The position numbers and the translations under genes are program-made. From positions 41,011-105,010 of the forward strand of contig CAITGV010000005.1 of assembly GCA_903892035.1 (NCBI GenBank): a stretch of DNA of 64,000 nt. Direction: 5' to 3'. The number at the start of each line of letters is the position of its first letter. Within the stretch, counting starts at the first letter, position 1. The stretch is from an uncultured bacterium. GTDB lineage: Bacteria > Patescibacteriota > Minisyncoccia > Phycocordibacterales > UBA9973. Under the pieces are notes generated by a model. The model had not been told where the DNA came from. It searched no databases and was given only the letters and a program-made list of their open reading frames with translations. Positions 1 through 64,000 of this stretch are shown in pieces.

Positions 1-549
1 TCCTTGACCGTTACACTTTGAACAAGTTTTCATTTTACTTCCGTCTTTTGCACCAGTACCTTTGCAGGTCGTACATTTTGAAACTTTTGAAATTAAAACT
101 TTTCTATCAGTACCAAAAATTGAATCTTGAAATGCTATGTCGAGCTCTGTAGAAATATCTCGTCCACGTTTTTGTTGTGATGCTTGCCTGCCACCCATTC
201 CTCCTGTAAAAAATTCAGAAAAAATATCATTTATATCTCCCATATCAAAACCTTGATTTTGAAAACCAGAAAAATCAAAACCTCCAAAGCCCTGCCCTTG
301 GCCTCCATATCCACCCTGAGCCCCTCCAAAACCAGCTGGGCCTTCAGATCCAAATTGGTCATATTGAGCGCGCTTTTTATCGTCTGAAAGAGTCTGGTAA
401 GCTTCATTCACTTCTTTGAATTTCTTGTCGTCACCCGCGTTTTTATCCGGATGGTATTTGTGTGCCATCTTGTGAAAAGCCTTTTTTATTTCGTCTTTAC
501 TGGCTCCTTTCGAAACTCCCAGTGAAGCATAATAATCCTTATTTGCCAT
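1..549 (-). CDS. dnaJ: Molecular chaperone DnaJ (partial; C-terminal part lies beyond the window edge)
   Basis: Reverse-strand translation from ATG at 549-547 gives MANKDYYASLGVSKGASKDEIKKAFHKMAHKYHPDKNAGDDKKFKEVNEAYQTLSDDKKRAQYDQFGSEG... It shows a J-domain with the HPD motif, a Gly/Phe-rich linker and the start of the CxxCxGxG zinc-finger repeats. The ORF track misses it because it runs off the window. Confidence 0.85.
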   Translation of the reverse strand, partial: MANKDYYASLGVSKGASKDEIKKAFHKMAHKYHPDKNAGDDKKFKEVNEAYQTLSDDKKRAQYDQFGSEGPAGFGGAQGGYGGQGQGFGGFDFSGFQNQGFDMGDINDIFSEFFTGGMGGRQASQQKRGRDISTELDIAFQDSIFGTDRKVLISKVSKCTTCKGTGAKDGSKMKTCSKCNGQG

Positions 550-671
550 AGGTCAAAAGTATATCATAAAAATAAAAATGAGAAAAATTTAGGCAAAAAA
601 AGAAACACCCATCTCTGAATGCCTCTCCTGTTAATTTTTATGAACATTTAGTTTCGCTGTTAAATACCAAT

Positions 672-707
672 TTTACCAACTCAGAGCGATAGGTTTGACT
701 TGGTAAA
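672..707. repeat. 36-bp inverted-repeat unit (TTTACCAACTCAGAGCGATAGGTTTGACTTGGTAAA). It has 8-bp palindromic ends TTTACCAA/TTGGTAAA and lies between the stop of the PaaX-like gene and the dnaJ start.
   Basis: Exact reverse complement of 1264-1299 (36/36), read directly from the sequence. It sits about 120 bp upstream of the dnaJ start (minus strand). Confidence 0.9.
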
Positions 708-750
708 AAAATTTATTTGGTTGCTATAAAGTAGTTGGGGGAAGAAACCG

Positions 751-1245
751 TTAAAATTTAAATCCTTTAGCCAACTTGAATGTCTTGAAATTGTCTTTGA
801 TTTTTATTTCTTGCACATATTTTATAAAATCTTTCGGCAATGGAGATGGGCCTACCCAGACACTTCGTTGAATCATAACGAAGTGAAATTTGCGAAGCTC
901 GCGTCTAAACCAGTTTCTTTCCGTTTTTTTGTCTTCCGGTATATCATATAATATCAATAGATCCTTCGGGTCATTTTCTGTTTTCTCGGGTGTAAATTTC
1001 TTAAGAATAGTTCGCGTCTTTTCATTTAAGAATAATTCTCCTTTGTAGGTAATGACATAGTTACCATACATTTCCTTTATATACCCTTTGCTTTTTAAAT
1101 CTGAACACCTGTTAGCCAAAGTCTGATATTTATAATGCTTGAAATCTGGCAATCCCAAAAATCCCACGCGCATACCTTTGTATCGCAAAACCTGCTTATT
1201 TTTACTTTCACTTAAGTATTTCAAAACCTTCCTTTCAATACTCAT
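751..1245 (-). CDS. PaaX-like small regulator: N-terminal winged-helix DNA-binding domain plus C-terminal Cas2/VapD-like fold (truncated, no PaaX_C domain)
   Basis: 164-aa ORF. The N-terminal ~90 aa (YQTLANRCSDLKSKGYIKEMYGNYVITYKGELFL) resembles the PaaX wHTH. The segment DLLILYDIPEDKKTERNWFRRELRKFHFVMIQRSVWVG matches the Cas2-like beta-alpha-beta core (YDI..D, QRSVW ~ Cas2 QYSVF; PaaX middle domain WLLLLSEGLDK..L.KQLIWQGFG). It is flanked by perfect 36-bp inverted repeats. Confidence 0.6.
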   Translation of the reverse strand: MSIERKVLKYLSESKNKQVLRYKGMRVGFLGLPDFKHYKYQTLANRCSDLKSKGYIKEMYGNYVITYKGELFLNEKTRTILKKFTPEKTENDPKDLLILYDIPEDKKTERNWFRRELRKFHFVMIQRSVWVGPSPLPKDFIKYVQEIKIKDNFKTFKLAKGFKF

Positions 1246-1263
1246 ATCAAATATTGTATCATC

Positions 1264-1299
1264 TTTACCAAGTCAAACCTATCGCTCTGAGTTGGTAAA
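1264..1299. repeat. Second copy of the 36-bp inverted-repeat unit (TTTACCAAGTCAAACCTATCGCTCTGAGTTGGTAAA). It lies 18 bp upstream of the PaaX-like gene start and 68 bp upstream of the rmuC start.
   Basis: Exact reverse complement of 672-707. It sits in the divergent promoter region between the PaaX-like gene (minus) and rmuC (plus). Confidence 0.9.
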
Positions 1300-1367
1300 G
1301 TATACGATTTTTGTTTTGAGTAAGAGTTTTTTACAATTATTTTTTGAATTTATGCTAAAATATCTCT

Positions 1368-2402
1368 ATGCAAACAGTATTAATTTTAATTGGAGGAATT
1401 GTGGGAGGGGTAATGATTGCTTCTTTTTTAATGAAAAAAAATAGTGGTGAAAAAAAAGATGATACAGGACTGCAACTCATATTGGCACAAATGAATGAGC
1501 TCACTCGCACCGTAGATGCAAAGCTCGGTGATAGTACAAAACAAATGAATGAAAGCATGCGTCACCAGTCGAGCGAAGCCACAAAGATTATTCGTGATGT
1601 TACAGAAAAGCTCACTCGCCTCGACGAAACAAATAAACAAGTTGTTTCTTTTACCGAACAACTCGAAGAATTGCAAGATATTTTAAAAAATCCAAAACAG
1701 CGTGGCATCCTTGGTGAATATTATCTCGAAGCACTTTTGAAAAATGTCTTCCCTGCTGGTGGGTATGAAATGCAATATGGTTTTCCCGATGGCAGTATTG
1801 TGGACGCAGCTGTATTTGTAAAAGACAAAATAATTCCTGTTGATTCAAAATTTTCTTTAGAAAATTATAATCGCATGGCTGGAGAAAAAGATCCTGATCG
1901 AAAACTTGATTATCAAAAACAATTTGAAAATGATTTAAAACTCCGCATTACAGAAACTTCAAAATACATCAAACCAGAAAACGGCACAATGGATTTCGCT
2001 TTTATGTTTATCCCTCACGAAGCTATTTATTACGACCTACTAATAAACAAAGTCGGTGGTGAAGAAAACTTAATTCAACGTGCTGCATCGAAATATAAAG
2101 TCATCATCGTTTCCCCTACTTCTTTCCTAGCATATTTACAAACAGTGCTTCAAGGTCTACGTGCAATGCAAATAGAAGAAACCGCAAAAGATGTAATCAA
2201 GCGCGTCGGAGAACTTGGTAAGCATTTGAAAGCTTTTGAAGACTATCATTTGAAACTTGGTAATGCCTTAAATACCGCCGTGAATCACTACACTGCTTCA
2301 GGAAAAGAATTTCGTAAAATAGATAAGGATGTGATGCGCATCGCAGATGATGCTCCAGGGCTCACTACTATTGCTCTCGAAAAGCCAAATCTAGAGGACT
2401 AA
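1368..2402 (+). CDS. rmuC: DNA recombination protein RmuC
   Basis: 344 aa with an N-terminal TM helix, coiled-coil and a RmuC-family C-terminal nuclease-like domain (GILGEYYLEALL, PVDSKF, MFIPHEAIYYDLL). Confidence 0.8.
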   Translation: MQTVLILIGGIVGGVMIASFLMKKNSGEKKDDTGLQLILAQMNELTRTVDAKLGDSTKQMNESMRHQSSEATKIIRDVTEKLTRLDETNKQVVSFTEQLEELQDILKNPKQRGILGEYYLEALLKNVFPAGGYEMQYGFPDGSIVDAAVFVKDKIIPVDSKFSLENYNRMAGEKDPDRKLDYQKQFENDLKLRITETSKYIKPENGTMDFAFMFIPHEAIYYDLLINKVGGEENLIQRAASKYKVIIVSPTSFLAYLQTVLQGLRAMQIEETAKDVIKRVGELGKHLKAFEDYHLKLGNALNTAVNHYTASGKEFRKIDKDVMRIADDAPGLTTIALEKPNLED

Positions 2403-3415
2403 GCTTCGACGTCGTAAACTACAGACTGAAGAGATTCTGATGTATAAACTTTTTCAATAACTTTTGTCGCAAGTGGCACAAGTGAAAGCACTTCAAATAC
2501 AGGATAATTTTTCAATTCTTCCGGAGCTGTAACAGAATCAGTAATTACAATTTTATCAAAACCAGCATTTGCCAATTTCTCCATTGTTTCTTTTGTACGT
2601 CCTTCAAAATGAGTTACCATTGCAATAACTTTTGTAGCACCATTTTTTATCAAAGCATCTTTTGCTTTTATAAGAGTACTTCCTGAAGCGACTATGTCGT
2701 CGATAATGACACAAGTGTGACCCGACACATCACCAATAATACTTCGAACGCGCGTCTCACTACCATTTACTCTTTCTTTGTCGATAATTGCATAACTCAA
2801 ATTGAAAGCTTGAGCATAGTCTGAAGTTTTATTTCCAGAGTTTACATCTGGACCTACAAAAACTGGTTTCTCGGCATCGCTTGCATAAGCCTCCTTTATT
2901 ATTCCCAATTCTTTCAAATGATCACTAAAAATCTTAAAAGGTAAAATATTTTCCACGTGAACATTTCCAAAAAATCCTTCTATTTGTTCTGCATGTAAAT
3001 CAAAAGCAAGTACCCCATCGCATTTTGAACTTACCAAATCTGCAATAACTCTTGCTGAAATTGGGCGACGGCGGTGACGATTTCTTTTATTTCTTTCTCT
3101 CCTATCCTGACGAGCGTAAGGGTAAATGCGTAGTACTGCATATATGCGGTCAGCACCAGCACGAATTGCCGCATCGGCAAGAAGAAGGAATTCTATAATT
3201 CCATCATTAATTTTCCCCGGAATAAAAGTCTGAACAATATATATTTCTGATCCACCCACAGATTCTTGAAGCTCTACACCTATCTCTCCATTTGGAAATA
3301 TTTCAATATTTCTCTTAATAGGAGTGGTGCCTATGCGCTCACCTATAGCATCGGTAAACACTTCGCTCTCTCGGCCAGCTAGCAGTCTCAAAGGTCGTGG
3401 ATTTTTGTAACTCAT
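2399..3415 (-). CDS. prs: Ribose-phosphate pyrophosphokinase (PRPP synthetase)
   Basis: 338 aa. It has the Prs N-terminal domain, the flexible-loop motif PYARQDRR and the PRPP-binding motif VIIDDIVASGST. Confidence 0.85.
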   Translation of the reverse strand: MSYKNPRPLRLLAGRESEVFTDAIGERIGTTPIKRNIEIFPNGEIGVELQESVGGSEIYIVQTFIPGKINDGIIEFLLLADAAIRAGADRIYAVLRIYPYARQDRRERNKRNRHRRRPISARVIADLVSSKCDGVLAFDLHAEQIEGFFGNVHVENILPFKIFSDHLKELGIIKEAYASDAEKPVFVGPDVNSGNKTSDYAQAFNLSYAIIDKERVNGSETRVRSIIGDVSGHTCVIIDDIVASGSTLIKAKDALIKNGATKVIAMVTHFEGRTKETMEKLANAGFDKIVITDSVTAPEELKNYPVFEVLSLVPLATKVIEKVYTSESLQSVVYDVEA

Positions 3416-3480
3416 AAAATAGAAATTATATAATAATATTAACAGCTACATAATACCAATTTAAATAGCGTCAAGCAAGG

Positions 3481-3519
3481 TAAAAATAAAATAGTTCCGG
3501 ATCAAAAAATCACCGGAAC
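3481..3519 (-). terminator. Rho-independent terminator (GTTCCGG-N12-CCGGAAC hairpin followed by a U-rich tract on the minus strand)
   Basis: Perfect 7-bp stem followed by TATTTTATTTTT on the minus strand, downstream of the 67-aa ORF and upstream of prs. Confidence 0.55.
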
Positions 3520-3541
3520 ATATCTTATAAATTCGAGAAAA

Positions 3542-3745
3542 TTAGTCTTCCTCCGCTTTTTCATGAGGATTATCTTCCCCATGTGATTGTTCATCACCAC
3601 CCTTGAAATGTAGTTCATCAAGAGCACTTTGGTTTTCATCTTCAAAAATTATTTCTGAAGGTCGTACATAACCTTTATGGGCATTGTACTTTACAAACTC
3701 ACCTGGAATTGGACCAGGGATCAAAATTACACCGTATGTCCTCAT
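3542..3745 (-). CDS. Hypothetical small acidic protein (67 aa)
   Basis: Complete ORF with a downstream terminator-like hairpin. No recognisable domain. The acidic C-terminal tail is HGEDNPHEKAEED. Confidence 0.3.
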   Translation of the reverse strand: MRTYGVILIPGPIPGEFVKYNAHKGYVRPSEIIFEDENQSALDELHFKGGDEQSHGEDNPHEKAEED

Positions 3746-3847
3746 TGTGTTTAAAATTTATGTTTATGAATTTTTTTATTATATTAAAATGATACGCCTA
3801 ATATAATTTCTGTCGAGTGGATAACTTTTTACCACATTTTATAGTCC

Positions 3848-4387
3848 TTGACTACCCTATTTGCTTTTGCTACCCTTTACCTGAATCGACGTACTGATTC
3901 TAAAATTTCTTTAATAAACCCTATAAATAATTTAACTATGGACACTGTGATTTCTGCTACTTATAAAGTAGCAATCCGAGAATTTGGCATCCTTCGTGAT
4001 GTCATTATTAAAAATGAGTCAATAATTTTCCAAGTGACTCGCGGTGAATTTGCAAAAGAAGTGCAACACTGCAAAGAAAGAGAAGAGCGAATCAAAAACG
4101 CTTTAAAAAAAGAAAACATTCCATTTGAAGAAGTTCATTTGGAAAATTTCTTCTACGTTAAGTGGCAGATAAAAAAATCATTTTTCTCAAATTTTTTTCC
4201 AATTAGTCTTAAAAGAATAATCAAAAAAGAATTAAAGAGAATTGATTTAAAAGTTATTTTCACTGAGGAAGTAGATGATAATACATTTATTTCTAAAGTT
4301 CTAAATGCCTTTGATCGCCAAATGGTAGATGACCATGAAAAAATTGGTACACTTACCTCAATAAGGAAATCGTATGGTTTCTCTTAA
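3848..4387 (+). CDS. Hypothetical protein (179 aa; an internal start at 3938 is possible)
   Basis: Only plus-strand ORF in this region. It is followed by a good rho-independent terminator at 4394-4436. No recognisable domain. Confidence 0.45.
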   Translation: MTTLFAFATLYLNRRTDSKISLINPINNLTMDTVISATYKVAIREFGILRDVIIKNESIIFQVTRGEFAKEVQHCKEREERIKNALKKENIPFEEVHLENFFYVKWQIKKSFFSNFFPISLKRIIKKELKRIDLKVIFTEEVDDNTFISKVLNAFDRQMVDDHEKIGTLTSIRKSYGFS

Positions 4388-4393
4388 AAAAAT

Positions 4394-4436
4394 TCCTGAT
4401 TTGTTCGCCAACACGAACCATCAGGATATTTTTTTG
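4394..4436 (+). terminator. Rho-independent terminator (TCCTGAT...ATCAGGA stem with inner GTTCG/CGAAC pairs, then TATTTTTTT)
   Basis: Read directly: a 7+5-bp stem followed by a U7 tract, immediately after the 3848-4387 ORF. Confidence 0.65.
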
Positions 4437-4481
4437 CCAAAAATTTACGTTTGTGAGCCTTCTCGTGTGCGCTGTTGAAGG

Positions 4482-4553
4482 TGACCCTACAGAGAATCGA
4501 ACTCTGATTTAATCCTTGAGAAGGATCCGTCCTAACCGTTAGACGATAGGGCC
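4482..4553 (-). tRNA. tRNA-Glu (anticodon CTC)
   Basis: Manually folded cloverleaf on the minus strand: acceptor GGCCCTA/TAGGGTC, D-arm GTCT-AACGGTTA-GGAC, anticodon stem GATCC/GGATT with loop TTCTCAA (CTC at 34-36), T-arm CAGAG-TTCGATT-CTCTG, discriminator A. Confidence 0.8.
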
Positions 4554-4561
4554 ATTAACAA

Positions 4562-5863
4562 TTATCTATTTAACCATTCTTTGTCCTGTCGCACAAGGAG
4601 GGTTTCAAAGTCCTCGGGGTTTGCCATAAGTTCAAGCACAGTGCGCTCCATGCGCATTCCTTGCGAACCTTTTATGAGAATAAGGTCACCTGGGAGAATA
4701 TTGTTTTGAATAAAAAGTCCTGCTTGTTGTGCTTCGTCGAGATGAAATAAATTTTGTTTCGGAAAACCAGCTCGCATTGCGCCTTCGTACATATGCTCAG
4801 CGCGAACTCCGACAGTAATTAAAATATCGCAATAATCTTTTGTAATTTCACCAATTTTTTCGTGTTCAGCGAGTGTATGTTTTCCAAGCTCAAGCATATC
4901 ACCCAAAATTGCAATTCGTCTGCCTGTAACTTCAATATTTTTTAATGTGATTAAAGCAGATTCACAAGCTACAGGTGAAGAATTGTACGAATCATCTATT
5001 ATTAAACTCCCTTTAATTCCCGAAAGTAAATGTAAGCGTCCAGGTGGAGTAATATAATTTTTCATCGATTGTATTGAATCAATCATATTTAAGTTTAGTG
5101 CGTAAGCTACTGAAAGCGCACCCAGGGCAGCATAGACATGATTTATACCTACAATATTTGAAACAGAAACAGGCAAAGCATTGCCATCGTATTCCAATTT
5201 GAAATTCATACCTTTTATTTGCTTTTGATTTTCTTTATTTTCATACCACAATTCTTCATTTGAAGCTTGAAGCATCGCACCAGAATTCATACCAAAATTA
5301 ATAGTTTTAACTTTAATTTTTTCTTTCAATTCCATCACCTTTGTATCGTCAAAATTTAAAATTAAAATTCCATCTTTTTTAACAGACTCCGCAAGTGCCC
5401 TCTTTTCTTCTATGACTGCATCAACATTTGGAAATGCTTCTACATGCACTGGTACATCTGGGAGTCTTGTAATTATCACAACATCTGGAGAAATCCATTT
5501 TGTAATATTTTTTATCGCTCCCGGCCTGTCTGCACCTAATTCTAAAATTAAATATTCTGGATAAATGTTTTTTTTAATTAAAAGCATAAAACCTTCCAAA
5601 ATATTTGCTATCCAAAGAAATGGATTATTCCAGCCATTTCCAAGTCCTAAAATTGTGAGTGGCACAGCAATGTCGGCATCGTAGCTTTTATCAATTTTTC
5701 TCACATATACAAATTGTGATAAAACAGTGTATATAGCATCTTTTGTTGAAGTTTTGCCCACACTTCCAGTGATAGCAATAATCTTTGGTTTATATTTTTT
5801 TAATACAAGGCGTGATTGCCATGTAATAATTGAAATAACTATTTTTTTAAAAATATTTTTCAT
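4562..5863 (-). CDS. murF: UDP-N-acetylmuramoyl-tripeptide--D-alanyl-D-alanine ligase
   Basis: 433 aa Mur ligase (ITGSVGKTSTKD P-loop; middle and C-terminal Mur ligase domains), located at the end of the dcw cluster. Confidence 0.8.
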   Translation of the reverse strand: MKNIFKKIVISIITWQSRLVLKKYKPKIIAITGSVGKTSTKDAIYTVLSQFVYVRKIDKSYDADIAVPLTILGLGNGWNNPFLWIANILEGFMLLIKKNIYPEYLILELGADRPGAIKNITKWISPDVVIITRLPDVPVHVEAFPNVDAVIEEKRALAESVKKDGILILNFDDTKVMELKEKIKVKTINFGMNSGAMLQASNEELWYENKENQKQIKGMNFKLEYDGNALPVSVSNIVGINHVYAALGALSVAYALNLNMIDSIQSMKNYITPPGRLHLLSGIKGSLIIDDSYNSSPVACESALITLKNIEVTGRRIAILGDMLELGKHTLAEHEKIGEITKDYCDILITVGVRAEHMYEGAMRAGFPKQNLFHLDEAQQAGLFIQNNILPGDLILIKGSQGMRMERTVLELMANPEDFETLLVRQDKEWLNR

Positions 5864-5873
5864 AAATGTATAT

Positions 5874-7580
5874 TTATCTATCTGGTGGGATATTGTAGTA
5901 GTTTATCAGAAATTTCACTGTATCCATAAAGGGGTGCGCAATAGTATTTGCAGCATAGTCCACCCCATGAGGATTTACAGTATAAATCAAAATTAGAAAC
6001 TTTGGATCATAAGCTGGGAAATATCCAAAGAATGAGTGGAGATAGCGATCAGGATAGTACCCACCAGCTGGATTTGCCATCTGTGCAGTACCAGTTTTTC
6101 CTGCGACAGAGTAGTGGTCCAATTTTAACTGACCGTTTAAAATTCCTTGATCAATTGCAGTGACTAGCATCCTAGTCACAGTCTCAGAAGTTTTTTGAGA
6201 AATTTTTGTTGGTATTGTCGGATAAGTAAATTGCTTTGTTCCACCCTGCATATATACAATGGACGATGCTACATGTGGCGTCACAAGATTTCCACCATTT
6301 GCAATTGCAGAGAATGATCGCGCAGCTTCGATGGGAGTCATGGCAATACCTTGTCCAAATGATGCTGTCGCGTATTCAACGTCGCGAGTACTATGTAAAT
6401 TATTTGTAAGGCCAGAAGTTTCATTTGGCAAATCAATACCAGTTTTATCATTTACACCAAACGAAAGCATATAATCACGAAACTTCGCTTGACCCAAGTG
6501 TTGCATTACATACACTGCTCCTGTGTTTAATGAGTGATTCATCACATCCTGCATTGAAGTCATTCCTTTTGCTTTATGGTCGTAGTCATTTATTCTTTTT
6601 GTATTTACTATCACGAAGCCTGGGTCTTCGTATTTTGTTTCTGGCGTCACTACGCCTGCGTCGATACCTGCAGCAATTGTAATTGCTTTTACCACTGAAC
6701 CAATTTCATAAACATTTTCTACTAATGGATTTTCAAATACAGCAGGATTTTTTTCTTTCTGAAAATTATTTAAGTCAAAATTTGGTGTTGAGGCCATTGC
6801 ATAAATTGAACCATCTTTTGGATTTATTATTATTGCGCCACTTGCATCTGAATGATACGCATTGTCGATAGAAACTAATTCATCATTTAGGAAATTTTCC
6901 ACCGAAGGCTCTATGGAAGTAGCCACATCACCCTCATCGGTTTTATTTTTAAAAACTGAATCACTTAAATCAGAAAAAACTTCTGCAAAAAAATTCACAG
7001 AAAGTAGGTCGTGAGCTCTGGAAAGCACGCTATCATATTGTCTTTCAAGTCCATAGCGACCACCAAGATTGTCACCTTTATATGCCACAAAGCCTATAGT
7101 TTGAGCTGCAAGGTTTGCAGGAGGGTAAAAACGCCATTTCTCTTGATACACAGATAAACTATCTTCTTTGAGAGCTGTGATCGCATCGGCTTGCTCTTTT
7201 GTAAGCTGTGTTGCAATCTCTTCATATGGATCAGTTTTTTTATTTGCAGAATTTACAAATGTATCGTGATCTATAGTTACAATAGGTGAAATTTCTGTAT
7301 ACAAGTTTTCAGCATTTGTAATTAATTTTGGATTTATTGCCAACTTAAAACCTGAAGTAAGAGTCGCCGCATTTGTCAGCTCCCCATCTTTTGATGTAAA
7401 AAATATTGAACCTCGTTCAAAAATATTTCCTACTGGTGTAGCATACTGTCGTAGTGCTATGGTTTGATATGAACGTCCGTGTACTATTTGTATAAAAAAA
7501 AGCCTAATGATAAGCAATAGGCCGAAAGCTAAAATAAGCGAAGAAACGATACTAATTCTTGAAGGATTTTTAAATTTCAT
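5874..7580 (-). CDS. ftsI: Class B penicillin-binding protein / septal peptidoglycan transpeptidase
   Basis: 568 aa with an N-terminal TM anchor, a PBP dimerisation domain and a transpeptidase domain (SxxK region ..GSVVKAIT.., SxN, KTGT motif AGKTGTAQ). It lies between ftsL and murF. Confidence 0.8.
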   Translation of the reverse strand: MKFKNPSRISIVSSLILAFGLLLIIRLFFIQIVHGRSYQTIALRQYATPVGNIFERGSIFFTSKDGELTNAATLTSGFKLAINPKLITNAENLYTEISPIVTIDHDTFVNSANKKTDPYEEIATQLTKEQADAITALKEDSLSVYQEKWRFYPPANLAAQTIGFVAYKGDNLGGRYGLERQYDSVLSRAHDLLSVNFFAEVFSDLSDSVFKNKTDEGDVATSIEPSVENFLNDELVSIDNAYHSDASGAIIINPKDGSIYAMASTPNFDLNNFQKEKNPAVFENPLVENVYEIGSVVKAITIAAGIDAGVVTPETKYEDPGFVIVNTKRINDYDHKAKGMTSMQDVMNHSLNTGAVYVMQHLGQAKFRDYMLSFGVNDKTGIDLPNETSGLTNNLHSTRDVEYATASFGQGIAMTPIEAARSFSAIANGGNLVTPHVASSIVYMQGGTKQFTYPTIPTKISQKTSETVTRMLVTAIDQGILNGQLKLDHYSVAGKTGTAQMANPAGGYYPDRYLHSFFGYFPAYDPKFLILIYTVNPHGVDYAANTIAHPFMDTVKFLINYYNIPPDR

Positions 7581-7914
7581 TGTTCAACAATGAGCTACTC
7601 AAGGCCACATTTTCACGATTTGCAAATGAAGTTGCGGATGATTCTACAAAACCCAAACCTTTTGCATAACTCATATCTACAGAATTATCTTTAGACATAT
7701 ATTGCAATTCTAAGTTTGAAACATCGGTTGCGACTGATTTCATTTTAACTTCCAAATTCTTTTTTGCTAAAACATTGAAAACTGTATGCGCCAGAAAATA
7801 AATATATAATATCGCTACAATACCAAAAGATAGAGCTACAATCTTAAACACCCTTTTTTCAAGGTCATTGTTATTTACGATATTTGTTTTTGTTTGTAAT
7901 CTTATTTTTGTCAT
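7570..7914 (-). CDS. ftsL: Cell division protein FtsL-like (small bitopic membrane protein)
   Basis: 114 aa with a single TM helix followed by a coiled-coil-like region, in the conserved position between rsmH and ftsI. Confidence 0.55.
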   Translation of the reverse strand: MTKIRLQTKTNIVNNNDLEKRVFKIVALSFGIVAILYIYFLAHTVFNVLAKKNLEVKMKSVATDVSNLELQYMSKDNSVDMSYAKGLGFVESSATSFANRENVALSSSLLNNEI

Positions 7915-8917
7915 GTTTTTCTATAATTCTTAATTTTGCACTTCTTGATCTTGGGTTTTCTTTAATTTCTTTTTTACTTGATGTAATTGGTTTTTTTGTA
8001 ATCAATTCTCCAATATTTTCATCTTTATATTCTTTAAATAATCTTTTCACTATTCTGTCTTCTAAACTGTGAAATGAAATGACTGCAATGCGCCCTCCAA
8101 TATTTAAAATTTCCATACTTGCCGACAATGCTTTCTTTATTGTTTGCAATTCGTCATTTACTGCTATTCGTAGTGCTTGGAAAGTGCGTGTCGCAAAATG
8201 TGTCTTTTGGTGTCTGTAACTTGCCGGTACAGCATTTTTTATAATTTCAACAAGTTCAAATGTTGTATTGATTTCCTTCGTCTGGCGATACTCTACTATA
8301 AATTTTGCAATTCTTCGTGAATACCTTTCTTCGCCATAACCATAAATAATGTCAGCAATATTTTCTTCGTCCCATTCATTTACAATTTCTTTTGCTGAAA
8401 GCTTATTTACTCCAGCGCGCTCCATTGTCATAAGCAATGGTTCATCTCTCATAAAAGAGAAACCTCGCATAGACTCATCGAGCTGATATGAACTGATTCC
8501 TAAATCAAAAAGTATTGCATCAGCTTTTTTGGCGACTAAGTCCCCTTTTGGGGACTTAGTCGCCAAATCTAGGGCTTTCGCAATTTCAGCAAAACTTCCA
8601 TTATAAGTAAAAATTTTATTACCAACTTTTTTTACTCGCTCTGTCGCTTCGGTAATTGCATCGATATCTTTATCGATACCAATCATTTTCAAATTTTTAC
8701 CAAATTTTTCTGCTATTGCTACACTGTGTCCACCAAGACCAAGTGTCGCATCGATAAAAACACTATCAGACTTTATTTCCAAACCCTCTATAACTTCATT
8801 TAAAAGAACCGGTATATGATTCATAAATTTATAGCACTCCGACATTTCCAAGCTTTTCTGCCAAACTATCTGCTTTCTTTTCAACCATTGCTTTGTATTC
8901 GCTCCAAACTTTGTCAT
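7871..8917 (-). CDS. rsmH: 16S rRNA (cytosine1402-N4)-methyltransferase RsmH (MraW)
   Basis: 348 aa containing the SAM-MTase motifs (FIDATLGLGGHS, DLGISSYQLDE). It also contains an in-frame 34-bp perfect palindrome at 8531-8564. Confidence 0.85.
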   Translation of the reverse strand: MTKFGANTKQWLKRKQIVWQKSLEMSECYKFMNHIPVLLNEVIEGLEIKSDSVFIDATLGLGGHSVAIAEKFGKNLKMIGIDKDIDAITEATERVKKVGNKIFTYNGSFAEIAKALDLATKSPKGDLVAKKADAILFDLGISSYQLDESMRGFSFMRDEPLLMTMERAGVNKLSAKEIVNEWDEENIADIIYGYGEERYSRRIAKFIVEYRQTKEINTTFELVEIIKNAVPASYRHQKTHFATRTFQALRIAVNDELQTIKKALSASMEILNIGGRIAVISFHSLEDRIVKRLFKEYKDENIGELITKKPITSSKKEIKENPRSRSAKLRIIEKHDKNKITNKNKYRK

Positions 8918-9263
8918 TCCAAACTTCCAATCTGTTGTTTACACCGATGATTGCAGTCTTGCCCACAAGTCCTGCTCTGTCTTTCAAAAAATCCGGAATT
9001 AAAATTCTACCAATGCTGTCCACGTCTACTTCCGATGCACCCGCAAACATAAAACGGTTGAACGAACGATTGTCAGATTGAAGCCATGATGATTCGGAAA
9101 GTTTTGCTGAAATATTTTTCCATTCGGAAACTGTAAAGATAAATAAACACTGATCGAAACCTGGTGCTACAACAATTTTTTTGCCCATTTCTTTTCGAAA
9201 TTTCATCGGTAATGAAATACGGTTTTTTTCGTCTAATTGATGTATGTATTCGCCGATAAGCAT
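8829..9263 (-). CDS. mraZ: Transcriptional regulator MraZ
   Basis: 144 aa with a duplicated MraZ/AbrB-like domain (N-terminal ..DEKNRISLP.., second copy ..GRILIPDFL..). It is the first gene of the dcw cluster. Confidence 0.85.
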   Translation of the reverse strand: MLIGEYIHQLDEKNRISLPMKFRKEMGKKIVVAPGFDQCLFIFTVSEWKNISAKLSESSWLQSDNRSFNRFMFAGASEVDVDSIGRILIPDFLKDRAGLVGKTAIIGVNNRLEVWNDKVWSEYKAMVEKKADSLAEKLGNVGVL

Positions 9264-9359
9264 AGTTAAATCAATGTCTAAATTCTAATAACTAATTCCT
9301 AAAAGGTTCAGGGTGGATTCTTTAGACATTAGAAATTTGATATTAGACATTTTATCATT

Positions 9360-9445
9360 TTCCCACTTCCTACCACCTACACTACATTATATACCACTTT
9401 ATCCCACTACACAAAACCCCCATCCCACCCTTCTGTGGATAACTA
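9360..9445 (-). promoter_or_regulatory. Putative mraZ promoter with an array of GTGGG/GTGGT direct repeats (MraZ-box-like) around a TATAAT -10 element
   Basis: The minus strand reads GGGTGGGATGGGGG..GTGGGATAAAGTGGTATATAATGTAGTGTAGGTGGTAGGAAGTGGGAAAATG. GTGG(G/T) motifs recur at roughly 10-bp intervals. The TATAAT lies at 9392-9387 (minus). Confidence 0.5.
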
Positions 9446-9532
9446 AAACGACATTCCTTTACTCTATAGTTTTACCGTGATATGATAAAAATCTCTTTGA
9501 AATAAAATAAATTTAATCAAACAAAAAAAATT

Positions 9533-9733
9533 ATGAGTAACTTATTAAACGGAGGTAAAAGTTATGGACACTTTGCTTCAGAAGCACCAATTGTAACAAT
9601 TGGAAAAAATGGCATTAAGATCTATTCGATGCCACAGTACATTCCACCTACAGTACTGGAGTCCATACCAAAGAATAGACTGTCATACGAAAGACAAGGT
9701 TTCAGTCAAAATAGTAATTTATTTGATACCTAA
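9533..9733 (+). CDS. Hypothetical small protein (66 aa)
   Basis: ORF in an otherwise non-coding 270-bp region. It is followed by a bidirectional terminator at 9757-9794. No SD sequence and no recognisable domain. Confidence 0.25.
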   Translation: MSNLLNGGKSYGHFASEAPIVTIGKNGIKIYSMPQYIPPTVLESIPKNRLSYERQGFSQNSNLFDT

Positions 9734-9756
9734 AAATCGTTTTTTAAAAAAAATTA

Positions 9757-9794
9757 AAAGACCTTACCTATTTTAAAACAGGAGAAGGTCTTTT
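9757..9794. terminator. Bidirectional rho-independent terminator (perfect 10-bp stem AAAAGACCTT/AAGGTCTTTT, 18-nt loop, T-tracts on both sides)
   Basis: Read directly. It lies between the 3' end of lysS (minus) and the small plus-strand ORF. Confidence 0.6.
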
Positions 9795-9809
9795 TAATTT
9801 ACAGAATAT

Positions 9810-11267
9810 TTATTTTTTTGGTCGCATTAGGGGAAAGAGTTGGGTTTCGCGGAGAGGTTTGTCGACAAGGAAAGCAAAGAGGCGTTCGCCATAAGCGAAG
9901 CCGAAAGCTGGTGGCATACCGTGCTCAAGCATTTCGACAAATTCCCAGTCAGGCATCATTGCTTCTTCGTCGCCGTCGGCAATCAATTGTTTTTGAACTT
10001 CAAAACGAGCACGTTGATCTATCGGATCATTTAATTCAGAAAAACCATTTGTACACTCTGCTCCAGCGAGAATAAGTTGAACTCTTTCTGTAAGCGCAGG
10101 ATTTTCTTCTTTGGCTTTTGAAAGTGGTGACACAAGTTTTGGAACATCGATAAGCCAAGCAGGACCAGAAATTTGTTTACGACAAAATTTCCAAAGAGTA
10201 TCAGTAAGTCTTTCTCTATTTGTACCTTCATATGCAACTCCGAGTTCATCGAGCTTTTTCTTCATCTCATCTTCAGTTGCACTCAACACATCGACTCCAG
10301 TCATTTCTTTTACAGTATCTACATAAGCAATTTTTTTCCATTCACCAGACAAATCAAAAGAGTGTCCGCGAGTTGTAAATGAAAGCGTACCAAAAGTATC
10401 GGACACAACAGATTTAATCATTTTCTCAGTAAAATCCATTCCTTCGTTGTAGTCCATATACGCGGCGTAAAATTCCATATTTGTGAACTCCTGAAGATGC
10501 TCTGGGCTTGTGCCTTCATTTCTATATGCACGCCCAATTTCAAATGTTCGTGGAAGTCCAGCAGCAAGTAAGCGTTTCTGCCAAAGCTCACCAATCGAAA
10601 TACGTAAATACATACTTAAGTCGAAATCATTGTGATGTGTGGCAAATGGGCGTGCCTCAGCACCTCCTGTGGTCACCTCAAGCGTAGGAGTCTCAACTTC
10701 AAGAAAACCTTCATTCTTCAAAAATGCTCTTGTGGCATCCCAAAATTTTGCTTTTTTATAAAATAAATCTCGAAGCTCTGGAGTCATAAGCATATCAAGA
10801 TAGCGCTTTCGGAAACGTTCATCTTCGTCCTGAAGTCCGTGCCATTTTTCTGGTAAAGGCAAAAGAGCTTTTGCTGACATCTTCCAAACTTTAGTCAAAA
10901 TACTTTTCTCTCCCCTCTCTGTTGTAAATAAACTTCCTGTGACACTTATGAAGTCACCAATATCAACTCCTTCGGCAAATAAACTGAAAAGTTTTTCATC
11001 AATAGTATCTTTTTTGAAAACTGTCTGAAAACGATCTGTGCCATCATCGAGCACAACAAAAAGAATTGCGCCTTGTCCACGAATTGCCATTATTCTTCCA
11101 ACGACTGAAATATCTTTTCCAGCAGAAGATAATTCTTCAAATTTTGAACGTAAATTTCCTAGCGACATATCACGAGAAACACGCGCAGGAAAAGCCGGCA
11201 TACCAGAATCTTCTAGTAATTTTAATTTTTTTAATCTTGTTTCTTTAATTTCTTCAAGCGATGCCAT
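9810..11267 (-). CDS. lysS: Lysine--tRNA ligase (class II)
   Basis: The N-terminal OB anticodon-binding domain and class II core are recognisable (MASLEEIKETRLKKL..., motif 2/3 region ..FEIGRAYRNEG.., ..GFAYGERL..). The ORF extends to 11330, but the MASLEE start at 11267 matches LysS N-termini. Confidence 0.85.
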   Translation of the reverse strand: MASLEEIKETRLKKLKLLEDSGMPAFPARVSRDMSLGNLRSKFEELSSAGKDISVVGRIMAIRGQGAILFVVLDDGTDRFQTVFKKDTIDEKLFSLFAEGVDIGDFISVTGSLFTTERGEKSILTKVWKMSAKALLPLPEKWHGLQDEDERFRKRYLDMLMTPELRDLFYKKAKFWDATRAFLKNEGFLEVETPTLEVTTGGAEARPFATHHNDFDLSMYLRISIGELWQKRLLAAGLPRTFEIGRAYRNEGTSPEHLQEFTNMEFYAAYMDYNEGMDFTEKMIKSVVSDTFGTLSFTTRGHSFDLSGEWKKIAYVDTVKEMTGVDVLSATEDEMKKKLDELGVAYEGTNRERLTDTLWKFCRKQISGPAWLIDVPKLVSPLSKAKEENPALTERVQLILAGAECTNGFSELNDPIDQRARFEVQKQLIADGDEEAMMPDWEFVEMLEHGMPPAFGFAYGERLFAFLVDKPLRETQLFPLMRPKK

Positions 11268-11390
11268 AGTATTAAAAAAGGAAATAATAGTAATGATTTT
11301 AGGAGCTTGGGAGCGCGACGGCGCGAGCACGAGGAATTTTTTAGCAAAAAAATATCCGTGTCCTAAAATTATTACTATTATGCACTAAAA

Positions 11391-11858
11391 CTACTCAATA
11401 TCCAAGACTTTGTACTTTGTAGTACCTTTTGGTGTAGAAAAAATTGCAGTGTCGCCTTTCTTTTTTCCATATAGAGCCTGTCCGAGCAAAGAATCATTTG
11501 AAATTTTTCCTCCAGCGACGTCAGCTTCCTCAGAGCCAACTATTTGAAATGTTTGTTTATCAGATGAACCTTCTTTTTGAACTTTCACAGTAGAACCAAT
11601 TTCTACGTGTGTGCTGTGACTTTTTTCAATAATTTGACCAACACGAAGAATATGCTCGACAGCACTAATGCGCTCTTCGAGTTTTCCTTGTTCTTCGCGA
11701 GCTTGGTGGTATTCTGCATTTTCAGACAAATCACCAAGTGATTTTGCAAATTCCAAAGACTCCAATATTTCTCTTCTTTTTGGTCCTTTTAGATCAAGTA
11801 ATTCATTTTCTAAAGCCAACTTTTTTTCTGCTGATATGTACTGTTTTGTATTATCCAT
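11391..11858 (-). CDS. greA: Transcription elongation factor GreA
   Basis: 155 aa with an N-terminal coiled-coil and a C-terminal FKBP-like domain (..GDLSENAEYHQAREEQ..). Confidence 0.85.
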   Translation of the reverse strand: MDNTKQYISAEKKLALENELLDLKGPKRREILESLEFAKSLGDLSENAEYHQAREEQGKLEERISAVEHILRVGQIIEKSHSTHVEIGSTVKVQKEGSSDKQTFQIVGSEEADVAGGKISNDSLLGQALYGKKKGDTAIFSTPKGTTKYKVLDIE

Positions 11859-11899
11859 AGCGTTACGATTATATAGATTTTATGCCCTAAAGTCAACGA

Positions 11900-13627
11900 T
11901 TATTTGTCTATGGCAACATATTCTGGTTTATTTGTACCTAGCCATTGCAGAAATTCACGGGCAACTTTTTGCGCACCCACAATACTTCCAGCACTAGTTC
12001 CCCTCTCCATCATCGTCACAAGAGCGTATTTGGGTTTTTCAAAAGGGAAAAATGTCATAGCCCATGAAGTAATATATTGATTATGGTCACCCACCTGTGC
12101 AGTACCTGTTTTTGCACCAATATGAAATGGCAAAATTGAAAATGCACTACCAGTTCCTACTGTTGCAACAAGTCTCATTCCATCATGAATGACATCGTAG
12201 TCACTTTTTGGAAAATTTAAAACTGTATCTGCTGGCAATTTTTGCTCAGGATCTTTCAATAAATGTGGAGTGACAAGTGTACCGTAATTTGCTATTGCCG
12301 AAACTGCACGCACCATCTCAATAGGTGTAACCTGAAAGCCATACTGACCTATTGCAGTATTGTAAGTGTCACCAATGCGCCAAATATCACCTGGGAAATT
12401 TTTAGCTTTCCACTCTGGTCCTGGAACAACACCGACATTTTCTTCTGGTAAATCTATACCAGTTTTTTCTCCAATACCAAACAAATTTGCATATTTTTGA
12501 ATATTTGAAATTCCAATTCCTTTTTGATTTTGATACCCTCCACCAACTTCAAAGAAATAAATATTTGAAGAAACTCCTAAAGCATGCCTCATATCAAGCC
12601 AACCATTGTTTTGATGAAAATCTTTAAAAATATATTTTTGACCTGGATTGTAAGGGTTCGCAACTGTAATATAATCTTGACTCAAAATTTTTGTCATCGG
12701 ATCAATTACACCTTCATTTAAAGCACCCATTGCAACAAATGGTTTTACAATAGAACCTGGCGGAAATTTTCCGTCAATTACACGATTTAAAAAAGGATGC
12801 CTACTGTCTGTAAAATAACTTGAAATAGCTTTTGAGTCTTGTTTCAGAGACATCACATTTGAATCATATTCAGGGTAATTTGCTAATCCTAAAATTTCTC
12901 CAGTATGAATATCCATCATCACAGCTGCACCTCCCTGATAGCCAGCATTACCTGAAATTTCTGTAATTTTTTTACCCAATTCTTCTTGTATATCTTTATC
13001 AATCGTCAAAGTTATGTTTTTTCCATTTTCAGGTTTTGTGATACTGTTTTGCGAAATAACATTTCCGTGGACATCACGCTCAGCAATAATTTCTCCATTT
13101 TTTCCTGAAAGTAAACTATTGTACTGTTTTTCGATCCCATCTTGACCAACAAAATCTGTCTGCCAATAAAAACCCGAATTATCTTTTGCAGGGTAATTTA
13201 CATAACCAAGAAGATGAGAAGCACCAGTAATCGATGCATATGTTCTAGTAGGAAATAAATTGTCACCTGTACTTAAATCATTCCAAGCAAGTTCTTTTCC
13301 ATTTCTATCATAAATTATTCCCCTATTCGCAAAAAGTGGTTCATCTGACAAAGTATTTTCCTGACTTCTTGTAAAATAATGTTCACCACGAATTATTTCT
13401 AAAATTCCAATTTTAGAAATAAATATAATACCAATCATCATAAAACATATAGACAAAATATATATCGATTTTTTTGAAATCGTTTTTTCTATTACGCCTT
13501 CAAATTGTTGTGTATCAAAATCTGGAATATTTCTTGCATCAATTAAAATCTCATCTGGATCAACTTCATAATTCCATTTTCTTTTTTTACGAAATATAGA
13601 CATATTAATTTTTTCGAGTATATGCAA
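11900..13627 (-). CDS. mrdA: Class B penicillin-binding protein 2 (elongasome transpeptidase)
   Basis: 575 aa with a TM anchor and PBP dimerisation plus transpeptidase domains (..GSIVKPF.., SxN, KTGTAQ). It is adjacent to an MreD-like gene. Confidence 0.75.
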   Translation of the reverse strand: MHILEKINMSIFRKKRKWNYEVDPDEILIDARNIPDFDTQQFEGVIEKTISKKSIYILSICFMMIGIIFISKIGILEIIRGEHYFTRSQENTLSDEPLFANRGIIYDRNGKELAWNDLSTGDNLFPTRTYASITGASHLLGYVNYPAKDNSGFYWQTDFVGQDGIEKQYNSLLSGKNGEIIAERDVHGNVISQNSITKPENGKNITLTIDKDIQEELGKKITEISGNAGYQGGAAVMMDIHTGEILGLANYPEYDSNVMSLKQDSKAISSYFTDSRHPFLNRVIDGKFPPGSIVKPFVAMGALNEGVIDPMTKILSQDYITVANPYNPGQKYIFKDFHQNNGWLDMRHALGVSSNIYFFEVGGGYQNQKGIGISNIQKYANLFGIGEKTGIDLPEENVGVVPGPEWKAKNFPGDIWRIGDTYNTAIGQYGFQVTPIEMVRAVSAIANYGTLVTPHLLKDPEQKLPADTVLNFPKSDYDVIHDGMRLVATVGTGSAFSILPFHIGAKTGTAQVGDHNQYITSWAMTFFPFEKPKYALVTMMERGTSAGSIVGAQKVAREFLQWLGTNKPEYVAIDK

Positions 13628-13868
13628 ATAATTTCTTTTTCAATAAAAATGAAAAAAGATAAAATAAAGTAGCCATAATGAAATGAAAATAAAGTACGTG
13701 ACGGGTTCCAACTGCACCATACAATAAATCCAGGATAAAACCAGCTACAAAAATTTCGTAATAATTTTCAAAATAAAAAAGACAAGAAATAGCAAAAATA
13801 GCCGTCACCCAAATAGGCGTATAAAGTATGGCTAAAAACACTAAAATATCGGCTAATATTCTCTTCAT
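13605..13868 (-). CDS. Small polytopic membrane protein, possibly MreD-like
   Basis: 87 aa with 2-3 TM helices. It overlaps the start of mrdA. The MreD assignment rests only on size, topology and position; no MreC is nearby. Confidence 0.3.
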   Translation of the reverse strand: MKRILADILVFLAILYTPIWVTAIFAISCLFYFENYYEIFVAGFILDLLYGAVGTRHVLYFHFIMATLFYLFSFLLKKKLFAYTRKN

Positions 13869-13957
13869 ATCGAGTGATTATACCACCTCTTTAAATACAT
13901 ACCACCCCCGACCTGCATTAGCAGATCGACCCCTCCTAATTTAGGAGGGGTAATATT

Positions 13958-15076
13958 TTATGACTTAATATTAAGTATGACTATTTCTGATACAGTTCCT
14001 ACTCTAAGTGGAGTAACTGCAGTCCCCACTCCATAGCTCGTAGCAGAAGGTATACCGTCAGTATAGGCTACACCATGATTGTATGGCCCATAAATTTTCC
14101 TTGGAATCAAGGTAAACGGAAAACATTGTCCACCGTGTGTATGCCCCGACAACACTAGCGATACTCCTTTGCCAGTAAGAGCTCTCGTATTTTTTGGATC
14201 ATGCATAATTACTATGCTTGGCATATTTTCATCAAAACCAAGTGCTTCGAGACGCTCTTTTGTATCATCGTGCGACTCTTTTGTAGTATATGATAAACCA
14301 ATAATTTGTGTATTATTTACAATCATTTTTTTATCAGAAATGTTTGTCAGTGTTCCAATCTTTTCAAATTCATGATGAAATTTTTGATATTCTCTACTAT
14401 ATTTTTCATGATTGCCTTCAACATAAAAAGTTCCAAGGACTGCTTCAATATTTTTCAGTGGTGCAAAGCCTCGAGTATAATCAAATGTTGGCCCATCAAT
14501 CAAATCTCCGGCATGAAAAATTATATCTGGTTTTTCTTTATTTATCATCTCAACAACTTTTTTCATAAAACGATGTTTATAAACAAGTCCAATATGGGTA
14601 TCAGAAATTAGCATTACTTTTTTATCACCCCAGTGCGGTGCCAAACTTTCTGAACGTATTTCCCAATTTACAATTTTTGGACTGTCTGCAGTGAAAAGAC
14701 CATACAGAACAAGAGTAACTGCAAGAAAAAATAGAAAAAGATCGATGTAATGAATTGGAAGTGAGAGATTAAAAAAGAAATTAATTCCAAAAAATATTGC
14801 AGAAATAACCACCGCCATAAACATATATAAGACAAAACCAAACCATGTAGTACTTGCTGTATATAAAAATGATTTAATTTTTAAATATGAACTTGTATTT
14901 GAAATTGTTACTAATACAAATAAAAGTGGCAACACGATTGATAGAAGCATATAAGTTCCCGCCTCTATGGGTTGAATTAGAACACCAGAAGCCTGAAAAA
15001 CTCGAAATATAATGTATTCAGTAGTAAATAAAACTATTGGAATTATAACAGCAAAAAATGCTAATCGGTGTTTCAT
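13958..15076 (-). CDS. Membrane-anchored calcineurin-like metallophosphoesterase
   Basis: 372 aa with an N-terminal multi-TM region followed by a metallophosphatase domain (ISDTHIG, GDLIDGP, GNHE, GHTHGG motifs). Confidence 0.7.
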   Translation of the reverse strand: MKHRLAFFAVIIPIVLFTTEYIIFRVFQASGVLIQPIEAGTYMLLSIVLPLLFVLVTISNTSSYLKIKSFLYTASTTWFGFVLYMFMAVVISAIFFGINFFFNLSLPIHYIDLFLFFLAVTLVLYGLFTADSPKIVNWEIRSESLAPHWGDKKVMLISDTHIGLVYKHRFMKKVVEMINKEKPDIIFHAGDLIDGPTFDYTRGFAPLKNIEAVLGTFYVEGNHEKYSREYQKFHHEFEKIGTLTNISDKKMIVNNTQIIGLSYTTKESHDDTKERLEALGFDENMPSIVIMHDPKNTRALTGKGVSLVLSGHTHGGQCFPFTLIPRKIYGPYNHGVAYTDGIPSATSYGVGTAVTPLRVGTVSEIVILNIKS

Positions 15077-15951
15077 TTTATTTTTCTATTTCTGCCTCTT
15101 ATTTTTCGATAAATAAAACGCAAAATTATAAATATTATATAAACTAATAAAATGTAAAAAATCCATTTATGTGAAAAAATTAATGAAAGTAATTTCAGAA
15201 AAAACAATTTTACATAAGTAAAAGGTTTTTCAACGGCTCCAGGTACCACAGCAGGTGTAACAATGGTTTTACCTTTCACTACGTTTGTTGTTGGTTTCCA
15301 CGAATCAATTGTCTTTTGAGTATCAGAAATACTATTTGAAACACTATCTGAAATACTTGCGCGCGTTGAATCAATTCCACCAACGGTCGAAGATGTAGAA
15401 TCTTTTACACCTGCAGGAATTACGCTGTTTACAAAATCTTGAGTTTTTGTAAGCCCCGCAGATACTGCGTCAGAAATTACTGCCCCAGGGGCTGCGACTA
15501 TAGCATTCACTTTTTTTGCCACAAATCTTTTATCTGCGCCTGTATCACTTCGAGGTGGTACCATCGACTGCTTGCCGACACCTGTCACAACTTGATTTGC
15601 ATTTATAATTTGAGCGGAAATTGCATGGTCTCCCGCTGTCACCTGCCAGCTTATTGAAAGAGTTTGATATAAACCTGGAGCTATTGAAAAATCTTTTTTT
15701 CCTAAAATAACATTCTGATCAAAAAATTCTACAGTTCCAGAAAAAAGTCCTGTGCCTCCATTTGAAACTACAGTATATACAGTGACAGTATCACCTTCAA
15801 AAAATGGATCCTTTGAATACCAAATATTTCCAGGTATAAAACCCACATTACTTGGCGCCACCGCAGTACTATCCGCCCTCGAAAACCCTGGTATTACCAA
15901 GGTTGTGAGTATAAAGATAAACAGTAATGTTCGTTTTATTGAGAGCAACAT
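15073..15951 (-). CDS. Secreted/surface protein with a CARDB-like beta-sandwich domain and a C-terminal TM anchor
   Basis: 292 aa with a signal peptide, a CARDB-like segment (GDTVTVYTVVSNGGTG..ISWQVTAGDHAISAQI), a Ser/Thr-rich linker and a C-terminal hydrophobic helix plus basic tail. Confidence 0.45.
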   Translation of the reverse strand: MLLSIKRTLLFIFILTTLVIPGFSRADSTAVAPSNVGFIPGNIWYSKDPFFEGDTVTVYTVVSNGGTGLFSGTVEFFDQNVILGKKDFSIAPGLYQTLSISWQVTAGDHAISAQIINANQVVTGVGKQSMVPPRSDTGADKRFVAKKVNAIVAAPGAVISDAVSAGLTKTQDFVNSVIPAGVKDSTSSTVGGIDSTRASISDSVSNSISDTQKTIDSWKPTTNVVKGKTIVTPAVVPGAVEKPFTYVKLFFLKLLSLIFSHKWIFYILLVYIIFIILRFIYRKIRGRNRKIK

Positions 15952-15962
15952 TATTTAAATTT

Positions 15963-16451
15963 CTATTCCCCTTCTCCGGCGTCGAAGATTTTTTCTTGAT
16001 CTGGAAGTTCACGTTCGCCAAGTACTCGCCAGCGAATTGTTTTCATTGAAAGATACATTGCTAAAAAGAACAATACGGCGAGAATTTGATTTACAAGAAA
16101 AAATGCCTGATATTTTGGATCAGTAGTTGATGTTTGATAAGCATCCATTGCACAGTATTCAAAAACGATAAAGCCAATAAGGGCGATAACAGCATTTGCA
16201 ATCATTGCTTGCCTTTGGCGTGGACTCATCAAACCACCAAATAAAGCAAAAATAACAGCCATGGCAATTGAAATGATTGATGGAATTTTTGATATTTCAG
16301 AAAAAAATGGAAGTGTAATAATAATACCTGCACCAGCAACTAAAAAAATAGTACGAATTGCATCTCCATAATAATGACGAACAGGCTGTGAAATTTCCTC
16401 TGTGTTATCTTCTTCTTTTTTGGGCTCAAAATAATCGTAATATATTTCCAT
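15963..16451 (-). CDS. Hypothetical membrane protein (4 TM)
   Basis: 162 aa, hydrophobic, no recognisable motif. Confidence 0.4.
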   Translation of the reverse strand: MEIYYDYFEPKKEEDNTEEISQPVRHYYGDAIRTIFLVAGAGIIITLPFFSEISKIPSIISIAMAVIFALFGGLMSPRQRQAMIANAVIALIGFIVFEYCAMDAYQTSTTDPKYQAFFLVNQILAVLFFLAMYLSMKTIRWRVLGERELPDQEKIFDAGEGE

Positions 16452-16489
16452 AGCTTAATTATACTACTTTAAATATTAATGGGAAGTAT

Positions 16490-17122
16490 CTAATAATGCC
16501 CAGGGTAAATTGCAAAAAAACCAAGTAAAACAGCGACAAAATTTAAGACTGAATGCGAAATTGTGGCCAGTATAAGATTTGGATAAAAATAGTAAATTGA
16601 AGCAAACCAAAGTCCGCCCAAAAAAGCCAAAGGTAACATGATAGCTGGTCCTGGATAAATAATATGCAAGAACATAAACAAAATAGAATTCAAAATTATT
16701 ACAATTAAAGGACTTTTAATAATTTTTTTTAATTGAGGCAAAAGAAAAGCCCTGTATGCAAATTCTTGAAAAAAACTTACAACAATAAATAAAAAAAGAA
16801 AATGGGGTTGCGTCCACCAATTCTCAACTTCATCTGTTTTAAAATGATGAGAAAGATACAATAAAAACAAACATCCTATTATTGTGTAAAGCGAATAAGC
16901 AAAAATACCACTACGAATATTGTCTATTCGCCAGCCGAGTTTTTTAATACTCCATTTTTCATTTCTCACAATTGCAAAAATCAAAAGTGAAGAAAAAACT
17001 AGAAGCATCACCCGAAAACTATTTGAAACAATATTGAAGTAAAGCAACAGAATCGGTAAAAGAAAGATAAAAAATATCTGAACAAATACTATTTCTTTAG
17101 CTTTTTTGTGAGCTATATGCAC
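16490..17122 (-). CDS. CPBP family intramembrane glutamic endopeptidase (CAAX protease/Abi-like)
   Basis: 210 aa polytopic protein with the CPBP motif 1 EExxxR (FFQEFAYRAFLLP) and a later conserved His. Confidence 0.7.
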   Translation of the reverse strand: MHIAHKKAKEIVFVQIFFIFLLPILLLYFNIVSNSFRVMLLVFSSLLIFAIVRNEKWSIKKLGWRIDNIRSGIFAYSLYTIIGCLFLLYLSHHFKTDEVENWWTQPHFLFLFIVVSFFQEFAYRAFLLPQLKKIIKSPLIVIILNSILFMFLHIIYPGPAIMLPLAFLGGLWFASIYYFYPNLILATISHSVLNFVAVLLGFFAIYPGHY

Positions 17123-26431: not shown

Positions 26432-29400
26432 TTAATTTTTTAAATATTCTTTATAAGATTTAATTTCTAAATCTTCGATACGATAATTTGAAAGTGCTTT
26501 TACGAATGCGCGGGCGAGGTGCAGGTCGGTAAAAAGTGGAATTTGATTGTCGACAGCACTACGGCGAATCTGAAAACCATCAGTCAATTTAGTATTATCC
26601 TCTTTTACTGTACCTGTCACCTGACTTAAATTTACCACAAAAGCGACTTGCTTGCTCTGCATTATATCTAGGAAATTTGGTGACGCCTCAAAAGCTTTAC
26701 GAACCATGCTTACATCGAGGCCTTCACTTTTGAAAAATTCAGAAGTTCCTTCAGTAGCAAAAAGTTTATAACCCAAATCTTGTAGCATCTTTGCAGATTC
26801 CAAAAACTTGGCTTTATTTACTGTGCCACCAAGAGCAAGCATCACATTCTTTTTTCTAAAATCAAAAGTGTGTGCACTCATAATTGATTTCAATAGTGCT
26901 TCGTTATAATCTCTTCCAAAACAAGCAACCTCTCCAGTAGAAGACATTTCGACGCGCAATATTGGATCAGCACCAAGAAGTCGAGAAAAAGAAAATTGTG
27001 GAGATTTCACAATTACATTTTTCGGATAAATAAAATTGTGTGGCACTGCTTTTCCAAAAAAACTATCAACGGCCATTTCAGGGAAATTCACATCCATCGC
27101 TTTTGAAAGCATTGGGAAAGTTCGACTTGCACGAAGATTTACTTCAATTACTGAAGGTTTATTGTCTTTAACGAGAAATTGAATGTTGAATGGTCCAGAA
27201 ATATTTAATTCTTTAGAAATCTTTTTTGAAATTTCTTTCAATTGCGATTCAGTTGAAGCATAAACTCTCTGTGTTGGGAAAACTATCGTTGCATCTCCCG
27301 AATGCACTCCTGCATTTTCTACGTGCTCAGAAATTCCGTAGACCATCAATTCTCCGTTTTGAGCAATAGCATCAAATTCAAGTTCTTTTGCATTTTCAAC
27401 AAATTTTGAAATAGTTACAGGGTGTTCAGGTCCCAGAACTGCAGCCTTGCCTATGAAGTTGTGAAGTTGGGCTTTATTGTAACAAACGCTCATAGCGGAC
27501 CCCGAGAGCACATATGAAGGGCGCACAAGCACTGGGTAACCTTCTTTATCAGCAAATTTCTCTGCTTCAGCAACAGTTGAAAAACTTTGCCATTTTGGTT
27601 GTAAAATATTTAATTTATCTAGAAGTGCAGAGAAAGCATTGCGGTCTTCGGCGCGATCGATATTTGAAGCTTTTGTACCTAAAATATGAAAACCTTCTTT
27701 AGAAATTTTTCTTGCCAAATTATTTGGTCGCTGTCCTCCAACTGAAATAATAAGTCCAAAAGCATTTTCAAATTCAAAAATATCAGCAACAGTTTCAAAT
27801 GAAAGATTTTCAAAATACAATCTATCCGACATATCATAATCTGTCGAAACAGTTTCAGGATTGCAATTTATAACAATCGACTTTTTATTGTGCTTTTTTA
27901 AAGCAAGAGCAGCGTTGACACAGGACCAATCAAATTCAACAGACGAACCAATATGATACGGCCCAGAACCCAATACCACCACAGCTTTTTTCCCAATAGG
28001 CGCAACATCGTGGTGAAAACCATGATATGTAAGATACAAATAATTTGTTTTTGCTGGTACTTCTCCCGCAAGAGTGTCTATTTGAAATACAGAAGGCATG
28101 ATGCCAAGACTTTTGCGAAGTTTTCGAATTTGAAATTCAGTTTTCCCTACAACTGAACCAATTTTTTTATCTGAAAAACCAAGTTGTTTTAATTCCAAAA
28201 GATTTTGTTTATCTATATTTTTCTTCGCATGTCCGTAATCTTGATGAAGGCGGGTCTCAGCTTTTACTATTTCTTCTATTCTATACAAAAACCATTTATC
28301 AATACCAGTTATTTTTCGAAGTTCATCTACAGACATTCCATCTTTCATACTTTCAGAAATTGCAAAAAGTCTTTTTGGATTTGGTATATGTAAAAATTTT
28401 TCCACCTCTGCTTTACTTGCAAAACCATTGTCAGTCACACTCTCTGTTGCACCAGATTGCATTCTCACTGCTTTTTGAAGCGCTTCTTCAAAACTACGAC
28501 CTATTGCCATCACTTCACCTACAGATTTCATTGCACTACCAATTTTAAGGTCAGCGCCGACAAATTTATCAAGGTCCCACCTTGGCATTTTTACAACCAC
28601 ATAGTCGAGTGCTGGCTCAAAAAAACTCTGTGTAACTTCCGTAATTTTATTTTTTATTTCCAATAAACTGTAACCAAGGGCAAGCTTTGCTGCAACATAT
28701 GCAAGCGGGTATCCAGTAGCTTTTGAAGCAAGAGCACTTGAACGTGAAAGTCTTGCATTAACTTCAATGACATAATAATCAAGAACCCCACCCTGCCCTC
28801 CCCGAAGGGAAGGGTTAGGATTCAGCGCATACTGCACATTACATTCACCAACAATTCCAAGACTTTGCACAATTTTAATACTTGCTTCGCGTAGTCCATG
28901 ATATTCAGCATTCGTCAAAGTTTGAGAAGGAGCAATGACAATCGAATCTCCAGTATGAATTCCAAGTGGATCAAAATTTTCCATATTACAAACTGTCACA
29001 GTATTATTATATTTATCTCGAACTACTTCATATTCAATTTCCTTAAAATGATGCAAATATTTTTCAATTAAAACTTGAGGTGAAATTGCAAGTGCACCTT
29101 CGACAATTTCTTTCAATTCTTTTTCATTTTCCGCTACTCCAGACTTTTGTCCACCCAAAGCAAAAGCGGCACGCACCATTATTGGGTAACCGATTTTTTT
29201 TGCTTCTTCTATTGAATCTTTTAAATTCGTAGCAGCTGCCGATGGTGCGGTCGGAATTCCCAATGCCCTTAAATGATCTGCAAAAAGTTGCCGATCTTCA
29301 GTGAGGTCAATTGATGCTACTGGAGTTCCTAATACTTTTATATTATATTTTTTTAATATACCTTTTTCTTCTAAAGCAAGCCCACAATTAAGTGCAGTCT

Positions 29401-29674
29401 GCCCACCAAAAGAAAGCATTATGCCGTCTGGTTTTTCTTTTATAATAACTTTCTCAACAAAATATGGATTGACTGGTAAGAAGTATACTTCATCAGCAAG
29501 ATCTTTTGATGTTTGAAATGTTGCAATATTTGGATTGATCAAAACAGTTTTAATATTTTCTTCCTTAAGTGCTTTTATAGCTTGGCTTCCAGAATAATCA
29601 AATTCACCTGCTTCACCAATTTTCAAAGCTCCTGAACCTAAAACCAATATTTTTTTAAATTTTTGTATTTTCAT
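26432..29674 (-). CDS. carB: Carbamoyl-phosphate synthase large subunit
   Basis: 1080 aa with duplicated ATP-grasp halves, an oligomerisation domain and a C-terminal MGS-like domain. Confidence 0.95.
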   Translation of the reverse strand: MKIQKFKKILVLGSGALKIGEAGEFDYSGSQAIKALKEENIKTVLINPNIATFQTSKDLADEVYFLPVNPYFVEKVIIKEKPDGIMLSFGGQTALNCGLALEEKGILKKYNIKVLGTPVASIDLTEDRQLFADHLRALGIPTAPSAAATNLKDSIEEAKKIGYPIMVRAAFALGGQKSGVAENEKELKEIVEGALAISPQVLIEKYLHHFKEIEYEVVRDKYNNTVTVCNMENFDPLGIHTGDSIVIAPSQTLTNAEYHGLREASIKIVQSLGIVGECNVQYALNPNPSLRGGQGGVLDYYVIEVNARLSRSSALASKATGYPLAYVAAKLALGYSLLEIKNKITEVTQSFFEPALDYVVVKMPRWDLDKFVGADLKIGSAMKSVGEVMAIGRSFEEALQKAVRMQSGATESVTDNGFASKAEVEKFLHIPNPKRLFAISESMKDGMSVDELRKITGIDKWFLYRIEEIVKAETRLHQDYGHAKKNIDKQNLLELKQLGFSDKKIGSVVGKTEFQIRKLRKSLGIMPSVFQIDTLAGEVPAKTNYLYLTYHGFHHDVAPIGKKAVVVLGSGPYHIGSSVEFDWSCVNAALALKKHNKKSIVINCNPETVSTDYDMSDRLYFENLSFETVADIFEFENAFGLIISVGGQRPNNLARKISKEGFHILGTKASNIDRAEDRNAFSALLDKLNILQPKWQSFSTVAEAEKFADKEGYPVLVRPSYVLSGSAMSVCYNKAQLHNFIGKAAVLGPEHPVTISKFVENAKELEFDAIAQNGELMVYGISEHVENAGVHSGDATIVFPTQRVYASTESQLKEISKKISKELNISGPFNIQFLVKDNKPSVIEVNLRASRTFPMLSKAMDVNFPEMAVDSFFGKAVPHNFIYPKNVIVKSPQFSFSRLLGADPILRVEMSSTGEVACFGRDYNEALLKSIMSAHTFDFRKKNVMLALGGTVNKAKFLESAKMLQDLGYKLFATEGTSEFFKSEGLDVSMVRKAFEASPNFLDIMQSKQVAFVVNLSQVTGTVKEDNTKLTDGFQIRRSAVDNQIPLFTDLHLARAFVKALSNYRIEDLEIKSYKEYLKN

Positions 29675-29675
29675 A

Positions 29676-30734
29676 TTATTTATTGATTAATCCTGCTTTT
29701 TTTAAAAAATAATCAAAAATCCAATCTGTATCAAGCGGGCCTGGTGAACTTTCGGGGTGAAATTGCACAGACATAAAAGGAAAAGTTTTGTGAATTATTC
29801 CTTCATTTGTTCTATCATTTGCATTGCTAAACCATTGTTTAAATCCTTTCGGAATTTTTCCTACAGCAAAACCGTGATTTTGTGTTGTTAGATAACAACT
29901 ATTTGTGCCTTCTAAAATACAAGGTTGGTTTTGACTTCTGTGTCCAAATTTTAATTTATATGTCGTACCTCCCATCGCAAGAGCGAGAATTTGATTTCCA
30001 AGACAAATGCCAAGTGTTGGAATTTTTTTAGCAATTATTTTTTTAACATTTGCAATTGTTTCTTTTACTTTTTTAGGATCTCCAGGACCATTTGAAATTA
30101 ATACTGCATCAACTTTAAAATCCAATTTTGTTACATCTGTATTCCAAGGCACTATTGCGACTCTTAGACCGCGATCAAGAAGTCTACGAACCATATTTTT
30201 CTTATTTCCACAGTCTATTAAAACAATTGTTTTTTTACCTTCGCCCAATATTTGTATCTCTTTCGTAGAAATCTCGGCAGCCAAATTTCTTTTATTCGGA
30301 TCTTCAAAAGGAACATCTTTTCCTTCTACTATAATTTTTCCAAGCGTAGAACCTTCGTCGCGAAGTTTTTCTGTAAGCATTCTTGTATCTTTAATTTCAA
30401 GTGCTGGAATTCCCTGTTTTTTTAGCCATTCACTTAATGTCATTTCGCTATCGTAGTGTGATGGAGTATCGATGTAACTTGAAACTATAAGTCCGGAAAT
30501 TTGAATATTTTCAGATTCCCATTTTTCTTTATTTGGTACACCATAATTTCCTACAAGTGGATACGTCATCACTAGTATTTGTCCTCGAAAAGAAGGATCG
30601 GTAATTGCTTCTGGATATCCCACCATACCCGTAGCAAAAACAACTTCTCCGGACATTGAAATATCTGCGCCAAAACTTTTGCCGACAAATTCACTTCCAT
30701 CTTTGAAAACCAATTTAGAAAATTTATTTTTCAT
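29676..30734 (-). CDS. carA: Carbamoyl-phosphate synthase small (glutamine amidotransferase) subunit
   Basis: 352 aa with the CPSase small-chain N-terminal domain and a class I GATase domain (catalytic GICLGNQ). Confidence 0.9.
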   Translation of the reverse strand: MKNKFSKLVFKDGSEFVGKSFGADISMSGEVVFATGMVGYPEAITDPSFRGQILVMTYPLVGNYGVPNKEKWESENIQISGLIVSSYIDTPSHYDSEMTLSEWLKKQGIPALEIKDTRMLTEKLRDEGSTLGKIIVEGKDVPFEDPNKRNLAAEISTKEIQILGEGKKTIVLIDCGNKKNMVRRLLDRGLRVAIVPWNTDVTKLDFKVDAVLISNGPGDPKKVKETIANVKKIIAKKIPTLGICLGNQILALAMGGTTYKLKFGHRSQNQPCILEGTNSCYLTTQNHGFAVGKIPKGFKQWFSNANDRTNEGIIHKTFPFMSVQFHPESSPGPLDTDWIFDYFLKKAGLINK

Positions 30735-31953
30735 TTTTTTTAATTACTCCATTAATAATAGTCGCGACGACATTCCCTGGAAAAGTGACGCCTAAAAAAG
30801 GTGACCACTTACATTTTGTTTTTAAAATATTTTGTGTGATACATATTGGTTTATTTAAATTCAACATACAGAGTGATCCACTGTAACCTTCCTGTATTTT
30901 TCCATATTTATTTTCCATGAATATATTTAAAAAGTTACCCGGATTTGTTGAACATACTTTTAAAATTTCTTCAGGTTTAAAATTGTGCACCACAATAAGC
31001 CACGAAACAAAATTTCCGTAAGTATCGAGATGTGTGAGACCAGAAATACCTTTTTCTTTTTCCTCAATACTATGAGGAGCGTGATCTGTGGCAAGGTAAT
31101 CAATATCACCCGCACGCAACATCTCAATAAGAGCTAGACGATTTTCTTTTGTTTGCCTTATAGGCGGGTTCACTTGAAATTTCGTTCTGTTTTCTTCAAT
31201 CATACTTTCATCAAAATATAGATGGTGTGGTGTGACTTCTACTCTCACTTTCAATCCCCTTTTCTTCGCATCAACTATTTTTTTAATTCCTTCTATTGTT
31301 GAGCAATGACAAATTTTTCCGACAATATTATATTTTTCGATTAAATAAAGAGCGAAGTCTACTGCTGAAATTTCTGCGCTCGCAGGGCGACGCATTTCGT
31401 GGGTTGGTAAGTCTTTCGAGATTTCCATTATTTCTGGATCCTCACAATGAAAACTAACATTCTGTCCTTCATATTTTGAAATTGAATTTTCTAAATCAGA
31501 AAGCGTAGTAAAAAATAAATCTCCAACTGAGTGTCCCATAAATACTTTGTACGGAACATTCTTATCTAAAGGATTAGTATTAGGGCCAATACCAGCATAG
31601 AGCAGTACCTCTACTGGTGATTTTTTGGCCAAATTGTTTTTTACATTATAACTTTCATCATCTATTGGTGAAACTACATTGTTTGGCATGTCAGCAAATG
31701 CCACAACACCACCATTTATCGCTGCTTCGCCTGCAGTAGTAAAATCTTCTTTATATTCTTGTGAGTGACTTGCATCCTCGCGAGCGTGAACATGAAGGTC
31801 TATAAAACCAGGGAAAATTAATTCATCTTTAAAAACAATATCTGCGATACCGGTCGCATCTGTAACTTTTGAAATTAAACCGGAATCATTAATTTCAACT
31901 CGTCTGCGAGCTTGTCCGTTTTCTGTGATGATGTTTCCTTCGATGGTTAGCAT
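30724..31953 (-). CDS. pyrC: Dihydroorotase (amidohydrolase family)
   Basis: 409 aa with the metal-binding HVH near the N-terminus (DLHVHARE) and a later DHAPH motif. It overlaps carA by 11 nt. Confidence 0.8.
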   Translation of the reverse strand: MLTIEGNIITENGQARRRVEINDSGLISKVTDATGIADIVFKDELIFPGFIDLHVHAREDASHSQEYKEDFTTAGEAAINGGVVAFADMPNNVVSPIDDESYNVKNNLAKKSPVEVLLYAGIGPNTNPLDKNVPYKVFMGHSVGDLFFTTLSDLENSISKYEGQNVSFHCEDPEIMEISKDLPTHEMRRPASAEISAVDFALYLIEKYNIVGKICHCSTIEGIKKIVDAKKRGLKVRVEVTPHHLYFDESMIEENRTKFQVNPPIRQTKENRLALIEMLRAGDIDYLATDHAPHSIEEKEKGISGLTHLDTYGNFVSWLIVVHNFKPEEILKVCSTNPGNFLNIFMENKYGKIQEGYSGSLCMLNLNKPICITQNILKTKCKWSPFLGVTFPGNVVATIINGVIKKNEK

Positions 31954-32061
31954 AATATTAAATATTTACTATATATAGATTACTATATTAGGTCTTCGAC
32001 TCGGACAATGTGAAAATGAATACACTTTCACTTGCTCCTCGTTCGACCTAATAAAAAAATA

Positions 32062-32088
32062 CCCCCATCTCTCGGGGTGAGAGTGGGG
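32062..32088 (-). terminator. Attenuator-like intrinsic terminator in the pyrC-carAB-pyrB leader. A short leader ORF (31969-32124, minus) is translated across it.
   Basis: The minus strand reads CCCCACTCTC-ACCCC-GAGAGATGGGGG followed by TATTTTTTTATT, about 110 nt upstream of the pyrC start. A TTGACA-17-TATCTT promoter-like pair lies at 32172-32144 (minus). Confidence 0.45.
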
Positions 32089-32182
32089 TTTCAAAGTCAT
32101 AGAAGTGTGTTCTTTATATTTCATGTCTTTAGGTATTCCATAAAAGATACCAAAATGAGAATTTAATGTCAAATAAATAAAC

Positions 32183-32215
32183 AAAGGGGTTGAAACTTTC
32201 GCTCCAACCCCCTTT
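32183..32215 (-). terminator. Rho-independent terminator (10-bp G/C-rich stem, 12-nt loop, followed by GTTTATTTATTTG on the minus strand)
   Basis: Read directly. It is the second of two G-run/C-run hairpins downstream of the NUDIX gene; the first is at 32291-32352. Confidence 0.55.
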
Positions 32216-32418
32216 CATCAACCCATCTGAGTGAAAAAACATATCTTGATTCTAGAACATTAAATAATGTCTAGGAATTGTATTAAATTAAGAACAAAAA
32301 AAAGGGGGCGGCAATAAACATGAAATTTGTAAAGTAAAAATTAACTAATTACCACCCCCCTTACAAGTTATTTTATTAAACCATAAACTAAATATATTTG
32401 CAAGTAACCTGTGGAAAA

Positions 32419-32943
32419 CTATTTATTTAGTAATAGTTGAGTCTCTTTTAGAAAAGCTATTGAGGTTTTGCGATTGTGAACTTTTTGTTGAAATTTATCA
32501 TCCTTTGGTTTATTTAAATATGCCTTTTCAATTTCTAGAATTTTATTTTCTAAATTTGAAATTGCATATGGTATGCTTTGCCATACCGGAACAGTTATTT
32601 TTTCCTCAAATTGCGTAGTAGTAGGCTTTACTAAACTCCCCACAATTTTACAAATGTATCCTTGAACAATATATTTTTGTTTAGAAAAATCTCTATAAGC
32701 CACTACTTCACCAACTTCAGAAATTATTTCAATATTTGCACCCACTTCTTCCATTGTTTCTCTCCTAAGTGCATCTTCGTAGCTTTCACCTTCTTCTACG
32801 CCACCACCCACGAGCAAACTTCCATTACCAAAAAATAGAACTTCTGTTTCTTTTTCATTTAGAATTACAGCCCTAACAACCTTTCTGACTGTATAGCCTT
32901 CTGGAAGAAAATTATTGTCATTAAATAACGCCAAATTTTTCAT
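32419..32943 (-). CDS. NUDIX hydrolase
   Basis: 174 aa with the Nudix box GGGVEEGESYEDALRRETMEEVG (GX5EX7REUXEEXGU). Confidence 0.85.
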   Translation of the reverse strand: MKNLALFNDNNFLPEGYTVRKVVRAVILNEKETEVLFFGNGSLLVGGGVEEGESYEDALRRETMEEVGANIEIISEVGEVVAYRDFSKQKYIVQGYICKIVGSLVKPTTTQFEEKITVPVWQSIPYAISNLENKILEIEKAYLNKPKDDKFQQKVHNRKTSIAFLKETQLLLNK

Positions 32944-32983
32944 ATTTATATTTTACCACATTTTAAAATTTATGCAAGTTATA

Positions 32984-33871
32984 TTATTGTTCCGCTAGGT
33001 CTTGCCTAGCGATGAATAACTCTCCTTTGAAATTTGCTGATTTTTCGAAAGAATGATCTTTTCGAATTAATACATATTCAAAATTATATAAAGATAAAAT
33101 TTCAGCCGGTACAAAAAATAAACAAGTTGCAAGGCAATCTGCAAGAAGTGCTGTATCAGCAATTACCCACACAGCTACAATGTCACCATGCGATGATAAT
33201 GTTTTTGGATTTATGATATGAGTAAATTCTCCCCAAGCTCTTCGATTACCAGCAGACCCACAAATACTACCACTGCCCAAAGTATAAACTCCGACAACTT
33301 GACTTGTATTTTCAGGATTCTCAAGTCCTACGCGAATAGTATTTTTACTTTTTTGTAAAATATCTCCACCTGCATCAATACAAAATTCTTTTATCTCATT
33401 TTGCATCAATATTTCACCAACAATATCTATCAAATAACCCTTCCCGCCAGCACCGAGGTCAAGCATTGCTGGTACTTTCATGTTTATTTTCGAATCTCTA
33501 TATGTAAAAACATCCTCCCACTTTGGAGGAATTTTTAATTCATTTTTTTGTTTTAAAGTATATGTAGCATCATATCCAGCATCAGAAAGTAAATCACCGA
33601 CTAGTGGAGTAAAAAGTCCGTTAGTTTTTTTATACAAATCATAATAAAGAGAGAAAATTTTTTCTGCATCAGATGGAAGAGAAAATTCTCCAATTTCTTT
33701 TGACATTTTTGTCACCAATGAATCAGCACGAAAACGAGAATATGAAATATCAAAATCCTCAATGCGACTCATTATTTTTTCTAAAAGCTTTTCTTCAGAA
33801 ATTCCTAAAATTGGCTCGTAAATTTCTAATTGCCACCTTGTACCAATTGCTTCAAAATTAAACTGTGACAT
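32984..33871 (-). CDS. apbE: FAD:protein FMN transferase (ApbE family)
   Basis: 295 aa ApbE/Ftp fold (..LDLGAGGKGY.., ..IDAGGDI.., ..SGSICGSAGNRRAWG..). Confidence 0.75.
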   Translation of the reverse strand: MSQFNFEAIGTRWQLEIYEPILGISEEKLLEKIMSRIEDFDISYSRFRADSLVTKMSKEIGEFSLPSDAEKIFSLYYDLYKKTNGLFTPLVGDLLSDAGYDATYTLKQKNELKIPPKWEDVFTYRDSKINMKVPAMLDLGAGGKGYLIDIVGEILMQNEIKEFCIDAGGDILQKSKNTIRVGLENPENTSQVVGVYTLGSGSICGSAGNRRAWGEFTHIINPKTLSSHGDIVAVWVIADTALLADCLATCLFFVPAEILSLYNFEYVLIRKDHSFEKSANFKGELFIARQDLAEQ

Positions 33872-33872
33872 T

Positions 33873-34451
33873 TTATACTTTTGCTTGAGCTTTTATTTGA
33901 TCCAATGCATCATTGAAACCCATTGGGGTTAGAGAAGAACCGGAAACTCGAGTAAGATAAATACTGTCTACACTTTGCCCTACAACGTATTGATTTACTC
34001 CAGAAATAAACATATCTTCATATCTTTGAGAACGTCGATCGCCTGCCATATTTGTAACTGAAAGCGATGTGACTTTATCATTTTGAATTGTCAGAGAAAC
34101 CCCTAACTGATCATAGCCTCCAGGAGATTGGTATGAACCTGTAGCAGAATATGAACCATTTTTATAGACAGTAGTCACTATGGGTATTTTTACAATAGGA
34201 GGAATTTTTACCGGTGGAGTCTGTTTTATGGGTGGGGTCTGTGGCTTATTGTCAGCAACTGGATTTGTGGGTGGTGTATTTGAAACTGCAGGAGTATTAT
34301 TGCCTGGAACAGTATTGTTAGGATTTTGTATTTGATTATCTGGTGGAACTACTGAAGGTTTATTTTCCGAAAAAACAGTAATAAAAACTACAGCAATTAC
34401 AACTAACGTACCAATTGCAATACCAATTCCTTTGTGTGATTGATTTTCCAT
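33873..34451 (-). CDS. Membrane-anchored FMN-binding domain protein (probable ApbE flavinylation substrate)
   Basis: 192 aa with an N-terminal TM helix, a Pro/Thr/Asn-rich linker and a C-terminal FMN_bind-like domain with a Ser/Thr-rich candidate flavinylation site (RVSGSSLT). Confidence 0.55.
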   Translation of the reverse strand: MENQSHKGIGIAIGTLVVIAVVFITVFSENKPSVVPPDNQIQNPNNTVPGNNTPAVSNTPPTNPVADNKPQTPPIKQTPPVKIPPIVKIPIVTTVYKNGSYSATGSYQSPGGYDQLGVSLTIQNDKVTSLSVTNMAGDRRSQRYEDMFISGVNQYVVGQSVDSIYLTRVSGSSLTPMGFNDALDQIKAQAKV

Positions 34452-34452
34452 A

Positions 34453-34884
34453 TTAAATATTATTTACTTGATAATTTATTGTATCTGCAACCTTTTGTTT
34501 TGGCTGTTGAATACAAAGTACATCTGCTCCATTCATAAATACTACAAATGTCGCAAGTGCTAAACCAAAATCCCTCGTTCCAATTTCTCCGTAACCCACG
34601 ACAAGCATTATATCAAAAAGATGAAGTGCAAGAAGAAGTGCCACCGTACGTGTCCTCCAACCAAAAACCAAAAGCAAACCAAAAACCAATTCAAACATTG
34701 CATTGAAATATACTAAAGTCGTAGCCGGAAGAGTGGTAAATGTCACAGCTCCGTCTGGAACATATGCTGTATAGCTTTGTGTATGGAGAAGCTGTTGTAT
34801 TCCAAACCAAAGTATCACCATAGTCATACCATAACGTAAAACACTTGCTGAATATTTTTCTAAAAATGAAATAACTTTGTGCAT
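34453..34884 (-). CDS. DoxX family membrane protein
   Basis: 143 aa with 4 TM helices and DoxX-like topology and size. Confidence 0.55.
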   Translation of the reverse strand: MHKVISFLEKYSASVLRYGMTMVILWFGIQQLLHTQSYTAYVPDGAVTFTTLPATTLVYFNAMFELVFGLLLVFGWRTRTVALLLALHLFDIMLVVGYGEIGTRDFGLALATFVVFMNGADVLCIQQPKQKVADTINYQVNNI

Positions 34885-34922
34885 ATTTTTATTATATCAC
34901 TACTACATTAATACGTAAAAAA

Positions 34923-35909
34923 TTAAGTATGGTGCCTTATCTTATAGTTCTTGTGATAATGAATAATAGCAGGAATACTTGCAGCTACTGGGAGGGAAAG
35001 AAAAGCTCCGAGAATTCCAAAAAGACTTGCACCAATTAGAACAGACAGAAAACTAACAGAAGGATATAAATTGAGTGCTTTATTGTAAATTACTGGTGAA
35101 AGAATAATATTCTCAGCTTCCTGTGAAAGGAAATAAAGTGCAATAACCAATAATCCTGTAATTGGTGATATGCCAAAAGCTATAATAACAGCTGGTATTG
35201 CTCCAATAGTCTGTCCAACTAATGGAAGTAAATCCATAATCGCAGCAAATACAGCCAACGGAAGTGCAAAAGGAATATTTAAAAGTGTAAGGCCGACAAA
35301 TATCACAATGCCACAAATCAATGAAATAAGAAGGTTTCCTCTAATATATTTTCCTGTTACTCTAGAAACTTCTAAAAATAATTCTCGGATTTTTTCTCTT
35401 TCTTTATGCGGTACTGTATGGAGAAATAATTCAAATAATCTATCAGCATCATATACCAAGAAAAATGTCAGCACGACTGTAGTAATAATTGCAAGTAACA
35501 TTACAGCAATATTCATTGTAGTAGACGCATAATCAAAATGAGATTGAATGTACCCCAACAAATTAAAACTTCGAAGAAATACGGGTAAAATATTTGAATG
35601 TGTAATTGTATTACTCAAAGTCAAAAACATATTTGGAATTTCACCTGCAATACGTGGGATAAAAGTAAAAGCCCAGTAAATAAAAGGAATAATAGGAGCA
35701 ATTAAAACTAAAAAAATAGTCAGAAGTTTTGGCATTTTTGTTTTTTTCTGTACTATTTTTACAATTGGATATAGTGCTGTTGCTAAAACAAAAGCAATAA
35801 GTATCACGGGAAAAGCCGGGAGGGCCTTCCAAAACAAAACAACAATTACTCCCATAGCAACAATTCGTGCTAATGCTTGCCAACTTAAAGGGTGTTCATT
35901 TTTTTCCAT
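34923..35909 (-). CDS. AI-2E family transporter (PerM/YhhT-like permease)
   Basis: 328 aa with ~8 TM helices and an AI-2E family signature region near the C-terminus (..LVGQTIGAIPAVIIAFG..SPVIY..). Confidence 0.65.
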   Translation of the reverse strand: MEKNEHPLSWQALARIVAMGVIVVLFWKALPAFPVILIAFVLATALYPIVKIVQKKTKMPKLLTIFLVLIAPIIPFIYWAFTFIPRIAGEIPNMFLTLSNTITHSNILPVFLRSFNLLGYIQSHFDYASTTMNIAVMLLAIITTVVLTFFLVYDADRLFELFLHTVPHKEREKIRELFLEVSRVTGKYIRGNLLISLICGIVIFVGLTLLNIPFALPLAVFAAIMDLLPLVGQTIGAIPAVIIAFGISPITGLLVIALYFLSQEAENIILSPVIYNKALNLYPSVSFLSVLIGASLFGILGAFLSLPVAASIPAIIHYHKNYKIRHHT

Positions 35910-35930
35910 ATAACTAATTATATCAAAATA

Positions 35931-37646
35931 TCAGCTTGTGCGCTTGCCGTTCATTAACATTTTAATTGCTTCATCGAAAGATCCCGCATCTGTGACCTTA
36001 CCCGCATTCACAAAGAAAATATCGTCTGCATTTTGAATTGTATTTAACCTATGCGCGATGATGACCTTTGTCGTTTCTTTTGGAAGTTTAAGTAAAATTT
36101 CTTCTAATAACTGTTCTGTAACAGTATCTATATTTGCTGTAGCTTCATCGAGAATAAGTAATTGTGGTTTACGTAGGACTGCGCGCATAAAAGCTATCAA
36201 CTGTTTTTGTCCTAGACTTATGGCATCACCCCTACCTACCAAGGTATCCAATCCTTTCTCAAAACGTGATAACAAACTATCTAGCTCTTCTTTTTTTAAT
36301 AAATCCAATAATTGTTCACTTGTGTAACTTTGATATTCTTCATTTCCATATAAAATATTTTCTCGTACAGTACCAGTAAAAAGAAAAGGCTCTTGAAGAA
36401 TGAAGCCAATTTTTTTAGTTCGCTCAGCAAGTGACACAGAACAAATATCTTTTCCATCAAGGTAAATCATCCCACTTGTGGGATCAAAAAGACGAGCCAT
36501 TAGAGATGCCGTGGTTGTCTTTCCCCCACCTGTAGGACCAACGAGGGCATACGTCTTACCTGACTCAAGCGTAAAACTAACATCATGAAAAATTTCTTTA
36601 CTATCTGTATATTTAAATGAAACTTTTTTAAATGTCAAAATACCTCCATTCTTAATAGTTTTTTCCTCTTCAATAACTTTTATATCTGACTCTAAACTCA
36701 ATACTTCTGAAATTCTATCGAGCGAAGCAAGCGCAAGCTGGAGTGAAGCCCAGATAGATGCAAGCTGACGAAGAGGTGTGTAGAAATTATTTGTATAAAG
36801 CAAAAATCCTACAAGTAAACCGACTGTTAAATTTCCAGAAGCAATAAGTATTATTCCATATCCAAGAACGACAATTTGTGCAATGTTTGAGGCTATACCA
36901 TAAATAGGATTCAAAATATTACTCGCAACACCTGCTTTTACAGAAGCTTTGTAATTTTCCTGATTTACGATATTGAATTTTTTACGAAAATAATCCAAAC
37001 GATTGAATGCAACTATAACTTTAAAATTTTGTAAACTCTCTTGAATTTCACCACTCATACCACCCAAACTTTGCAAACTTTTAACACTGGTCCTCTTTAT
37101 CCATGCAGAAATTAATTGAGTAATTATAATAACAATAACTGCAGGTAAAAGAGAAGCAAAACCAAGTTTAATATTTAACGAAAGAATAAAAATACCAGCA
37201 CCAAGCATCAAAAATGCATTACCAACAAATTGTACAAGGGCTTGAGAAAAAAATTGATTCAACTTATCAGTATCGTTATTTATACGAGAAATCAAATCTC
37301 CTGCTTGGTTTTGATTAAAAAATGCAACAGGTAATTCTTGAAGTTTTGTAAATATTGAGTTGCGTAATTTAAATAGCACACGTCGTCCGACTCCACCCAT
37401 TATTTTTACTTGCAAATACCCAGCAACTAATCCAAAAAGATAAATAAAAGCAAGTAAAATAGAAAGCATCAAAACTCCGTGAATATCTTTGTGTGCAATA
37501 TATGTATCAATAGTACGAGCAATAATAAAAGGAGCAAGTAAATTTACAGCGGAATTTATAACAATTGCAATAAGGGCAAAATATAGTGAATATTTTTCAT
37601 CACGAAGTAAAGGCTTTATGCTTTTCCATGCAGTTCTAAATTTCAT
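35931..37646 (-). CDS. ABC transporter ATP-binding/permease protein (exporter half-transporter, type I fold)
   Basis: It has an N-terminal 6-TM domain and a C-terminal NBD (Walker A GPTGGGKTT, signature LSLGQKQLIAFMRAVL, Walker B LILDEAT). The ORF extends to 37769, but the likely start MKFRTAWKS lies at 37646. Confidence 0.8.
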   Translation of the reverse strand: MKFRTAWKSIKPLLRDEKYSLYFALIAIVINSAVNLLAPFIIARTIDTYIAHKDIHGVLMLSILLAFIYLFGLVAGYLQVKIMGGVGRRVLFKLRNSIFTKLQELPVAFFNQNQAGDLISRINNDTDKLNQFFSQALVQFVGNAFLMLGAGIFILSLNIKLGFASLLPAVIVIIITQLISAWIKRTSVKSLQSLGGMSGEIQESLQNFKVIVAFNRLDYFRKKFNIVNQENYKASVKAGVASNILNPIYGIASNIAQIVVLGYGIILIASGNLTVGLLVGFLLYTNNFYTPLRQLASIWASLQLALASLDRISEVLSLESDIKVIEEEKTIKNGGILTFKKVSFKYTDSKEIFHDVSFTLESGKTYALVGPTGGGKTTTASLMARLFDPTSGMIYLDGKDICSVSLAERTKKIGFILQEPFLFTGTVRENILYGNEEYQSYTSEQLLDLLKKEELDSLLSRFEKGLDTLVGRGDAISLGQKQLIAFMRAVLRKPQLLILDEATANIDTVTEQLLEEILLKLPKETTKVIIAHRLNTIQNADDIFFVNAGKVTDAGSFDEAIKMLMNGKRTS

Positions 37647-37671
37647 CTCCCTCTCCCCTTTTTCAAATTTT

Positions 37672-39408
37672 TTAAGCTTGTAATTCATATTGTTCTGTAC
37701 TTTCTTGTGAATTATAAATTTGCATATATTCAGGACATTCAAGCATCTCACTATGTGTACCTTTTGCAATAATTTCTCCCTCCATTAATAAAATAATTTG
37801 ATCATAATGCTCAACTGATGATATTTTTTGAGTTACAGAAATTAGAGTAATTCCTGGGTAATTTGCGGTAACATTTTCTAAAATTTTCTTTTCAGTACGA
37901 TTGTCTACGCGTGCAGTGAAATCATCAAGCAAAAGTACTTTTGGATTTAAAGCCAATGCTCGTGCAAGCATTACACGTTGTTTTTGTCCGCCAGAAAGAC
38001 TTGTTCCTCGCTCAGACACGACAGTGTCTAGTCCTTCTGGAAGTTCTTGTATAAAGTCCTGAAGCTCAGCTGTTGAAATAGCTTTTTTTAAATCTTCATC
38101 CCCCACTGTATTACTAAATGCAATGTTTTCTCGTAATGTTAGATTGAATAAAATACTATCTTGAAAAACAAAACCTATTTGTTCATGAAGTTTTTCTTTT
38201 TTATATTCGTTAATATTTTTTTCATCAAATAAAACTTCGCCAGATGTTGGGACAACTAGTCCTGTGAGAATGTACAAAAGTTGAGTCTTGCCGGCAGCGG
38301 TAGGCCCAATGATTGCTGTACGTGTATTTTTTTTTGCTTCAAATGATATGTCTTTCAATATCGCTTTTTCACCCAATTCCAAGGTAACATCACTAAGTGC
38401 AACATTTCCAGAAAGTTCGGAAACAATTGTGCCATTATCTTTTTTTTCTTCCGCATACAATACTTCTTCAATTCTTCCGTAAGATGCAGCTGCCTGCGCA
38501 ATCACATTGCTCATAAAACTTATTATAAGTATAGGAAAAATTAGAATTGCAAGGTAGCTATTGAAGGCCATAAATCCACCGAGGGTCATTGTACCTGTGA
38601 TAACAAAATGTCCTCCGAGCATAAGAATAAGTAAAGTTGCCAAGTTTGTGAGAAATGTAACAAGCGGAACAAGACTAGCAAAAAGATTTAATATTGAAAG
38701 ACTGATAGTTTTTGCTTCTGTATTTGCATCTAAAAATTTCTGATATTCATATTGTTGCGAATTTACCAAGCGAATAAGTGCAGAGCCTAAAATACTTTCA
38801 TTAATAACTTTGTTTAACCAGTCGATCGCTTCTTGAGACCTTGTGAAAAGTTTTCGTACTTTTCGAAGAACAATAAAAAAAGTGAATCCTATTATTGGTA
38901 CTACAACTAAAACTGCCAGAGCTAGGCGCCAATTTGTCAAAATCAATAATACACTTGCACCAATAATTAGAAATACTGAAGAAATAATATTTGCAATTGC
39001 TTGCGAAACAAAAGATTTTACAGCATCGACATCGGAAGTAAGATTTGTTAAAAGTTTCGAAGGAGTCACCCTATCAATAAATGTATGATCTTGCTCAGAA
39101 ATTTTTGCTGCAAGTCTTGTGCGTAAATCTCGAGCTACACGTTCTGCTGCATATATCTGAACTATGTTTTGTAAATAAGTAAAAATAAAAATTAAAATTG
39201 CAACAATTGAAAAAGTCATCACAACTTTTGTCAAAACAAAATTTCCAAGTGAATATGTATCTATAGCACTTGAGATAATTTTAGGTACTGCTAAATTTAG
39301 ACCATTTGCTAAAATGGTAAGTAGTACCAACATAAAAATTAATCCTTTATAAGGTTTCAGTAAACTAAATAGATTCGGATTTGATTTTTTAACCCGTTTA
39401 TTTTCCAT
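37672..39408 (-). CDS. ABC transporter ATP-binding/permease protein (partner half-transporter)
   Basis: 578 aa with a 6-TM domain plus an NBD (Walker A GPTAAGKTQ, signature LSGGQKQRVMLARAL, Walker B LLLDDFT). It probably forms a heterodimer with the upstream gene. Confidence 0.85.
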   Translation of the reverse strand: MENKRVKKSNPNLFSLLKPYKGLIFMLVLLTILANGLNLAVPKIISSAIDTYSLGNFVLTKVVMTFSIVAILIFIFTYLQNIVQIYAAERVARDLRTRLAAKISEQDHTFIDRVTPSKLLTNLTSDVDAVKSFVSQAIANIISSVFLIIGASVLLILTNWRLALAVLVVVPIIGFTFFIVLRKVRKLFTRSQEAIDWLNKVINESILGSALIRLVNSQQYEYQKFLDANTEAKTISLSILNLFASLVPLVTFLTNLATLLILMLGGHFVITGTMTLGGFMAFNSYLAILIFPILIISFMSNVIAQAAASYGRIEEVLYAEEKKDNGTIVSELSGNVALSDVTLELGEKAILKDISFEAKKNTRTAIIGPTAAGKTQLLYILTGLVVPTSGEVLFDEKNINEYKKEKLHEQIGFVFQDSILFNLTLRENIAFSNTVGDEDLKKAISTAELQDFIQELPEGLDTVVSERGTSLSGGQKQRVMLARALALNPKVLLLDDFTARVDNRTEKKILENVTANYPGITLISVTQKISSVEHYDQIILLMEGEIIAKGTHSEMLECPEYMQIYNSQESTEQYELQA

Positions 39409-39440
39409 AATATATTCTTAAAGTTAGTATAAGACGTAAT

Positions 39441-40373
39441 CTACTGATTCACAACTAAAGTTTTACGAATTTGATCAAATTGTGACAATAATGCTTGTTC
39501 GTCAAATTTTTTAATTGTACCCGCTGGATAATTTTCAAATACACCGTAATGAATTAAATATCTGATAGCGATACATGAATTATAATATGGAGATGCATAG
39601 ACAGTCTCATCATATCTATTTCCAGCCGCGGCATCACTTATAGTACCCATTGAATACACAATTTGATCAGTAAGATCATTTGGATTACTTGGAACCATTT
39701 TTACATTACTACCTTCAGGTAAAAAAAGTGAAGCACTACAATCTTTTACATTTGGAATTTGTTCAACGCTCAAATATGAATCTGTACTTAAATTTGTTCC
39801 ACTTGCAAGTGATGCAGGAATTGTAAATTTAACACCAGAAATATCTTTCCCGGGACCCAAGTTTTGATATGTAAATTTATCGTCAATAGTAAAACCTTTA
39901 TTGTATCGAATTGAAAAACCTTTTCCTCCGTTTGCATAGTATTCTGTTAAATCACTTCCCGTGAGTATTTCGGAAACCATTATACAATTTTGATAATTTT
40001 TTTGAACATTATTTTCTAAAACCATAGCACCATTTCCTTTTCCCCAAAAAATAAAAGATTCGTCTGCATTTGCATATCTTGTACCATCAGCTGAAATTGT
40101 CTGAGGCAATGTCATATTGCTTCCATCATTAAAACTCAAGGCCACACTTCCAGTAGGTATTGGTGGCATATCTGGGGTTACAGGTTGTTTTATTTCGCCT
40201 TGATAAAATTGCGCATTTATTGTTTTTCCTCCATCACAAGAATAAAGAGTAGTATTTATTGGTGAAGTAATTTGATTTTCTGCGGGAACTGTTGTTTTAC
40301 GAGTAAAAACGACTATTAAGATAATTGTCAATATGCAAAGTATTGCAAATCCTATTTGTGTATTTTTTTTCAT
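39441..40373 (-). CDS. Secreted/membrane-anchored protein with an N-terminal MliC-like (C-type lysozyme inhibitor) domain
   Basis: 310 aa with a signal anchor followed by ..LYSCDGGKTINAQFY..ALSFNDGSNMTLPQTISADGTRYANADESFIFWGKGNGAMV.., which matches the MliC SxSGAxY..W.KG core. The C-terminal ~150 aa are unassigned. Confidence 0.5.
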   Translation of the reverse strand: MKKNTQIGFAILCILTIILIVVFTRKTTVPAENQITSPINTTLYSCDGGKTINAQFYQGEIKQPVTPDMPPIPTGSVALSFNDGSNMTLPQTISADGTRYANADESFIFWGKGNGAMVLENNVQKNYQNCIMVSEILTGSDLTEYYANGGKGFSIRYNKGFTIDDKFTYQNLGPGKDISGVKFTIPASLASGTNLSTDSYLSVEQIPNVKDCSASLFLPEGSNVKMVPSNPNDLTDQIVYSMGTISDAAAGNRYDETVYASPYYNSCIAIRYLIHYGVFENYPAGTIKKFDEQALLSQFDQIRKTLVVNQ

Positions 40374-40460
40374 ATAAACTAAGCCGTTTAAGTTAATAAA
40401 TTATTACGACACTGAGTAAAACATTGTTACATATTAAATAATAGAATATACTGTAAACAT

Positions 40461-41144
40461 ATGCAAACAATGGATAAAATTAAAACACTACCAAATGGAT
40501 CTAAATTAAATAAAAATCTACGCTTACTAATAATTATAAATACCGTAATTACTTTCACCGTTGGTATGTTTGCTCCTTTTTATGCGGTCTTCGTGGCGCA
40601 CATAGGTGGTGGAGCTGCACTTGCAGGAATTTCTTGGGCAGTCTTTTCTATTGTTTCTGGTGTACTTATTCTTGCTCTCTCAAAATGGGAGTTAAAGGTA
40701 AAACGCCGTCATGTTCTTCTCGCCACTGGATACCTGATACGTGCTGTAGTATTTTTAAGCTATGCATTTATGGACAATATCCCCCAACTTCTCATTACAC
40801 AAGTTCTTTGGGGTGTGGCTTCTGCAGTCGGAACTCCAGCATTTGATGCTCTTTACACTTCTCACACTTCTGCTGAATCTGCCATTGTCGAGTGGGGTGA
40901 CTGGGAAGGAATTGCAGCTATCGCGACTGGAGTAGCAGCTCTCGTCGGTGGATTCTTAATTCAAATAATTGGTTTCAAAATTTTATTCCTCTTTATGTCT
41001 GTAATCGCAGCTGGTCTTGGAAGCTATATTTTACGTGAAAGATACCTAATCAAAAAAGCTGAATTAAAAAAAGAAGTTCTTAAAACAGAAAAAGCTCAAA
41101 TAAAAAAAGAGTTGGAAAAAAATCTTCCCTCGAAATCATCTTAA
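40461..41144 (+). CDS. Membrane protein, 6-TM MFS-like half-transporter
   Basis: 227 aa with 6 TM helices and a Lys/Glu-rich C-terminal tail. Confidence 0.45.
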   Translation: MQTMDKIKTLPNGSKLNKNLRLLIIINTVITFTVGMFAPFYAVFVAHIGGGAALAGISWAVFSIVSGVLILALSKWELKVKRRHVLLATGYLIRAVVFLSYAFMDNIPQLLITQVLWGVASAVGTPAFDALYTSHTSAESAIVEWGDWEGIAAIATGVAALVGGFLIQIIGFKILFLFMSVIAAGLGSYILRERYLIKKAELKKEVLKTEKAQIKKELEKNLPSKSS

Positions 41145-41834
41145 ATAATTACCACTTTCAATTTCTGCCACTATAGCCATGTGGTCACTTACACCGTCTA
41201 CTAATTTTACATTTGAAGATTTGTATAAAGGTGTAGTAAAAAGCCCATCCACCATAAACTTTATACCTTTTACTCTATGTAAATTTTGATCGATACTTGT
41301 TTCGTATTCAGATGGAATATTATCAATAAATTTTTTTGAAAAACGAGCAAAAGATTCCTTACCTCGCGGAGCATTCATATCTCCACAAAATATAAATTCA
41401 CCCAGCGACTGTAATTTCTCAATTAGAGAATCTATAACCTCAAGTTGAAGTTCCGTAACTTCCCCTTCCTTTGTCACAGGCGGATGTGCCGTAGTAAATC
41501 GCATCGTCTTTCCATCATCATCTAAAACATCAGCCCACAATAAACTACGACGAACATTTTCATTTTCTTCGTAGTAAGAAATTCCTGTGGAAACTATTTT
41601 CTCAGCAAATATTCCTATCCCCTGCTTCTTGCCTTTAATTTCATCGTAATGAAAATAAGTAACCAGGGTCTGAAATTGAAAAACTCCCTCTATTCCGAGT
41701 TCTCTTTTATATTCTTCAAAATCATCTTCCAAAAGTTCCTGTGCACAAAAAACATCAGGCTTTTCTTTTTTCAAAAAATTTAACACTGTTTCCTTGTGCC
41801 TATTCAATTCTACGTTTAGGGATATCAGTTTCAT
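41136..41834 (-). CDS. Endonuclease/exonuclease/phosphatase (EEP) family protein
   Basis: 232 aa EEP fold (N-terminal ..LISLNVE.., ..FCAQE.., C-terminal ..GDMNA.., ..SDHMAIVAEI). Confidence 0.7.
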   Translation of the reverse strand: MKLISLNVELNRHKETVLNFLKKEKPDVFCAQELLEDDFEEYKRELGIEGVFQFQTLVTYFHYDEIKGKKQGIGIFAEKIVSTGISYYEENENVRRSLLWADVLDDDGKTMRFTTAHPPVTKEGEVTELQLEVIDSLIEKLQSLGEFIFCGDMNAPRGKESFARFSKKFIDNIPSEYETSIDQNLHRVKGIKFMVDGLFTTPLYKSSNVKLVDGVSDHMAIVAEIESGNYLR

Positions 41835-42085
41835 TTTTTATTTTTTATTAATTTTAATTTTTCTTCTCTACTCAGTCTTTTCAGTTCTCCTTCATATTTT
41901 CTTGCTTCACCGTAGGTTTTAAATTTCTTCGAATATTTCAACACTACCGGTCGACGGATTTTGGTATAGTGCGCGCCAGATTTTAAATTATTGTGAGCAT
42001 ATAATCTTTTTTCTAAATCATTTGTACTACCGACATATAGAGTTTTGTCAGCACATTCTAATATATATACAAAATATTTCATCAA
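41831..42085 (-). CDS. GIY-YIG nuclease domain protein (stand-alone, ~84 aa)
   Basis: YFVYILECADKTLYVGSTNDLEKRLYAHNN..G..YTK matches the GIY-(x10)-YIG core with the conserved Arg and Glu. It shares an ATGA overlap with the EEP gene. Confidence 0.75.
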   Translation of the reverse strand: MMKYFVYILECADKTLYVGSTNDLEKRLYAHNNLKSGAHYTKIRRPVVLKYSKKFKTYGEARKYEGELKRLSREEKLKLIKNKK

Positions 42086-42463
42086 TTAAGAAAGTGCTTC
42101 TTCTACTTTTGCTAGCAAGTCTTCAATCTTTATATCAGTTTTAATTATGAATTGAAAGATATTATTCTCCATTGCTTGTTGCAACTTATCCATATCTGAA
42201 AAGTTTGTGAGTACAATAATATGTACATTTTTACCCCACTGGTCTTCACGAATTTTTTTAGCCATTTCAATGCCGTCCATTTTAGGCATTTGCACATCGA
42301 CTAAAATTAGATCTGGGTGCATTGAAAAAGCTTTTTCCAAACCTTCTTCACCGTTATTTGCTCCAAAAACTTCGTAACCGTGAATTGCCAACTTATCAAC
42401 GAGTGCACGTTGGTATGCTTGCTCATCTTCTACAACTAAAATTTTTTTATTTATTTTATTCAT
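42086..42463 (-). CDS. Single-domain response regulator (receiver only, CheY-like)
   Basis: 125 aa with the acidic pocket VVEDE, phospho-acceptor ..LILVDVQMP.. and a conserved Lys region. No output domain. Confidence 0.85.
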   Translation of the reverse strand: MNKINKKILVVEDEQAYQRALVDKLAIHGYEVFGANNGEEGLEKAFSMHPDLILVDVQMPKMDGIEMAKKIREDQWGKNVHIIVLTNFSDMDKLQQAMENNIFQFIIKTDIKIEDLLAKVEEALS

Positions 42464-42471
42464 AAATTTAA

Positions 42472-42861
42472 TTAAAATTTTTCAGCAAGACGCGCATTTA
42501 CTTTATCTACAACATCTTGAATTTTATACTCCGACTTTACTAAATAATCACTTACTCCATTTTTAATATTTTCAATAATAGTTTTAGAATCTGATAAATT
42601 ACTTAAAATAAAAACAGGGACACCCATTCCCCATTTGTCGCGATAAAGCTCAATGAGCATTTCTCTGCCATCCATTTTGGGCATCAATAAATCCAATAAA
42701 ATAATATCTGGATGATTTTTCAACGCAACTTTTAAACCTTCTTCGCCGTTACTTGCTTGAAATACCTTAAAACCTTCTAGCTCAAATTTAGTGACAAGAG
42801 ATTTTCTTTGTACAACTTCATCTTCAACAATTAAAATAGTTTTTTGATCTTTTTTTATCAT
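42472..42861 (-). CDS. Single-domain response regulator (receiver only)
   Basis: 129 aa (IVEDE, ..IILLDLLMP..). No output domain. Confidence 0.85.
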   Translation of the reverse strand: MIKKDQKTILIVEDEVVQRKSLVTKFELEGFKVFQASNGEEGLKVALKNHPDIILLDLLMPKMDGREMLIELYRDKWGMGVPVFILSNLSDSKTIIENIKNGVSDYLVKSEYKIQDVVDKVNARLAEKF

Positions 42862-42900
42862 ACAATATAATTATACAATACAAATTTAAAGTTACAAAGT

Positions 42901-44811
42901 TTAGCCCAATTGTTTTGTTCCAGCTTTTTTAACCATTCCAGAGAGTGGAAAAGAGCAAGCAAATACAGTATCTTCTCCACTTTTTGAAGAAAACCATATT
43001 TTTCCACCTGAGTTTTCCACAATTTGTTTTACTAAATACAGGCCGAGACCATTTCCGTCTGGATCCTGTTCACTTGCATTGCTTGCTCTAAACAATTTTG
43101 TAAAAATCTTACCTTGATCGTCTATTGGTATCGGCTCACCATTATTTGTGACACTTATCACAACATTATTACTTTTTTTAAATATACTGATACCAATACT
43201 GCCACCGACTTGAGTGTACTTGATTGCATTTGAAATATAATTTTGGAAAATTATTCGCAACAATTTTGGATCTGCAGATATTTCACCTAGATCAGCATCA
43301 TATTTTTTTATTAACTTTTGCTTTCTATTTTTAATTTTTTGATTCATTTCAAGTAATACTTCATTACAAACCTTCTTAAAACTTGTTGGTACCGGTTCGA
43401 CAATAAAAACTCCCATTTCAATTCGAGAAACATTTAAAAGACTATTTATGAGTTCATTCATTCTTTGATTCATACTATACATATCGGCAACTACTTCATG
43501 TTGTTTTTCTGAAATTTTTCCATAGTCCCCCGAGAGCAACATTTCCAAATTCCAATTCAGAGCACCTACTGGAGTTTTTAATTGATGTGAAGCTAGAGAT
43601 ACGAATTCTGTTTTTTCCCTATCTACCTCTTTATCGTGCGTGACATCAAAATTTACACCAATCATATTTAGTGGCTTTTTTTCATAATCTCTTTCAACTA
43701 CTGCATACGCTTTTATATATCGTATTTCTTTATTTTGATGAATCATTCGAAATGTTGTATCGAATACTTTTTTTCCATTTGATGCATCTAGCAACATTTT
43801 TTCAACCTTAGTAACATCTTCTGGATGTAATAATTTTTTCCATAAATCGTAAGTCATATTTTGATCTTTGGAATTAATTCCGTAAATCAAATACATATTC
43901 TCATCCCAAGTCACAGTATTTTTGACTATATCCCAGTCCCAAACTCCAATATTTGCGGATTTAGTGGCAAGCTCCAATCGCTTTGTAACATTTTCAACTT
44001 TTTCTTTTTCTTGCCGAACGTCTTCCAAAACATTTAAAATAGCTTTTTTAGTATTATTTAATTCAACATTTTTATTTTCTGCTTCGTTTTTCAACATTAC
44101 TGCCTCTTTAATTTTTTCTTCCACTTTTTTGTTTACAACTTCATTTTCTTTACTAAGTATGACAAATTGTGAGTATCTAAAAGATAAAAATATTATTAAA
44201 TAGTAAATCAATAATATAAATAATACAGCAAAAATTTCATAAACAGTATGAGTGTGTATTATATTATCAAAATACGTATTTATTATATCAACACCCGCAA
44301 CCGCAAAAATATTTCCATTATTATTTTTTATCGGAGCTAGGAAAGAATAAAAGCGTCCATATTCGTCAGTATATGGACCTATCATATGAGTAGGTTCACC
44401 TTTAAATGCATTGATAAAATCAACTGGCGGCTCTTTGTAAACGACACCTGGTTCACTGTGCCATGCATCATTTATATCTGCAGAGTCTGCATAAAAACGA
44501 ATACTACCATTTTCCATTTTCATAAAATAAAAACCGCGAACTCCGTCCTTGGAATAAATTTTTTCAAGTTTTATAAGCTGTTCACGCATGCGAATATAAT
44601 CTGAAGATACAATATCGCCTGCTTCTGTTGGTAGTTTTTCTAAACTTACTGGATCAACAGAAGATATTGCCACATATACAGCACGGCTAAAATTGTCTAC
44701 AGTATTATTTCGAAATTTAGTATGTTCAAAATATATAAAAGTAAAACACATTACCAATATTGCAAGTGTTCCAAATATTATGAATCTTTTATATTGTATT
44801 AATAATTTCAT
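42901..44811 (-). CDS. Sensor histidine kinase with a periplasmic sensor domain, PAS domain, HisKA and HATPase_c
   Basis: 636 aa with two TM helices flanking a ~180-aa extracytoplasmic domain, then a coiled-coil, a PAS domain, an H-box (FVSLASHQLKTP), N/G boxes and a C-terminal ATPase. Confidence 0.85.
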   Translation of the reverse strand: MKLLIQYKRFIIFGTLAILVMCFTFIYFEHTKFRNNTVDNFSRAVYVAISSVDPVSLEKLPTEAGDIVSSDYIRMREQLIKLEKIYSKDGVRGFYFMKMENGSIRFYADSADINDAWHSEPGVVYKEPPVDFINAFKGEPTHMIGPYTDEYGRFYSFLAPIKNNNGNIFAVAGVDIINTYFDNIIHTHTVYEIFAVLFILLIYYLIIFLSFRYSQFVILSKENEVVNKKVEEKIKEAVMLKNEAENKNVELNNTKKAILNVLEDVRQEKEKVENVTKRLELATKSANIGVWDWDIVKNTVTWDENMYLIYGINSKDQNMTYDLWKKLLHPEDVTKVEKMLLDASNGKKVFDTTFRMIHQNKEIRYIKAYAVVERDYEKKPLNMIGVNFDVTHDKEVDREKTEFVSLASHQLKTPVGALNWNLEMLLSGDYGKISEKQHEVVADMYSMNQRMNELINSLLNVSRIEMGVFIVEPVPTSFKKVCNEVLLEMNQKIKNRKQKLIKKYDADLGEISADPKLLRIIFQNYISNAIKYTQVGGSIGISIFKKSNNVVISVTNNGEPIPIDDQGKIFTKLFRASNASEQDPDGNGLGLYLVKQIVENSGGKIWFSSKSGEDTVFACSFPLSGMVKKAGTKQLG

Positions 44812-46394
44812 TATTCGTTATTCTTTAATTTCGCAATTTCTTCTTTTAATTCTATCATCTTCAATTCACGGTCAATCATATATTTATTGATTTGACGTAA
44901 TTCAGTATTTATTTCTTCCATTTTTCTACTATTCTCAATTTCAACTGTAATATCTCGCCCAACGGCAAAAAGGCTACTTCCTTGGGGTGAAACGTTCCAC
45001 TGGAGCCACACGTATGAACCACTTTTTGTTCGAAAACGATTTTTGAAATCTACAGTCTTTTCACCTTGAGACAACTTACCTATTATTTTTTCAGTTTCAG
45101 CAATATCATCTGGATGAATAAAACTCAAAAAAGTATTTTTTAGTAATTCTTCTTCGGTAAAACCTAAAATGCTCATAAATTTAGGATTTATTCTTTTAAA
45201 ATATTTATCTGTATTTGCAACACACATCAAGTCTATAGCAGTATTGAAAAATGCATCTAGCTCAGCAGATTTCTCCATTATTTCTTTTTCAATAATTTTC
45301 AAATTACTAATATCCTCTTCTGTACCTATGTAACCCCGAATATTTTTCTCTTTATCCAAGATTGGTGCAATATGTGCAATTGCATAATATATTTCTCCAT
45401 TTTTTCTCCTATTTATAATTTCTCCTTGAAAAGCTTCTCCTGATAATTTTTGCTTCCAAAAATTTACATAAAAATTTTGATTCATCATACCCCCCCAAAG
45501 ACGTGGCGTATTTCCTAAAATTTCTTGATGTGAATAACCTGTAATATTTTCTGTGGCTTTATTTGCAAAAAGTACAACTCCATTTGCATCTGTAATCACA
45601 GTATGGTTTGTTGAATTTTGAATTGCTTCAGCAAAAATATTGTTTTCTTTCAATTGTCTTTTTACTTCCTCTGGAGTCAAATTATTTTTGGGAGTAGGAT
45701 AAAAGTTCTCAAAAAACATATTCGATTTTGAAATACCACCTATTTCAAGCTCGGTATATACAAAATCTACCATTCCCTGTGGTCCTGCAATCCACCATTC
45801 TCCCGAAGAAAATTCGGATGAAATTTTACTTACATTATTCCATGAAAAATTTTCATAAGATATTACGTAATCAAAAAATTTGTTTTTCTTTTTTAATAAC
45901 TTTAATTCTTCAATAAAAGGAGTTGATTCAGGACTATTATTTAAATAAACTAAAAAACATTTTGTTTTAAATTTTCTCTTTGATATTGTTTCTACTAATT
46001 GCAAAAATGCAGCTATACCGATACCCCCTGCAATCATCACAATATGATTTGGTAAGTGGTCCTCGGATACTATAAAGCTGTCGCCAAAAGGCCCGTGGAC
46101 TATTACGTCGTCACCAGCTTCTAGGGCAAATAAACTTTGTTTGTATCCACTTTCGCTTATTCTAGCGATTATTTCTATTGTATTGTCGGCACTAATATTA
46201 TTAAAAATAGAAAATGCTCTTCTGTTTCCGTGAGCATCTTCTATTTTCATATTTGGAATTTCTATCCAAATATATTGCCATGGCAAGAATGAAAAATTTT
46301 CATTTACCTTAATAGTAATTTTTTTTACTCCCTTTGCCAATATTTCAAAATTCAATACTTTTGCATTGAACTTTTTTTGCATAAAGTTCTCCAT
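44811..46394 (-). CDS. Ferredoxin-reductase-like FAD/NAD(P)-binding domain fused to tandem PAS domains and a C-terminal coiled-coil (no kinase or output domain)
   Basis: The N-terminal ~235 aa carry an FNR-type FAD-binding motif (RAFSIF, i.e. RxYS) and a nucleotide-binding motif (MIAGGIGIAAF). Two PAS domains follow (..ITDANGVVLFANKATENITGYS.., ..IDLMCVANTDKYFKRINPKFMSILGFT..). The stop overlaps the HK start. Confidence 0.65.
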   Translation of the reverse strand: MENFMQKKFNAKVLNFEILAKGVKKITIKVNENFSFLPWQYIWIEIPNMKIEDAHGNRRAFSIFNNISADNTIEIIARISESGYKQSLFALEAGDDVIVHGPFGDSFIVSEDHLPNHIVMIAGGIGIAAFLQLVETISKRKFKTKCFLVYLNNSPESTPFIEELKLLKKKNKFFDYVISYENFSWNNVSKISSEFSSGEWWIAGPQGMVDFVYTELEIGGISKSNMFFENFYPTPKNNLTPEEVKRQLKENNIFAEAIQNSTNHTVITDANGVVLFANKATENITGYSHQEILGNTPRLWGGMMNQNFYVNFWKQKLSGEAFQGEIINRRKNGEIYYAIAHIAPILDKEKNIRGYIGTEEDISNLKIIEKEIMEKSAELDAFFNTAIDLMCVANTDKYFKRINPKFMSILGFTEEELLKNTFLSFIHPDDIAETEKIIGKLSQGEKTVDFKNRFRTKSGSYVWLQWNVSPQGSSLFAVGRDITVEIENSRKMEEINTELRQINKYMIDRELKMIELKEEIAKLKNNE

Positions 46395-46426
46395 TTACGA
46401 TATATATTATATCATAAATTTTTTTG

Positions 46427-46497
46427 CTGGGAGACAGGGAATCGAACCCCGATTAAAGGCTTCAAAGGCCTCTGTCCTACCGTTAGACGATCTCCCA
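46427..46497 (-). tRNA. tRNA-Gln (anticodon TTG)
   Basis: Manually folded cloverleaf: U1:A72 acceptor (UGGGAGA/UCUCCCA, typical of bacterial tRNA-Gln), D-arm GUCU-AACGGUA-GGAC, anticodon stem GAGGC/GCCUU with loop CUUUGAA, T-arm CGGGG-UUCGAUU-CCCUG, discriminator G. Confidence 0.8.
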
Positions 46498-46508
46498 ATA
46501 TTTAAACT

Positions 46509-47570
46509 TTATTTATCTTGCCCTAAAATGCGAATCAAAGCAAGCTCTAAGGGAAGTTCTGCAATAAAAGCACTACGGTTGTCATTGTAAGCTTGTAGCA
46601 ATTCCAAGAGTGCTCCTGACGTGATTTTCCCTCCCTTTTCTGCTAGCATTGTCTTATAAAATGCCATTTCAGTTTCATTTGAATTATCGGCAACGAGTTT
46701 TTTCATCTCAGGAGCATAGCGCAAAAGTAAAAGCTGGCGCATTTTGTGAATTACAAGCTTTGTAAACAATTTCATATCTACATTGTCCGCCGATGCTTGA
46801 GACACCGTCGAAAGCCCTAATGGTAAATCCCCTTTTGCAATTGATGATACAACTTCGTTTATCAAAGTATCGCGTGGTGCACCTGTGATGACTTCGATAT
46901 CTTCCCGAGTAATTTTTTCCGCCCGCCCTGAGGAATTCGAAGGGTTATTCGAAATATTTGAAACTTTTTGCAAAACTCCAAGAGCATCACGGAAAGATCC
47001 ATCTGCAAGAATTGCAATCAATTCTGCTCCAGATTTATCGAGAGAAATTTTTTCTTTCTTTGCGACAGTTAAAACAGTCTCGGAAATGACAGCCTCACTC
47101 GGTTTTTTCAAAACGAAACTCTGACAACGCGAAACAATTGTTTCTGGAACTTTTTCAAATTCTGTCGTAGCGAGAATAAAAATCACATGCGCCGGAGGCT
47201 CTTCGAGAGTTTTCAAAAGCGCATTGAATGCTTCTTTTGTTAGCATGTGCACTTCGTCAATAATATAAACTTTATATTTTGAATCGAAAGGCAAAGTACG
47301 CACTCCTTCGCGTAGTTCGCGAATATCATCAATTCCTCTATTTGAAGCTGCGTCTATTTCGTAAATATCATTTGCACTTGTGCCAAGCTCTGTCGCTATG
47401 ATTCGAGCAATTGTCGTCTTGCCAATTCCCCTTCCACCTGTAAAAAGGTAAGCGTGAGCGACTTTTCCACTTGCAAGCGATGCAGTCAAAATTTTGACCA
47501 CATGCTCCTGCCCCACCACATCGGCAAATTTACTTGGTCGGTATTTTCTATATAATGCAATTTCTGACAT
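46509..47570 (-). CDS. dnaX: DNA polymerase III subunit gamma/tau (short form, clamp-loader ATPase)
   Basis: 353 aa AAA+ protein with Walker A GGRGIGKTT, Walker B DEVHML and the SRC motif region VSRCQ. Confidence 0.8.
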   Translation of the reverse strand: MSEIALYRKYRPSKFADVVGQEHVVKILTASLASGKVAHAYLFTGGRGIGKTTIARIIATELGTSANDIYEIDAASNRGIDDIRELREGVRTLPFDSKYKVYIIDEVHMLTKEAFNALLKTLEEPPAHVIFILATTEFEKVPETIVSRCQSFVLKKPSEAVISETVLTVAKKEKISLDKSGAELIAILADGSFRDALGVLQKVSNISNNPSNSSGRAEKITREDIEVITGAPRDTLINEVVSSIAKGDLPLGLSTVSQASADNVDMKLFTKLVIHKMRQLLLLRYAPEMKKLVADNSNETEMAFYKTMLAEKGGKITSGALLELLQAYNDNRSAFIAELPLELALIRILGQDK

Positions 47571-47639
47571 CTCGTGATTATAGCAGAATTGTGATTAAAT
47601 TTAAATGGTGTTTTTTATACAATAATATATAATCAATTT

Positions 47640-47942
47640 ATGGATTTTCCAGAAAAAGGATTTTATGTTCACTATAAACACGACCCGAGTGGTGAGGCGG
47701 ACAATTATACTTACGAAGTTGTAGGAATTGGCAGAAATACTGAAGATAAAAGTTATACTGTTTTATACCGACCACTATACGAAAGTACCTTTATGCCTCC
47801 TGCAGATCTTCAATCCCGCCCGCTCGAAATGTTTTTCGAAAATGTAGAAAAGGACGGCCAAACCCTCCCCCGCTTCCAAAAAATCACCGACCCCACCCAA
47901 ATCACCCACCTCACCGAAGTACGCAATAAAATGTATAAATAA
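47640..47942 (+). CDS. DUF1653 domain protein
   Basis: 100 aa. GFYVHYKHDPSGEADNYTYEVVGIGRNTEDKSYTVLYRPLYE matches the DUF1653 core. Confidence 0.6.
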   Translation: MDFPEKGFYVHYKHDPSGEADNYTYEVVGIGRNTEDKSYTVLYRPLYESTFMPPADLQSRPLEMFFENVEKDGQTLPRFQKITDPTQITHLTEVRNKMYK

Positions 47943-47953
47943 ATATTAATTTT

Positions 47954-49456
<1,503 letters not shown>

Positions 49457-49490
49457 CTATTCTACAAAAATCCCCCCTTTTTGTCAAAAA

Positions 49491-50600
49491 TTAAATTTTA
49501 GCAAGAAATTCTTCTACTATTCTCTCTACGTCGGAAGCAGTTTCGGCAGATTCCATTAATTTCACGCGGAGTTCTTTGGCTCCATCGAAATTGTTTACAT
49601 ACGCTTTGTAATGTTTTTTCATTATGGCGAAATTTTTTGATCCACCCAATATTTCTTCAAAAAGTTTTGTGTGTTCTACCATGACACCAAGTTTCTCTCG
49701 GAGCGAAGGAGTGTAAAATTTTTCTTTTGAGAGAGCTCGGGAGTCGCGACGGCGACGGACAGAGAAAATTTTTAGCAAAAAATTTTCGTGTCTTAAAGAA
49801 GAGGAATTTTGCGCTCCGTTGTCTGGCAACGCATTTGCGTGTAAATTACTAAACAACCACGGGTTACCGAAAATGGCTCGGCCGAGCATCACGCCATCAC
49901 AACCAGTTTGTTTTATTTTTTTCCTTCCATCTTCCAAATCTTTCACATCACCATTTCCAATTATTAAAGTCTCCTTCCCCATCTTGTCGCGTATTGCGAC
50001 GGCTTCTTTCACATGCTCCCACCTTGCAGGCACGAGAGACATTTCTTTTCTAGTGCGCGCATGCACAGTGAGTACGGCAATATCTTCAGAAAGTATTTCA
50101 GGAATCCATTCATCGAGTGTCACTTTATTGTAACCCACGCGTGTTTTCACCGACACAGGAATATTTTTTCCTGCATCCTCCACTCCTTGCTTTACAGCTC
50201 TTATAATTTCCCGCGCATGATTTGCATCTTTTATATGCGCAGCGCCTGCACCTTGTTTTTCAATAGTCTTGTCGGGACAACCCATATTTATATCAACTCC
50301 ATCAAAACCGAGTTCTGCAATAAATTTCGCAGCACCGCGCATATTTTCGACATTACTTCCAAATATTTGCGCGACTATCGGTCGCTCGGCTTCAGTATAC
50401 ATAAGGTCTACCATCAATTTCTCTCTGCCAGCAGGATGCATCAAACCATCAGCAGACACAAATTCTGTCCACATCACATCGGACTTACCGTATTTTGCTA
50501 TAAGCCTGCGAAAAGCCGCGTCTGTGACGTCGGCCATCGGAGCAAGACAAAAAATGCCTTTGCCCTCTTTTGCTAAATTTTCCCAAAATCCTTTATTCAT
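49491..50600 (-). CDS. dus: tRNA-dihydrouridine synthase
   Basis: 369 aa with an FMN-binding TIM barrel (..LAPMADVTDAAFR.., ..VDINMGCP..) and a C-terminal helical tRNA-binding domain. Confidence 0.85.
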   Translation of the reverse strand: MNKGFWENLAKEGKGIFCLAPMADVTDAAFRRLIAKYGKSDVMWTEFVSADGLMHPAGREKLMVDLMYTEAERPIVAQIFGSNVENMRGAAKFIAELGFDGVDINMGCPDKTIEKQGAGAAHIKDANHAREIIRAVKQGVEDAGKNIPVSVKTRVGYNKVTLDEWIPEILSEDIAVLTVHARTRKEMSLVPARWEHVKEAVAIRDKMGKETLIIGNGDVKDLEDGRKKIKQTGCDGVMLGRAIFGNPWLFSNLHANALPDNGAQNSSSLRHENFLLKIFSVRRRRDSRALSKEKFYTPSLREKLGVMVEHTKLFEEILGGSKNFAIMKKHYKAYVNNFDGAKELRVKLMESAETASDVERIVEEFLAKI

Positions 50601-51481
50601 TACTTTGTAAACTTATACACTACTTTGCTATTGAAACGCAAATCGATATAAAGTAATTGTGAAAGTTTAGTTTTAAATTCTGTTGCAAAAGGTTCTGCTT
50701 TCAGTGCAGATGAAAGATTTGATGCAATTTTATCAATAATATTTTCATTATTAAAAATAATTTTTGGCGCATTGTAACTTCTATCACCATCTGAAATTAG
50801 CATTTCATAGGTACCATCACCTTTTATATAAACTCCAAATGTATGAATTTTCATAGTATCAAGAAAATTTTTAAATTGCACAATATTTTCAAAAATATTT
50901 CTTTCAGCAATTTTTTGTGTAACTGGATTTCCTGTATCAATATTTCCTTCACTTCCATAAAAAGTAAAATACACATCGCCAGAAAAAGATGGGGCTCTAT
51001 CGAAAATATAACCAGTACTGTCTAAATAGTAGCAACTTTCTTCAGCAATTTTTTTTGAAATATCGTCGGTAGAATTTCCACACCATAAATAACGCCCCGA
51101 TCTTTCACTTACAACTATTGAAATTGACTTCAAATCTTTTCTATAAACTTTCACATCTAGAAGCCGAGGAAATTGTTTATGTAAATCACTAATTATTTTA
51201 TTTTTGGAAAGTAGAAAAATATTTGTTTTTGGAAAAAGAAAATATTTTCCAGACAAATCTTTTTGTACTACATTCATTATACCTTTCGTCTCGACAATAT
51301 TATTTCCAGAAATCGATATACTAGCTACATTTATATTTTTGATTCTTGAAATAAAAACAAAAATTTCAAAAATTAATATAAAGCATAAAAAAACTAAAAG
51401 GATTTTATTTCGTCCCTTCACTTTTCTTTCACGCTGGACTTTCTCCATCTGCGGTGAATTTAATACTTCGCGTCTTTTCAT
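50600..51481 (-). CDS. ftsQ: Cell division protein FtsQ/DivIB-like (POTRA domain)
   Basis: 293 aa with a basic cytoplasmic N-terminus, one TM helix and a POTRA-like segment (IASISISGNNIVETKGIMNVV..). It shares an ATGA overlap with serS. Confidence 0.55.
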   Translation of the reverse strand: MKRREVLNSPQMEKVQRERKVKGRNKILLVFLCFILIFEIFVFISRIKNINVASISISGNNIVETKGIMNVVQKDLSGKYFLFPKTNIFLLSKNKIISDLHKQFPRLLDVKVYRKDLKSISIVVSERSGRYLWCGNSTDDISKKIAEESCYYLDSTGYIFDRAPSFSGDVYFTFYGSEGNIDTGNPVTQKIAERNIFENIVQFKNFLDTMKIHTFGVYIKGDGTYEMLISDGDRSYNAPKIIFNNENIIDKIASNLSSALKAEPFATEFKTKLSQLLYIDLRFNSKVVYKFTK

Positions 51482-52743
51482 TTTTCTATTTTATCAAAAC
51501 CTATATAAGGTCGTAGAACTTCGGGTATCAAAATACTTCCGTCTTCTTGCTGATTATTCTCAATGAGTGAAATGAGAATACGAGGAGTTGCTACCGCTGT
51601 ATTGTTTAGAGAATGAGCATAACGCAATTTGCCGTCTGTATCTTTATAACGAATATTTAATCGACGAGTTTGGAAATCGTGGAAATACGATGCTGAATGA
51701 GTTTCTCGATATTTCTCCATTGATGGAACCCAGACTTCAATATCATATTTTTTTGCTTGTCCAAGGCCCAAATCCCCTCCGCAATTTAATACTATGCGGT
51801 ATGGAAGATTTAATGATTGCAAAAGCTCTTCGACATTTGCTGTAATTTCTTCGTGAAATTTCACAGAAGTTTCGTGACTAGCTTCGGTAAGAATAACTTG
51901 TTCCAATTTATAAAATTCATGAACTCGAAAAAGTCCTTTTACATCTTTGCCGTGTGAGCCGGCTTCGCGACGAAAACATGTAGAAAATGATGCAAATTTA
52001 AGTGGCAATTTTTCTTTTTCAATTACCTCACCAGAATAATATGCCATCGTTGCTACTTCAGATGTGCCTGCGAGATAATCACTGTCTTGAGTTTTATATA
52101 AATCTTCTTCACCTTGTGGTAAATATCCTGTACCAAAAAGTGTCGCGCGATTTACAAGCGAAGGAACGATCATTGGTGAAAAACCTTTTTTCACAAGAGC
52201 ATCCATAAAATATCTCCACAAAGCCATTTCCAAAAGTGCTCCAGCATTTTTTAAAAAATATCCACGAAAGCCTGCAACCTTTGTTCCTCTTTCAAAATCT
52301 GCCAAATCAAGAGCCGTCATAAGTTCGACGTGATCCTTTGGTGTAAAAGTGAAATTTGTTTTTTCTCCCCAAACTTTATATTCAACATTTTCTTCATCGC
52401 TCGCTCCGTCTGGGACAGAAATATCGGGGACATTTGGCACGGTAAGCATTATTTCTTGCCACTTTTTCATTATTTCTTTCCACTCTTCGTCTTTGACATT
52501 CATATCTTCTTTGACGATTTTCATTTCTTCAATCATTTGATTGCGAGCAATTGTATCATGTTCAATACTTATACGGCGAGACATTTCATTTTGCTCAGCA
52601 CGAATGGCCTCAATTTGTTTCAAAAGTTCTAGGCGTCTATCATCGAGCGCAATTAAGGCTTCGATGTCTATATCGATGTGCTTTTTTGTTGCACCGGCTA
52701 TAACGATGTCTTTATTTTCCCGTATAAATTTAATGTCTAACAT
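51478..52743 (-). CDS. serS: Serine--tRNA ligase
   Basis: It has an N-terminal coiled-coil arm and a class II core (motif 2 ..FRREAGSHGKDVKGLFRVHEF.., motif 3 ..GGDLGLGQAKKYDIEVW..). The ORF extends to 52785, but MLDIKFIREN at 52743 is the likely start. Confidence 0.9.
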   Translation of the reverse strand: MLDIKFIRENKDIVIAGATKKHIDIDIEALIALDDRRLELLKQIEAIRAEQNEMSRRISIEHDTIARNQMIEEMKIVKEDMNVKDEEWKEIMKKWQEIMLTVPNVPDISVPDGASDEENVEYKVWGEKTNFTFTPKDHVELMTALDLADFERGTKVAGFRGYFLKNAGALLEMALWRYFMDALVKKGFSPMIVPSLVNRATLFGTGYLPQGEEDLYKTQDSDYLAGTSEVATMAYYSGEVIEKEKLPLKFASFSTCFRREAGSHGKDVKGLFRVHEFYKLEQVILTEASHETSVKFHEEITANVEELLQSLNLPYRIVLNCGGDLGLGQAKKYDIEVWVPSMEKYRETHSASYFHDFQTRRLNIRYKDTDGKLRYAHSLNNTAVATPRILISLIENNQQEDGSILIPEVLRPYIGFDKIEK

Positions 52744-52777
52744 ACGCCTATTATACAAAAAGTGGTAGAATATACAA

Positions 52778-53644
52778 ATGGACATTCATTCTATTCGAGA
52801 ATTGGATCCAAAACTTGTCCCCGAATCACTTTTTGAAATTCCTCAACCGCCGAAAACACTTTTTATTCGTGGCAATTTTCCTGACAAAGAAAAAATATTT
52901 CTCTGTGTTGTCGGATCTAGAAAATTTACATCATACGGCAGAGATGCGTGTGAAAAACTCATCGAGGGTCTGCGGGGCTACCCTGTCGTCATAGTTTCTG
53001 GTCTTGCGATGGGTATCGACTCAATTGCGCATAAAAAAGCGATGGAAGTCGGGCTCACGACACTCGCTTTCCCGGGAAGTGGACTAATGGATAAAGTAAT
53101 TTTTCCTACATCAAATGTACCACTTGCTAGAAAAATTGTTGAAAGTGGTGGCGCAATTATTTCTGAATTTCCAAATGATTTCAAAGCGACACTCTATAGT
53201 TTTCCTCAACGCAATCGTATAATGGCAGGCATTTCAAAAGCTGTACTTATTATTGAAGCTGAAGAAAAATCTGGCACTCTCATCACAGCTCGCCTTGCTG
53301 TAGAATACAATCGCGACGTTCTCGTCGTGCCGGGTTCTATAAATTCTCCAACATCAAAAGGCACAAACCGCCTCATTCGCCAGGGAGCGACACCCATTAC
53401 AAATAGTGATGAACTTCTTGAAGCATTAGGTTTTGAAGTTGATAATAAAAAAATGGTTCAGCAAGAACTTTTTAATTGTACAGATGATGAGAAAAAAGTT
53501 CTTGAAATTTTGCGTGAACCTTTTGCACGCGATGAATTAATTCGATTGTTAAAAAAGCCGACGCACGAAGCAAATGCCCTGCTTTCGATAATGGAAATAA
53601 AAGGATTGATCAAAGAAGAACTTGGAGAAATTAGAAAAGTGTAG
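52778..53644 (+). CDS. dprA: DNA processing protein DprA (Smf)
   Basis: 288 aa with a Rossmann-like DprA domain (..VVGSRKFTSYG.., ..VIVSGLAMGIDSIAHK.., ..GTLITARLA..) and a C-terminal wH-like extension. dprA-topA adjacency is common in bacteria. Confidence 0.85.
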   Translation: MDIHSIRELDPKLVPESLFEIPQPPKTLFIRGNFPDKEKIFLCVVGSRKFTSYGRDACEKLIEGLRGYPVVIVSGLAMGIDSIAHKKAMEVGLTTLAFPGSGLMDKVIFPTSNVPLARKIVESGGAIISEFPNDFKATLYSFPQRNRIMAGISKAVLIIEAEEKSGTLITARLAVEYNRDVLVVPGSINSPTSKGTNRLIRQGATPITNSDELLEALGFEVDNKKMVQQELFNCTDDEKKVLEILREPFARDELIRLLKKPTHEANALLSIMEIKGLIKEELGEIRKV

Positions 53645-53656
53645 TATTAATGTAAG

Positions 53657-53730
53657 GGTTCGGGAAAATGCTTTTTAAAATAGTCTGGGGATTGTTTCCG
53701 AGGACTTTTTAAAAAGCATTTTCCCGAACC
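53657..53730 (+). repeat. Long hairpin, copy 1: perfect 24-bp outer stem (GGTTCGGGAAAATGCTTTTTAAAA / TTTTAAAAAGCATTTTCCCGAACC), AGTC/GACT inner stem and a 17-nt loop TGGGGATTGTTTCCGAG
   Basis: Read directly. It starts 12 nt after the dprA stop. Its loop and inner stem are shared with copy 2 at 57580-57648, while the outer stems differ in sequence. Confidence 0.8.
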
Positions 53731-53757
53731 TGAACAAATATTGCGATTCCTAAATTT

Positions 53758-56058
53758 ATGAAATTACTTATTGTAGAATCACCATCGAAAGCAAAGACTA
53801 TTGAAAAATATCTTGCAGGAGAATATACAGTCCGCGCTTCTGTCGGGCATATTCGTGATTTACCAAAATCAAATAAAAAAGCAATAGATATTCCCGCTGG
53901 CTTTGTTCCCTTTTATGAAATTTCAAAAGGAAAAGAAAAAGTTGTTCACGAACTTCAAGGTCTTGCTGAAAAAGCAAAAGAAATAATGCTTGCGACTGAC
54001 CCGGACCGCGAAGGAGAAGCTATATCGTGGCACATAAAAGAATTGCTCGATGCTGACAAAAAAGTCAAAGCTCCTATTAAACGTGTCGCTTTTCATGAAA
54101 TTACAAAAGAAGCAGTAGAAATTGCCTTACAAAGTCCAAGAGATATTGATGCAAATCTTGTGAAAGCTCAAGAGGCACGCCGAGTACTCGACCGTCTTGT
54201 GGGTTACGATTTGTCTGGATTAATTTGGAAAAAAGTTCGTTATGGACTCTCTGCAGGACGTGTTCAATCCCCTGCACTTCGTATAATAATGGAACGTGAA
54301 AGAGAAATTCGTGCTTTCATTCCTGAAAAATATTGGACACTCGATGGTTTATTTGAAACCGACCCTTCGACTAGCTCAGGGCGAGAAAAAATAAAATTAC
54401 AATTGACTTGTAATGAAGAACCTCGAGACGAAAAAATTGTAAATAAAATTTTAGATATTGGAAAGAAAAATCCTTGGCTTGTAAGTGAAGTCAAAGAGTC
54501 CGAGCAAAAGCGTTCCCCTCGCGCACCTTTCACCACTAGCACTTTGCAGCAAGTTGCAAGTACGCGTCTTGGTTTTTCTCCTTCACGTACAATGCAAGTC
54601 GCACAAAAACTTTACGAAGCAGGACATATCACATATATGCGTACAGATAGTACAAATGTTTCAGCTGTAGCACAGACTGCAATACTTGCACTAGTAGAAA
54701 AAAAATACGGAAAAGAATATGCTGAAGCTCATACATATAAAACAAAAAGTAAAAATGCTCAGGAAGCTCACGAAGCAATTCGCCCAACTCACATAGACGC
54801 AAACTCTGTCGGAAATAATGATGAACAAAAAAAACTCTACAAATTAATTTGGGAGAGAGCAATTTCTTCACAAATGTCAGATGCTAAATTAATGAAAACA
54901 AAAGTGAGCGCTACTGTTGTCGGTCACGACGACCCTTCGACAAGCTCAGGGCAAAGCATTCCATCATTTTCAGCAAATGGCTCTCGTGTGCTTTTCCCAG
55001 GCTGGCTTGTGTGCGACACAGATGCTCGCGGTGAAGATGTGGAACTTCCAAAAGTAAGTGAAGGAGAAAAATTAAAACTTCTTGAATTAAATAGTACAGA
55101 AAAAGCTACAGAGCCACCAAATCGATATAGTGAAGCGGGCCTTGTGAAAGAACTCGAAGCTCGAGGAATTGGTCGCCCGTCTACGTATGCATCTATCATG
55201 CGTACAATAGAAGAGCGTGGTTATGTAGGAAAACAAGGGCGCACACTTTTTCCTACCGATACTGGAGATGTAGTTTCAAGTTTCTTGGAAGAGCATTTTG
55301 CAAATTATATAAGTGATACCTTTACAGCAGAAATGGAAGATGAACTCGACGATATCGCAGATGGAAAAAGAGAATATGTAAAAACTCTCAGGGATTTTTA
55401 TGTGCCTTTTTTGAAAGAAGTAAAAGTCAAAGATAAATTGGCGAAAGCTACAAATATGGGTGAAGCGCCAGAAGGAATGCTTTGTCCAAAATGTGGAGGT
55501 AAAATGATTATCAAACTTGCTCGTAATGGAAAATTTTATTCATGCGCAAATTATCCCGAATGTGTAGGGGCAAGAAAACTCGATGGTGAAGAAATGGCTG
55601 GACCAAAAGATCTAGGCCGTCCTTGTCCAAAATGTGGAATTGCAATTCCAGATACCGGCCTTGATAAAAATGGAAAGAAAAAAAGAGTAAGTAAAAAAGT
55701 GCAAGAATTGGGACACTTGGTTCTTCGTGAAGGAAAATTTGGTTCATTTATTTCTTGCTCAAGATATCCAAAATGTAAATACATAGAACAAGATGAAGAA
55801 GAGTTGAAGAAAAAAATGACCGATGTGCAGTGTCCAGTTTGCAAAAAAGGAATGATGATGGAACGTCGTGGACGTTTTGGAATATTTTATTCTTGTTCAA
55901 ATTATCCTGATTGTAAGAATGCCATAAAAGCAAAACCCACAGGCAGAATTTGTGACATTTGTGGAAGTCTCATGATGGAAGGCACAAAAACAATTCCAGA
56001 ACGTTGCTCAAATAAACTCTGTCAAAACCACAACCCGCATAAAATCGAGAAAAAATAA
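53758..56058 (+). CDS. topA: DNA topoisomerase I
   Basis: 766 aa with a TOPRIM domain, the active-site Tyr region (GHITYMRTDST) and three C-terminal C4 zinc-ribbon repeats (CPKCGG.., CPKCG.., CPVCKKG..). Confidence 0.95.
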   Translation: MKLLIVESPSKAKTIEKYLAGEYTVRASVGHIRDLPKSNKKAIDIPAGFVPFYEISKGKEKVVHELQGLAEKAKEIMLATDPDREGEAISWHIKELLDADKKVKAPIKRVAFHEITKEAVEIALQSPRDIDANLVKAQEARRVLDRLVGYDLSGLIWKKVRYGLSAGRVQSPALRIIMEREREIRAFIPEKYWTLDGLFETDPSTSSGREKIKLQLTCNEEPRDEKIVNKILDIGKKNPWLVSEVKESEQKRSPRAPFTTSTLQQVASTRLGFSPSRTMQVAQKLYEAGHITYMRTDSTNVSAVAQTAILALVEKKYGKEYAEAHTYKTKSKNAQEAHEAIRPTHIDANSVGNNDEQKKLYKLIWERAISSQMSDAKLMKTKVSATVVGHDDPSTSSGQSIPSFSANGSRVLFPGWLVCDTDARGEDVELPKVSEGEKLKLLELNSTEKATEPPNRYSEAGLVKELEARGIGRPSTYASIMRTIEERGYVGKQGRTLFPTDTGDVVSSFLEEHFANYISDTFTAEMEDELDDIADGKREYVKTLRDFYVPFLKEVKVKDKLAKATNMGEAPEGMLCPKCGGKMIIKLARNGKFYSCANYPECVGARKLDGEEMAGPKDLGRPCPKCGIAIPDTGLDKNGKKKRVSKKVQELGHLVLREGKFGSFISCSRYPKCKYIEQDEEELKKKMTDVQCPVCKKGMMMERRGRFGIFYSCSNYPDCKNAIKAKPTGRICDICGSLMMEGTKTIPERCSNKLCQNHNPHKIEKK

Positions 56059-56082
56059 ACATTTGTTAAGAGTTCAGATTTC

Positions 56083-57570
56083 GTGCATAATGGTTATATG
56101 ACTGATGTAAACGAAATTTTTGAATTAGATGGTGTAATGAGCCAAAAAGACAAGGAGCTCGTCACTAAAGCTTACGAATTTGCTAAAAAAGCTCACGAAG
56201 GAACACTACGAAAAAGTGGTGATCCTTATTTTATACACGTCTTTGAAACTTCAAAAACTTTGGCGCGAATTGGGATGGATGCAAAAACAATTGCTGCAGG
56301 ACTACTTCATGACACACTCGAAGATACTACAGTGACAGAAGAAGAAATGGAAAAAGAATTTGGTATTGAAATAGTGAAGCTTGTAAATGGAGTGACAAAA
56401 TTGGGAAAAGTAAAATATCGTGGACGTGAAAGACACGTCGAAAGTTTGCGAAAATTCTTCATGGCTATGGCGGACGATTTGAGAATTTTAATAATCAAAC
56501 TCGCGGACAGACTTCACAATATAAGCACTATTGAACATTTACCCGAAGAAAAAAGAAAAAGAATTGCAATTGAAACAATTGAAATTCACGCTCGACTTGC
56601 GGACCGCATCGGTATGGGAATGCTCAAGGGTGACCTCGAAGACTACGCTTTCCCTTATGCTTACCCAAAAGAATATGCTGAAGTTGTAAAACTTTTGGAA
56701 ATTAGAAAAGCTACAAATGAAAAGGAGTTAATGGATGTTACAAATATACTTTCAAAAGAACTTACTGAACAAAAAATAAAAATATTTGAAATTGACCAAA
56801 GAGTAAAACATAAATACAGTCTTTGGAAAAAATTAGAGCGCTACAATATGGATATAGATAAAATCTACGACATTATTGCAATACGTGTTGTCGTAGGTAC
56901 AATTGGTGAGTGCTACCACACACTTGGTATAATTCATAAACTTTGGAATCCCCTCCCAGGACGCATCAAAGATTACATCGCAGTTCCAAAACCAAATGGC
57001 TATAGATCACTACACACTACTATTTTTACTGGCAATGGTGGAATATTGGAAATTCAAATTCGAACACAAGAAATGCATGCCGAAGCAGCATACGGTATAG
57101 CAGCGCATTTTGTATATAAAGAACATGGAATAAAAAATAAAAAAAAGAATGCTGAACCTGTAGAAAAAAAACTTGAATGGATTGACCAGTTGAAAGAATT
57201 GCAAAAAGTTGTCGCAGAACCGGCAAAATTTCTCGAACATTTAAAAACAGATTTTTTCCGAGATAGAATATTTATTTTTACACCAAAGGGTGATGTCGTA
57301 GATTTACCGGAAGACTCTGGCACTATTGATTTTGCTTTTGCAATTCACTCAGATATTGGTTTTCATGTATCAGGAGCAAAGATAAATGGCAAACTTTCAC
57401 CACTTTCGACAAAATTGAAAAATGGTGACATCGTAGAAATAATTGTTAGTAAAAATTCTCATCCAGCTTCTAAATGGCTCGACTATACAAAGACATCGCT
57501 CGCAAAAAGGCACATTCGTTCTTATCTTGAAGAAAATAGTTTGTATAATAAGTTTTTCGGAAAAAAGTAG
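56083..57570 (+). CDS. (p)ppGpp synthetase/hydrolase, short RSH (HD + synthetase + TGS domains only)
   Basis: 495 aa with an HD motif (HDTLED), a RelA/SpoT synthetase domain (..GYRSLHTTIF..) and a TGS domain (..IFIFTPKGDVVDLPEDSGTIDFAF..). No ACT/helical C-terminal region. Confidence 0.85.
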   Translation: MHNGYMTDVNEIFELDGVMSQKDKELVTKAYEFAKKAHEGTLRKSGDPYFIHVFETSKTLARIGMDAKTIAAGLLHDTLEDTTVTEEEMEKEFGIEIVKLVNGVTKLGKVKYRGRERHVESLRKFFMAMADDLRILIIKLADRLHNISTIEHLPEEKRKRIAIETIEIHARLADRIGMGMLKGDLEDYAFPYAYPKEYAEVVKLLEIRKATNEKELMDVTNILSKELTEQKIKIFEIDQRVKHKYSLWKKLERYNMDIDKIYDIIAIRVVVGTIGECYHTLGIIHKLWNPLPGRIKDYIAVPKPNGYRSLHTTIFTGNGGILEIQIRTQEMHAEAAYGIAAHFVYKEHGIKNKKKNAEPVEKKLEWIDQLKELQKVVAEPAKFLEHLKTDFFRDRIFIFTPKGDVVDLPEDSGTIDFAFAIHSDIGFHVSGAKINGKLSPLSTKLKNGDIVEIIVSKNSHPASKWLDYTKTSLAKRHIRSYLEENSLYNKFFGKK

Positions 57571-57579
57571 AAGTACGTA

Positions 57580-57648
57580 ATAAGAAATAGCGTTTTAAAA
57601 TGGTCTGGGGATTTTTTCCGAGGACCTTTTACAAACGCTATTTCTTAT
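57580..57648 (+). repeat. Long hairpin, copy 2: 16-bp outer stem (ATAAGAAATAGCGTTT / AAACGCTATTTCTTAT), GGTC/GACC inner stem and a 17-nt loop TGGGGATTTTTTCCGAG
   Basis: Read directly. It starts 9 nt after the rel stop. The core TTTTAAAAT(A/G)GTCTGGGGATT(G/T)TTTCCGAGGAC is shared with copy 1. Confidence 0.8.
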
Positions 57649-57660
57649 GAAGTTTATGTT

Positions 57661-58677
57661 CTATATCGAAAACTTATTTAAATTGTAGAGATCGGCTTCT
57701 TCTTCAGATTTTTGCATTTCATCTTTTGAGCGATCATCCTCTGCTTTACTTTCTTCTAAATTTTCAGTCGGTAAAGTAGACTCTTCGGGATTTTTTACTT
57801 CATTTTGTATTTGATTTGCTTCAAAACGCTCCATCATCATATTTGGATTACTATTTTTTTCAGTATGCATCATTTCAAGAATTGTGCGCAAATCCTCTGT
57901 AGTAAAATAATCAATCAATATTTGTCCCCCACTTTCTTTTCTTTCAATGTGTACACGAGTGCCGAAAGCTTCACCGAGTTTTTCTTCTATCTCCATAATT
58001 TCTGGATCAGGCAAAAGTTCTTTCTTGCGAGCCCGATCAAAGGCAATTTTTCTTGCTGTACGCTCTGCTTCACGAACACTAATTTTTTTATATAAAATTT
58101 CTTTAAATAAAACTGTCTGCTCCTCTGGTCTGTCGGAAAGCATCATCAAAGGTCTTGTGTGGCCTTCGCTAATTTTTCCTTCAGAAAGCGCGTTCAACAT
58201 TTCTTCAGGAAGATTTAGCAAGCGAATTGTATTTGAAACATATTCGCGACTTTTTCCAACTTTTGTTCCGACTTGAGCATGAGTAAATTTGAATTCATCC
58301 ACCAATCTTTGAAATGCTCGTGCACGATCTACAGAATTCAAATCTTCTCTTTGTAAATTTTCAATGATAGCAATTTCAAGCTTCGTCATTGAATCGTCTC
58401 CTTCGCGAATTATTACCGGTATTTGAGTCACGCCAGCAAGCTTTGAAGCACGCAAGCGTCGCTCACCAGCAATAAGCTCGTATTCTACAGCAAGACCTCC
58501 GTCTTCCTTTAAAATCTCTACACGCGAGACCGTGAGAGGCTGAATGAGACCATATTGGCGGATAGAGTCTGCTAAATCTCGAAGTGGTCCTTCTTCAAAC
58601 TCCCGTCGTGGTTGGTACGGATTTGGTTTAATCTTTTCTACGTCTACAAAAAAAATTGAATTTGAATATAATGGCAT
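57661..58677 (-). CDS. parB: ParB/Spo0J-family partition protein with an extended acidic C-terminal tail
   Basis: 338 aa with a ParB N-terminal CTPase-like domain (..GLIQPLTV.., GERRLRA box), an HTH, and a ~90-aa Glu/Asp/Lys-rich C-terminus. No parA is adjacent. Confidence 0.8.
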   Translation of the reverse strand: MPLYSNSIFFVDVEKIKPNPYQPRREFEEGPLRDLADSIRQYGLIQPLTVSRVEILKEDGGLAVEYELIAGERRLRASKLAGVTQIPVIIREGDDSMTKLEIAIIENLQREDLNSVDRARAFQRLVDEFKFTHAQVGTKVGKSREYVSNTIRLLNLPEEMLNALSEGKISEGHTRPLMMLSDRPEEQTVLFKEILYKKISVREAERTARKIAFDRARKKELLPDPEIMEIEEKLGEAFGTRVHIERKESGGQILIDYFTTEDLRTILEMMHTEKNSNPNMMMERFEANQIQNEVKNPEESTLPTENLEESKAEDDRSKDEMQKSEEEADLYNLNKFSI

Positions 58678-58761
58678 ATAATTAAAATTATTCTATCATA
58701 TTTTTCAAACAGAGTAAAAATTGATTTTTATGCCTATTTTAGTGTAATATGAGTTCACCGC

Positions 58762-58843
58762 GCCGGAGTGGCGGAATTGGTAGACGCGCACGACTCAAAA
58801 TCGTGTATCGAAAGATGTGGGAGTTCGATTCTCCCCTCCGGCA
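58762..58843 (+). tRNA. tRNA-Leu (anticodon CAA)
   Basis: Manually folded: acceptor GCCGGAG/CTCCGGC, anticodon stem CACGA/TCGTG with loop CTCAAAA, long variable arm, T-arm GGGAG-TTCGATT-CTCCC, discriminator A. Upstream lies TTGATT-18-TAATAT. Confidence 0.8.
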
Positions 58844-58852
58844 CAAGAAAAT

Positions 58853-59878
58853 CTATATGAATATCGGCTCGGGTTCGAGGGTGATGCCGAATTTTTTTTC
58901 GACTTCAGAGATTATGAAGTTTTTTGTATAAAGTAAGTCTTCGTATGTGGCGCCATTTGGATTTGTAATTACGAGGGCATTGTTCTGATAAACAGAAAGC
59001 TTGCCTATATCTTTGCCTTTTAATCCACAACTTTCTATTAGGTACCCTGCAGGGATTTTTGAAAAGCCTGCGCTGGCAGGAAATATTTTCATATCAGAGT
59101 ATTTTTCTTTTAATTCATTGGCTTTATCAACTGAAATAATAGGATTTTTGAAAAATGAACCAACAGAAGGAATTTCCCTTGGATCAGGCAATTTTCTTGA
59201 GCGAATTTCAATTACAGCATTACGAACTTCGAGTGGTGTAGGATTTGGTATATTTCTATCAGCAAAATATTTTATAACATCTGCATATTGAGGAATTTCG
59301 TTTTTATTTTTCAAGAGTCTTAAAGTGACGGATGTAATGACATACCTACCTTTGTTTTCAGGTTTTTTGAAAATGCTATCGCGATAAGAAAATTCGCATT
59401 CTTCATTTGTAAAACTTTTAATTATTTTTTCTTCTTTATCGTATGCATCCAAAGAAATGAGTGTGTCTTTTATTTCTTGCCCATAAGCTCCAACATTTTG
59501 CACTGGTGTGCCACCGACAGTACCAGGAATTGCCGACATAGCTTCAATACCAGAAAGGCCCATCATAGATGTGCGCTCAACTACATAGTCCCAATTTTCA
59601 CCTGCTCCAATTCTCACCACAAATTCATATTTATTATCAGAAAGAATACAAAATGAAGAAATTTCGATTTTTATGAGTAGTTTATCCACAAGGGCATTTG
59701 TAAAAATAATATTTGATCCGCCACCGATAACGAGAGTTTGAATATTGTTATTTTCAGCAAAAATGTATGCTTCGGTAAGCTCCTTTGCGTTTTTTACCCT
59801 TGTAAAATAACGTGCTTTTGCATTCAATTTTAGAGTAGTAAAATTTGAAATATCCACATTTTCCTCAATTTTTAACAT
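58853..59878 (-). CDS. murB: UDP-N-acetylenolpyruvoylglucosamine reductase
   Basis: 341 aa with an FAD-binding PCMH domain (..LVIGGGSNI..) and a MurB C-terminal domain (..AGYLIESCGLKG..). Confidence 0.85.
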   Translation of the reverse strand: MLKIEENVDISNFTTLKLNAKARYFTRVKNAKELTEAYIFAENNNIQTLVIGGGSNIIFTNALVDKLLIKIEISSFCILSDNKYEFVVRIGAGENWDYVVERTSMMGLSGIEAMSAIPGTVGGTPVQNVGAYGQEIKDTLISLDAYDKEEKIIKSFTNEECEFSYRDSIFKKPENKGRYVITSVTLRLLKNKNEIPQYADVIKYFADRNIPNPTPLEVRNAVIEIRSRKLPDPREIPSVGSFFKNPIISVDKANELKEKYSDMKIFPASAGFSKIPAGYLIESCGLKGKDIGKLSVYQNNALVITNPNGATYEDLLYTKNFIISEVEKKFGITLEPEPIFI

Positions 59879-59896
59879 ATTGCAATTATATCATAT

Positions 59897-61429
59897 ATGA
59901 TATATAATAGGCAAATGAAAATAAAAAACGAAAAAGAACGCATCGGTAATTTTATTAAAACTATACGTGAGGGGCAAGGTTTTACTCAAGAAGAGTTTGC
60001 AAAAGCTCTATCTACCTCGCAAAGTGCTGTGGCTCGCATGGAGAGCGGTAAACAAAATTTTACAATGGAGCAACTCGAGAAAATAAGTACAGTATTGGGC
60101 AGAAAAATTCTTTCCCTTTCTTCTTCAATAGACTTTGAAATAAATGGTGGCAAAAAACTATCGGGTAGCATCGATACAAATTATTCAAAAAATGGCGCGA
60201 TCAATATGCTCTGCGCTACTCTCATAAACCAAGGCAAAACAGTGCTACACGGTATTCCTCACATCGAGGAAGTACACCGCTATATAGAAATAATGCAAAG
60301 TCTCGGAGTTTCCGTAAAATGGATTGGTGATGATTCACTTGAAATTATAGTTCCAAATAAATTAAATTTTGAAAGTATAGACAAAGATACGGTGGCAAGA
60401 ACTCGTTCATTTACATTTGTCGGAGCTCTTATTCACTATGCAAAATCATTCACTTACCCAAACTCTGGTGGTTGCAAAATGGGAGAGCGCACTATAGCTG
60501 CGCATAAATACGGCTTGGAAAAACTTGGTGTAAAAATTTTAACCAAAAAAAATACATATGAAATTTCTTATAAAAAATTAAAGCCAAATACTATCCCCCT
60601 CTATGAATCCAGCGACACAGGAGCTATCAATATGCTCATTGCAGCTGCAAGAATTCCGGGAATTACAACAATAAAATTTGCTCCGCCAAATTACCAGGTG
60701 CAAGACGTATGTTTTCTTTTAGAAAAAATGGGAATAAAAATTGAAGGTATTGGTACTACTACTCTCGTAGTGCACGGAGTCGAACAAATAAATAAAAATA
60801 TTGAACATTATAATAGTGAAGACCCTATTGAATCAATGTTTTTCATTACTGCAGGAATTGTCACAAAATCAAAAATAACAATAAATCGCTGCCCCATAGA
60901 ATTCCTCGAACTCGAAATGGAAAAACTTTTACATATGGGTCAAAAATACACAAAATCAAAACCCTATTTTTCAAAAAACGGACGAACGACTTTAGTCGAC
61001 ATTACGATACTCCCTTCAAATCTAAAAGCATTGCCGGACAAAATTCACACACAACCTTTCCCTGGAATTCAAAATGACAGTTTGCCATTTTTCGTGTCTA
61101 TCGCTGTTCAAGCAAAAGGCACCACGCTCATTCACGATTGGACTTGGGAAAATAGAGCGATATATTTTACTGAGTTAAATAAATTGGGTGCAAAAATAAC
61201 CCTTATGGATCCACATAGAGCCATCATAGAAGGCCCATCAAAGCTTCGTGGAGCGCAAATAGTCTGCCCACCTGCACTCCGCCCTTCTGCAACAATATTT
61301 ATCAGTATGCTTGCCGCCGAGGGAGTCTCGACTCTTCGAAATATTTACTCAATTGCACGTGGCTATGAAGATATTGCCGAAAGATTAAATTCACTCGGTG
61401 CTGATATAAAAATTTTGAAAGGCATTTAA
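59897..61429 (+). CDS. murA: UDP-N-acetylglucosamine 1-carboxyvinyltransferase with an N-terminal XRE-family HTH domain (fusion)
   Basis: Residues ~7-75 form an HTH_XRE domain (IGNFIKTIREGQGFTQEEFAKALSTSQSAVARMESGKQNFTMEQLEKISTVLG). The remaining ~420 aa are MurA/EPT fold, with the active-site Cys loop at YPNSGGCKMGERTI. The start may be at 59915 instead. Confidence 0.8.
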   Translation: MIYNRQMKIKNEKERIGNFIKTIREGQGFTQEEFAKALSTSQSAVARMESGKQNFTMEQLEKISTVLGRKILSLSSSIDFEINGGKKLSGSIDTNYSKNGAINMLCATLINQGKTVLHGIPHIEEVHRYIEIMQSLGVSVKWIGDDSLEIIVPNKLNFESIDKDTVARTRSFTFVGALIHYAKSFTYPNSGGCKMGERTIAAHKYGLEKLGVKILTKKNTYEISYKKLKPNTIPLYESSDTGAINMLIAAARIPGITTIKFAPPNYQVQDVCFLLEKMGIKIEGIGTTTLVVHGVEQINKNIEHYNSEDPIESMFFITAGIVTKSKITINRCPIEFLELEMEKLLHMGQKYTKSKPYFSKNGRTTLVDITILPSNLKALPDKIHTQPFPGIQNDSLPFFVSIAVQAKGTTLIHDWTWENRAIYFTELNKLGAKITLMDPHRAIIEGPSKLRGAQIVCPPALRPSATIFISMLAAEGVSTLRNIYSIARGYEDIAERLNSLGADIKILKGI

Positions 61430-61433
61430 ACAT

Positions 61434-62288
61434 ATGAAAAAAATAAAAGTTATTGCTGTAGTTGGCCCAACTTCTGTCGGAAAAAGTGACTACGCAGTAA
61501 AACTAGCAAAAAAAATAAAAGGTGAAATAATTTCTGCTGACTCACGCCAGGTATACACAGGACTCGACATTGGTTCTGGTAAAATTACAAAAAAAGAAAT
61601 GGGTGGTATTCCCCATCATATCCTCGATGTGGCAAATCCAAAAAATAAAAATGTTTTTACAGTTTCAGATTTTAAAAATCTTTCAGAAAAAGCAATTGAA
61701 GAAATAAATAAAAAAAATAAAGTTCCAATAATTTGTGGGGGCACAGGATTTTATATTGATTCTCTTTTACTTGGACTCGATATTCCTGAAGTTCCACCAA
61801 ATAACGCCTTACGTAAAAAGTTATACTCAAAATCCGCAGAAGCACTCTTTGAGTATCTAAAAAAGATTGATCCAGAAAGAGCAAAGAGTATCGATAAAGA
61901 TAATCCTGTCCGACTAGTGCGAGCTATTGAAATTGCAAAAGCATTGGGCAGAGTACCTAATATAAAAATAAATTCAAAATACGATGTTGAGTGGATAGGA
62001 CTCACTGCAGATCGAGAAATTTTACGTGAGCGTATTGTGAAAAGACTTCATGCGCGCTTGAAACAAGGAATGATAAAGGAAGTGAAACAGCTTCACGCCG
62101 ACGGCGTCACATGGAAAAGAATGTATGATTTTGGCTTAGAGTATAGATACTGTTCTATGCTTTTGCAAAATAAAATATCAAAAGATGATTTTGAAAAAAT
62201 TCTTTCTGACAAAATTTACCAATACGCAATGCGCCAACTCCGCTGGTTTAAAAGAAATAAAAAAATAAAGTGGATAGAAGTTAAATAA
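61434..62288 (+). CDS. miaA: tRNA dimethylallyltransferase
   Basis: 284 aa with P-loop GPTSVGKS and IPT-family motifs (..ISADSRQVY.., ..PHHILD..). Confidence 0.85.
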   Translation: MKKIKVIAVVGPTSVGKSDYAVKLAKKIKGEIISADSRQVYTGLDIGSGKITKKEMGGIPHHILDVANPKNKNVFTVSDFKNLSEKAIEEINKKNKVPIICGGTGFYIDSLLLGLDIPEVPPNNALRKKLYSKSAEALFEYLKKIDPERAKSIDKDNPVRLVRAIEIAKALGRVPNIKINSKYDVEWIGLTADREILRERIVKRLHARLKQGMIKEVKQLHADGVTWKRMYDFGLEYRYCSMLLQNKISKDDFEKILSDKIYQYAMRQLRWFKRNKKIKWIEVK

Positions 62289-63354
62289 TTTTTTTAACTT
62301 CTTGAGCGAGATATGGGTCCCACATTGCGCCCGTGGCCGACATCACTGCGTCGGCACCGGCTTTCATATACATTTTATAGTCATCAACATTCATCACTCC
62401 CCCAACTCCAATAATTTTAAAATTTCCTCCAATTTCTTCTCTGGCCTTTTTTAATTTTTTTACCATTTCAAGTCCTGCCCAGCGTATACTTGCTCCACAA
62501 ACTCCAGAACGCGAACGGTTATTCCCTGGTAGTGCTTGTTTTCCATTTTCATCTACAATTTCAGCTTGAATAGTATTTATAGCAGAAATTCCTTGTGTAT
62601 ATTTTTGTGCAATTAGAGCAAGTCTTTTTACGTCTTCGTCATTTTTATAATATCCAACTTTAATAATGAAAGGCGTATTTCCCACTTCTTTTTTTATTGC
62701 TTCGCAAACTCTCTCCGTCATATCTAGGTTGTAGCAAACAAGGCCTTCATTTCCAATATTTGGACATGACAAATTTGTCTCCAAAATTTTTGCGCCAGTT
62801 TGCATTGCTTGCCTTGCAGAGAGAGCATAATCTGCGACAAATTCATCGGCAGTTTGATTTTCTTTGACTGTGCCCATAAAAGAAAGTACCAGGACTTGCC
62901 CAGGACCTGCATAGGAAATAGCTTTTTTGACATCTTCAATCCAAATATTTGGATCCTTTGATGGTACACCGAAAGAATTTGTAATTGAAAGTGGTTCTTT
63001 GTAGTCATGATCGGCAACAAGTTTTTGTTGTGCTTTTTCTGGCGTTAAATCACCTTCTACTTTTACAGATAAAACATTTGGAAAAGGATGGCTAGGAAAA
63101 ATTCCCGAGCGTACAGTTTTGTAAACACAAATATCAAAACCTTTTTCAAATGCACCTTTGCAAAAATTGCTATTTAAAAGTGGCCCCGCAGGAATTCCAA
63201 ATAATGAATTTACTTTTACTCCCAAAAAATCCTTCGGCCCGCCTTGTGCAACACTCGGTGTTGCACAAATACCATCAGCAAAAGCACCAAACGGTCCTTC
63301 CGCAAAGTTTTCTTCATAGCTCTTTTCCGGATCATAAAACGGTGTTTGTAACAT
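62281..63354 (-). CDS. pyrD: Dihydroorotate dehydrogenase-family flavoprotein (class 1-like; DHOD/DPD family)
   Basis: 357 aa TIM barrel with NLSCPN, a catalytic Cys loop and C-terminal ..IGVGGVMNVDDYKMYMKAGADAV.. FMN-binding motifs. It lies away from the pyr operon, so its exact substrate is not certain. Confidence 0.65.
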   Translation of the reverse strand: MLQTPFYDPEKSYEENFAEGPFGAFADGICATPSVAQGGPKDFLGVKVNSLFGIPAGPLLNSNFCKGAFEKGFDICVYKTVRSGIFPSHPFPNVLSVKVEGDLTPEKAQQKLVADHDYKEPLSITNSFGVPSKDPNIWIEDVKKAISYAGPGQVLVLSFMGTVKENQTADEFVADYALSARQAMQTGAKILETNLSCPNIGNEGLVCYNLDMTERVCEAIKKEVGNTPFIIKVGYYKNDEDVKRLALIAQKYTQGISAINTIQAEIVDENGKQALPGNNRSRSGVCGASIRWAGLEMVKKLKKAREEIGGNFKIIGVGGVMNVDDYKMYMKAGADAVMSATGAMWDPYLAQEVKKII

Positions 63355-63393
63355 ATCGTTTATTTTATACTAATTCCCCTTTTGTGCAATATA

Positions 63394-64000
63394 TTACGCA
63401 AATGCTAAAAGCACCACACCAAGTATAAAACAAGCAAATGCAATGCGTTTGCGCGAAGAAAAACTTTCTTTCATTATAAAAATTCCCCACAATGCAGCTA
63501 TCACATACCCTCCACCTCGAATTGCAAGCACATATGAAGTTGGACCATTTGCAAAAGCGAGCATGCTTGCAGTAAAGGAAATCGCTTGAAAAACTCCAAG
63601 TAGCATCAAAGGCCAAAAAATATTTCCAATTTTTTTAATTTCATTTTTTTCTTTATACACATACATCAAAATAATAAACATAATTGATGCACCAAGTGTA
63701 TTCATAAAACTATAGAATACTGGAGTCGATGCAGAAATTGAAATTTTATCGAGAGTGGAGCCAATAGCAATTCCAACTGTTGTGATTATCATCCAAAGTT
63801 CGGGTTTACTTTTCATGTGTGTTCCTTTCTTCTTAAGTAACAAAAAAGTTCCGAAAATTATTCCAGCAACACCAAAAATCCCTGCTATTGAAGGAACTTC
63901 ATGAAGTAATAGAAAAGAAGTTATAACATTGAATGCTGGAACAAGCGCCAAAATAGGTGTAACCGAAGAAAGCTCGCCTTCTCTCATTGAGCGATACATA
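63394..64000 (-). CDS. EamA/DMT-family transporter (partial; N-terminus beyond the window)
   Basis: 201 aa shown, multi-TM, with a duplicated EamA-like hydrophobic repeat. The ORF continues past the window end. Confidence 0.55.
   Translation of the reverse strand, partial: MYRSMREGELSSVTPILALVPAFNVITSFLLLHEVPSIAGIFGVAGIIFGTFLLLKKKGTHMKSKPELWMIITTVGIAIGSTLDKISISASTPVFYSFMNTLGASIMFIILMYVYKEKNEIKKIGNIFWPLMLLGVFQAISFTASMLAFANGPTSYVLAIRGGGYVIAALWGIFIMKESFSSRKRIAFACFILGVVLLAFA

What the first reader, a model, noticed from the sequence alone, without database searches (positions are those of the whole stretch)
672..1299. PaaX-like wHTH/Cas2-fold regulator gene bracketed by perfect 36-bp inverted repeats that sit in the dnaJ and rmuC upstream regions
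Seen directly: 672-707 (TTTACCAACTCAGAGCGATAGGTTTGACTTGGTAAA) and 1264-1299 are exact reverse complements (36/36), 556 bp apart. The only gene between them is a 164-aa ORF (751-1245, minus). Each unit has 8-bp palindromic ends (TTTACCAA...TTGGTAAA) separated by an asymmetric 20-bp core, as expected for a dimeric wHTH operator. The protein pairs an N-terminal winged-helix with a Cas2/VapD-like segment (LLILYDIPEDKK...FVMIQRSVWV), as in the PaaX N-terminal and middle domains, but has no PaaX_C domain. Both flanking genes, dnaJ (minus, start 549) and rmuC (plus, start 1368), read the 36-mer in the same orientation in their upstream regions, 122 and 68 bp from their starts. The right copy lies only 18 bp from the regulator's own ATG. 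Two readings are possible. (a) A small self-contained regulatory cassette whose product autoregulates and controls a chaperone/DNA-repair mini-regulon through two identical operators; such a stress regulator would be undescribed for CPR, and no CIRCE or HrcA is visible here. (b) A TIR-bounded miniature mobile element carrying a Cas2-fold gene. Either reading would be novel.
Basis: partly seen in the sequence, partly recalled or inferred. Interest (0 to 1): 0.8.

Follow-up and report, generated by a model that had tools for sequence, protein, structure and literature searches.

The report
Small repressor gene flanked by operators
A small DNA-binding protein gene in an uncultured CPR (Candidate Phyla Radiation) bacterium sits between two copies of its own probable 36-bp binding site; over a hundred related genes show the same layout, so this is most likely an undescribed family of self-regulating transcription factors, not a jumping gene or a heat-shock regulon.

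Summary
Positions 672-707 and 1264-1299 are exact 36/36 reverse complements, and the only gene between them is a 164-aa winged-helix (wHTH) + Cas2-fold protein, which I call X. The domain call holds: Pfam PaaX_M and Cas2 both score above threshold, and the best structural match is E. coli PaaX.

The new result is comparative. In about 110 homologous loci from CPR Paceibacteria, nearly every X gene has the same layout:
- a 36-bp quasi-palindrome, followed directly by an extended -10 (TGnTATAAT);
- the ATG 6-8 nt after the -10, so the mRNA is probably leaderless and the element is centred near -35.5;
- a second copy of the element, usually 0-5 nt after the stop codon.

The centre C-N-A-T-N-G is invariant. 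The outer arms change by clade together with the recognition helix. The two copies are more often direct than inverted, so "inverted repeat" is not the conserved feature.

X paralogs occupy stable, clade-specific positions (rpsG-X-fusA, X-tig-clpP, X-proS, X-gatCA). There are no target-site duplications and no extra copies in the 64-kb window. dnaJ and rmuC of relatives carry neither X nor the element.

Best reading: a PaaX-like autorepressor with two gene-flanking operators. The role of the 3' copy is unresolved. The mobile-element and chaperone/repair-regulon readings are not supported.

The parts
1264..1299 (.). Upstream (5') copy of the 36-bp quasi-palindromic element; probable operator of the X promoter, spanning about -19 to -54 and centred near -36 relative to the ATG/probable transcription start
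   Evidence: Exact reverse complement of 672-707. An equivalent element was found in 91 of 107 homolog loci, ending 16-18 nt before the ATG in 69 of those 91.
1253..1261 (-). Extended -10 promoter element of X (TGATACAAT), ending 7 nt before the ATG, so the mRNA is probably leaderless
   Evidence: Read from the sequence. A -10 with at most 1 mismatch follows 85 of 91 upstream elements, with TGn in 66, at an offset of 4-6 nt.
751..1245 (-). Gene X: 164-aa protein with an N-terminal winged helix (about residues 1-75), a linker, and a C-terminal Cas2/PaaX_M-type ferredoxin-like domain (94-162)
   Evidence: Pfam and NCBIfam. AF2 model with pLDDT 78.7. Foldseek top hit is PaaX 8A39, followed by Cas2 and VapD. 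More than 1,100 homologs and 2,966 clusters at 50% identity.
672..707 (.). Downstream (3') copy of the element, 43 nt after the X stop codon; second binding site and/or 3' hairpin
   Evidence: An equivalent copy was found in 101 of 111 homolog loci, starting 0-5 nt after the stop in 52 of the 101 (-1 to 5 nt in 56). It is not followed by a TGn -10 (0 of 99).
664..669 (.). Possible extra half-site (TACCAA; TTGGTA on the gene strand), 10 bp beyond the arm of the 3' copy; weak evidence
   Evidence: Read from the sequence. A similar third TGGTAA at 10-bp spacing is seen in L004. Not tested statistically.
558..566 (-). Context, not part of the cassette: dnaJ's own extended -10 (TGATATACT), 8 nt before its ATG and about 105 nt from the 3' element
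1353..1361 (+). Context, not part of the cassette: rmuC's own extended -10 (TGCTAAAAT), 6 nt before its ATG; the 5' element lies at about -69 to -104 from the rmuC start

Best explanation
X is a short PaaX-like transcription factor. Two winged-helix domains are held apart by a Cas2-fold dimerisation domain, and the dimer binds a 36-bp quasi-palindromic operator. The outer arms (TTACCA...TGGTAA in this clade) are read by the variable recognition helices. The invariant centre C-N-A-T-N-G is probably read by, or shaped for, the nearly invariant C-terminal part.

The upstream copy replaces the -35 region of X's own extended -10, leaderless promoter. Bound X should therefore exclude RNA polymerase, giving negative autoregulation, as PaaX does at its own promoter Px.

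The second copy, just past the stop codon, is a second site for the same protein. Its role is inferred, and the options are not exclusive:
- an auxiliary operator that cooperates with the first through a ~555-bp DNA loop, as OL/OR do around lambda cI;
- the 3' hairpin or roadblock that ends the X transcript, since X genes usually lack an ordinary terminator.

What is shown: the domains, the conserved layout, the concerted evolution of the four half-sites, and the stable genomic positions. What is inferred: binding, repression, looping and the 3'-end function.
For: Domains and fold.

Layout conserved in about 110 loci:
- The upstream element was found in 91/107 loci and the downstream element in 101/111. 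Element-like hits occurred in 57/727 background windows.
- A stricter scan gave 137 hits flanking X, against 0 in shuffled sequence.
- The spacing from element to TGnTATAAT to ATG is fixed.
- A distant member (E 1e-23, GC-richer genome) has the same layout.

Recognition: half-site positions 2-6 are 86-99% identical among the four half-sites of one locus, but only 20-57% identical between distant clades. Positions 15, 16 and 18 are conserved everywhere. Arm classes track recognition-helix classes and clades. Paralogs in one genome have different arms.

Precedent: PaaX binds TGATTC-N27-GAATCA and represses its own promoter by steric hindrance (PMC9493321).

The 3' copy belongs to X, not to the neighbour:
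- It starts 0-5 nt after the stop in about half of the loci.
- Its distance to the next gene's own conserved promoter is variable.
- An ordinary terminator follows X in only 4/57 loci, although such terminators are common in these genomes.
- G.T mismatches exceed A.C on the sense strand of the 3' copy in 27 loci, against 11 the other way (p 0.014).
Against: No binding or expression data exist; everything rests on sequence comparison.
- The link between arms and recognition helix could partly reflect shared ancestry of linked sequences.
- The distance between the two copies shows no helical phasing. This is neutral for a 550-bp loop but gives it no support.
- The window itself goes against the sense-strand hairpin trend: its 3' copy is the weaker hairpin on the mRNA strand. 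Its 3' copy also lies 43 nt from the stop rather than 0-5.
- The near-invariance of the Cas2-like domain, including the YDI motif, is more than a simple dimerisation module needs. It hints at a further, unknown activity or partner.
- A protein whose only detectable sites flank its own gene has no obvious benefit to the cell unless it also affects neighbours, and that was not shown.
Confidence: 0.7

Rival explanations
1. Local regulator of the neighbouring genes. Through the two copies, X controls dnaJ (downstream, same strand) and rmuC (divergent). In other loci it controls fusA, tig-clpP, proS, gatCA or dnaK. It would be a family of dedicated regulators of translation and protein-quality-control genes. 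This is compatible with autoregulation and adds to it.
For: - The downstream gene is co-oriented with X in most loci. It is repeatedly a translation or proteostasis gene: fusA 21 loci, tig 18 (with clpP), proS 7, gatC/gatA 5, dnaJ here.
- A distant X-like gene sits between grpE and dnaK.
- X usually lacks a terminator, so read-through from its strong promoter into the next gene is possible.
- In L055 a third element lies about 12 nt upstream of the fusA -35.
Against: - Neighbours have their own conserved promoters at variable distance from the element. The element never overlaps them in a fixed geometry.
- 0 of 99 downstream copies are followed by a TGn -10.
- dnaJ and rmuC of relatives have no element.
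- There are no further sites in the 64-kb window.
- CPR genomes are rich in translation genes, so the apparent functional theme may be background.
Confidence: 0.3
2. Heat-shock/DNA-repair mini-regulon in the first reader's sense: identical operators placed upstream of dnaJ and rmuC, functionally replacing HrcA/CIRCE.
For: There is no CIRCE in the window. One distant relative sits next to dnaK.
Against: - The two copies are explained by the family-wide bracket around X, whatever the neighbours are.
- rmuC and dnaJ loci of relatives lack the element.
- Beyond dnaJ there is no dnaK or grpE.
- There are no other copies or half-site excess in the window.
Confidence: 0.05
3. Miniature mobile element. 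The 36-mers are terminal inverted repeats and X (Cas2-fold nuclease + wHTH) is its transposase or recombinase.
For: - The unit is compact with sharply defined ends.
- More than 10 different genomic contexts were seen, with several paralogs per genome.
- Some loci have extra element copies that also bracket adjacent genes or form short tandem arrays (L002, L007, L009, L020, L055, L088).
- The two copies are identical in some loci (36/36 in the window, L039, L088).
Against: - The relative orientation is direct in 30 loci and inverted in 11.
- No target-site duplication.
- Contexts are conserved within clades across 30-50% protein divergence, i.e. the gene is inherited vertically.
- In the L005/L036/L043 group, the upstream and downstream copies evolve as separate orthologous lineages.
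- No other copies in 64 kb.
- No similarity to any transposase family.
- The promoter logic fully accounts for the 5' copy.
Confidence: 0.05
4. The elements act mainly as RNA (or single-strand DNA) hairpins, as a terminator, stabiliser or processing site, perhaps bound or cut by the Cas2-like domain, rather than as double-stranded operators.
For: - Each copy folds well, with a median of -12.6 to -14.1 kcal/mol across the family.
- The 3' copy shows a sense-strand G.T bias (27 vs 11 loci).
- It abuts the stop codon.
- X lacks ordinary terminators.
- Cas2 and VapD relatives are RNases (PMC3506569).
Against: - The 5' copy lies upstream of the -10 and is not part of the X transcript.
- In the window's clades, the two halves of one element are less alike in the spacer than halves compared between the two copies (27 loci vs 5, p 0.001). 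This means there is no compensatory maintenance of a stem there.
- The elements have T-run/A-run polarity opposite to that of intrinsic terminators.
- The conserved positions look like protein-contact positions (arms and centre), not a continuous stem.
Confidence: 0.2

Closest known systems
PaaX (GntR-like repressor of phenylacetate catabolism; PDB 8A39, 3L09)
   Same: N-terminal winged helix followed by a Cas2-like central domain (Pfam PaaX_M above threshold; best structural match). An operator made of two short inverted half-sites far apart (PaaX: TGATTC-N27-GAATCA; here TTACCA-N22-TGGTAA). Probable steric repression of its own promoter.
   Different: About half the size: there is no PaaX_C domain, which holds the phenylacetyl-CoA-responsive part. 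The TIGR02277 score is 20 against a cut-off of 265. There are no paa genes nearby. It occurs in CPR Paceibacteria with several paralogs per genome. The operator has an invariant centre, C-N-A-T-N-G. A second operator copy immediately follows the gene.
Cas2 / VapD (CRISPR adaptation subunit; toxin RNase)
   Same: [quoted passage not shown] The YDI...R..L...Q.SV motif is shared. Databases often label these proteins 'CRISPR-associated endonuclease Cas2'.
   Different: The domain is fused to a DNA-binding domain. There is no cas1, no CRISPR array and no antitoxin partner. The genomic context is housekeeping genes. The existing 'Cas2' annotations are most likely mislabels.
Lambda CI with OR and OL flanking the cI-rexAB unit; Lac/Gal/Deo repressors with auxiliary operators
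   Same: A repressor gene (or its operon) lies between two operators for its own product, a few hundred to a few thousand bp apart. Looping between them tightens autoregulation. This is a comparison of how it may work, not of ancestry.
   Different: There is no homology, and looping is not shown here. The second operator lies in a stereotyped position at the stop codon, which is unusual for auxiliary operators.
REP elements with RAYT genes; IS200/IS605; pdif modules
   Same: A small (about 160 aa) gene with a ferredoxin-like-fold protein, bracketed by short palindromic or hairpin sequences.
   Different: There is no HUH/Y1 motif and no similarity to Y1 transposases. The palindromes are not dispersed through the genome. 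The orientation of the two copies is not fixed. The 5' copy is built into a promoter.

Membership tests
PaaX repressor family | Central Cas2-like domain (Pfam PF20803 PaaX_M) | tested here: met
   E 2.8e-13, 50.2 bits against a cut-off of 24, residues 96-157. Foldseek top PDB hit is 8A39 PaaX, probability 0.99.
PaaX repressor family | [quoted passage not shown] | tested here: inconclusive
   Sequence hits are weak only: HTH_45 at 16.5 bits (below cut-off), a PHROG 'transcriptional regulator' at 5.7e-6, and a PADLOC WH model at 1.4e-3. The AF2 model has a helix-helix-hairpin layout at residues 3-74 with moderate confidence.
PaaX repressor family | C-terminal PaaX_C effector domain; full-length equivalog score (TIGR02277, cut-off 264.55) | tested here: not met
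   The protein ends at residue 164 with no PaaX_C hit. TIGR02277 scores 20.2 bits.
PaaX repressor family | Association with paa (phenylacetate) genes and a phenylacetyl-CoA effector | tested here: not met
   Neighbours are dnaJ, rmuC and prs here. In other loci they are rpsG/fusA, tig/clpP, proS and gatCA. The ligand cannot be tested with these tools.
PaaX repressor family | Operator of two widely spaced inverted half-sites overlapping its own promoter | tested here: met
   At sequence level only: TTTACCAA-N20-TTGGTAAA abuts the extended -10. The PaaX operator is taken from PMC9493321. Binding was not tested.
Cas2 (CRISPR adaptation) | Cas2 domain | tested here: met
   PF09827 scores 31.7 bits (cut-off 23.8). 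TIGR01573 scores 26.8 bits (cut-off 24.5). See, and the PADLOC Cas2 models.
Cas2 (CRISPR adaptation) | Encoded next to cas1 and a CRISPR array | tested here: not met
   No repeat array in the window. No CRISPR-DR family in Rfam. No cas genes among the neighbours of 111 loci.
TIR-bounded transposable element / MITE | Terminal repeats consistently in inverted orientation | tested here: not met
   Inverted in the window. Across 71 non-redundant loci, direct fits better in 30, inverted in 11, and 30 are ties. Exact 36/36 direct pairs occur in L039 and L088.
TIR-bounded transposable element / MITE | Target-site duplication | tested here: not met
   Flanks share no more than permuted pairs do: 4.01 against 3.84 +/- 0.12. 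Anchored matches: 2 observed against 3.4 expected.
TIR-bounded transposable element / MITE | Multiple copies per genome and variable sites among close relatives | tested here: not met
   Two copies only in 64 kb. Paralogs are 45-70% identical and sit in clade-conserved contexts. A whole-genome scan was not possible.
HrcA/CIRCE-type chaperone regulon | The same operator upstream of several chaperone genes | tested here: not met
   No further element or half-site excess in the window. dnaJ loci of relatives lack it. No dnaK or grpE near dnaJ here.
REP/RAYT or IS200/IS605 | HUH-Y1 transposase and dispersed REP hairpins | tested here: not met
   No Y1_Tnp hit in Pfam, NCBIfam or PHROGs. Elements occur only next to X.

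The most novel reading that the evidence does not exclude
The bracket may be the footprint of a DNA transaction carried out by this Cas2-fold protein, not only a regulatory layout. In this reading the gene sits between two copies of a 36-bp site because insertion or recombination at that site duplicates it, as repeat duplication does in CRISPR spacer integration. Four observations fit:
- exact direct 36/36 pairs in some loci;
- extra copies that also bracket neighbouring genes (element-gene-element-gene-element in L002, L007, L020, L055);
- short tandem arrays (L088);
- the near-invariance of the Cas2-like domain, including its YDI motif.
That would make X a Cas1-less, Cas2-derived site-specific element relevant to the origin of CRISPR repeats.
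Probability: 0.06. Interest if true: 0.9.

Novelty: new variant of a known kind. Interest (0 to 1): 0.55.

Why it matters
Almost nothing is known about transcription control in CPR/Patescibacteria, which cannot be grown alone and encode very few regulators. This analysis gives a large family (thousands of sequence clusters) with a defined operator, a defined promoter type (leaderless, extended -10) and a readable specificity code: variable arms paired with a variable recognition helix, and an invariant centre paired with an invariant Cas2-like domain. All of this can be tested directly with purified protein and synthetic DNA.

It also corrects a common annotation error, since these genes are often labelled 'CRISPR-associated endonuclease Cas2' or 'PaaX'. 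It shows a Cas2-fold domain used as the core of a minimal transcription factor. If the paralogs do control fusA, tig-clpP, proS, gatCAB and dnaK/dnaJ, they would be the main regulators of translation and proteostasis in this lineage.

Tried and rejected
- Ordinary terminators. Rejected: these genomes have classic A-run/GC-stem/T-run terminators that look quite different. The elements have the opposite T/A polarity, and the 5' copy sits inside a promoter.
- Compensatory (hairpin) evolution. A striking case (L018/L019) suggested it. Family-wide, the halves of one element are no more alike than halves compared between copies, and in the window's clades they are less alike. I dropped it as a general claim. 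A weak sense-strand G.T bias remains for the 3' copy only.
- Promoter-operator for the next gene. Tested whether the 3' copy is followed by a -10 at the same offset as the 5' copy. It is not (0/99 with TGn).
- Helical phasing of the two copies, as support for looping: none found.
- Empty-site comparison at rmuC-dnaJ. Synteny around rmuC and dnaJ is not conserved in relatives, so no orthologous empty site could be found. The result still shows that these genes lack the element elsewhere.
- Fetching the rest of the contig. Only the gene table was available, not the DNA, so a genome-wide search for further copies was not possible.
It was redone with database homologs.
- Literature searches (PaaX / Cas2-like / CPR / leaderless / solo Cas2) found nothing on this family.
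- Sequence search of the PDB gave only marginal Cas2 hits. The link to PaaX needed the fold comparison.

Full report
**1. The observation**

The sequence is as described. Positions 672-707 and 1264-1299 are exact reverse complements over 36 nt, 556 nt apart. No other match with up to 3 mismatches exists in the 64-kb window, and none is expected by chance. The interval holds one real ORF, 751-1245 on the minus strand, 164 aa. I call its product X. The quoted distances to the X start (18 nt), the dnaJ start (122 nt) and the rmuC start (68 nt) are correct. Each 36-mer is a quasi-palindrome that would fold as a hairpin.

**2. The protein**

- Pfam PaaX_M (Cas2-like central domain of PaaX) and CRISPR_Cas2 both score above their curated cut-offs on residues 96-157. 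TIGR01573 Cas2 does as well.
- The full-length PaaX equivalog scores far below its cut-off, and there is no PaaX_C domain.
- Foldseek against the PDB puts E. coli PaaX (8A39) first, followed by many Cas2 proteins, VapD and the PaaX-like Rv0674.

**3. The family and its layout**

X has more than 1,100 close homologs in Nomurabacteria/Paceibacterota. A profile search finds 2,966 clusters at 50% identity, mostly 155-185 aa long. I fetched 31 loci from genomes and 80 from metagenomes. Nearly all show the same bracket:

- A 36-bp quasi-palindrome lies upstream (91 of 107 loci that could be scored). It ends 16-18 nt before the ATG in 69 of those 91.
- It is followed at an offset of 4-6 nt by TATAAT with at most one mismatch (85/91), usually TGn-extended (66).
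- The -10 ends 6-8 nt before the ATG. The mRNA should therefore be leaderless, and the element is centred near -35.5, where a -35 box would be.
- A second copy lies downstream (101 of 111 loci), starting 0-5 nt after the stop codon in about half of them.

A strict element definition gave 137 hits flanking X in 548 kb, against none in shuffled sequence. A distant member from a GC-richer genome has the same layout. In the window the corresponding parts are the element at 1264-1299, TGATACAAT at 1261-1253 and the ATG at 1245.

**4. What is conserved in the element**

I folded all half-sites onto one another.

- Positions 2-6 from the outside (TTACC in the window's clade) are 86-99% identical among the four half-sites of one locus. 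They are only 20-57% identical between distant clades.
- The centre (C at position 16, A/T at the dyad, G or C at 15) is conserved everywhere.
- The spacer (positions 9-11) is poorly conserved even within one element.

Arm classes follow protein clades and recognition-helix variants:

| Arm class | Recognition helix |
|---|---|
| TTACCA | YKYQTLANRCS |
| TTACCC | YKYQTLANKFS |
| CTAACT | KKQSVRN |
| TTCCAT | NKESVRN |
| TACATA | NKYSVRN |
| GTACTA | YSKSALKN |

Paralogs within one genome have different arms. The N-terminal domain is variable, while the Cas2-like domain is almost invariant. Four half-sites changing together while the spacer drifts is what selection by one dimeric DNA-binding protein would produce. 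This is the main argument that X binds these sites. PaaX offers a direct precedent: its operator is TGATTC-N27-GAATCA and it represses its own promoter by steric hindrance (PMC9493321).

**5. 'Inverted repeat' is not the conserved feature**

Where the element is asymmetric enough to judge, the two copies match better as direct repeats in 30 loci and as inverted repeats in 11. The rest are ties. L039 and L088 have exact 36/36 direct pairs. The window is one of the inverted minority. In the window's clades, the two halves of one element are less alike in the spacer than halves compared across the two copies (27 loci against 5, p 0.001). The element there is an oriented unit, not a stem maintained by compensatory change.

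**6. Not a mobile element**

- X paralogs sit at stable, clade-specific positions: rpsL-rpsG-X-(small ORF)-fusA; hppA-X-tig-clpP; rpsB/tsf | X-proS-mreB; ligA-X-gatC-gatA; pgk-X; X-murG-gltX; topA | X-pilin.
- Within one context, the upstream and downstream copies evolve as separate orthologous lineages (for example L005, L036, L043).
- There is no target-site duplication, no transposase similarity and no extra copy in the window.

Some observations keep a small residual probability alive. There are more than ten contexts. A few loci have extra copies that also bracket a neighbouring gene or form a short tandem array (L002, L007, L009, L020, L055, L088).

**7. Not a dnaJ/rmuC regulon**

- dnaJ and rmuC in the window each have their own extended -10, leaderless promoter, well separated from the elements.
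- Across the family the 3' copy keeps its place relative to the X stop codon. Its distance to the next gene's own conserved promoter varies from about 0 to over 300 nt.
- No 3' copy is followed by a TGn -10.
- In relatives, rmuC (79-83% identical) and dnaJ (63-66% identical) have neither X nor an element nearby.
- Beyond dnaJ in this organism there is no dnaK or grpE.

A looser version remains possible: X influences its co-oriented downstream gene. It fits three things: the recurrent translation/proteostasis neighbours, a distant X-like gene between grpE and dnaK, and the usual absence of an ordinary terminator after X (4/57).

**8. The 3' copy**

Its role is the open point. The candidates are:

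- an auxiliary operator that loops to the promoter-proximal one (centre-to-centre 528-626 bp, median 555, no helical phasing);
- a protein roadblock or RNA hairpin that forms the 3' end of the X transcript (sense-strand G.T over A.C in 27 against 11 loci, p 0.014);
- an upstream site for the next promoter.

The window's own 3' copy is atypical in two ways. It lies 43 nt from the stop codon, and it is the weaker hairpin on the mRNA strand.

**9. Comparison with known systems and novelty**

By fold and by operator logic, X works like a minimal PaaX. It is not a PaaX orthologue: it has no effector domain, no paa context and fails the equivalog cut-off. It is not a CRISPR Cas2 either: there is no cas1 and no array. 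Four literature searches found no description of this short family or of its gene-flanking operators. I rate it a new variant of a known kind. It is a sizeable, CPR-centred subfamily of PaaX-like regulators with an unusual, stereotyped two-operator cassette and a readable specificity code.

**10. Verdict**

- Interest is 0.55. The result is useful and testable for CPR biology, but its principle is that of a classical autorepressor.

Noticed in passing
window, whole (e.g. 1353-1367, 558-566, 34885-34900, 46571-46585): About 27 of 56 longer genes have a -10 box, often TGn-extended, ending 5-12 nt before the ATG. Only 3 have a Shine-Dalgarno-like motif. This organism seems to start many transcription units as leaderless mRNAs.
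   Followed up: partly
L041, L048, L039, L044, L036 (region between X and fusA): fusA has a conserved sigma70-type promoter (TTGCAA-N17-TATATT). This is followed by a leader containing a terminator-like hairpin with a T-run (e.g. AAGACGGGGGCGTCTTTTTATTT) just before the ATG, which may be an attenuator of EF-G expression.
   Followed up: no
L011, L013, L018-L023, L076-L098 (upstream of tig): There is a very conserved trigger-factor promoter block, TTTGAAAATTATTAGATTTTAGTATAAGAT, about 10 nt (in some loci about 45 nt) before the tig ATG. It is conserved across genomes whose X proteins are only about 50% identical.
   Followed up: no
L123:448-969 (-): A distant PaaX_M protein (173 aa) is encoded between grpE and dnaK, divergent from dnaK-dnaJ. 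Upstream it has a related core (TTTTCTGCGACCGCAAAAAA) and two -10 boxes. This is the only case seen of an X-like gene at the classical chaperone operon.
   Followed up: partly
L088:2745-2982; L009:1401,3813,4705; L055:447-1010; L002:3738; L007:2130; L020:979: Extra copies of the element occur. L088 has three identical tandem copies 94-108 nt apart upstream of X. In other loci, copies also bracket a neighbouring gene (a small 'unk6' ORF before fusA, a 291-aa ORF, a 580-aa zinc-ribbon protein, a 226-aa ORF).
   Followed up: partly
L095:22-57 and 800-940: One locus carries elements of two different arm classes (TTTACC-type and AATACTCAA-type) in addition to its own class (TACATAT-type). This hints at cross-talk between paralogs.
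   Followed up: no
window 8530-8565: A 36-nt near-perfect palindrome, TGGCGACTAAGTCCCCTTTTGGGGACTTAGTCGCCA (16/18 pairs), unrelated to the X element and lacking the flanking A/T runs of the usual terminators. It lies inside or at the end of the 7871-8917 ORF.
   Followed up: no
database annotations of homologs: Homologs are variously named 'CRISPR-associated endonuclease Cas2', 'DNA-binding transcriptional regulator PaaX' or hypothetical. The Cas2 label is very likely wrong and could inflate counts of CRISPR components in CPR genomes.
   Followed up: partly

What the first reader, a model, noticed from the sequence alone, without database searches (positions are those of the whole stretch)
31954..32180. 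Leader region of the pyrC-carA-carB-pyrB operon with an attenuator-like terminator translated by a 52-codon leader ORF
Seen directly, in order on the minus strand. There is a TTGACA-17 nt-TATCTT promoter-like pair (32172-32144). An ORF then starts at ATG 32124 (MKYKEHTSMTLKPHSHPERWGYFFIRSNEEQ...) and reads straight through a 9-bp G/C stem-loop plus U7 tract (32088-32051). It ends 16 nt before the pyrC ATG. This arrangement is a leader peptide whose translation crosses the terminator, with the U-tract read as Phe-Phe. It is the logic of the E. coli pyrBI UTP-sensitive attenuator (established), rather than the PyrR anti-terminator type, and no pyrR gene is visible in the window. The loop (CCCGAGAGA) only weakly resembles the PyrR-binding consensus.
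Basis: partly seen in the sequence, partly recalled or inferred. Interest (0 to 1): 0.5.

Follow-up and report, generated by a model that had tools for sequence, protein, structure and literature searches.

The report
Ribosome-dependent attenuator before pyrimidine operon
Upstream of the pyrimidine-synthesis operon of an uncultivated Patescibacteria (CPR) bacterium sits a promoter, a short translated leader and a transcription terminator, and this layout recurs in 22 related genomes, so it most likely works like the E. coli pyrBI/pyrE attenuators, where a ribosome following RNA polymerase decides whether the operon is transcribed.

Summary
On the minus strand there is TTGACA-17-TGgTATCTT (32172-32144). 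A 51-codon ORF runs from ATG 32124 to TAG 31971-31969. A GC hairpin plus U7 lies at 32088-32053, and pyrC-carA-carB-pyrB follows.

The window alone is weak evidence for the ORF (shuffle p about 0.13). Comparison settles it. The organism is a Patescibacteria (CPR) bacterium. In 22 pyrC loci from CPR genomes and metagenome contigs, the first ATG after a conserved extended -10 promoter opens an ORF that reaches the terminator hairpin every time. Shuffles predict 2.5 of 22, and the other two frames are open in only 6 and 7.

The hairpin covaries. The RNA before it is G-poor and unstructured, so there is no antiterminator. No PyrR site or any Rfam family is found, and there is no pyrR in the window. 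Leaderless mRNAs are common in this genome, and 10 of the 22 leader ORFs look leaderless.

In 10 relatives the ORF stops at a UAG in the hairpin loop, and in 2 it abuts the hairpin as in E. coli pyrE. In the window it reads through as pyrL does.

Best reading: a ribosome-as-antiterminator attenuator. Sensing of UTP/CTP through polymerase speed is inferred, not shown. It is a new, non-homologous variant of a known kind.

The parts
32167..32172 (-). -35 hexamer TTGACA of the pyr promoter
   Evidence: TTGAC is invariant in the alignment of 16 class I leaders.
32144..32152 (-). Extended -10 element TGgTATCTT
   Evidence: All 22 loci used were taken with a TTGnnn -35 and a TGn-TAnnnT -10 at 16-18 nt spacing, 17 in all class I loci. 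TG was a selection criterion for the four loci added later.
32136..32139 (-). Inferred transcription start (GGAA, 5-8 nt after the -10). This gives a 5'UTR of 11-14 nt with no Shine-Dalgarno sequence.
   Evidence: Inference from promoter geometry. Not measured.
31969..32124 (-). Leader ORF: 51 codons plus TAG (then TAA). It reads through the terminator and ends 15 nt before the pyrC ATG.
   Evidence: The homologous ORF is present in 22/22 loci against 2.5 expected from shuffles.
32091..32106 (-). U-enriched stretch just upstream of the hairpin (ACTTCTATGACTTTGA, 44% U). Candidate UTP-sensitive pause region.
   Evidence: Across 16 leaders U is 0.45 here against 0.23 earlier in the ORF (Wilcoxon p=0.0013). 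Pausing itself is inferred.
32063..32088 (-). Terminator hairpin: C-rich 5' arm CCCCACUCUC, loop ACCCC, 3' arm GAGAG-A-UGGGG
   Evidence: dG -16.8, z -3.6. Covariation in relatives: 5 of 10 pairs compensatory, 90% of cells paired, 0/500 shuffles.
32051..32062 (-). GUA + U7 + AU tract completing the intrinsic terminator. Predicted 3' ends at about 32055-32050.
   Evidence: TTATTTTTTT is nearly invariant in relatives.
31986..32053 (-). Second, long hairpin starting at the last U of the U-tract and lying inside the 3' part of the leader ORF. Function unknown.
   Evidence: dG -28.9, z -6.8. Unique in the window. Unrelated GC-rich hairpins occupy the same place in several relatives.
30724..31953 (-). 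pyrC (dihydroorotase), first gene of the regulated operon. Its ATG has no SD.
   Evidence: TIGR00857, 8.5e-78.
25510..30734 (-). carA (30734-29676), carB (29674-26432) and pyrB (26427-25510), tightly packed downstream genes
   Evidence: TIGR01368, TIGR01369 and TIGR00670, all above their cut-offs.

Best explanation
This is a transcription attenuator in which the ribosome itself is the antiterminator, the same logic as E. coli pyrBI (pyrL) and pyrE.

1. Transcription starts about 32137 from a sigma-70-type extended -10 promoter.
2. The nascent leader is G-poor and unstructured, and it carries a short ORF (ATG 32124).
3. About 36 nt later RNA polymerase transcribes a U-enriched stretch, then the C-run 5' arm, then the G-rich 3' arm, then U7.
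4. If a ribosome translating the leader ORF is close behind the polymerase, it sits on the 5' arm (codons 13-17, K-P-H-S-H). The hairpin cannot form and the polymerase reads on into pyrC-carA-carB-pyrB.
5. If the ribosome lags, the -16.8 kcal/mol hairpin forms and transcription stops at about 32052.
6. Inferred step: ribosome lag depends on polymerase speed, and so on UTP (U-rich stretch) and perhaps CTP (C-run). Low pyrimidine nucleotides would slow the polymerase, tighten coupling and raise operon expression.
7. In the window, the ribosome that has read through continues to TAG 31971-31969. On the way it melts the second hairpin. It terminates 15 nt before the SD-less pyrC ATG, which probably helps pyrC initiation (inferred).

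Shown from sequence: the architecture, its conservation, hairpin covariation and the absence of alternative RNA structures. Inferred: translation of the ORF, termination at the U-tract, and nucleotide sensing.
For: - The elements are present and the leader is more structured than chance.
- The host is a CPR/Patescibacteria bacterium.
- 22 pyrC loci share promoter -> ATG -> ORF -> GC hairpin + U6-7 -> pyrC: 16 of 'class I' and 6 of 'class II'.
- The first ATG at least 6 nt after the -10 has no in-frame stop before the hairpin in 22/22 loci. Frames +1 and +2 are open in 6/22 and 7/22. Composition-preserving shuffles predict 2.5 successes.
- In class I the ATG lies at a nearly fixed distance from the hairpin: 36-42 nt, and exactly 41 nt in 9 of 16. 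Its distance from the -10 varies from 7 to 25 nt.
- Among the 16 class I ORFs the stop lies in the hairpin loop in 10, in the 3' arm in 1, and abuts the hairpin in 2; 3 others (WIN, L005, L007) read through to near the pyrC ATG and L013 stops shortly after the U-tract. In every case a terminating or elongating ribosome would cover the 5' arm.
- The hairpin covaries.
- The leader before the hairpin has 8% G and folds no better than shuffles, and nothing upstream pairs stably with the 5' arm. No RNA antiterminator exists.
- U is enriched just before the hairpin.
- This genome shows few SD-like motifs (8/58), and 17/57 genes have a -10 box 5-9 nt before the ATG. ATGs that lack SD or are leaderless are therefore normal start sites here.
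- Geometry matches the E. coli paradigms fetched here. pyrL has 44 codons, reads the U8 as Phe-Phe and stops 3 nt before pyrB. The wild-type rph stop lies 7 nt before the pyrE attenuator hairpin.
- Experiments in E. coli show that a stop codon within a few nt of a terminator represses it, while more than 27 nt restores it. They also show that leader peptides need pause sites for coupling (PMC4824070; PMC5021804).
Against: - There are no transcript or translation data. Promoter use, termination at the U-tract and ORF translation are all predictions.
- The window's own ORF has a 5'UTR of about 12 nt without SD and is not significant on its own (p about 0.13).
- The U-rich stretch is not universal (U 0.19-0.69). 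UTP-sensitive pausing is therefore weakly supported.
- About a quarter of CPR pyrC loci (class III: L003, L011, L027, L149-L152) have no terminator at all.
- The loci are phylogenetically related, so the shuffle statistics overstate independence.
- A conserved 5'UTR motif (RGATAAY, palindromic with the -10 in 3 loci) hints at an extra, unidentified regulatory layer.
Confidence: 0.5

Rival explanations
1. The same ribosome-versus-terminator device, but not pyrimidine-specific. It would gate the operon on general translation capacity or growth state: ribosome availability and stringent conditions. Polymerase speed would play no nucleotide-specific role.
For: - ORF, hairpin and absence of an antiterminator, as above.
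- The U-rich stretch is variable.
- No pause hairpin is evident.
Against: - The element is found in front of a pyrimidine operon in all 22 loci.
- U enrichment before the hairpin and a C-run in the 5' arm are systematic.
Confidence: 0.2
2. An unidentified trans-acting factor is the sensor. It could be an RNA-binding protein recognising the conserved hairpin (invariant CCCC/GGGG, asymmetric internal loop, UAGG loop) or the 5'UTR motif. It could also be a repressor binding the palindrome over the -10/+1 region. The small ORF would be auxiliary.
For: - Several hairpin positions are invariant rather than covarying.
- The RGATAAY motif is present in 10 of 12 non-leaderless leaders, and perfect 7-9 bp palindromes with the -10 occur in L006, L012 and L089.
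- A TTATCAAT motif lies downstream in several loci.
Against: - No candidate regulator gene is linked in the window.
- The palindrome is significant in only 3 of 16 loci and is absent from the leaderless leaders.
- This reading does not explain the 22/22 ORF conservation or the fixed ATG-to-hairpin spacing.
Confidence: 0.12
3. Leader-peptide sensing of an amino acid or of the nascent chain, either a classical trpL-type attenuator or an arrest peptide. Candidates are Asn or Arg codons, or the [RP]-N-[KQ]-I-like motif.
For: Leader peptides of relatives are rich in Asn and share a loose N-x-hydrophobic pattern at residues 8-12.
Against: - There are no tandem regulatory codons.
- The window peptide has no Asn before the hairpin.
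- There is no alternative 2:3 antiterminator pairing.
- The peptide pattern is explained by an A/C-rich then U-rich nucleotide composition.
Confidence: 0.05
4. Not a regulator. The hairpin would be a leaky constitutive terminator or insulator, and the ORF a non-functional by-product.
For: - The window ORF alone is not significant.
- Class III relatives manage without a terminator.
Against: - A terminator placed between a conserved promoter and its operon, with a conserved ORF of fixed length reaching it in 22 diverged loci, is hard to explain without function.
Confidence: 0.06
5. PyrR-type attenuation: a UMP-bound PyrR protein binds the leader RNA.
For: It is a pyr operon leader with a terminator.
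Against: - No RF00515 hit at gathering threshold or at E<=10 in the window.
- No Rfam hit in 20 related loci.
- The GAGAG string is stem, not loop, and is not conserved.
- No antiterminator or anti-antiterminator exists.
- No pyrR in 64 kb.
Confidence: 0.02

Closest known systems
E. coli/Salmonella pyrBI attenuator with leader peptide PyrL
   Same: - A promoter, then a leader ORF, then an intrinsic terminator, then the first pyr gene.
- The ORF reads through the hairpin and the U-tract is read as Phe-Phe. E. coli: GGG GCT TTT TTT TGC. Window: GGG TAT TTT TTT ATT.
- The ORF ends just before the structural gene: 3 nt in E. coli, 15 nt in the window.
- A U-rich region lies upstream of the hairpin.
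- There is no RNA antiterminator.
- BLASTP even aligns HSHPERWGYFF with HSQPLNRGAFF, because both are translations of a C-rich arm, a G-rich arm and a U-tract in the same frame.
   Different: - No sequence homology beyond that forced similarity.
- ATG-to-hairpin distance is 36 nt here against 88 nt in E. coli.
- There is no SD before the leader ATG (E. coli has GGAGG).
- No pause hairpin is evident.
- The first gene is pyrC in a pyrC-carA-carB-pyrB operon.
- The host is a CPR bacterium.
- UTP dependence is untested.
E. coli rph-pyrE attenuator
   Same: A translated upstream ORF must bring a ribosome up to the terminator. In E. coli the wild-type rph stop is 7 nt before the hairpin and is preceded by UUUUUAA. 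Relatives L008 and L010 have the leader stop abutting the hairpin, and class I leaders end in UUUUAA before CCCC.
   Different: - Here the ORF is a dedicated leader ORF of 12-51 codons, not a full-length gene.
- In the window the ORF reads through rather than stopping before the hairpin.
PyrR-dependent pyr attenuators of Bacillus and other Firmicutes (Rfam RF00515)
   Same: A terminator in the leader of a pyrimidine operon.
   Different: There is no PyrR-binding motif, no antiterminator or anti-antiterminator, and no pyrR gene nearby.
Classical amino-acid leader-peptide attenuators (trpL, hisL, pheL)
   Same: A short leader ORF and an intrinsic terminator, with transcription and translation coupled.
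   Different: - Opposite logic. There, a ribosome that reaches the end of the ORF favours termination through alternative hairpins.
- Here there are no alternative hairpins and no regulatory codon runs.

Membership tests
pyrBI/pyrE-type ribosome-mediated (translation-coupled) pyr attenuator | Intrinsic terminator between the promoter and the first pyrimidine gene | tested here: met
   Conserved and covarying in relatives.
pyrBI/pyrE-type ribosome-mediated (translation-coupled) pyr attenuator | An ORF whose translation brings a ribosome onto or next to the 5' arm of the terminator hairpin | tested here: met
   The ORF is present. It is conserved in 22/22 loci against 2.5 expected, with off-frames open in 6-7/22. 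Actual translation is not testable here.
pyrBI/pyrE-type ribosome-mediated (translation-coupled) pyr attenuator | No competing RNA antiterminator; the ribosome is the only antiterminator | tested here: met
   The pre-hairpin leader folds at 0 to -5 kcal/mol with z about +0.7. The 5' arm is essentially unpaired upstream, and G content is 8%.
pyrBI/pyrE-type ribosome-mediated (translation-coupled) pyr attenuator | U-rich, UTP-sensitive pause region upstream of the terminator | tested here: inconclusive
   U is 0.45 in the 16 nt before the hairpin against 0.23 earlier (p=0.0013). The range is 0.19-0.69 and the window value is 0.44. Pausing cannot be tested.
pyrBI/pyrE-type ribosome-mediated (translation-coupled) pyr attenuator | Read-through rises when UTP (pyrimidine nucleotides) is low | not testable with these tools
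   Needs in-vitro transcription-translation or transcript mapping.
Enterobacterial pyrL leader (homologous family) | Sequence homology to pyrL | tested here: not met
   BLASTP gives only an 11-residue match encoded by the hairpin and U-tract (E=0.01 for a single comparison). The DNA is otherwise unrelated.
PyrR-binding attenuator (RF00515) | PyrR-binding stem-loop motif | tested here: not met
   No hit at gathering threshold or at E<=10 in the window. No Rfam hit in 20 related loci.
PyrR-binding attenuator (RF00515) | Antiterminator and anti-antiterminator alternative structures | tested here: not met
PyrR-binding attenuator (RF00515) | pyrR gene in or near the operon | tested here: not met
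   All 58 non-overlapping ORFs of at least 90 aa in the 64-kb window were scanned. The only PRTase-domain protein is Prs. The rest of the genome was not seen.
Classical amino-acid attenuator (trpL type) | Run of regulatory codons plus mutually exclusive 2:3 and 3:4 hairpins | tested here: not met
Riboswitch | Conserved structured aptamer upstream of the expression platform | tested here: not met
   The upstream leader is unstructured and poorly conserved. There are no Rfam hits.

The most novel reading that the evidence does not exclude
A lineage-wide, undescribed family of minimal attenuators in Patescibacteria. A 12-18-codon leader ORF, leaderless or lacking SD, starts at a fixed 41 nt before the terminator and ends at a UAG placed in the terminator loop. 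That is roughly where a ribosome running directly behind the polymerase would be expected to sit when the polymerase reaches the U-tract (estimated from general knowledge of ribosome and RNAP footprints, not computed here). The U-run and the invariant C-run of the 5' arm would make it a dual UTP/CTP sensor. As far as two full-text literature searches found, no leader-peptide attenuator has been described in CPR bacteria; one built on a leaderless leader ORF would to my knowledge also be new, which I did not search for.
Probability: 0.35. Interest if true: 0.6.

Novelty: new variant of a known kind. Interest (0 to 1): 0.45.

Why it matters
To my knowledge little is established about gene regulation in CPR/Patescibacteria, which are mostly uncultivated and have reduced genomes, and de novo pyrimidine synthesis is not universal among them. 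A conserved cis-element absent from Rfam shows three things about these organisms. They regulate the pathway. They do so without a dedicated regulator protein. They rely on transcription-translation coupling even where mRNAs are leaderless. The in-loop stop codon and the fixed 41-nt spacing give a compact natural test case for how close a ribosome must be to RNA polymerase to suppress an intrinsic terminator. The element is also a ready-made annotation feature, and a candidate covariance or ORF model, for CPR genomes.

Tried and rejected
1. Metagenome scan with the pattern AACCCCN{15,20}GGGGKTATTTTTTT. Only L089 and L130 were pyr leaders, so the single metagenome scan was largely wasted. I could not ask whether the element also precedes other pyr genes.
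2. PyrR. The 174-aa ORF upstream (32943-32419) looked like a pyrR candidate by size, but it is a Nudix hydrolase. There are no Rfam hits.
3. The 142-aa ORF after pyrB is not PyrI. It is an 8xMP membrane protein.
4. A search for an antiterminator or any alternative pairing of the 5' arm found none.
5. Asn/Arg-codon or conserved-peptide sensing. The pattern is explained by nucleotide composition and is absent in the window.
6. The palindrome over the -10/+1 region as an operator is significant in only 3 of 16 loci.
7. The GTTTTCCACA motif as a general promoter element does not occur more often than chance in the window.
8. The Turnbough & Switzer review and Roland et al. 1988 are not held. Statements about UTP-sensitive pausing in pyrBI rest on my own knowledge plus PMC4824070 and PMC5021804.
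9. Literature searches for attenuators or leaderless mRNAs in CPR found nothing relevant.

Full report
**Observation.** On the minus strand the intergenic region 32418-31954 lies between a Nudix hydrolase gene (32943-32419) and pyrC (31953-30724). carA, carB and pyrB follow pyrC.

- The -35 TTGACA is at 32172-32167, followed by a 17-nt spacer ending in TG and the -10 TATCTT at 32149-32144. This is the only hit in the consensus scan with a TG extension.
- An ORF runs from ATG 32124 and encodes MKYKEHTSMTLKPHSHPERWGYFFIRSNEEQVKVYSFSHCPSRRPNIVIYI. It ends at TAG 31971-31969 plus TAA, 15 nt before the pyrC ATG.
- The hairpin spans 32088-32063. It is CCCCACUCUC / loop ACCCC / GAGAG-A-UGGGG, with dG -16.8 kcal/mol and z -3.6. 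It is followed by GUA-U7.

The hairpin+U pattern is unique in the window and absent from 100 shuffles. The 187-nt leader folds with z = -5.3. On its own, however, an ATG-initiated ORF that reaches the hairpin arises in 13% of shuffles of the window leader. The window alone cannot show that the ORF matters.

**Organism and relatives.** PyrC relatives at 48-72% identity come almost entirely from Patescibacteria (CPR) metagenome-assembled genomes. These are labelled Saccharibacteria, Nomurabacteria, Paceibacterota and Doudnabacteria. The window is part of a 128-kb metagenome scaffold.

I collected the DNA upstream of pyrC from these loci. Two more loci came from an otherwise unproductive metagenome pattern scan.

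**Conserved architecture.** Twenty-two loci share the layout promoter -> ATG -> ORF -> GC hairpin + U6-7 -> pyrC.
- Sixteen loci are 'class I' (window, L005-L010, L012-L014, L018, L020-L022, L089, L130). They have TTGAC-17-TGnTATCTT and a hairpin of the form (A)ACCCC-n-CCC..GGG-nn-GGGGTT-A-U7.
- Six loci are 'class II' (L001, L002, L004, L015, L153, L154). They have a different promoter flavour, a 31-50-codon ORF and a shorter hairpin.
- Seven CPR loci are 'class III' (L003, L011, L027, L149-L152). They have the class II-type promoter and a tiny ORF but no terminator.

The element is therefore widespread but not universal.

**The ORF is real in the comparative sense.** I took the first ATG lying at least 6 nt after the -10 without regard to what follows.
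- The frame it opens has no stop before the hairpin in 22 of 22 loci.
- The +1 and +2 frames over the same span are open in 6 and 7 of 22.
- Composition-preserving shuffles predict 2.5 successes in 22. The loci are related, so independence is overstated. The intervening sequence is nevertheless highly diverged: mean column identity is 62% including the invariant promoter and hairpin.
- In class I the ATG sits at a nearly fixed distance from the hairpin: 36-42 nt, and exactly 41 nt before the first C in 9 of 16. Its distance from the -10 ranges from 7 to 25 nt. The start codon is tied to the terminator, not to the promoter.

The position of the stop is informative. Counts are for the 16 class I loci:
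- In 10 loci the stop is a UAG in the hairpin loop, +13 to +16 from the hairpin's first base.
- In L022 the stop is in the 3' arm.
- In L008 and L010 a UAA abuts the hairpin.
- In L013 the ORF stops shortly after the U-tract.
- In the window, L005 and L007 the ORF reads through and ends within -8 to +15 nt of the pyrC ATG.

In every case a ribosome finishing or continuing the ORF must occupy the 5' arm.

**Can such ATGs be used?** In the window only 8 of 58 genes have an SD-like motif. Seventeen of 57 genes have a TAnA[AT]T box ending 5-9 nt before the start codon, with a sharp peak at 6 nt. That is the signature of leaderless mRNAs. Ten of the 22 leader ORFs have their ATG 7-8 nt after the -10 and so look leaderless. 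The window's leader ATG is 19 nt after the -10. This implies a 5'UTR of about 12 nt that is A-rich and lacks SD, as does pyrC itself.

**The hairpin is a conserved RNA structure.** RNAalifold predicts 10 pairs, and 5 of them show compensatory changes. On that structure 90% of cells are paired. None of 500 shuffles reaches the observed pairing or covariation score, and sliding the partners by 1-3 columns collapses the signal. The outer CCCC/GGGG pairs and the U-tract are invariant.

**What is absent.**
- The RNA from the start to the middle of the hairpin folds at 0 to -5 kcal/mol, no better than shuffles. The 5' arm finds no upstream partner. The segment between ATG and hairpin has only 8% G. 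There is therefore no antiterminator, no anti-antiterminator and no aptamer.
- Rfam gives nothing at gathering threshold or at E<=10 around the window leader, and nothing in 20 related loci. That excludes a recognisable PyrR site and every curated riboswitch.
- There is no pyrR-like protein among the window's ORFs. Prs is the only PRTase-domain protein.
- There are no runs of regulatory codons.

**Mechanism.** Only something that physically occupies the 5' arm can prevent termination, and a conserved ORF delivers a ribosome exactly there. This is the logic of the E. coli pyrBI and pyrE attenuators.

I fetched both for comparison:
- pyrL has 44 codons and reads through AGCCCCUC-aauc-GAGGGGCU-U8, with the U-tract read as Phe-Phe. 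It stops 3 nt before the pyrB ATG.
- The wild-type rph stop lies 7 nt before the pyrE attenuator hairpin and is preceded by UUUUUAA.

The window copy resembles pyrL. L008 and L010 resemble pyrE. The loop-stop majority lies in between.

BLASTP even aligns HSHPERWGYFF (window) with HSQPLNRGAFF (PyrL), with E 0.01 for the single comparison. This is the translation of a C-rich arm, a G-rich arm and a U-tract in the same frame. It is not evidence of homology.

Published E. coli experiments support the geometry:
- A terminator a few nt after a stop codon is repressed by the terminating ribosome. More than 27 nt restores termination.
- Terminators within the first 100 nt of an ORF escape ribosomes unless pause sites synchronise the two machines, as in pyrBI (PMC4824070).
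- Tight coupling across pyrL is needed to prevent the terminator (PMC5021804).

**The sensing step is inferred.** In pyrBI, from my own knowledge of Turnbough's work, low UTP makes RNA polymerase pause in a U-rich region so that the ribosome catches up. I could not retrieve those papers.

Here U is enriched in the 16 nt before the hairpin, 0.45 against 0.23 earlier (p=0.0013). The strongest enrichment is at -7 to -4. The 5' arm is always the C-rich one. Both UTP and CTP shortage would therefore slow the polymerase just before the 3' arm is made. But the U content varies from 0.19 to 0.69, and it is 0.44 in the window.

I put 0.5 on 'ribosome-mediated attenuator sensing pyrimidine nucleotides through polymerase speed'. 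I put a further 0.2 on the same device without nucleotide specificity.

**Window-specific extras.** After the U-tract the ORF continues through a strong second hairpin at 32053-31986 (dG -28.9, z -6.8). That hairpin is unique in the window. The ORF then ends 15 nt before the SD-less pyrC ATG. In L005 and L007 the leader ORF overlaps the pyrC ATG by 8 nt, as ATGCTTAG. This suggests translational coupling or re-initiation at pyrC in the read-through subclass (inference). The role of the second hairpin is unexplained. Unrelated GC-rich hairpins sit at the same place in several relatives.

**Novelty.** The kind of mechanism is known, namely the enterobacterial pyrBI and pyrE attenuators. This is a non-homologous, lineage-specific family that is absent from Rfam 15. 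I found no report of it in the searchable literature.

It has distinctive features:
- leader ORFs that lack SD or are leaderless;
- a fixed 41-nt ATG-to-hairpin spacing;
- a stop codon placed in the terminator loop.

I rate it a new variant of a known kind, of moderate interest.

Noticed in passing
window, all genes (e.g. 34884, 35909, 42861, 46394, 47570 starts): Only 8/58 ORFs have an SD-like motif. 17/57 have a TAnA[AT]T -10 box ending 5-9 nt before the start codon, with a peak at 6 nt. Leaderless mRNAs appear to be common in this CPR genome.
   Followed up: partly
window 32419-32360 (-): GTTTTCCACA (32419-32410) is followed by the promoter-like TTGCAA-17(TGg)-TTTAAT. The same GTTTTCCAC(A) motif lies just upstream of the pyrC promoter in L001, L002, L003, L011, L027 and L151. 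It is not enriched in the window overall. It may be a pyr-linked protein-binding site.
   Followed up: partly
window 32356-32290 (-): Long-loop hairpin GGUGGUAAU..(32 nt)..AUUGCCGCC followed by CCC and U8 (dG -9.9, z -2.1), downstream of the promoter-like site above. It could be a short RNA or the Nudix terminator.
   Followed up: no
window 32254-32129 (-): TAGAAT, then 6 nt, then ATG 32242: the leaderless signature. It opens a 37-codon ORF starting AUGUUUUUUC. That ORF reads through the strong hairpin 32214-32183 (dG -21.9, z -5.8) plus GTTTATTTATTT and runs across the pyr promoter. This may be a second, tandem ORF-through-terminator unit. It was not seen in relatives.
   Followed up: partly
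window 32282-32245 (-): Near-palindrome CCTAGACATtatttaATGTTCTAG about 80-100 nt upstream of the pyr -35. It is operator-like (read).
   Followed up: no
window 32053-31986 (-): A strong hairpin starts at the last U of the attenuator U-tract and lies inside the 3' part of the leader ORF (dG -28.9, z -6.8; unique in the window). Function unknown.
   Followed up: partly
window 32138-32131 (-); L005-L009, L012-L014, L021, L089, L130 leaders: A conserved RGATAAY motif lies at about +1..+8 of non-leaderless class I leaders. It forms perfect 7-9-bp palindromes with the -10 region in L006, L012 and L089 only. It could be an operator or a -10-like pause element.
   Followed up: partly
L005, L006, L007, L010, L012, L014, L018 between terminator and pyrC: A recurrent T(T/A)ATCAAT motif and GC-rich hairpins with CGAAG internal motifs lie downstream of the attenuator.
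   Followed up: no
L089, about 120-400 nt after the attenuator: An ORF that looks like a GIY-YIG nuclease (MFYTYILQSQKDNKFYTGYTKDL...) is inserted between the attenuator and pyrC. The identification is by eye only.
   Followed up: no
L003, L011, L027, L149-L152: These CPR pyrC loci have no terminator. They have a promoter followed 8 nt later by a mini-ORF that starts ATGTG[CT] in most of them (ATGTAT in L003, ATGCGC in L152), apparently leaderless.
   Followed up: partly
window 25483-25055 (-): The 142-aa ORF after pyrB is an 8xMP membrane-protein family member, not the ATCase regulatory subunit PyrI. No pyrI is in the window.
   Followed up: yes
window 63354-62281 (-): A dihydroorotate-dehydrogenase-like gene (PF01180) has no attenuator-like leader. 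Only 39 nt separate it from the upstream EamA-family ORF (63394-63999), and no copy of the hairpin + U-tract pattern occurs there.
   Followed up: partly
window 59897-61429 (+): A 510-aa protein has an N-terminal HTH_3 domain fused to an EPSP-synthase/MurA-type domain. This is an unusual fusion.
   Followed up: no
window 1245-751 (-); L154 1037-1609: A PaaX_M / Cas2-like domain protein with a possible winged helix is in the window. A PaaX_M protein also lies near pyrC in L154. This is probably coincidental.
   Followed up: no

What the first reader, a model, noticed from the sequence alone, without database searches (positions are those of the whole stretch)
41136..46394. Six-gene minus-strand operon: FNR-like flavin/NAD(P) domain::PAS-PAS protein, PAS histidine kinase, two receiver-only regulators, GIY-YIG nuclease and EEP nuclease
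Genes overlap or abut (44811 stop/start overlap; 41831-41834 ATGA overlap; 9-40-bp gaps otherwise), so co-transcription is likely. The first product couples a ferredoxin-NADP-reductase-type FAD/NAD-binding module (RAFSIF and GGIGIAAF motifs) to two PAS domains with no output domain. This is an unusual sensor architecture that could report cellular redox or NAD(P)H state to the downstream kinase. The kinase is a separate membrane protein with its own periplasmic domain. Neither response regulator has a DNA-binding domain. The only other operon members are two small nucleases, so the output of the phosphorelay may be post-translational control of nuclease activity rather than transcription. This is inference from domain content and gene order. 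I know of no described system with this composition.
Basis: inference. Interest (0 to 1): 0.6.

Follow-up and report, generated by a model that had tools for sequence, protein, structure and literature searches.

The report
Reductase-fused flavin PAS redox sensor system
The six genes exist as described, but only four form a conserved unit: a redox-sensing signalling system common in ultra-small Patescibacteria, whose sensor joins an NAD(P)H-reductase-type module to a NifL-like flavin PAS domain, while the two "nuclease" genes are unrelated neighbours.

Summary
All six minus-strand ORFs, their overlaps and their domains are confirmed. The nuclease-output idea fails. None of 83 related loci carries a GIY-YIG or EEP gene near the sensor, and EEP homologues sit in unrelated housekeeping contexts.

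The FNR-like::PAS protein is not a one-off. Its N-terminal module defines a large Patescibacteria family: 882 cluster representatives at E<=1e-10. In 49 of 79 loci the module is fused directly to PAS-HisKA-HATPase. The window holds a split version. The cytoplasmic half of its membrane kinase is 45-56% identical to the C-terminal half of the fused proteins.

The FNR cofactor motifs are nearly invariant. PAS-A carries the published FAD-PAS markers, the Fα Trp (W313) and Asn (N328), and matches MmoS and NifL best.

Best reading: NAD(P)H reduces the PAS flavin through the fused reductase and oxidants re-oxidise it. The flavin state sets kinase activity towards two CheY-like receivers.

Kinase-less sensors end in a conserved helix motif (…MIDRELKMIELK). 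Their partner kinases carry a matching KKAxLNxLED helix. These look like docking elements.

In about a quarter of relatives the cassette lies beside type IV pilus genes, which suggests a possible output.

No cofactor binding, electron transfer or protein contact has been shown.

The parts
44811..46394 (-). Kinase-less cytoplasmic sensor protein: FNR-like reductase module, PAS-A, PAS-B and a C-terminal helix. 527 aa, or 523 aa if translation starts at the SD-preceded ATG at 46382.
   Evidence: ORF. Pfam and NCBIfam domains. AF2 model with pLDDT 92.3 and pTM 0.78. 255 homologues, all named ones Patescibacteria.
45690..46394 (-). FNR-type flavin/NAD(P)H module (residues 1-235). Motifs: R58-R59-A-F61-S62, G101-P-F-G104, A122-G-G-I-G-I-A-A-F130, A203-G-P205, F227-F-E-N-F231-Y-P233.
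   Evidence: PDB sequence hits: BenC reductase 1krh 9e-9, T4moF 4wqm, flavohaemoprotein, PyrK, PDR. Foldseek hits: GcoB, BenC, NqrF, SpNOX DH, b5 reductase. Motifs are invariant or at least 90% conserved in 73 homologues. 882 representatives at E<=1e-10, with the module N-terminal in all of the top 150.
45300..45647 (-). PAS-A (residues about 250-365), NifL/MmoS-type and predicted to bind FAD. Family signature: G294-N-T-P-R-L-W-G-G-M-M304, Y309, W313, N328-R-R-K-N-G-E, E359.
   Evidence: Best PDB sequence hits: MmoS 3ewk 3e-19, NifL 2gj3 3e-13, then LOV domains and Aer. NifL FAD contacts T41, Y83, W87 and N102 (PMC8063818) align to T268, Y309, W313 and N328; the last three are invariant. The Fα Trp and the Asn are the published FAD-PAS determinants (PMC10468136).
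44949..45269 (-). PAS-B (residues about 376-482), PAS_3 type. No cofactor prediction.
   Evidence: Pfam PAS_3 402-471. AF2 secondary structure.
44844..44888 (-). C-terminal helix motif N503-KYMIDRELKMIELK517, proposed to dock the sensor onto the kinase. It sits inside the long terminal helix 483-526.
   Evidence: Present 8-27 residues from the C-terminus in 42 of 59 kinase-less homologues and in 0 of 61 fused homologues. It also ends other kinase-less sensor proteins next to related cassettes. It occurs once in the window.
42901..44811 (-). Membrane histidine kinase (636 aa): TM1 about 10-28, extracytoplasmic loop about 29-188 with no recognisable family, TM2 about 189-211, helix, PAS_3 300-387, HisKA 400-467 (H409 in SHQLKTP), HATPase_c 514-623.
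   Evidence: Pfam. Hydropathy. Residues 262-636 are 45-56% identical to the C-terminal half of fused FNR-PAS kinases. G1 box reads NNGEPIP instead of DxGxG, a trait shared by a subclade. No Pfam hit for the N-terminal 285 aa.
44020..44049 (-). Kinase helix motif K255-KAILNVLED264, just N-terminal of the kinase PAS. Proposed counterpart of the sensor's C-terminal motif.
   Evidence: Found in the partner kinases of 12 split systems, counting L060 in a looser form, and in only 2 fused kinases. It occurs once in the window.
42472..42861 (-). Receiver-only response regulator 1 (129 aa). Acidic pocket D14, phospho-acceptor D57, S88, K109.
   Evidence: Pfam Response_reg 1.3e-22. Alignment with CheY. 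One to four receiver-only genes follow the kinase in 41 of 65 related loci.
42086..42463 (-). Receiver-only response regulator 2 (125 aa). D13, phospho-acceptor D56, T86, K108. 42% identical to regulator 1.
   Evidence: Pfam Response_reg 3.4e-25. Alignment.
41831..42085 (-). Small stand-alone GIY-YIG protein of the UPF0213/YhbQ type (83 aa from the ATG at 42082). A neighbour, not part of the conserved system.
   Evidence: Pfam GIY-YIG 2.5e-17. PDB 1ywl 2.7e-13 and 1zg2. Absent from all 83 related loci.
41136..41834 (-). EEP-fold phosphoesterase (232 aa) with intact catalytic residues (N7, E33, D152, N154, D217, H218). Substrate unknown. A neighbour, not part of the conserved system.
   Evidence: Pfam Exo_endo_phos. 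391 homologues, named ones Paceibacterota or Patescibacteria; the top 120 listed are 51-60% identical, in unrelated contexts. AF2 pLDDT 92.2. Nearest folds: uncharacterised bacterial EEPs, TDP2, nocturnin. A profile search of the related loci found none.

Best explanation
The functional unit is four genes, not six. It is a two-component system of a family widespread in Patescibacteria.

Its input is a cytoplasmic protein. An FNR-type NAD(P)H:flavin oxidoreductase module is joined by a fixed 30-residue linker to a NifL/MmoS-type PAS domain that most likely holds FAD. A second PAS domain and a long C-terminal helix follow.

Proposed mechanism:
- NAD(P)H reduces the flavin of the FNR module.
- That flavin passes electrons to the PAS-A flavin.
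- Oxidants, most plausibly O2, re-oxidise the PAS-A flavin.
- The PAS flavin's redox state therefore compares reducing power with oxidant load. This would work in a cell that has no respiratory chain to do the job.
- The redox state is transmitted through the PAS dimer and helices to a HisKA kinase.

In most relatives the sensor and kinase are one polypeptide. Here they are split and translationally coupled (TAATG). The kinase half has gained two membrane helices and an extracytoplasmic loop, so it can integrate an outside signal as well. The sensor's C-terminal helix (NKYMIDRELKMIELK) probably docks on the kinase helix KKAILNVLED.

The kinase phosphorylates two CheY-like receiver-only regulators, which act by binding other proteins. 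The best lead for a target is the type IV pilus machinery. The GIY-YIG and EEP genes are housekeeping-type passengers that share the transcription direction.

Shown here: gene anatomy, domain identity, folds, motif conservation, fusion versus split distribution, motif co-occurrence and non-conservation of the nucleases.

Inferred: both flavins, the electron path, the oxidant, the sign of regulation, the docking contact and the pilus target.
For: Anatomy.

Family and fusion:
- 255 homologues; many are FNR-PAS-(PAS)-HisKA-HATPase proteins of 735-920 aa.
- 80 genome loci. Most record titles name Patescibacteria lineages; 15 carry Gammaproteobacteria, Pseudomonadales or Bacteroidia labels that look like labelling errors and were not verified.
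- Among 79 non-redundant loci: 49 fused, 12 split with a kinase gene downstream, 4 with FNR as a separate ORF.
- The window kinase, residues 262-636, is 45-56% identical to the C-terminal half of fused proteins.
- Receiver-only genes follow in 41 of 65 loci.

FNR module:
- Fold and sequence hits.
- RRAFS, GPFG, AGGxG, GP and FExF/Y-Y-P motifs are at least 90% conserved.
- The terminal aromatic aligns with the C-terminal Phe of BenC reductase.

PAS-A:
- MmoS, NifL, LOV and Aer are the best PDB hits.
- W313, N328 and Y309 are invariant and align to NifL W87, N102 and Y83.
- Trp plus Asn is the published FAD-PAS signature.

Linker: 30 residues in 58 of 73 sequences.

Docking motifs.

Pilus link:
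- A PilB-type ATPase lies within 9 kb in 19 of 79 loci.
- Prepilin-motif genes lie beside the cassette in about 20 loci, in at least three different arrangements.
- Pfam confirmation on examples.

Nucleases excluded.
Against: - No experiment or ligand-aware model supports either flavin. I could not read model coordinates, so the distance between the two predicted flavin sites is unknown.
- FAD_binding_6 scores below Pfam's cutoff.
- The flavin-stacking Tyr of RxYS is Phe, as in the flavin-substrate enzyme Fre (my recollection). The Cys of CGP is Ala/Ser/Thr. The Pro of GGxGxxP is Ala in the window protein.
- The two N5-proximal residues of MmoS (H132, R195) and NifL E70 are replaced by P297 and E359.
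- Ten loci have the same PAS-A type on a kinase with no FNR module, so PAS-A can work without it.
- The window kinase has an unusual G1 box (NNGEPIP), which could weaken ATP binding.
- The window holds no pilus genes.
- The pilus enrichment rests on an assumed genomic background, and the loci are phylogenetically related.
- Docking is inferred from motif co-occurrence only.
Confidence: 0.6

Rival explanations
1. All six genes form one functional system, and the phosphorylated receiver-only regulators control the GIY-YIG and EEP enzymes post-translationally.
For: The genes are co-directional and abut or overlap. No terminator-like site lies in the gaps. No other output gene is present in the cluster.
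Against: GIY-YIG and EEP are absent from all 83 related loci in permissive single-sequence and profile searches. The 61%-identical relative lacks them. EEP homologues (55-59% identity in the three loci examined) sit in unrelated housekeeping neighbourhoods. GIY-YIG is the ubiquitous UPF0213 type. The EEP substrate is unknown.
Confidence: 0.04
2. The FNR-like module is a nucleotide-binding sensor only. It binds NAD(P)H/NAD(P)+, with or without its own flavin, and changes conformation, in the manner of Rex. It transfers no electrons to PAS-A. PAS-A may bind a flavin that senses something else, or no cofactor at all.
For: The motifs depart from the catalytic consensus: Phe for Tyr, no Cys in CGP, Ala for Pro in the window protein. 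FAD_binding_6 is below cutoff. PAS-A of the same type occurs on kinases without the FNR module in 10 loci. The fixed-length linker fits mechanical coupling as well as electron transfer.
Against: Both the flavin-side and the nucleotide-side motifs are kept almost invariant across 73 diverse members. That is more than a pure NAD(P)H binder would need. PAS-A keeps the FAD-PAS determinants. In phthalate dioxygenase reductase, a class relative of the best sequence match (BenC, whose iron-sulfur domain is N-terminal), the domain fused C-terminal to the module is the electron acceptor (established knowledge; both hit).
Confidence: 0.2
3. The 527-aa protein is a PAS-regulated enzyme. The FNR module is the output, for example a regulated flavin, quinone or iron reductase or an NAD(P)H oxidase, and its adjacency to the kinase is secondary.
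For: The protein has no kinase or other output domain. Stand-alone FNR-like proteins of about 230 aa from the same subfamily exist. The SpNOX dehydrogenase domain is among the fold hits.
Against: In 49 of 79 loci the same module sits N-terminal to PAS-HisKA-HATPase, which is the input position. The window kinase is the detached C-terminal half of such proteins. Kinase-less forms carry a specific C-terminal motif that is paired with a kinase motif.
Confidence: 0.08

Closest known systems
NifL PAS1 (Azotobacter vinelandii) and MmoS PAS-A (Methylococcus capsulatus): FAD-PAS redox sensors
   Same: PAS-A is most similar in sequence to these two (3e-13 and 3e-19). The tandem PAS part matches them in fold. 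The FAD contacts T41, Y83, W87 and N102 of NifL are conserved as T268, Y309, W313 and N328. MmoS is also a tandem-PAS histidine kinase input.
   Different: NifL and MmoS depend on separate cellular reductants. Here a reductase-type module is fused in cis. NifL E70 and MmoS H132/R195 near flavin N5 are replaced by P297 and an invariant E359. NifL acts on NifA, not on receivers. FAD binding is untested here.
FNR-superfamily reductase components of oxygenases (benzoate dioxygenase reductase BenC, T4moF, MmoC, phthalate dioxygenase reductase) and Fre/LuxG flavin reductases
   Same: The same two-domain fold and motif set. As in these reductases, a further redox-type domain is fused to the module. 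It is C-terminal only in phthalate dioxygenase reductase; in BenC, T4moF and MmoC it is N-terminal.
   Different: The fused partner here is a PAS domain, not a [2Fe-2S] ferredoxin. There is no oxygenase partner. The protein is an input to a kinase. Scores are far below every NCBIfam equivalog cutoff, so it is not an orthologue of any of them.
Brucella LOV-PAS-HK and other flavin-PAS histidine kinases
   Same: Best overall fold match for the PAS-PAS-helix part (6ph4 and 6pps, E about 1e-17). The layout is the same: flavin PAS, second PAS, helix, HisKA kinase.
   Different: There is no photoactive Cys (P297 at that position), so this is not a light sensor. It has an added reductase module. In the window the kinase is a separate membrane protein.
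Accessory-sensor plus kinase pairs such as the regulatory hydrogenase HoxBC with HoxJ, or LuxP with LuxQ (from established knowledge)
   Same: An enzyme-like or ligand-binding protein without output domains controls a separate histidine kinase by direct contact.
   Different: Here the two proteins are demonstrably a fission of a single-chain kinase, and they carry paired helix motifs. The contact itself is not demonstrated.
Single-domain response regulators controlling type IV pili (PilG/PilH) or other machines (CheY, DivK, CpdR)
   Same: Receiver-only proteins with intact phospho-acceptor pockets. Relatives' cassettes lie beside pilin and PilB genes in about a quarter of loci.
   Different: The kinase is HisKA type, not CheA type. 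There are no chemoreceptor or CheW genes. NCBIfam scores for DivK and CpdR models are far below cutoff. There are no pilus genes in this window.

Membership tests
FNR superfamily (FAD_binding_6 + NAD_binding_1 oxidoreductase module) | Two-domain fold: six-stranded beta-barrel flavin domain followed by a Rossmann-type nucleotide domain | tested here: met
   AF2 model pLDDT 92.3. Foldseek hits to GcoB, BenC, NqrF, SpNOX DH, flavohaemoglobin and b5 reductase, E 1e-13 to 1e-15, about 240 aligned columns.
FNR superfamily (FAD_binding_6 + NAD_binding_1 oxidoreductase module) | Flavin-binding motifs RxY(S/T) and GPxG | tested here: met
   R59-A-F61-S62 (Phe replaces Tyr in 70 of 73) and G101-P-F-G104, invariant or at least 90% conserved.
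FNR superfamily (FAD_binding_6 + NAD_binding_1 oxidoreductase module) | Nucleotide-binding motifs GGxGxxP and CGP | tested here: inconclusive
   The window has A-G-G-I-G-I-A-A-F. The Pro position is P in 33, A in 29, V in 3 and S in 2 of the 73 aligned sequences. The Gly-Pro of CGP is kept, but the Cys is Ser, Ala or Thr.
FNR superfamily (FAD_binding_6 + NAD_binding_1 oxidoreductase module) | Curated Pfam score cut-offs for both domains | tested here: inconclusive
   NAD_binding_1 scores 28.5 against a cutoff of 22 (met). FAD_binding_6 scores 17.9 against 21.1 (not met).
FNR superfamily (FAD_binding_6 + NAD_binding_1 oxidoreductase module) | Bound flavin and NAD(P)H-dependent electron transfer | not testable with these tools
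   Needs purified protein.
FAD-binding PAS domains (NifL/MmoS/Aer clade; clusters 4, 9, 14 of PMC10468136) | Conserved Trp on the Fα helix, the primary FAD determinant | tested here: met
   W313 aligns to NifL W87 and MmoS W149 and is invariant in 73 sequences.
FAD-binding PAS domains (NifL/MmoS/Aer clade; clusters 4, 9, 14 of PMC10468136) | Asn that hydrogen-bonds the isoalloxazine (NifL N102, MmoS N164, Aer N85) | tested here: met
   N328 is invariant.
FAD-binding PAS domains (NifL/MmoS/Aer clade; clusters 4, 9, 14 of PMC10468136) | N5-proximal residues (NifL E70; MmoS/Aer His and Arg) | tested here: not met
   P297 and E359 occupy these positions. Both are conserved within this family.
FAD-binding PAS domains (NifL/MmoS/Aer clade; clusters 4, 9, 14 of PMC10468136) | FAD actually bound | not testable with these tools
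   Needs spectroscopy or a ligand-aware model.
LOV blue-light sensors | Photoactive Cys in the GxNCRFLQ motif | tested here: not met
   The aligned motif is G-N-T-P297-R-L-W-G, with Pro in 72 of 73 sequences.
Two-component system (HisKA kinase with receiver proteins) | H-box His, N box, and G1/G2 ATP-lid boxes in the kinase | tested here: inconclusive
   H409 in SHQLKTP, N box QNYISNAIKY and G2 GNGLGL are present. G1 reads NNGEPIP instead of DxGxG, a variant shared by a subclade that includes other partner kinases.
Two-component system (HisKA kinase with receiver proteins) | Receiver acidic pocket, phospho-acceptor Asp, Thr/Ser and Lys | tested here: met
   REC1 has D14, D57, S88 and K109. REC2 has D13, D56, T86 and K108, by alignment with CheY.
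   None of 83 loci has a hit. Best E-values were 0.1 and 1.2 with phmmer --max and 0.29 with an EEP profile. EEP homologues lie in unrelated contexts.
UPF0213/YhbQ stand-alone GIY-YIG proteins | Single GIY-YIG domain of about 80-100 aa, similar to solved UPF0213 members | tested here: met
   Pfam GIY-YIG 63.4 bits. 1ywl 2.7e-13 and 1zg2 3.8e-12 over residues 1-80.
Exonuclease III / AP endonuclease | Score above the curated equivalog cutoff; nuclease-type nearest structural relatives | tested here: not met
   TIGR00633 scores 30.4 against 99 and TIGR00195 scores 30.1 against 182. The nearest folds are uncharacterised bacterial EEPs, TDP2, nocturnin and a mannosyl-6-phosphatase. Only the EEP superfamily fold and its catalytic residues are met.

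The most novel reading that the evidence does not exclude
Patescibacteria lack respiratory chains. They may have evolved a self-contained redox comparator: an NAD(P)H-fed reductase wired in cis to a FAD-PAS sensor, so that the PAS flavin reports the balance between reducing power and O2 or other oxidants.

The comparator would exist in two formats. One is fused to a kinase. The other is a detachable plug-in sensor that docks through a dedicated C-terminal helix (…M-x-G/D-RELKM-x-ELK) onto a KKAxLNxLED helix of a membrane kinase. The same socket would also accept other kinase-less membrane sensors.

The output, through CheY-like receivers, would be control of type IV pili, and hence of host attachment or DNA uptake.
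Probability: 0.25. Interest if true: 0.75.

Novelty: new variant of a known kind. Interest (0 to 1): 0.55.

Why it matters
Patescibacteria make up a large share of bacterial diversity. They are mostly uncultured, have tiny genomes with few regulators, and depend on host cells. How they sense oxygen or their own energy state is essentially unknown.

A conserved sensor family found in most of their major lineages would be a concrete, testable candidate for that function. It is built from a reductase module and a NifL-like flavin PAS domain.

It would also speak to an old question for NifL-type sensors, namely what reduces the PAS flavin, by showing a case where the reductase is fused in cis.

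The paired helix motifs of split sensors and kinases suggest a modular way of plugging several sensors into one kinase.

For annotation, the result is a caution. Tight co-directional packing in these small genomes does not by itself define a functional operon.

Tried and rejected
- Nuclease output: rejected after phmmer (--max, E<=10), a GIY-YIG motif scan and an EEP profile search found nothing in 83 loci, and after three EEP neighbourhoods proved unrelated.
- LOV photoreceptor reading of PAS-A: rejected because there is no Cys.
- Heme PAS reading: considered because of weak DosP hits. Set aside because the flavin-PAS hits are far stronger and there is no Fα His.
- Pseudokinase reading of the NNGEPIP G1 box: not adopted because the variant is conserved in a subclade whose domains are otherwise intact. 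It stays open.
- Identity of the kinase's extracytoplasmic loop: Pfam found nothing. The homologue search with residues 1-262 returned no hit at all, although the full kinase is in the collection. Only one related 269-aa protein (L003) matched locally.
- afdb50 fold search: library unavailable.
- Literature: eight full-text searches for the FNR-PAS architecture, CPR two-component systems and CPR redox sensing found no description of this family.
- Pilus genes in the window: none found after Pfam annotation of 50 neighbouring ORFs.
- Rfam: only three tRNAs.
- Promoter and terminator scans: at chance level.

Full report
**1. Observation**

The window is a low-GC stretch (about 29-41% GC). It looks like an ordinary Patescibacteria chromosome.

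Genes identified by Pfam:
- mraZ, mraW, penicillin-binding proteins, murB
- carAB, pyrB
- dnaX, topA, dprA, relA/spoT, parB

The exact sensor protein is on a 128-kb metagenome scaffold.

Junctions:
- 1-nt TAATG overlap at 44811.
- 39-nt, 8-nt and 0-3-nt gaps.
- 4-nt ATGA overlap at 41834-41831.

Pfam and NCBIfam confirm every domain call. The kinase has two hydrophobic segments around a loop of about 160 aa.

A tRNA-Gln gene ends 31 nt upstream of the first ORF. Promoter-like and terminator-like matches in the region are at chance level. None of the terminator-like sites lies in an intergenic gap. Co-transcription is therefore plausible but unproven.

**2. What is conserved and what is not**

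A homologue search with the first protein gave 255 hits. Every hit that carries a name is from Patescibacteria. Many are 735-920-aa proteins in which the same FNR-PAS module continues into HisKA and HATPase_c.

A scan of one genome per species found 80 loci across most major Patescibacteria lineages. I labelled domains in these and three further loci with the window's own domains as queries.

Among 79 non-redundant loci:
- 49 have the module fused to a kinase.
- 12 have a kinase-less FNR-PAS protein followed by a kinase gene, often with overlapping stop and start codons.
- 4 have the FNR module as a separate ORF ahead of a PAS-A kinase.
- 10 have the PAS-A kinase without a detectable FNR module.
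- 4 show no kinase. These are mostly at contig ends.

Of the 65 loci with an FNR-PAS protein, 41 have one to four receiver-only genes downstream.

The cytoplasmic half of the window's membrane kinase (residues 262-636) is 45-56% identical over its whole length to the C-terminal half of the fused proteins. The window pair is therefore a fission form of a single-chain sensor kinase. This is strong evidence that the two proteins work together.

No GIY-YIG or EEP gene was found in any of the 83 loci:
- Permissive phmmer gave best E-values of 0.1 and 1.2.
- A GIY-YIG motif scan and an EEP profile search found nothing; best E-value 0.29.
- The closest relatives (58-61% identity) end the cassette after the receiver gene or genes.

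The EEP protein belongs to a well-conserved family (top hits 51-60% identical; named members Paceibacterota or Patescibacteria). Its members lie among unrelated housekeeping genes, with no two-component or GIY-YIG neighbours.

The GIY-YIG protein is the ubiquitous small UPF0213/YhbQ type.

The EEP model is confident. Its nearest structural relatives are uncharacterised bacterial EEPs, TDP2, nocturnin and a sugar phosphatase. Its substrate is unknown, and it is far below the exonuclease III equivalog cutoffs.

That result holds for the two "nucleases" and fails for the other four genes.

**3. The sensor**

The AlphaFold2 model, built on 73 homologues, is confident (pLDDT 92.3, pTM 0.78).

Residues 1-235 match FNR-superfamily reductases in sequence:
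- BenC reductase
- T4moF
- flavohaemoprotein
- PyrK
- phthalate dioxygenase reductase

They also match in fold: GcoB, BenC, NqrF, the SpNOX dehydrogenase domain and b5 reductase.

These motifs are invariant or at least 90% conserved across the family:
- R58-R-A-F-S62
- G101-P-F-G104
- A-G-G-x-G
- G204-P
- F-E-x-(F/Y)-Y-P233

Departures from the consensus:
- Phe replaces the flavin-stacking Tyr.
- There is no Cys in the CGP motif.
- Pro and Ala alternate at the end of GGxGxxP.

The aromatic residue that ends BenC reductase aligns with F231. Here the chain runs straight on into PAS-A. The linker is exactly 30 residues in 58 of 73 sequences.

PAS-A (about 250-365) is most similar to the FAD-binding PAS domains of MmoS (3e-19) and NifL (3e-13). 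LOV domains and Aer follow.

I checked my mapping of NifL numbering against the residues listed in PMC8063818:

| NifL FAD contact | Window residue | Conservation in family |
|---|---|---|
| T41 | T268 | at least 90% |
| A45 | G272 | at least 90% |
| Y83 | Y309 | invariant |
| W87 | W313 | invariant |
| N102 | N328 | invariant |

PMC10468136 names the Fα Trp as the primary determinant of FAD binding in this PAS clade, with the Asn as a secondary one. Both are met.

The positions that sit over flavin N5 in NifL (E70) and in MmoS/Aer (His and Arg) are P297 and an invariant E359 here. The LOV-type Arg (R298) is invariant. There is no LOV Cys. PAS-A is therefore a distinct branch of the flavin-PAS clade.

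No solved structure covers both halves. The best TM-score normalised to the query is 0.38.

A search with the FNR module alone against 1.84 billion cluster representatives gave 882 hits at E<=1e-10. The module was N-terminal in all of the top 150. Most hits are 400-950 aa long. A minority are stand-alone proteins of about 230 aa.

**4. How the split sensor may couple to its kinase**

While comparing neighbours I noticed that the window sensor ends in N503-KYMIDRELKMIELK517. The same motif ends every kinase-less FNR-PAS protein in the loci.

Among the 120 best homologues, 42 of 59 proteins of 600 aa or less have it 8-27 residues from the C-terminus. None of the 61 longer, fused proteins has it.

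The same motif ends other kinase-less sensor proteins beside these cassettes:
- a 691-aa PorA/CHASE protein in L001
- small membrane proteins in L003, L009, L040, L047, L059 and L073

The partner kinases of 12 split systems, and the window kinase at residues 255-264, carry KKA(M/I/V)LN(I/L/V)LED just before their PAS domain. L060 has it in a looser form. Only two fused kinases have it.

I read these as complementary docking helices that let detachable sensors plug into a kinase. This reading rests on co-occurrence only.

**5. Output**

Both receivers have intact phospho-acceptor pockets and no output domain. Such proteins normally act by binding other proteins (established knowledge).

The window offers no local target. 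In relatives, however, the cassette is often next to type IV pilus genes:
- A PilB-type ATPase lies within 9 kb in 19 of 79 loci.
- Prepilin-motif genes flank the cassette in about 20 loci.
- At least three different arrangements occur.
- Pfam confirms N_methyl pilins and a T2SSE/MshEN ATPase in examples.

I assume one to three PilB genes per genome of about 1 Mb. This is my estimate and was not measured. On that assumption, a random 18-kb window would contain PilB about 2-6% of the time, against 24% observed.

This is a lead, not a result.

**6. Mechanism and confidence**

Most likely (overall about 0.6), the four-gene core is a redox-sensing or NAD(P)H-sensing two-component system and the two downstream genes are passengers.

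Within that reading:
- I give about 0.35 to the specific electron relay: NAD(P)H to FNR flavin to PAS-A FAD, re-oxidised by O2.
- I give about 0.2 to a purely allosteric NAD(P)H sensor.

The unusual NNGEPIP G1 box of the kinase is conserved in a subclade. I treat it as a variant rather than decay, but ATP binding needs testing.

**7. Comparison and novelty**

The parts are known kinds: the FNR module, the FAD-PAS domain, the HisKA kinase and the CheY-like receivers.

Not described in anything I could find:
- the cis fusion of a reductase module to a NifL-type PAS as a kinase input
- its wide distribution in Patescibacteria
- the paired helix motifs of the split forms

Eight full-text searches turned up nothing. 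The held library does not include most subscription journals, so absence there is not proof.

I rate it a new variant of a known kind, with interest 0.55. A specialist would find the architecture and its distribution worth an experiment. It follows the usual logic of modular sensors, though, and the most striking claim in the original finding, nuclease control, does not hold.

Noticed in passing
window 44844-44888 (sensor residues 503-517) and 44020-44049 (kinase residues 255-264); L001, L003, L007, L009, L011, L014, L021, L044, L045, L059, L060, L064, L079: Kinase-less sensors end in a conserved helix motif N-K-x-M-x-(G/D)-R-E-L-K-M-x-E-L-K. Their partner kinases carry KKAxLNxLED before the PAS domain. 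The first motif is absent from all 61 fused homologues. It also ends unrelated kinase-less membrane sensors next to the cassettes.
   Followed up: partly
window 43126-43146 (kinase residues 556-562): The ATP-lid G1 box reads NNGEPIP instead of DxGxG. The variant is shared by a subclade of fused kinases (P0045, P0074, P0093 and others) and by the partner kinases of L001, L003, L007, L011 and L044, with the rest of the domain well conserved.
   Followed up: partly
L006, L007, L012, L014, L017, L020, L028, L029, L034, L036, L059, L062, L063, L069, L070, L072, L082 (within 9 kb of the cassette): Type IV pilus genes lie beside the FNR-PAS kinase cassette in many relatives, in several different arrangements. 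They include prepilin-motif proteins and PilB-type ATPases; the one PilB checked with Pfam (L014) carries an MshEN domain. None is present in this window.
   Followed up: partly
window 46382-46394: The annotated start (ATG at 46394) has no ribosome-binding site. The ATG at 46382 is preceded by GGAG and would give 523 aa, the length of the closest homologue P0002.
   Followed up: partly
window 46395-46497 and 42862-42900: A tRNA-Gln gene ends 31 nt upstream of the sensor gene, with a TATAAT in between. The 39-nt kinase-REC1 gap holds TTGTAA-16-TATAAT only 9 nt from the REC1 start codon, which could be an internal promoter. Overall, promoter-like matches are at chance level.
   Followed up: no
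L067, L069, L071, L075, L076, L078, L080-L083; proteins P0248, P0252, P0284, P0289 and others: The same PAS-A type (TPRLWGGMM motif) also occurs on short kinases with no FNR module. Stand-alone FNR-like proteins of about 230 aa from the same subfamily exist as well. I did not check whether these pair up in trans.
   Followed up: no
window 44248-44727 (kinase residues about 29-188); L003 7099-7908: The extracytoplasmic loop of the kinase matches no Pfam family. A homologue search with residues 1-262 returned nothing at all, although the full-length kinase is in that collection. The only relative seen is a 269-aa kinase-less membrane protein in L003.
   Followed up: partly
window 32984-33871; L001 1-908: An ApbE-type flavin transferase gene lies about 7 kb from the cluster. 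In the 61%-identical relative, ApbE and an FMN_bind protein lie about 7 kb upstream of the cassette. A possible link to flavin handling was not examined.
   Followed up: no
window 59897-61429: A MurA/EPSP-synthase-family enzyme (residues 83-497) carries an N-terminal HTH_3 DNA-binding domain (residues 20-71). This is an unusual fusion.
   Followed up: no
window 751-1245: A 164-aa protein has a Cas2-like/PaaX central domain (PF20803, PF09827) but no CRISPR array or other cas genes nearby in the window.
   Followed up: no
window 41136-41834; L084 4122-5738: The nearest solved folds to the EEP protein include nocturnin, an NADP(H) 2'-phosphatase, and TDP2, rather than exonuclease III. In L084 two EEP paralogues lie head to head.
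   Followed up: no
L006, L008, L012, L017, L026, L028-L030, L049, L055-L057, L064, L075, L079: Several record titles call these contigs 'uncultured Gammaproteobacteria', 'Pseudomonadales' or 'Bacteroidia'. Their gene content mirrors loci named as Patescibacteria, and L056 ('Bacteroidia') is nearly the same locus as L054 ('Gracilibacteria'). These are probably labelling errors, not verified.
   Followed up: no
window 41136-41144: The EEP gene's 3' end overlaps by 9 nt the end of a convergent 227-aa ORF. That ORF is a half-size MFS transporter, matching only the first half of the MFS_1 profile.
   Followed up: no

What the first reader, a model, noticed from the sequence alone, without database searches (positions are those of the whole stretch)
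53657..53730. Hairpin family with an identical 17-nt loop and covarying stems, copy 1 (12 nt after the dprA stop)
Seen directly: perfect 24-bp stem GGTTCGGGAAAATGCTTTTTAAAA/TTTTAAAAAGCATTTTCCCGAACC, then a 1-nt bulge, inner AGTC/GACT pairs and the loop TGGGGATTGTTTCCGAG. A second element at 57580-57648 has the same loop (1 substitution) and the same inner (A/G)GTC...GAC(T/C) closure, but an unrelated outer stem sequence that is again perfectly self-complementary. Conserved loop plus compensatory stem change is the signature of selection on an RNA structure or on a loop-recognising protein. Both copies begin 9-12 nt downstream of a plus-strand stop codon (dprA, rel), yet neither is followed by a U-tract, so they are not canonical intrinsic terminators. 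Candidate roles are 3'-end stabiliser/processing sites, protein-dependent termination signals or a genome-wide REP-like element. The dprA (DNA uptake) neighbourhood also allows, speculatively, a DNA-uptake-signal-like function for the conserved GTCTGGGGATT core.
Basis: seen in the sequence. Interest (0 to 1): 0.7.

Follow-up and report, generated by a model that had tools for sequence, protein, structure and literature searches.

The report
In-frame palindromic repeat family of CPR bacteria
The hairpin after dprA is one copy of a dispersed palindromic repeat found across Paceibacteria (candidate phyla radiation), which sits both between genes and, translated in-frame, inside essential genes, much like the Rickettsia palindromic elements.

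Summary
Window 53657-53730 and 57580-57648 are two + strand copies of one hairpin family: a 23-nt tip GTCTGGGGATTNTTTCCGAGGAC, semi-conserved inner arms, and a variable but complementary outer helix. The exact tip occurs in 70 genome stretches and 104 metagenome stretches. Nearly all named records are Patescibacteria/Paceibacteria, with 1-6 exact copies per genome. It has no Rfam family and no hit in viral contigs. Covariation in the outer helix is very strong.

The 3'-end RNA or terminator reading does not hold for the family. About two thirds of copies lie inside essential genes (IleRS-like, PcrA, PheT, RecJ, GatA, IscS, TrmD, CCA enzyme, DnaE, KsgA). These copies are always stop-free, use all three frames, and are usually antisense to the host gene.

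Orientation is polar: the motif strand is the C-rich, gene-poor strand in 94 of 113 copies. Close relatives share stems but differ in tips (deleted, replaced or flipped). Distant lineages share the tip but not the stems. The window's two sites are empty in the syntenic relatives examined.

My best reading is a non-autonomous, RPE-like palindromic element whose apical module is copied or exchanged. A host-maintained structured signal is not excluded. I found no prior description.

The parts
53657..53730 (+). Family-1 palindromic element, copy 1. Outer helix 53657-53680 / 53707-53730, bulge T53681, AGTC/GACT, 23-nt tip 53683-53705. It lies in the 113-nt dprA-topA spacer.
   Evidence: Covariance-model hit at 53647-53741: 83.6 bits on +, 30.6 on -.
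57580..57648 (+). Family-1 palindromic element, copy 2. Tip 57603-57625; arms extend to 57575-57653 at 84% complementarity. It lies in the 90-nt spacer between the convergent rel and parB genes.
   Evidence: Covariance-model hit at 57567-57662: 76.2 bits on +, 25.2 on -.
49700..49817 (+). Sister family-2 element: long outer helix with a branched tip containing GGGAGTCGCGACGGCGACG and an A/T hairpin. It is in-frame inside the minus-strand dus gene, at the same protein site where L070's dus carries a family-1 element.
   Evidence: The Dus Pfam match spans the insert.
11284..11381 (+). Second family-2 element: 21-nt arms, 95% complementary, with the tip GGAGCTTGGGAGCGCGACGGCGCGAGCACGAGGAATTTTTTAGCAAAAAAATATCC. 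It is intergenic, just upstream of the likely ATG of a minus-strand gene.
   Evidence: (I6).
52778..53644 (+). dprA; its stop codon lies 12 nt before copy 1.
   Evidence: 100% identical to P0001 with PF02481.
53758..56058 (+). topA, downstream neighbour of copy 1.
   Evidence: Toprim, Topoisom_bac, Zn_ribbon_Top1.
56083..57570 (+). rel (RelA/SpoT family); its stop codon lies 9 nt before copy 2.
   Evidence: The syntenic gene in L073 has HD_4, RelA_SpoT and TGS domains.
57661..58677 (-). parB, convergent with rel; its stop lies 12 nt after copy 2.
   Evidence: ParB_N, HTH_ParB, ParB_C.

Best explanation
The hairpin is one copy of a Paceibacteria-wide family of roughly 75-100-nt palindromic repeat elements. 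It is the functional analogue, in candidate-phyla-radiation bacteria, of the Rickettsia palindromic elements.

Anatomy, from outside in:
- In about a quarter of copies, a GC-closed 3x3 purine loop (GCGNAGC ... GYGRAGC).
- A roughly 15-bp helix of free sequence.
- A U4-5/A4-5 helix.
- A tandem G.A/A.G loop plus one covarying R-Y pair and a 1-nt bulge.
- GGUC/GACC.
- A 1x3 loop (U / GAG).
- GG/CC closing a short tip.

Shown:
- The whole hairpin is extra DNA relative to empty orthologous sites.
- It persists only where it is harmless. That means spacers at gene 3' ends (both window copies) and surface loops of essential proteins, where it is read through in whichever frame it landed.
- The roughly 45-nt apical module is shared across distant lineages, while the outer helix drifts by compensatory changes.
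- At a given site the tip can be deleted precisely, replaced by another tip family, or flipped.

Inferred:
- The apical module is the unit that is propagated or copy-corrected between loci. I propose a non-autonomous mobile or gene-converting module handled as a folded single strand by a structure-specific enzyme supplied in trans.
- Hairpin formation is required for this, which explains the compensatory stems.
- The strong orientation bias (the better-folding strand lies on the C-rich, gene-poor strand) reflects a strand-specific step at the replication fork. This could be at insertion, as for IS200/IS605. It could also be faster deletion of copies whose stronger hairpin lies on the lagging-strand template.

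The two window copies are lineage-specific insertions with no evidence of a terminator role.
For: Family and breadth: there are 70 genome stretches (74 copies including the window's two) and 104 metagenome stretches with the exact tip. Nearly all named records are Patescibacteria, and there are several copies per genome.

Structure: strong covariation and a strand-specific covariance-model score.

In-frame genic copies:
- Long ORFs span the element in 48 of 74 copies.
- The tip is read as VLGKNPQT, GPRKKSPD or SSEKIPRP on the antisense strand, and as GLGI(V/F)SEDL or SGDFFRGP on the sense strand.
- Pfam domains match on both sides in IleRS-like, UvrD/PcrA, PheT, RecJ, GatA, IscS, TrmD, CCA enzyme, DnaE and KsgA.
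- The apical module is depleted of stop codons: open in all six frames in 18% of copies against 0.1% of shuffles.
- The TrmD insert is modelled as low-confidence coil between conserved secondary-structure elements.

Presence or absence:
- The dprA-downstream spacer lacks the element in four syntenic relatives, and the rel/parB stops abut in L073.
- The TrmD site is empty in most of 120 homologues. It measures 99 nt empty and 150 nt filled.

Tip turnover against stem persistence:
- L079 is the filled allele minus exactly 33 nt of tip. L080 has the same stems with an altered tip.
- At the KsgA site there is a flipped tip (L056), another tip family between the same inner arms (L050) and a tip-less hairpin 42 nt shorter (L059).
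- The IscS and dus sites carry family 1 in some genomes and family 2 in others.

Rates in orthologous pairs: identity is 0.36 at four-fold sites (saturated), 0.55 in the variable helix, 0.81 in the inner arms and 23/23 in the tip.

Polarity:
- GC skew is negative in motif orientation in 63/74 copies, and most coding is on the other strand in 63/74 (p = 5e-10). This is replicated at 31/39 in metagenome copies.
- All four elements in the window are on the + strand, which is C-rich over the first ~52 kb.
- The motif strand folds better in 70/71 copies (mean -8.8 kcal/mol). Outer-helix G-U pairs number 139 on the motif strand against 86 on the reverse.

Known precedents: in-frame RPEs (PMC10969869) and lagging-strand-template bias of single-strand transposition (PMC5027513, PMC6006769).
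Against: - No transposase, target-site duplication or terminal inverted repeat was identified.
- Copy number is low: 1-6 exact copies per genome and 2 in 64 kb.
- No pair of near-identical whole copies, which would prove recent transposition, was seen. Even the two window copies share only the apical 45 nt.
- Copies at orthologous sites keep an exact tip although synonymous sites are saturated. A purely selfish, decaying element would not do this unless tips are continually re-copied. Host-level purifying selection explains it just as simply.
- The conserved purine-rich internal loops and the fixed 20/19-nt spacing look like a protein-recognition module.
- Both members of each compared pair were found by exact-tip search, so tip conservation is partly ascertained.
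- Replication polarity and transcription polarity could not be separated. Discordant cases ran 5 against 3 in one set, and the other set added 2 cases that follow the host gene and 4 plain exceptions.
Confidence: 0.55

Rival explanations
1. Host-maintained, strand-specific structured signal. The motif-strand hairpin, as RNA transcribed antisense to most genes or as single-stranded DNA of one replicative strand, is the binding site of a conserved Paceibacteria protein. Possible roles include replication or repair, chromosome organisation, or RNA processing. Copies are kept by purifying selection wherever they can be accommodated, including inside coding sequence.
For: - The 23-nt tip is exact and the inner arms are 81% identical at orthologous sites whose four-fold sites are saturated.
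- The same consensus holds in dozens of species.
- There are conserved non-Watson-Crick purine loops (G.A/A.G in 52-56 of 72 copies) with a perfectly covarying neighbouring pair (AU 51, GC 15).
- The spacing of the basal loop is fixed.
- One strand folds better in 70/71 copies.
- Orientation is polar.
- Variant 3 keeps GGTCTGG...CCGAGGACC but has a longer apical hairpin.
Against: - At single orthologous sites among close relatives the tip is dispensable. It is deleted, replaced by unrelated tips or flipped, and many relatives have an empty site.
- Both window sites are empty in the syntenic relatives examined.
- In the window copies both purine loops have been replaced by plain A-T or G-C pairs.
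- Copy number is low and variable.
- No candidate binding protein is known.
- There is no Rfam family.
Confidence: 0.27
2. One reading: a cis-acting RNA element of gene 3' ends, acting as a factor-dependent terminator, 3'-end stabiliser or processing site in the sense transcript.
For: - Both window copies start 9-12 nt after a + strand stop codon and are co-oriented with dprA and rel.
- Most intergenic family members abut a stop codon.
- Very stable hairpins at 3' ends can protect mRNA, as REP elements do (established knowledge).
Against: - About two thirds of copies are inside CDSs, and 65 of 75 genic copies are antisense to the host gene.
- Intergenic copies follow stops of genes on either strand.
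- There is no T-tract and no terminator call.
- The syntenic dprA and rel 3' ends of relatives lack it.
Confidence: 0.07
3. Hairpins generated locally by replication template switching (quasi-palindrome formation) at fragile loops, with no copying between loci.
For: - Arms are perfect or near-perfect.
- Precise tip deletions occur (33 and 42 nt).
- In L036 the helix extends into conserved host codons.
- Template switching is a known source of perfect inverted repeats (PMC10710096).
Against: - It cannot explain an identical non-palindromic 23-nt tip plus inner arms at more than 100 unrelated loci.
- It cannot explain discrete tip families shared between genomes.
- It may still contribute to stem maintenance.
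Confidence: 0.05
4. DNA-uptake signal linked to competence (the dprA neighbourhood).
For: Only the proximity of copy 1 to dprA.
Against: - Density is about 1 per 30 kb.
- The association with dprA is not conserved.
- The element has a hairpin architecture and a polar orientation, unlike known DUS/USS.
Confidence: 0.02

Closest known systems
Rickettsia palindromic elements (RPE)
   Same: - Short palindromic repeats dispersed in a reduced genome.
- Found in spacers and, unusually often, in-frame inside unrelated housekeeping genes, where they add a peptide segment compatible with the fold.
- No own transposase.
- Orthologous positions are shared between species (PMC10969869; for this family).
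   Different: - A different phylum, and no evidence of sequence relationship.
- Shorter (about 75-100 nt against about 150 bp).
- RPE families each encode a conserved peptide, whereas this element is read in all three antisense frames and two sense frames.
- Only the apical roughly 45 nt is conserved and the outer helix is free. Tips are exchangeable modules.
- Orientation is strongly polar.
- Copy number is lower.
REP / REPIN elements with RAYT (Y1 HUH) transposases, and IS200/IS605 single-strand transposition
   Same: - Hairpin repeats recognised as folded single strands.
- Imperfect hairpins with conserved bulges.
- Orientation bias with respect to replication is documented for IS200/IS605 (PMC5027513, PMC6006769, PMC3333891).
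   Different: - REPs are extragenic, 20-40 nt, high-copy, and conserved in the stem with a GTAG/CGTC head (PMC3733652). Here the tip is conserved and the stem is free, and most copies are intragenic.
- No Y1 transposase was looked for genome-wide.
MITEs (including intragenic ERIC/RU elements carrying ORFs)
   Same: Non-autonomous small repeats that can create in-frame fusions (PMC10969869, PMC2759123).
   Different: There are no conserved terminal inverted repeats and no recognisable target-site duplication. The ends of the hairpin differ between copies.
Coding palindromes of Nematomorpha mitochondria; palindromic repeats with coding potential in Methanocaldococcus jannaschii
   Same: Long inverted repeats embedded and translated within protein-coding genes (PMC6649704; the M. 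jannaschii case is from my own knowledge, Suyama et al. 2005).
   Different: Unrelated lineages and sequences. Neither has the conserved-tip, variable-stem modular anatomy or the replicore or gene-direction polarity shown here.

Membership tests
Rickettsia palindromic elements (RPE) | Dispersed palindromic repeat, several copies per genome | tested here: met
   2 copies in the window and 1-6 exact copies per genome assembly; strong hairpins.
Rickettsia palindromic elements (RPE) | Frequent in-frame insertion in unrelated housekeeping genes without disrupting them | tested here: met
   48/74 and 27/39 copies lie inside long ORFs; Pfam matches on both sides.
Rickettsia palindromic elements (RPE) | Each family encodes a conserved peptide (fixed reading frame) | tested here: not met
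   The tip is read in 3 antisense and 2 sense frames.
Rickettsia palindromic elements (RPE) | Sequence homology to RPE consensus / Rickettsia lineage | not tested
   No RPE sequences were available in the tools. The hosts here are Patescibacteria, so membership is not claimed, only analogy.
REP/REPIN-RAYT | Extragenic location | tested here: not met
   The majority of copies are intragenic.
REP/REPIN-RAYT | Conserved stem sequence with GTAG/CGTC head; variable loop | tested here: not met
   The opposite holds here: the tip is invariant and the outer stem is variable.
REP/REPIN-RAYT | Cognate Y1 (RAYT) transposase gene in the genome | not testable with these tools
   Only 8-15-kb loci and one 64-kb window are held. 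The 10 Pfam-scanned ORFs spanning about 42.9-61.4 kb of the window include no Y1 (RAYT) transposase, and dprA, topA and rel are annotated housekeeping genes; the rest of the window's ORFs were not scanned.
MITE | Conserved terminal inverted repeats and target-site duplication | tested here: not met
   The outer arms are unrelated between copies. No direct repeat was found at the filled-versus-empty TrmD site or at the window sites.
Rho-independent terminator | G+C-rich stem, short loop, followed by a U-tract, in sense orientation at gene ends | tested here: not met
   No call at either window copy; no T-tract; most copies are intragenic or antisense.
IS200/IS605-like single-strand mobile DNA | Orientation bias relative to replication direction | tested here: inconclusive
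   There is a strong bias relative to GC skew and to the predominant coding strand (63/74, 31/39). Replication and transcription direction could not be separated.
DNA uptake sequences (DUS/USS) | Short motif at very high density (about 1 per kb) in both orientations | tested here: not met
   2 per 64 kb, with polar orientation.
Any Rfam RNA family | Score at or above the gathering threshold | tested here: not met
   Only three tRNAs reach threshold in the window. Hits at the site are weak, spurious miRNA or rox1 matches.

The most novel reading that the evidence does not exclude
The element is not junk. It would be a strand-specific structured nucleic-acid signal that Paceibacteria maintain even inside the coding sequence of essential genes. 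It would be a hairpin whose conserved purine loops are read by a conserved protein, oriented with respect to fork or transcription direction. Possible roles include a priming or restart site, a fork- or transcription-polar site, or an antisense-RNA processing site. That would be a genome-wide cis-code overlaid on protein-coding sequence in ultra-small bacteria.
Probability: 0.22. Interest if true: 0.88.

Novelty: new variant of a known kind. Interest (0 to 1): 0.7.

Why it matters
Palindromic repeats translated inside essential genes are textbook-rare; Rickettsia is the paradigm. Finding a widespread analogue in the candidate phyla radiation shows the phenomenon recurs in independently reduced genomes.

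Three consequences follow:
- It gives a concrete cause for part of the unexplained insertions in CPR proteins.
- It warns annotators and structure predictors that 15-40-residue loops in these proteins may be repeat-encoded.
- The modular anatomy (exchangeable conserved tip, free stem), the hot-spot sites carrying several tip families, and the strong strand polarity are not explained by the RPE model. They offer a tractable comparative system for asking how hairpin repeats spread and why one strand is preferred.

Tried and rejected
- Rfam at gathering threshold and at E<=10: no credible family.
- Viral contigs: no exact tip.
- The window-specific arm version AAAATRGTC...GACYTTTT in metagenomes: 0 hits, so no close relative carrying the same copies was found.
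- Terminator scan: negative at both copies.
- Target-site duplication: none recognisable at TrmD filled-versus-empty alleles or at the rel/parB junction. The compared genomes are too diverged for a base-exact empty site.
- Idea that the outer arms are inverted copies of host DNA: rejected for IscS. The whole hairpin is extra there, at +22 to +27 aa relative to E. coli (recalled sequence) or to tip-less paralogues. It remains possible for partial helix extension, since the L036 helix runs into the conserved PFFH codons.
- K-turn and sarcin-ricin-loop resemblances of the purine loops: considered by eye and rejected (wrong bulge position, no GAGA loop).
- The basal motif GCGNAGC/GYGRAGC as a universal end: present at fixed spacing in only about a quarter of copies.
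- Separating replication from host-gene orientation: inconclusive.
- Literature searches for a prior description in CPR/Patescibacteria/Nomurabacteria: nothing found.

Full report
**1. The observation**

The sequence at 53657-53730 is exactly as described. It has a 24-nt arm pair that is 100% complementary, a single bulged T, AGTC/GACT pairs and the 17-nt TGGGGATTGTTTCCGAG. A second + strand copy at 57580-57648 has the same tip with one substitution, GGTC/GACC and an unrelated outer helix. That helix is perfect over its outer 13 bp, and one C is unpaired further in.

The 23-mer GTCTGGGGATTNTTTCCGAGGAC occurs twice in the window against 0.00 expected. The hairpins fold at -51.2 kcal/mol (z = -11.6) and -35.6 kcal/mol (z = -8.2). 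They begin 12 and 9 nt after the dprA and rel stop codons. Neither has a T-tract, and neither is called terminator-like.

Rfam has no family for them. A covariance model built from the family finds only these two copies in the window, and it is strongly strand-specific: 83.6 and 76.2 bits on +, against 30.6 and 25.2 on -.

**2. It is a large family**

The exact 23-mer is present in 70 stretches of species-representative genomes. With one mis-binned exception these are Patescibacteria, labelled Paceibacterota, Nomurabacteria, Zambryskibacteria or Minisyncoccia. Some TPA bins are labelled Saccharibacteria. There are 1-6 exact copies per assembly. The tip also occurs in 104 metagenome stretches, largely groundwater, and in no viral contig.

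Every copy is a long hairpin. On an ungapped alignment of 72 copies:
- 27 of 31 outer-helix pairs change on both sides.
- 80% of cells pair, against 61% in shuffles.
- The covariation score is 0.483 against 0.158 (0/500 shuffles reach it), and slid controls are at most 0.23.

*Anatomy*
- The 23-nt tip is closed by GGUC/GACC.
- A 1-nt bulge follows.
- Next is a pair that covaries perfectly (A-U in 51 copies, G-C in 15).
- Two positions are G.A/A.G in 52-56 of 72 copies.
- A U/A helix follows, then about 15 bp of free sequence.
- In about a quarter of copies there is a GC-closed purine loop (GCGNAGC ... GYGRAGC) at a fixed 20/19 nt from the tip.

In both window copies the purine loops are replaced by ordinary pairs (AAAA/TTTT; GGTT/AACC), and both share these lineage-specific arms.

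*Variants*
- A few tips differ at 1-4 positions, including a compensatory G-C to A-U change.
- A truncated copy exists.
- 'Variant 3' keeps GGTCTGG...CCGAGGACC around a longer apical hairpin.
- Another tip family, GTGAYGWTGCRAAGCAGGATATC, sits between the same inner arms.
- Families with branched tips also exist.

**3. The surprise: most copies are inside genes, in frame**

A long stop-free frame spans the element in 48 of 74 genome copies: 42 antisense to the motif and 6 sense. The same holds for 27 of 39 new non-redundant metagenome copies: 23 antisense and 4 sense.

The hosts are essential housekeeping genes, with Pfam matches on both sides of the insert. They are a class-I tRNA synthetase, UvrD/PcrA, PheT, RecJ, GatA-type amidase, IscS/NifS, TrmD, CCA-adding enzyme, DnaE and KsgA.

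The tip is translated in all three antisense frames: VLGKNPQT (22 copies), GPRKKSPD (6) and SSEKIPRP (8). It is also read in two sense frames. The constraint is therefore on the nucleic acid, not on a peptide.

The apical module is depleted of stop codons. It is open in all six frames in 18% of copies, against 0.1% of shuffles. Genic elements are open in 3.95 of 6 frames, intergenic ones in 2.16, and shuffles in 1.29.

In an AlphaFold model of a TrmD that carries the element, the insert is a low-confidence coil (pLDDT <50 at residues 79-94). It lies between a conserved helix and a conserved strand.

Because every genic copy is open and in register, the element is read through rather than removed or bypassed. 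This is an inference; no proteomic data are available.

**4. Filled, empty and altered sites**

*Window sites.* In a syntenic relative (L073, DprA 68% identical) the dprA-topA spacer has no element, and the rel and parB stop codons abut. Three further relatives (66-72% identical) also lack the element downstream of dprA. Both window copies are therefore lineage-specific.

*TrmD.* Among 120 homologues at least 74% identical to a carrier:
- Most have an empty loop (KAFSKIKIKDKKKTKIILFS).
- About 18 have the exact family-1 peptide, and 3 have 1-2 substitutions.
- Others have unrelated inserts or a tip-less remnant.

At DNA level the site is 99 nt when empty and 150 nt when filled. One allele is the filled form minus exactly 33 nt of tip, with stems intact. 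Another keeps the stems but has an altered tip.

*KsgA.* One site shows four states: a family-1 tip, the same tip flipped, another tip family between the same arms, and a tip-less hairpin 42 nt shorter.

*IscS and dus.* Two IscS loops and one dus loop carry family 1 in some genomes and the branched family 2 in others. These include the window's own dus gene (49700-49817).

Relative to E. coli IscS (sequence recalled, not fetched) and to paralogues lacking the insert, essentially the whole hairpin is extra.

*Summary.* Close relatives share stems but differ in tips. Distant lineages share the tip but not the stems.

**5. Rates**

In 20 orthologous pairs, identity is 0.36 at four-fold degenerate sites (saturated), 0.55 in the variable helix, 0.81 in the inner arms and 23/23 in the tip.

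Both members of each pair were found by exact-tip search, so the last figure is ascertained. Even so, neutral 23-mers would not stay identical at this divergence. Either the tip is continually re-copied from intact sources, or it is under purifying selection at each locus.

**6. Polarity**

In motif orientation the flanking 8 kb has negative GC skew in 63 of 74 copies. Most coding sequence is on the other strand in 63 of 74 (p = 5e-10). The independent metagenome set gives 31 of 39.

Intergenic genome copies follow the same rule, 17 against 2. Several sense-oriented host genes (dnaE, cca, and the window's dprA-topA-rel island) are minority-strand genes in regions that otherwise obey it.

Discordant cases are too few to decide between replication and transcription direction. 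They ran 5 against 3 in one set, and the other set added 2 cases that follow the host gene and 4 plain exceptions.

The motif strand folds better than its complement in 70 of 71 copies (mean -8.8 kcal/mol, of which -4.6 comes from the tip). Outer-helix G-U pairs number 139 on the motif strand against 86 on the reverse. The L016/L028 pair shows G.T intermediates on the motif strand where the other genome has Watson-Crick pairs.

**7. Interpretation**

The family behaves like the Rickettsia palindromic elements. These are small palindromic repeats of a reduced genome that survive in spacers and, in-frame, in surface loops of unrelated essential proteins (PMC10969869).

It differs from them in several ways:
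- It is read in any frame.
- Only the apical module is conserved.
- Tips are exchangeable between persistent stems.
- Several tip families use the same permissive loops.
- Orientation is polar.

I therefore propose a non-autonomous element. Its apical module would be copied or gene-converted between loci as a folded single strand by a trans-acting, structure-specific enzyme.

The polarity could arise in two ways. One is a strand-specific step at the fork, as shown for IS200/IS605 (PMC5027513, PMC6006769). The other is preferential loss of copies whose more stable hairpin lies on the lagging-strand template. Orientation-dependent hairpin deletion is established knowledge (Trinh and Sinden 1991, from memory). 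The precise tip deletions seen here are the expected products.

What is shown: family, anatomy, covariation, in-frame genic location, presence/absence, tip turnover and polarity. What is inferred: mobility of the module, the single-strand intermediate and the cause of the polarity.

The main rival is a host-maintained structured signal, at 0.27. It is favoured by the conserved purine loops, the fixed geometry, and tip identity across saturated divergence. It is disfavoured by the dispensability and replaceability of the tip at any one site and by the empty sites in relatives.

The terminator or 3'-stabiliser reading and the DNA-uptake reading do not fit the family. An incidental 3'-end effect of the two window copies cannot be excluded.

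**8. Novelty**

Full-text searches found no description of such elements in CPR/Patescibacteria. The library is incomplete, so this is absence of evidence only.

I class it as a new variant of a known kind: in-frame palindromic repeats.

Noticed in passing
window 49700-49817 (+), inside dus (49491-50600, -): This is a second, branched-tip palindromic element family (family 2, with the tip GGGAGTCGCGACGGCGACG plus an A/T hairpin). It is inserted in-frame in dus, at the same protein site where another genome (L070) carries the family-1 element.
   Followed up: partly
window 11284-11381 (+): This is a canonical family-2 element with 21-nt arms. Its tip is nearly identical to the copies in IscS of L036 and L042. 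It sits between two minus-strand genes. The mechanical ORF call starts at a GTG inside it, but the likely real start is the ATG just downstream (MASLEEIKE...).
   Followed up: partly
window 8528-8567: This is a perfect 18-bp G+C-rich hairpin with a TTTT loop (TTTGGCGACTAAGTCCCC/GGGGACTTAGTCGCCAAA). It lies within the 348-aa minus-strand ORF 7871-8917, and it is unrelated in sequence to families 1 and 2.
   Followed up: no
TrmD loop between 'KAF' and 'KIILFS' (P0121-P0240; L015, L040, L078-L080): This is a hypervariable hot spot. Among TrmD proteins at least 74% identical, the loop is either empty or holds at least eight different insert types, several of them recognisable hairpin-element translations.
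   Followed up: partly
L020 6609-6731, L039 614-729, L047 5078-5182; L016/L028 IscS site A: Further recurrent hairpin families with long composite tips occur here. Examples are GGTACGAATTTTTTGAAGCTTAAAAAATTC...CTCGGCTCGTCAGCC and the sub-hairpin GGCTGACGAGCC. In total 152 hairpins with at least 16 pairs were found in 604 kb of Paceibacteria DNA.
   Followed up: no
window ~52.8 kb (serS minus / dprA plus), parB at 57661-58677: The gene strand and the local GC skew switch sign here, in a short + strand island (dprA-topA-rel). The surrounding region is otherwise minus-strand and C-rich on +. This arrangement is syntenic in relatives (L073).
   Followed up: no
L055 (CAYOFO010000101.1) and the CAY*/CAZ* TPA records: One 1.9-kb contig carrying the element is binned as Gammaproteobacteria, and many TPA bins are labelled Saccharibacteria. 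The element and its flanks look like Paceibacteria, which suggests mis-binning or coarse labels.
   Followed up: no
L075 1103-2349: serS appears split into two ORFs (114 aa and 287 aa) in this relative. This could be a frameshift, an assembly error or a disruptive insertion.
   Followed up: no
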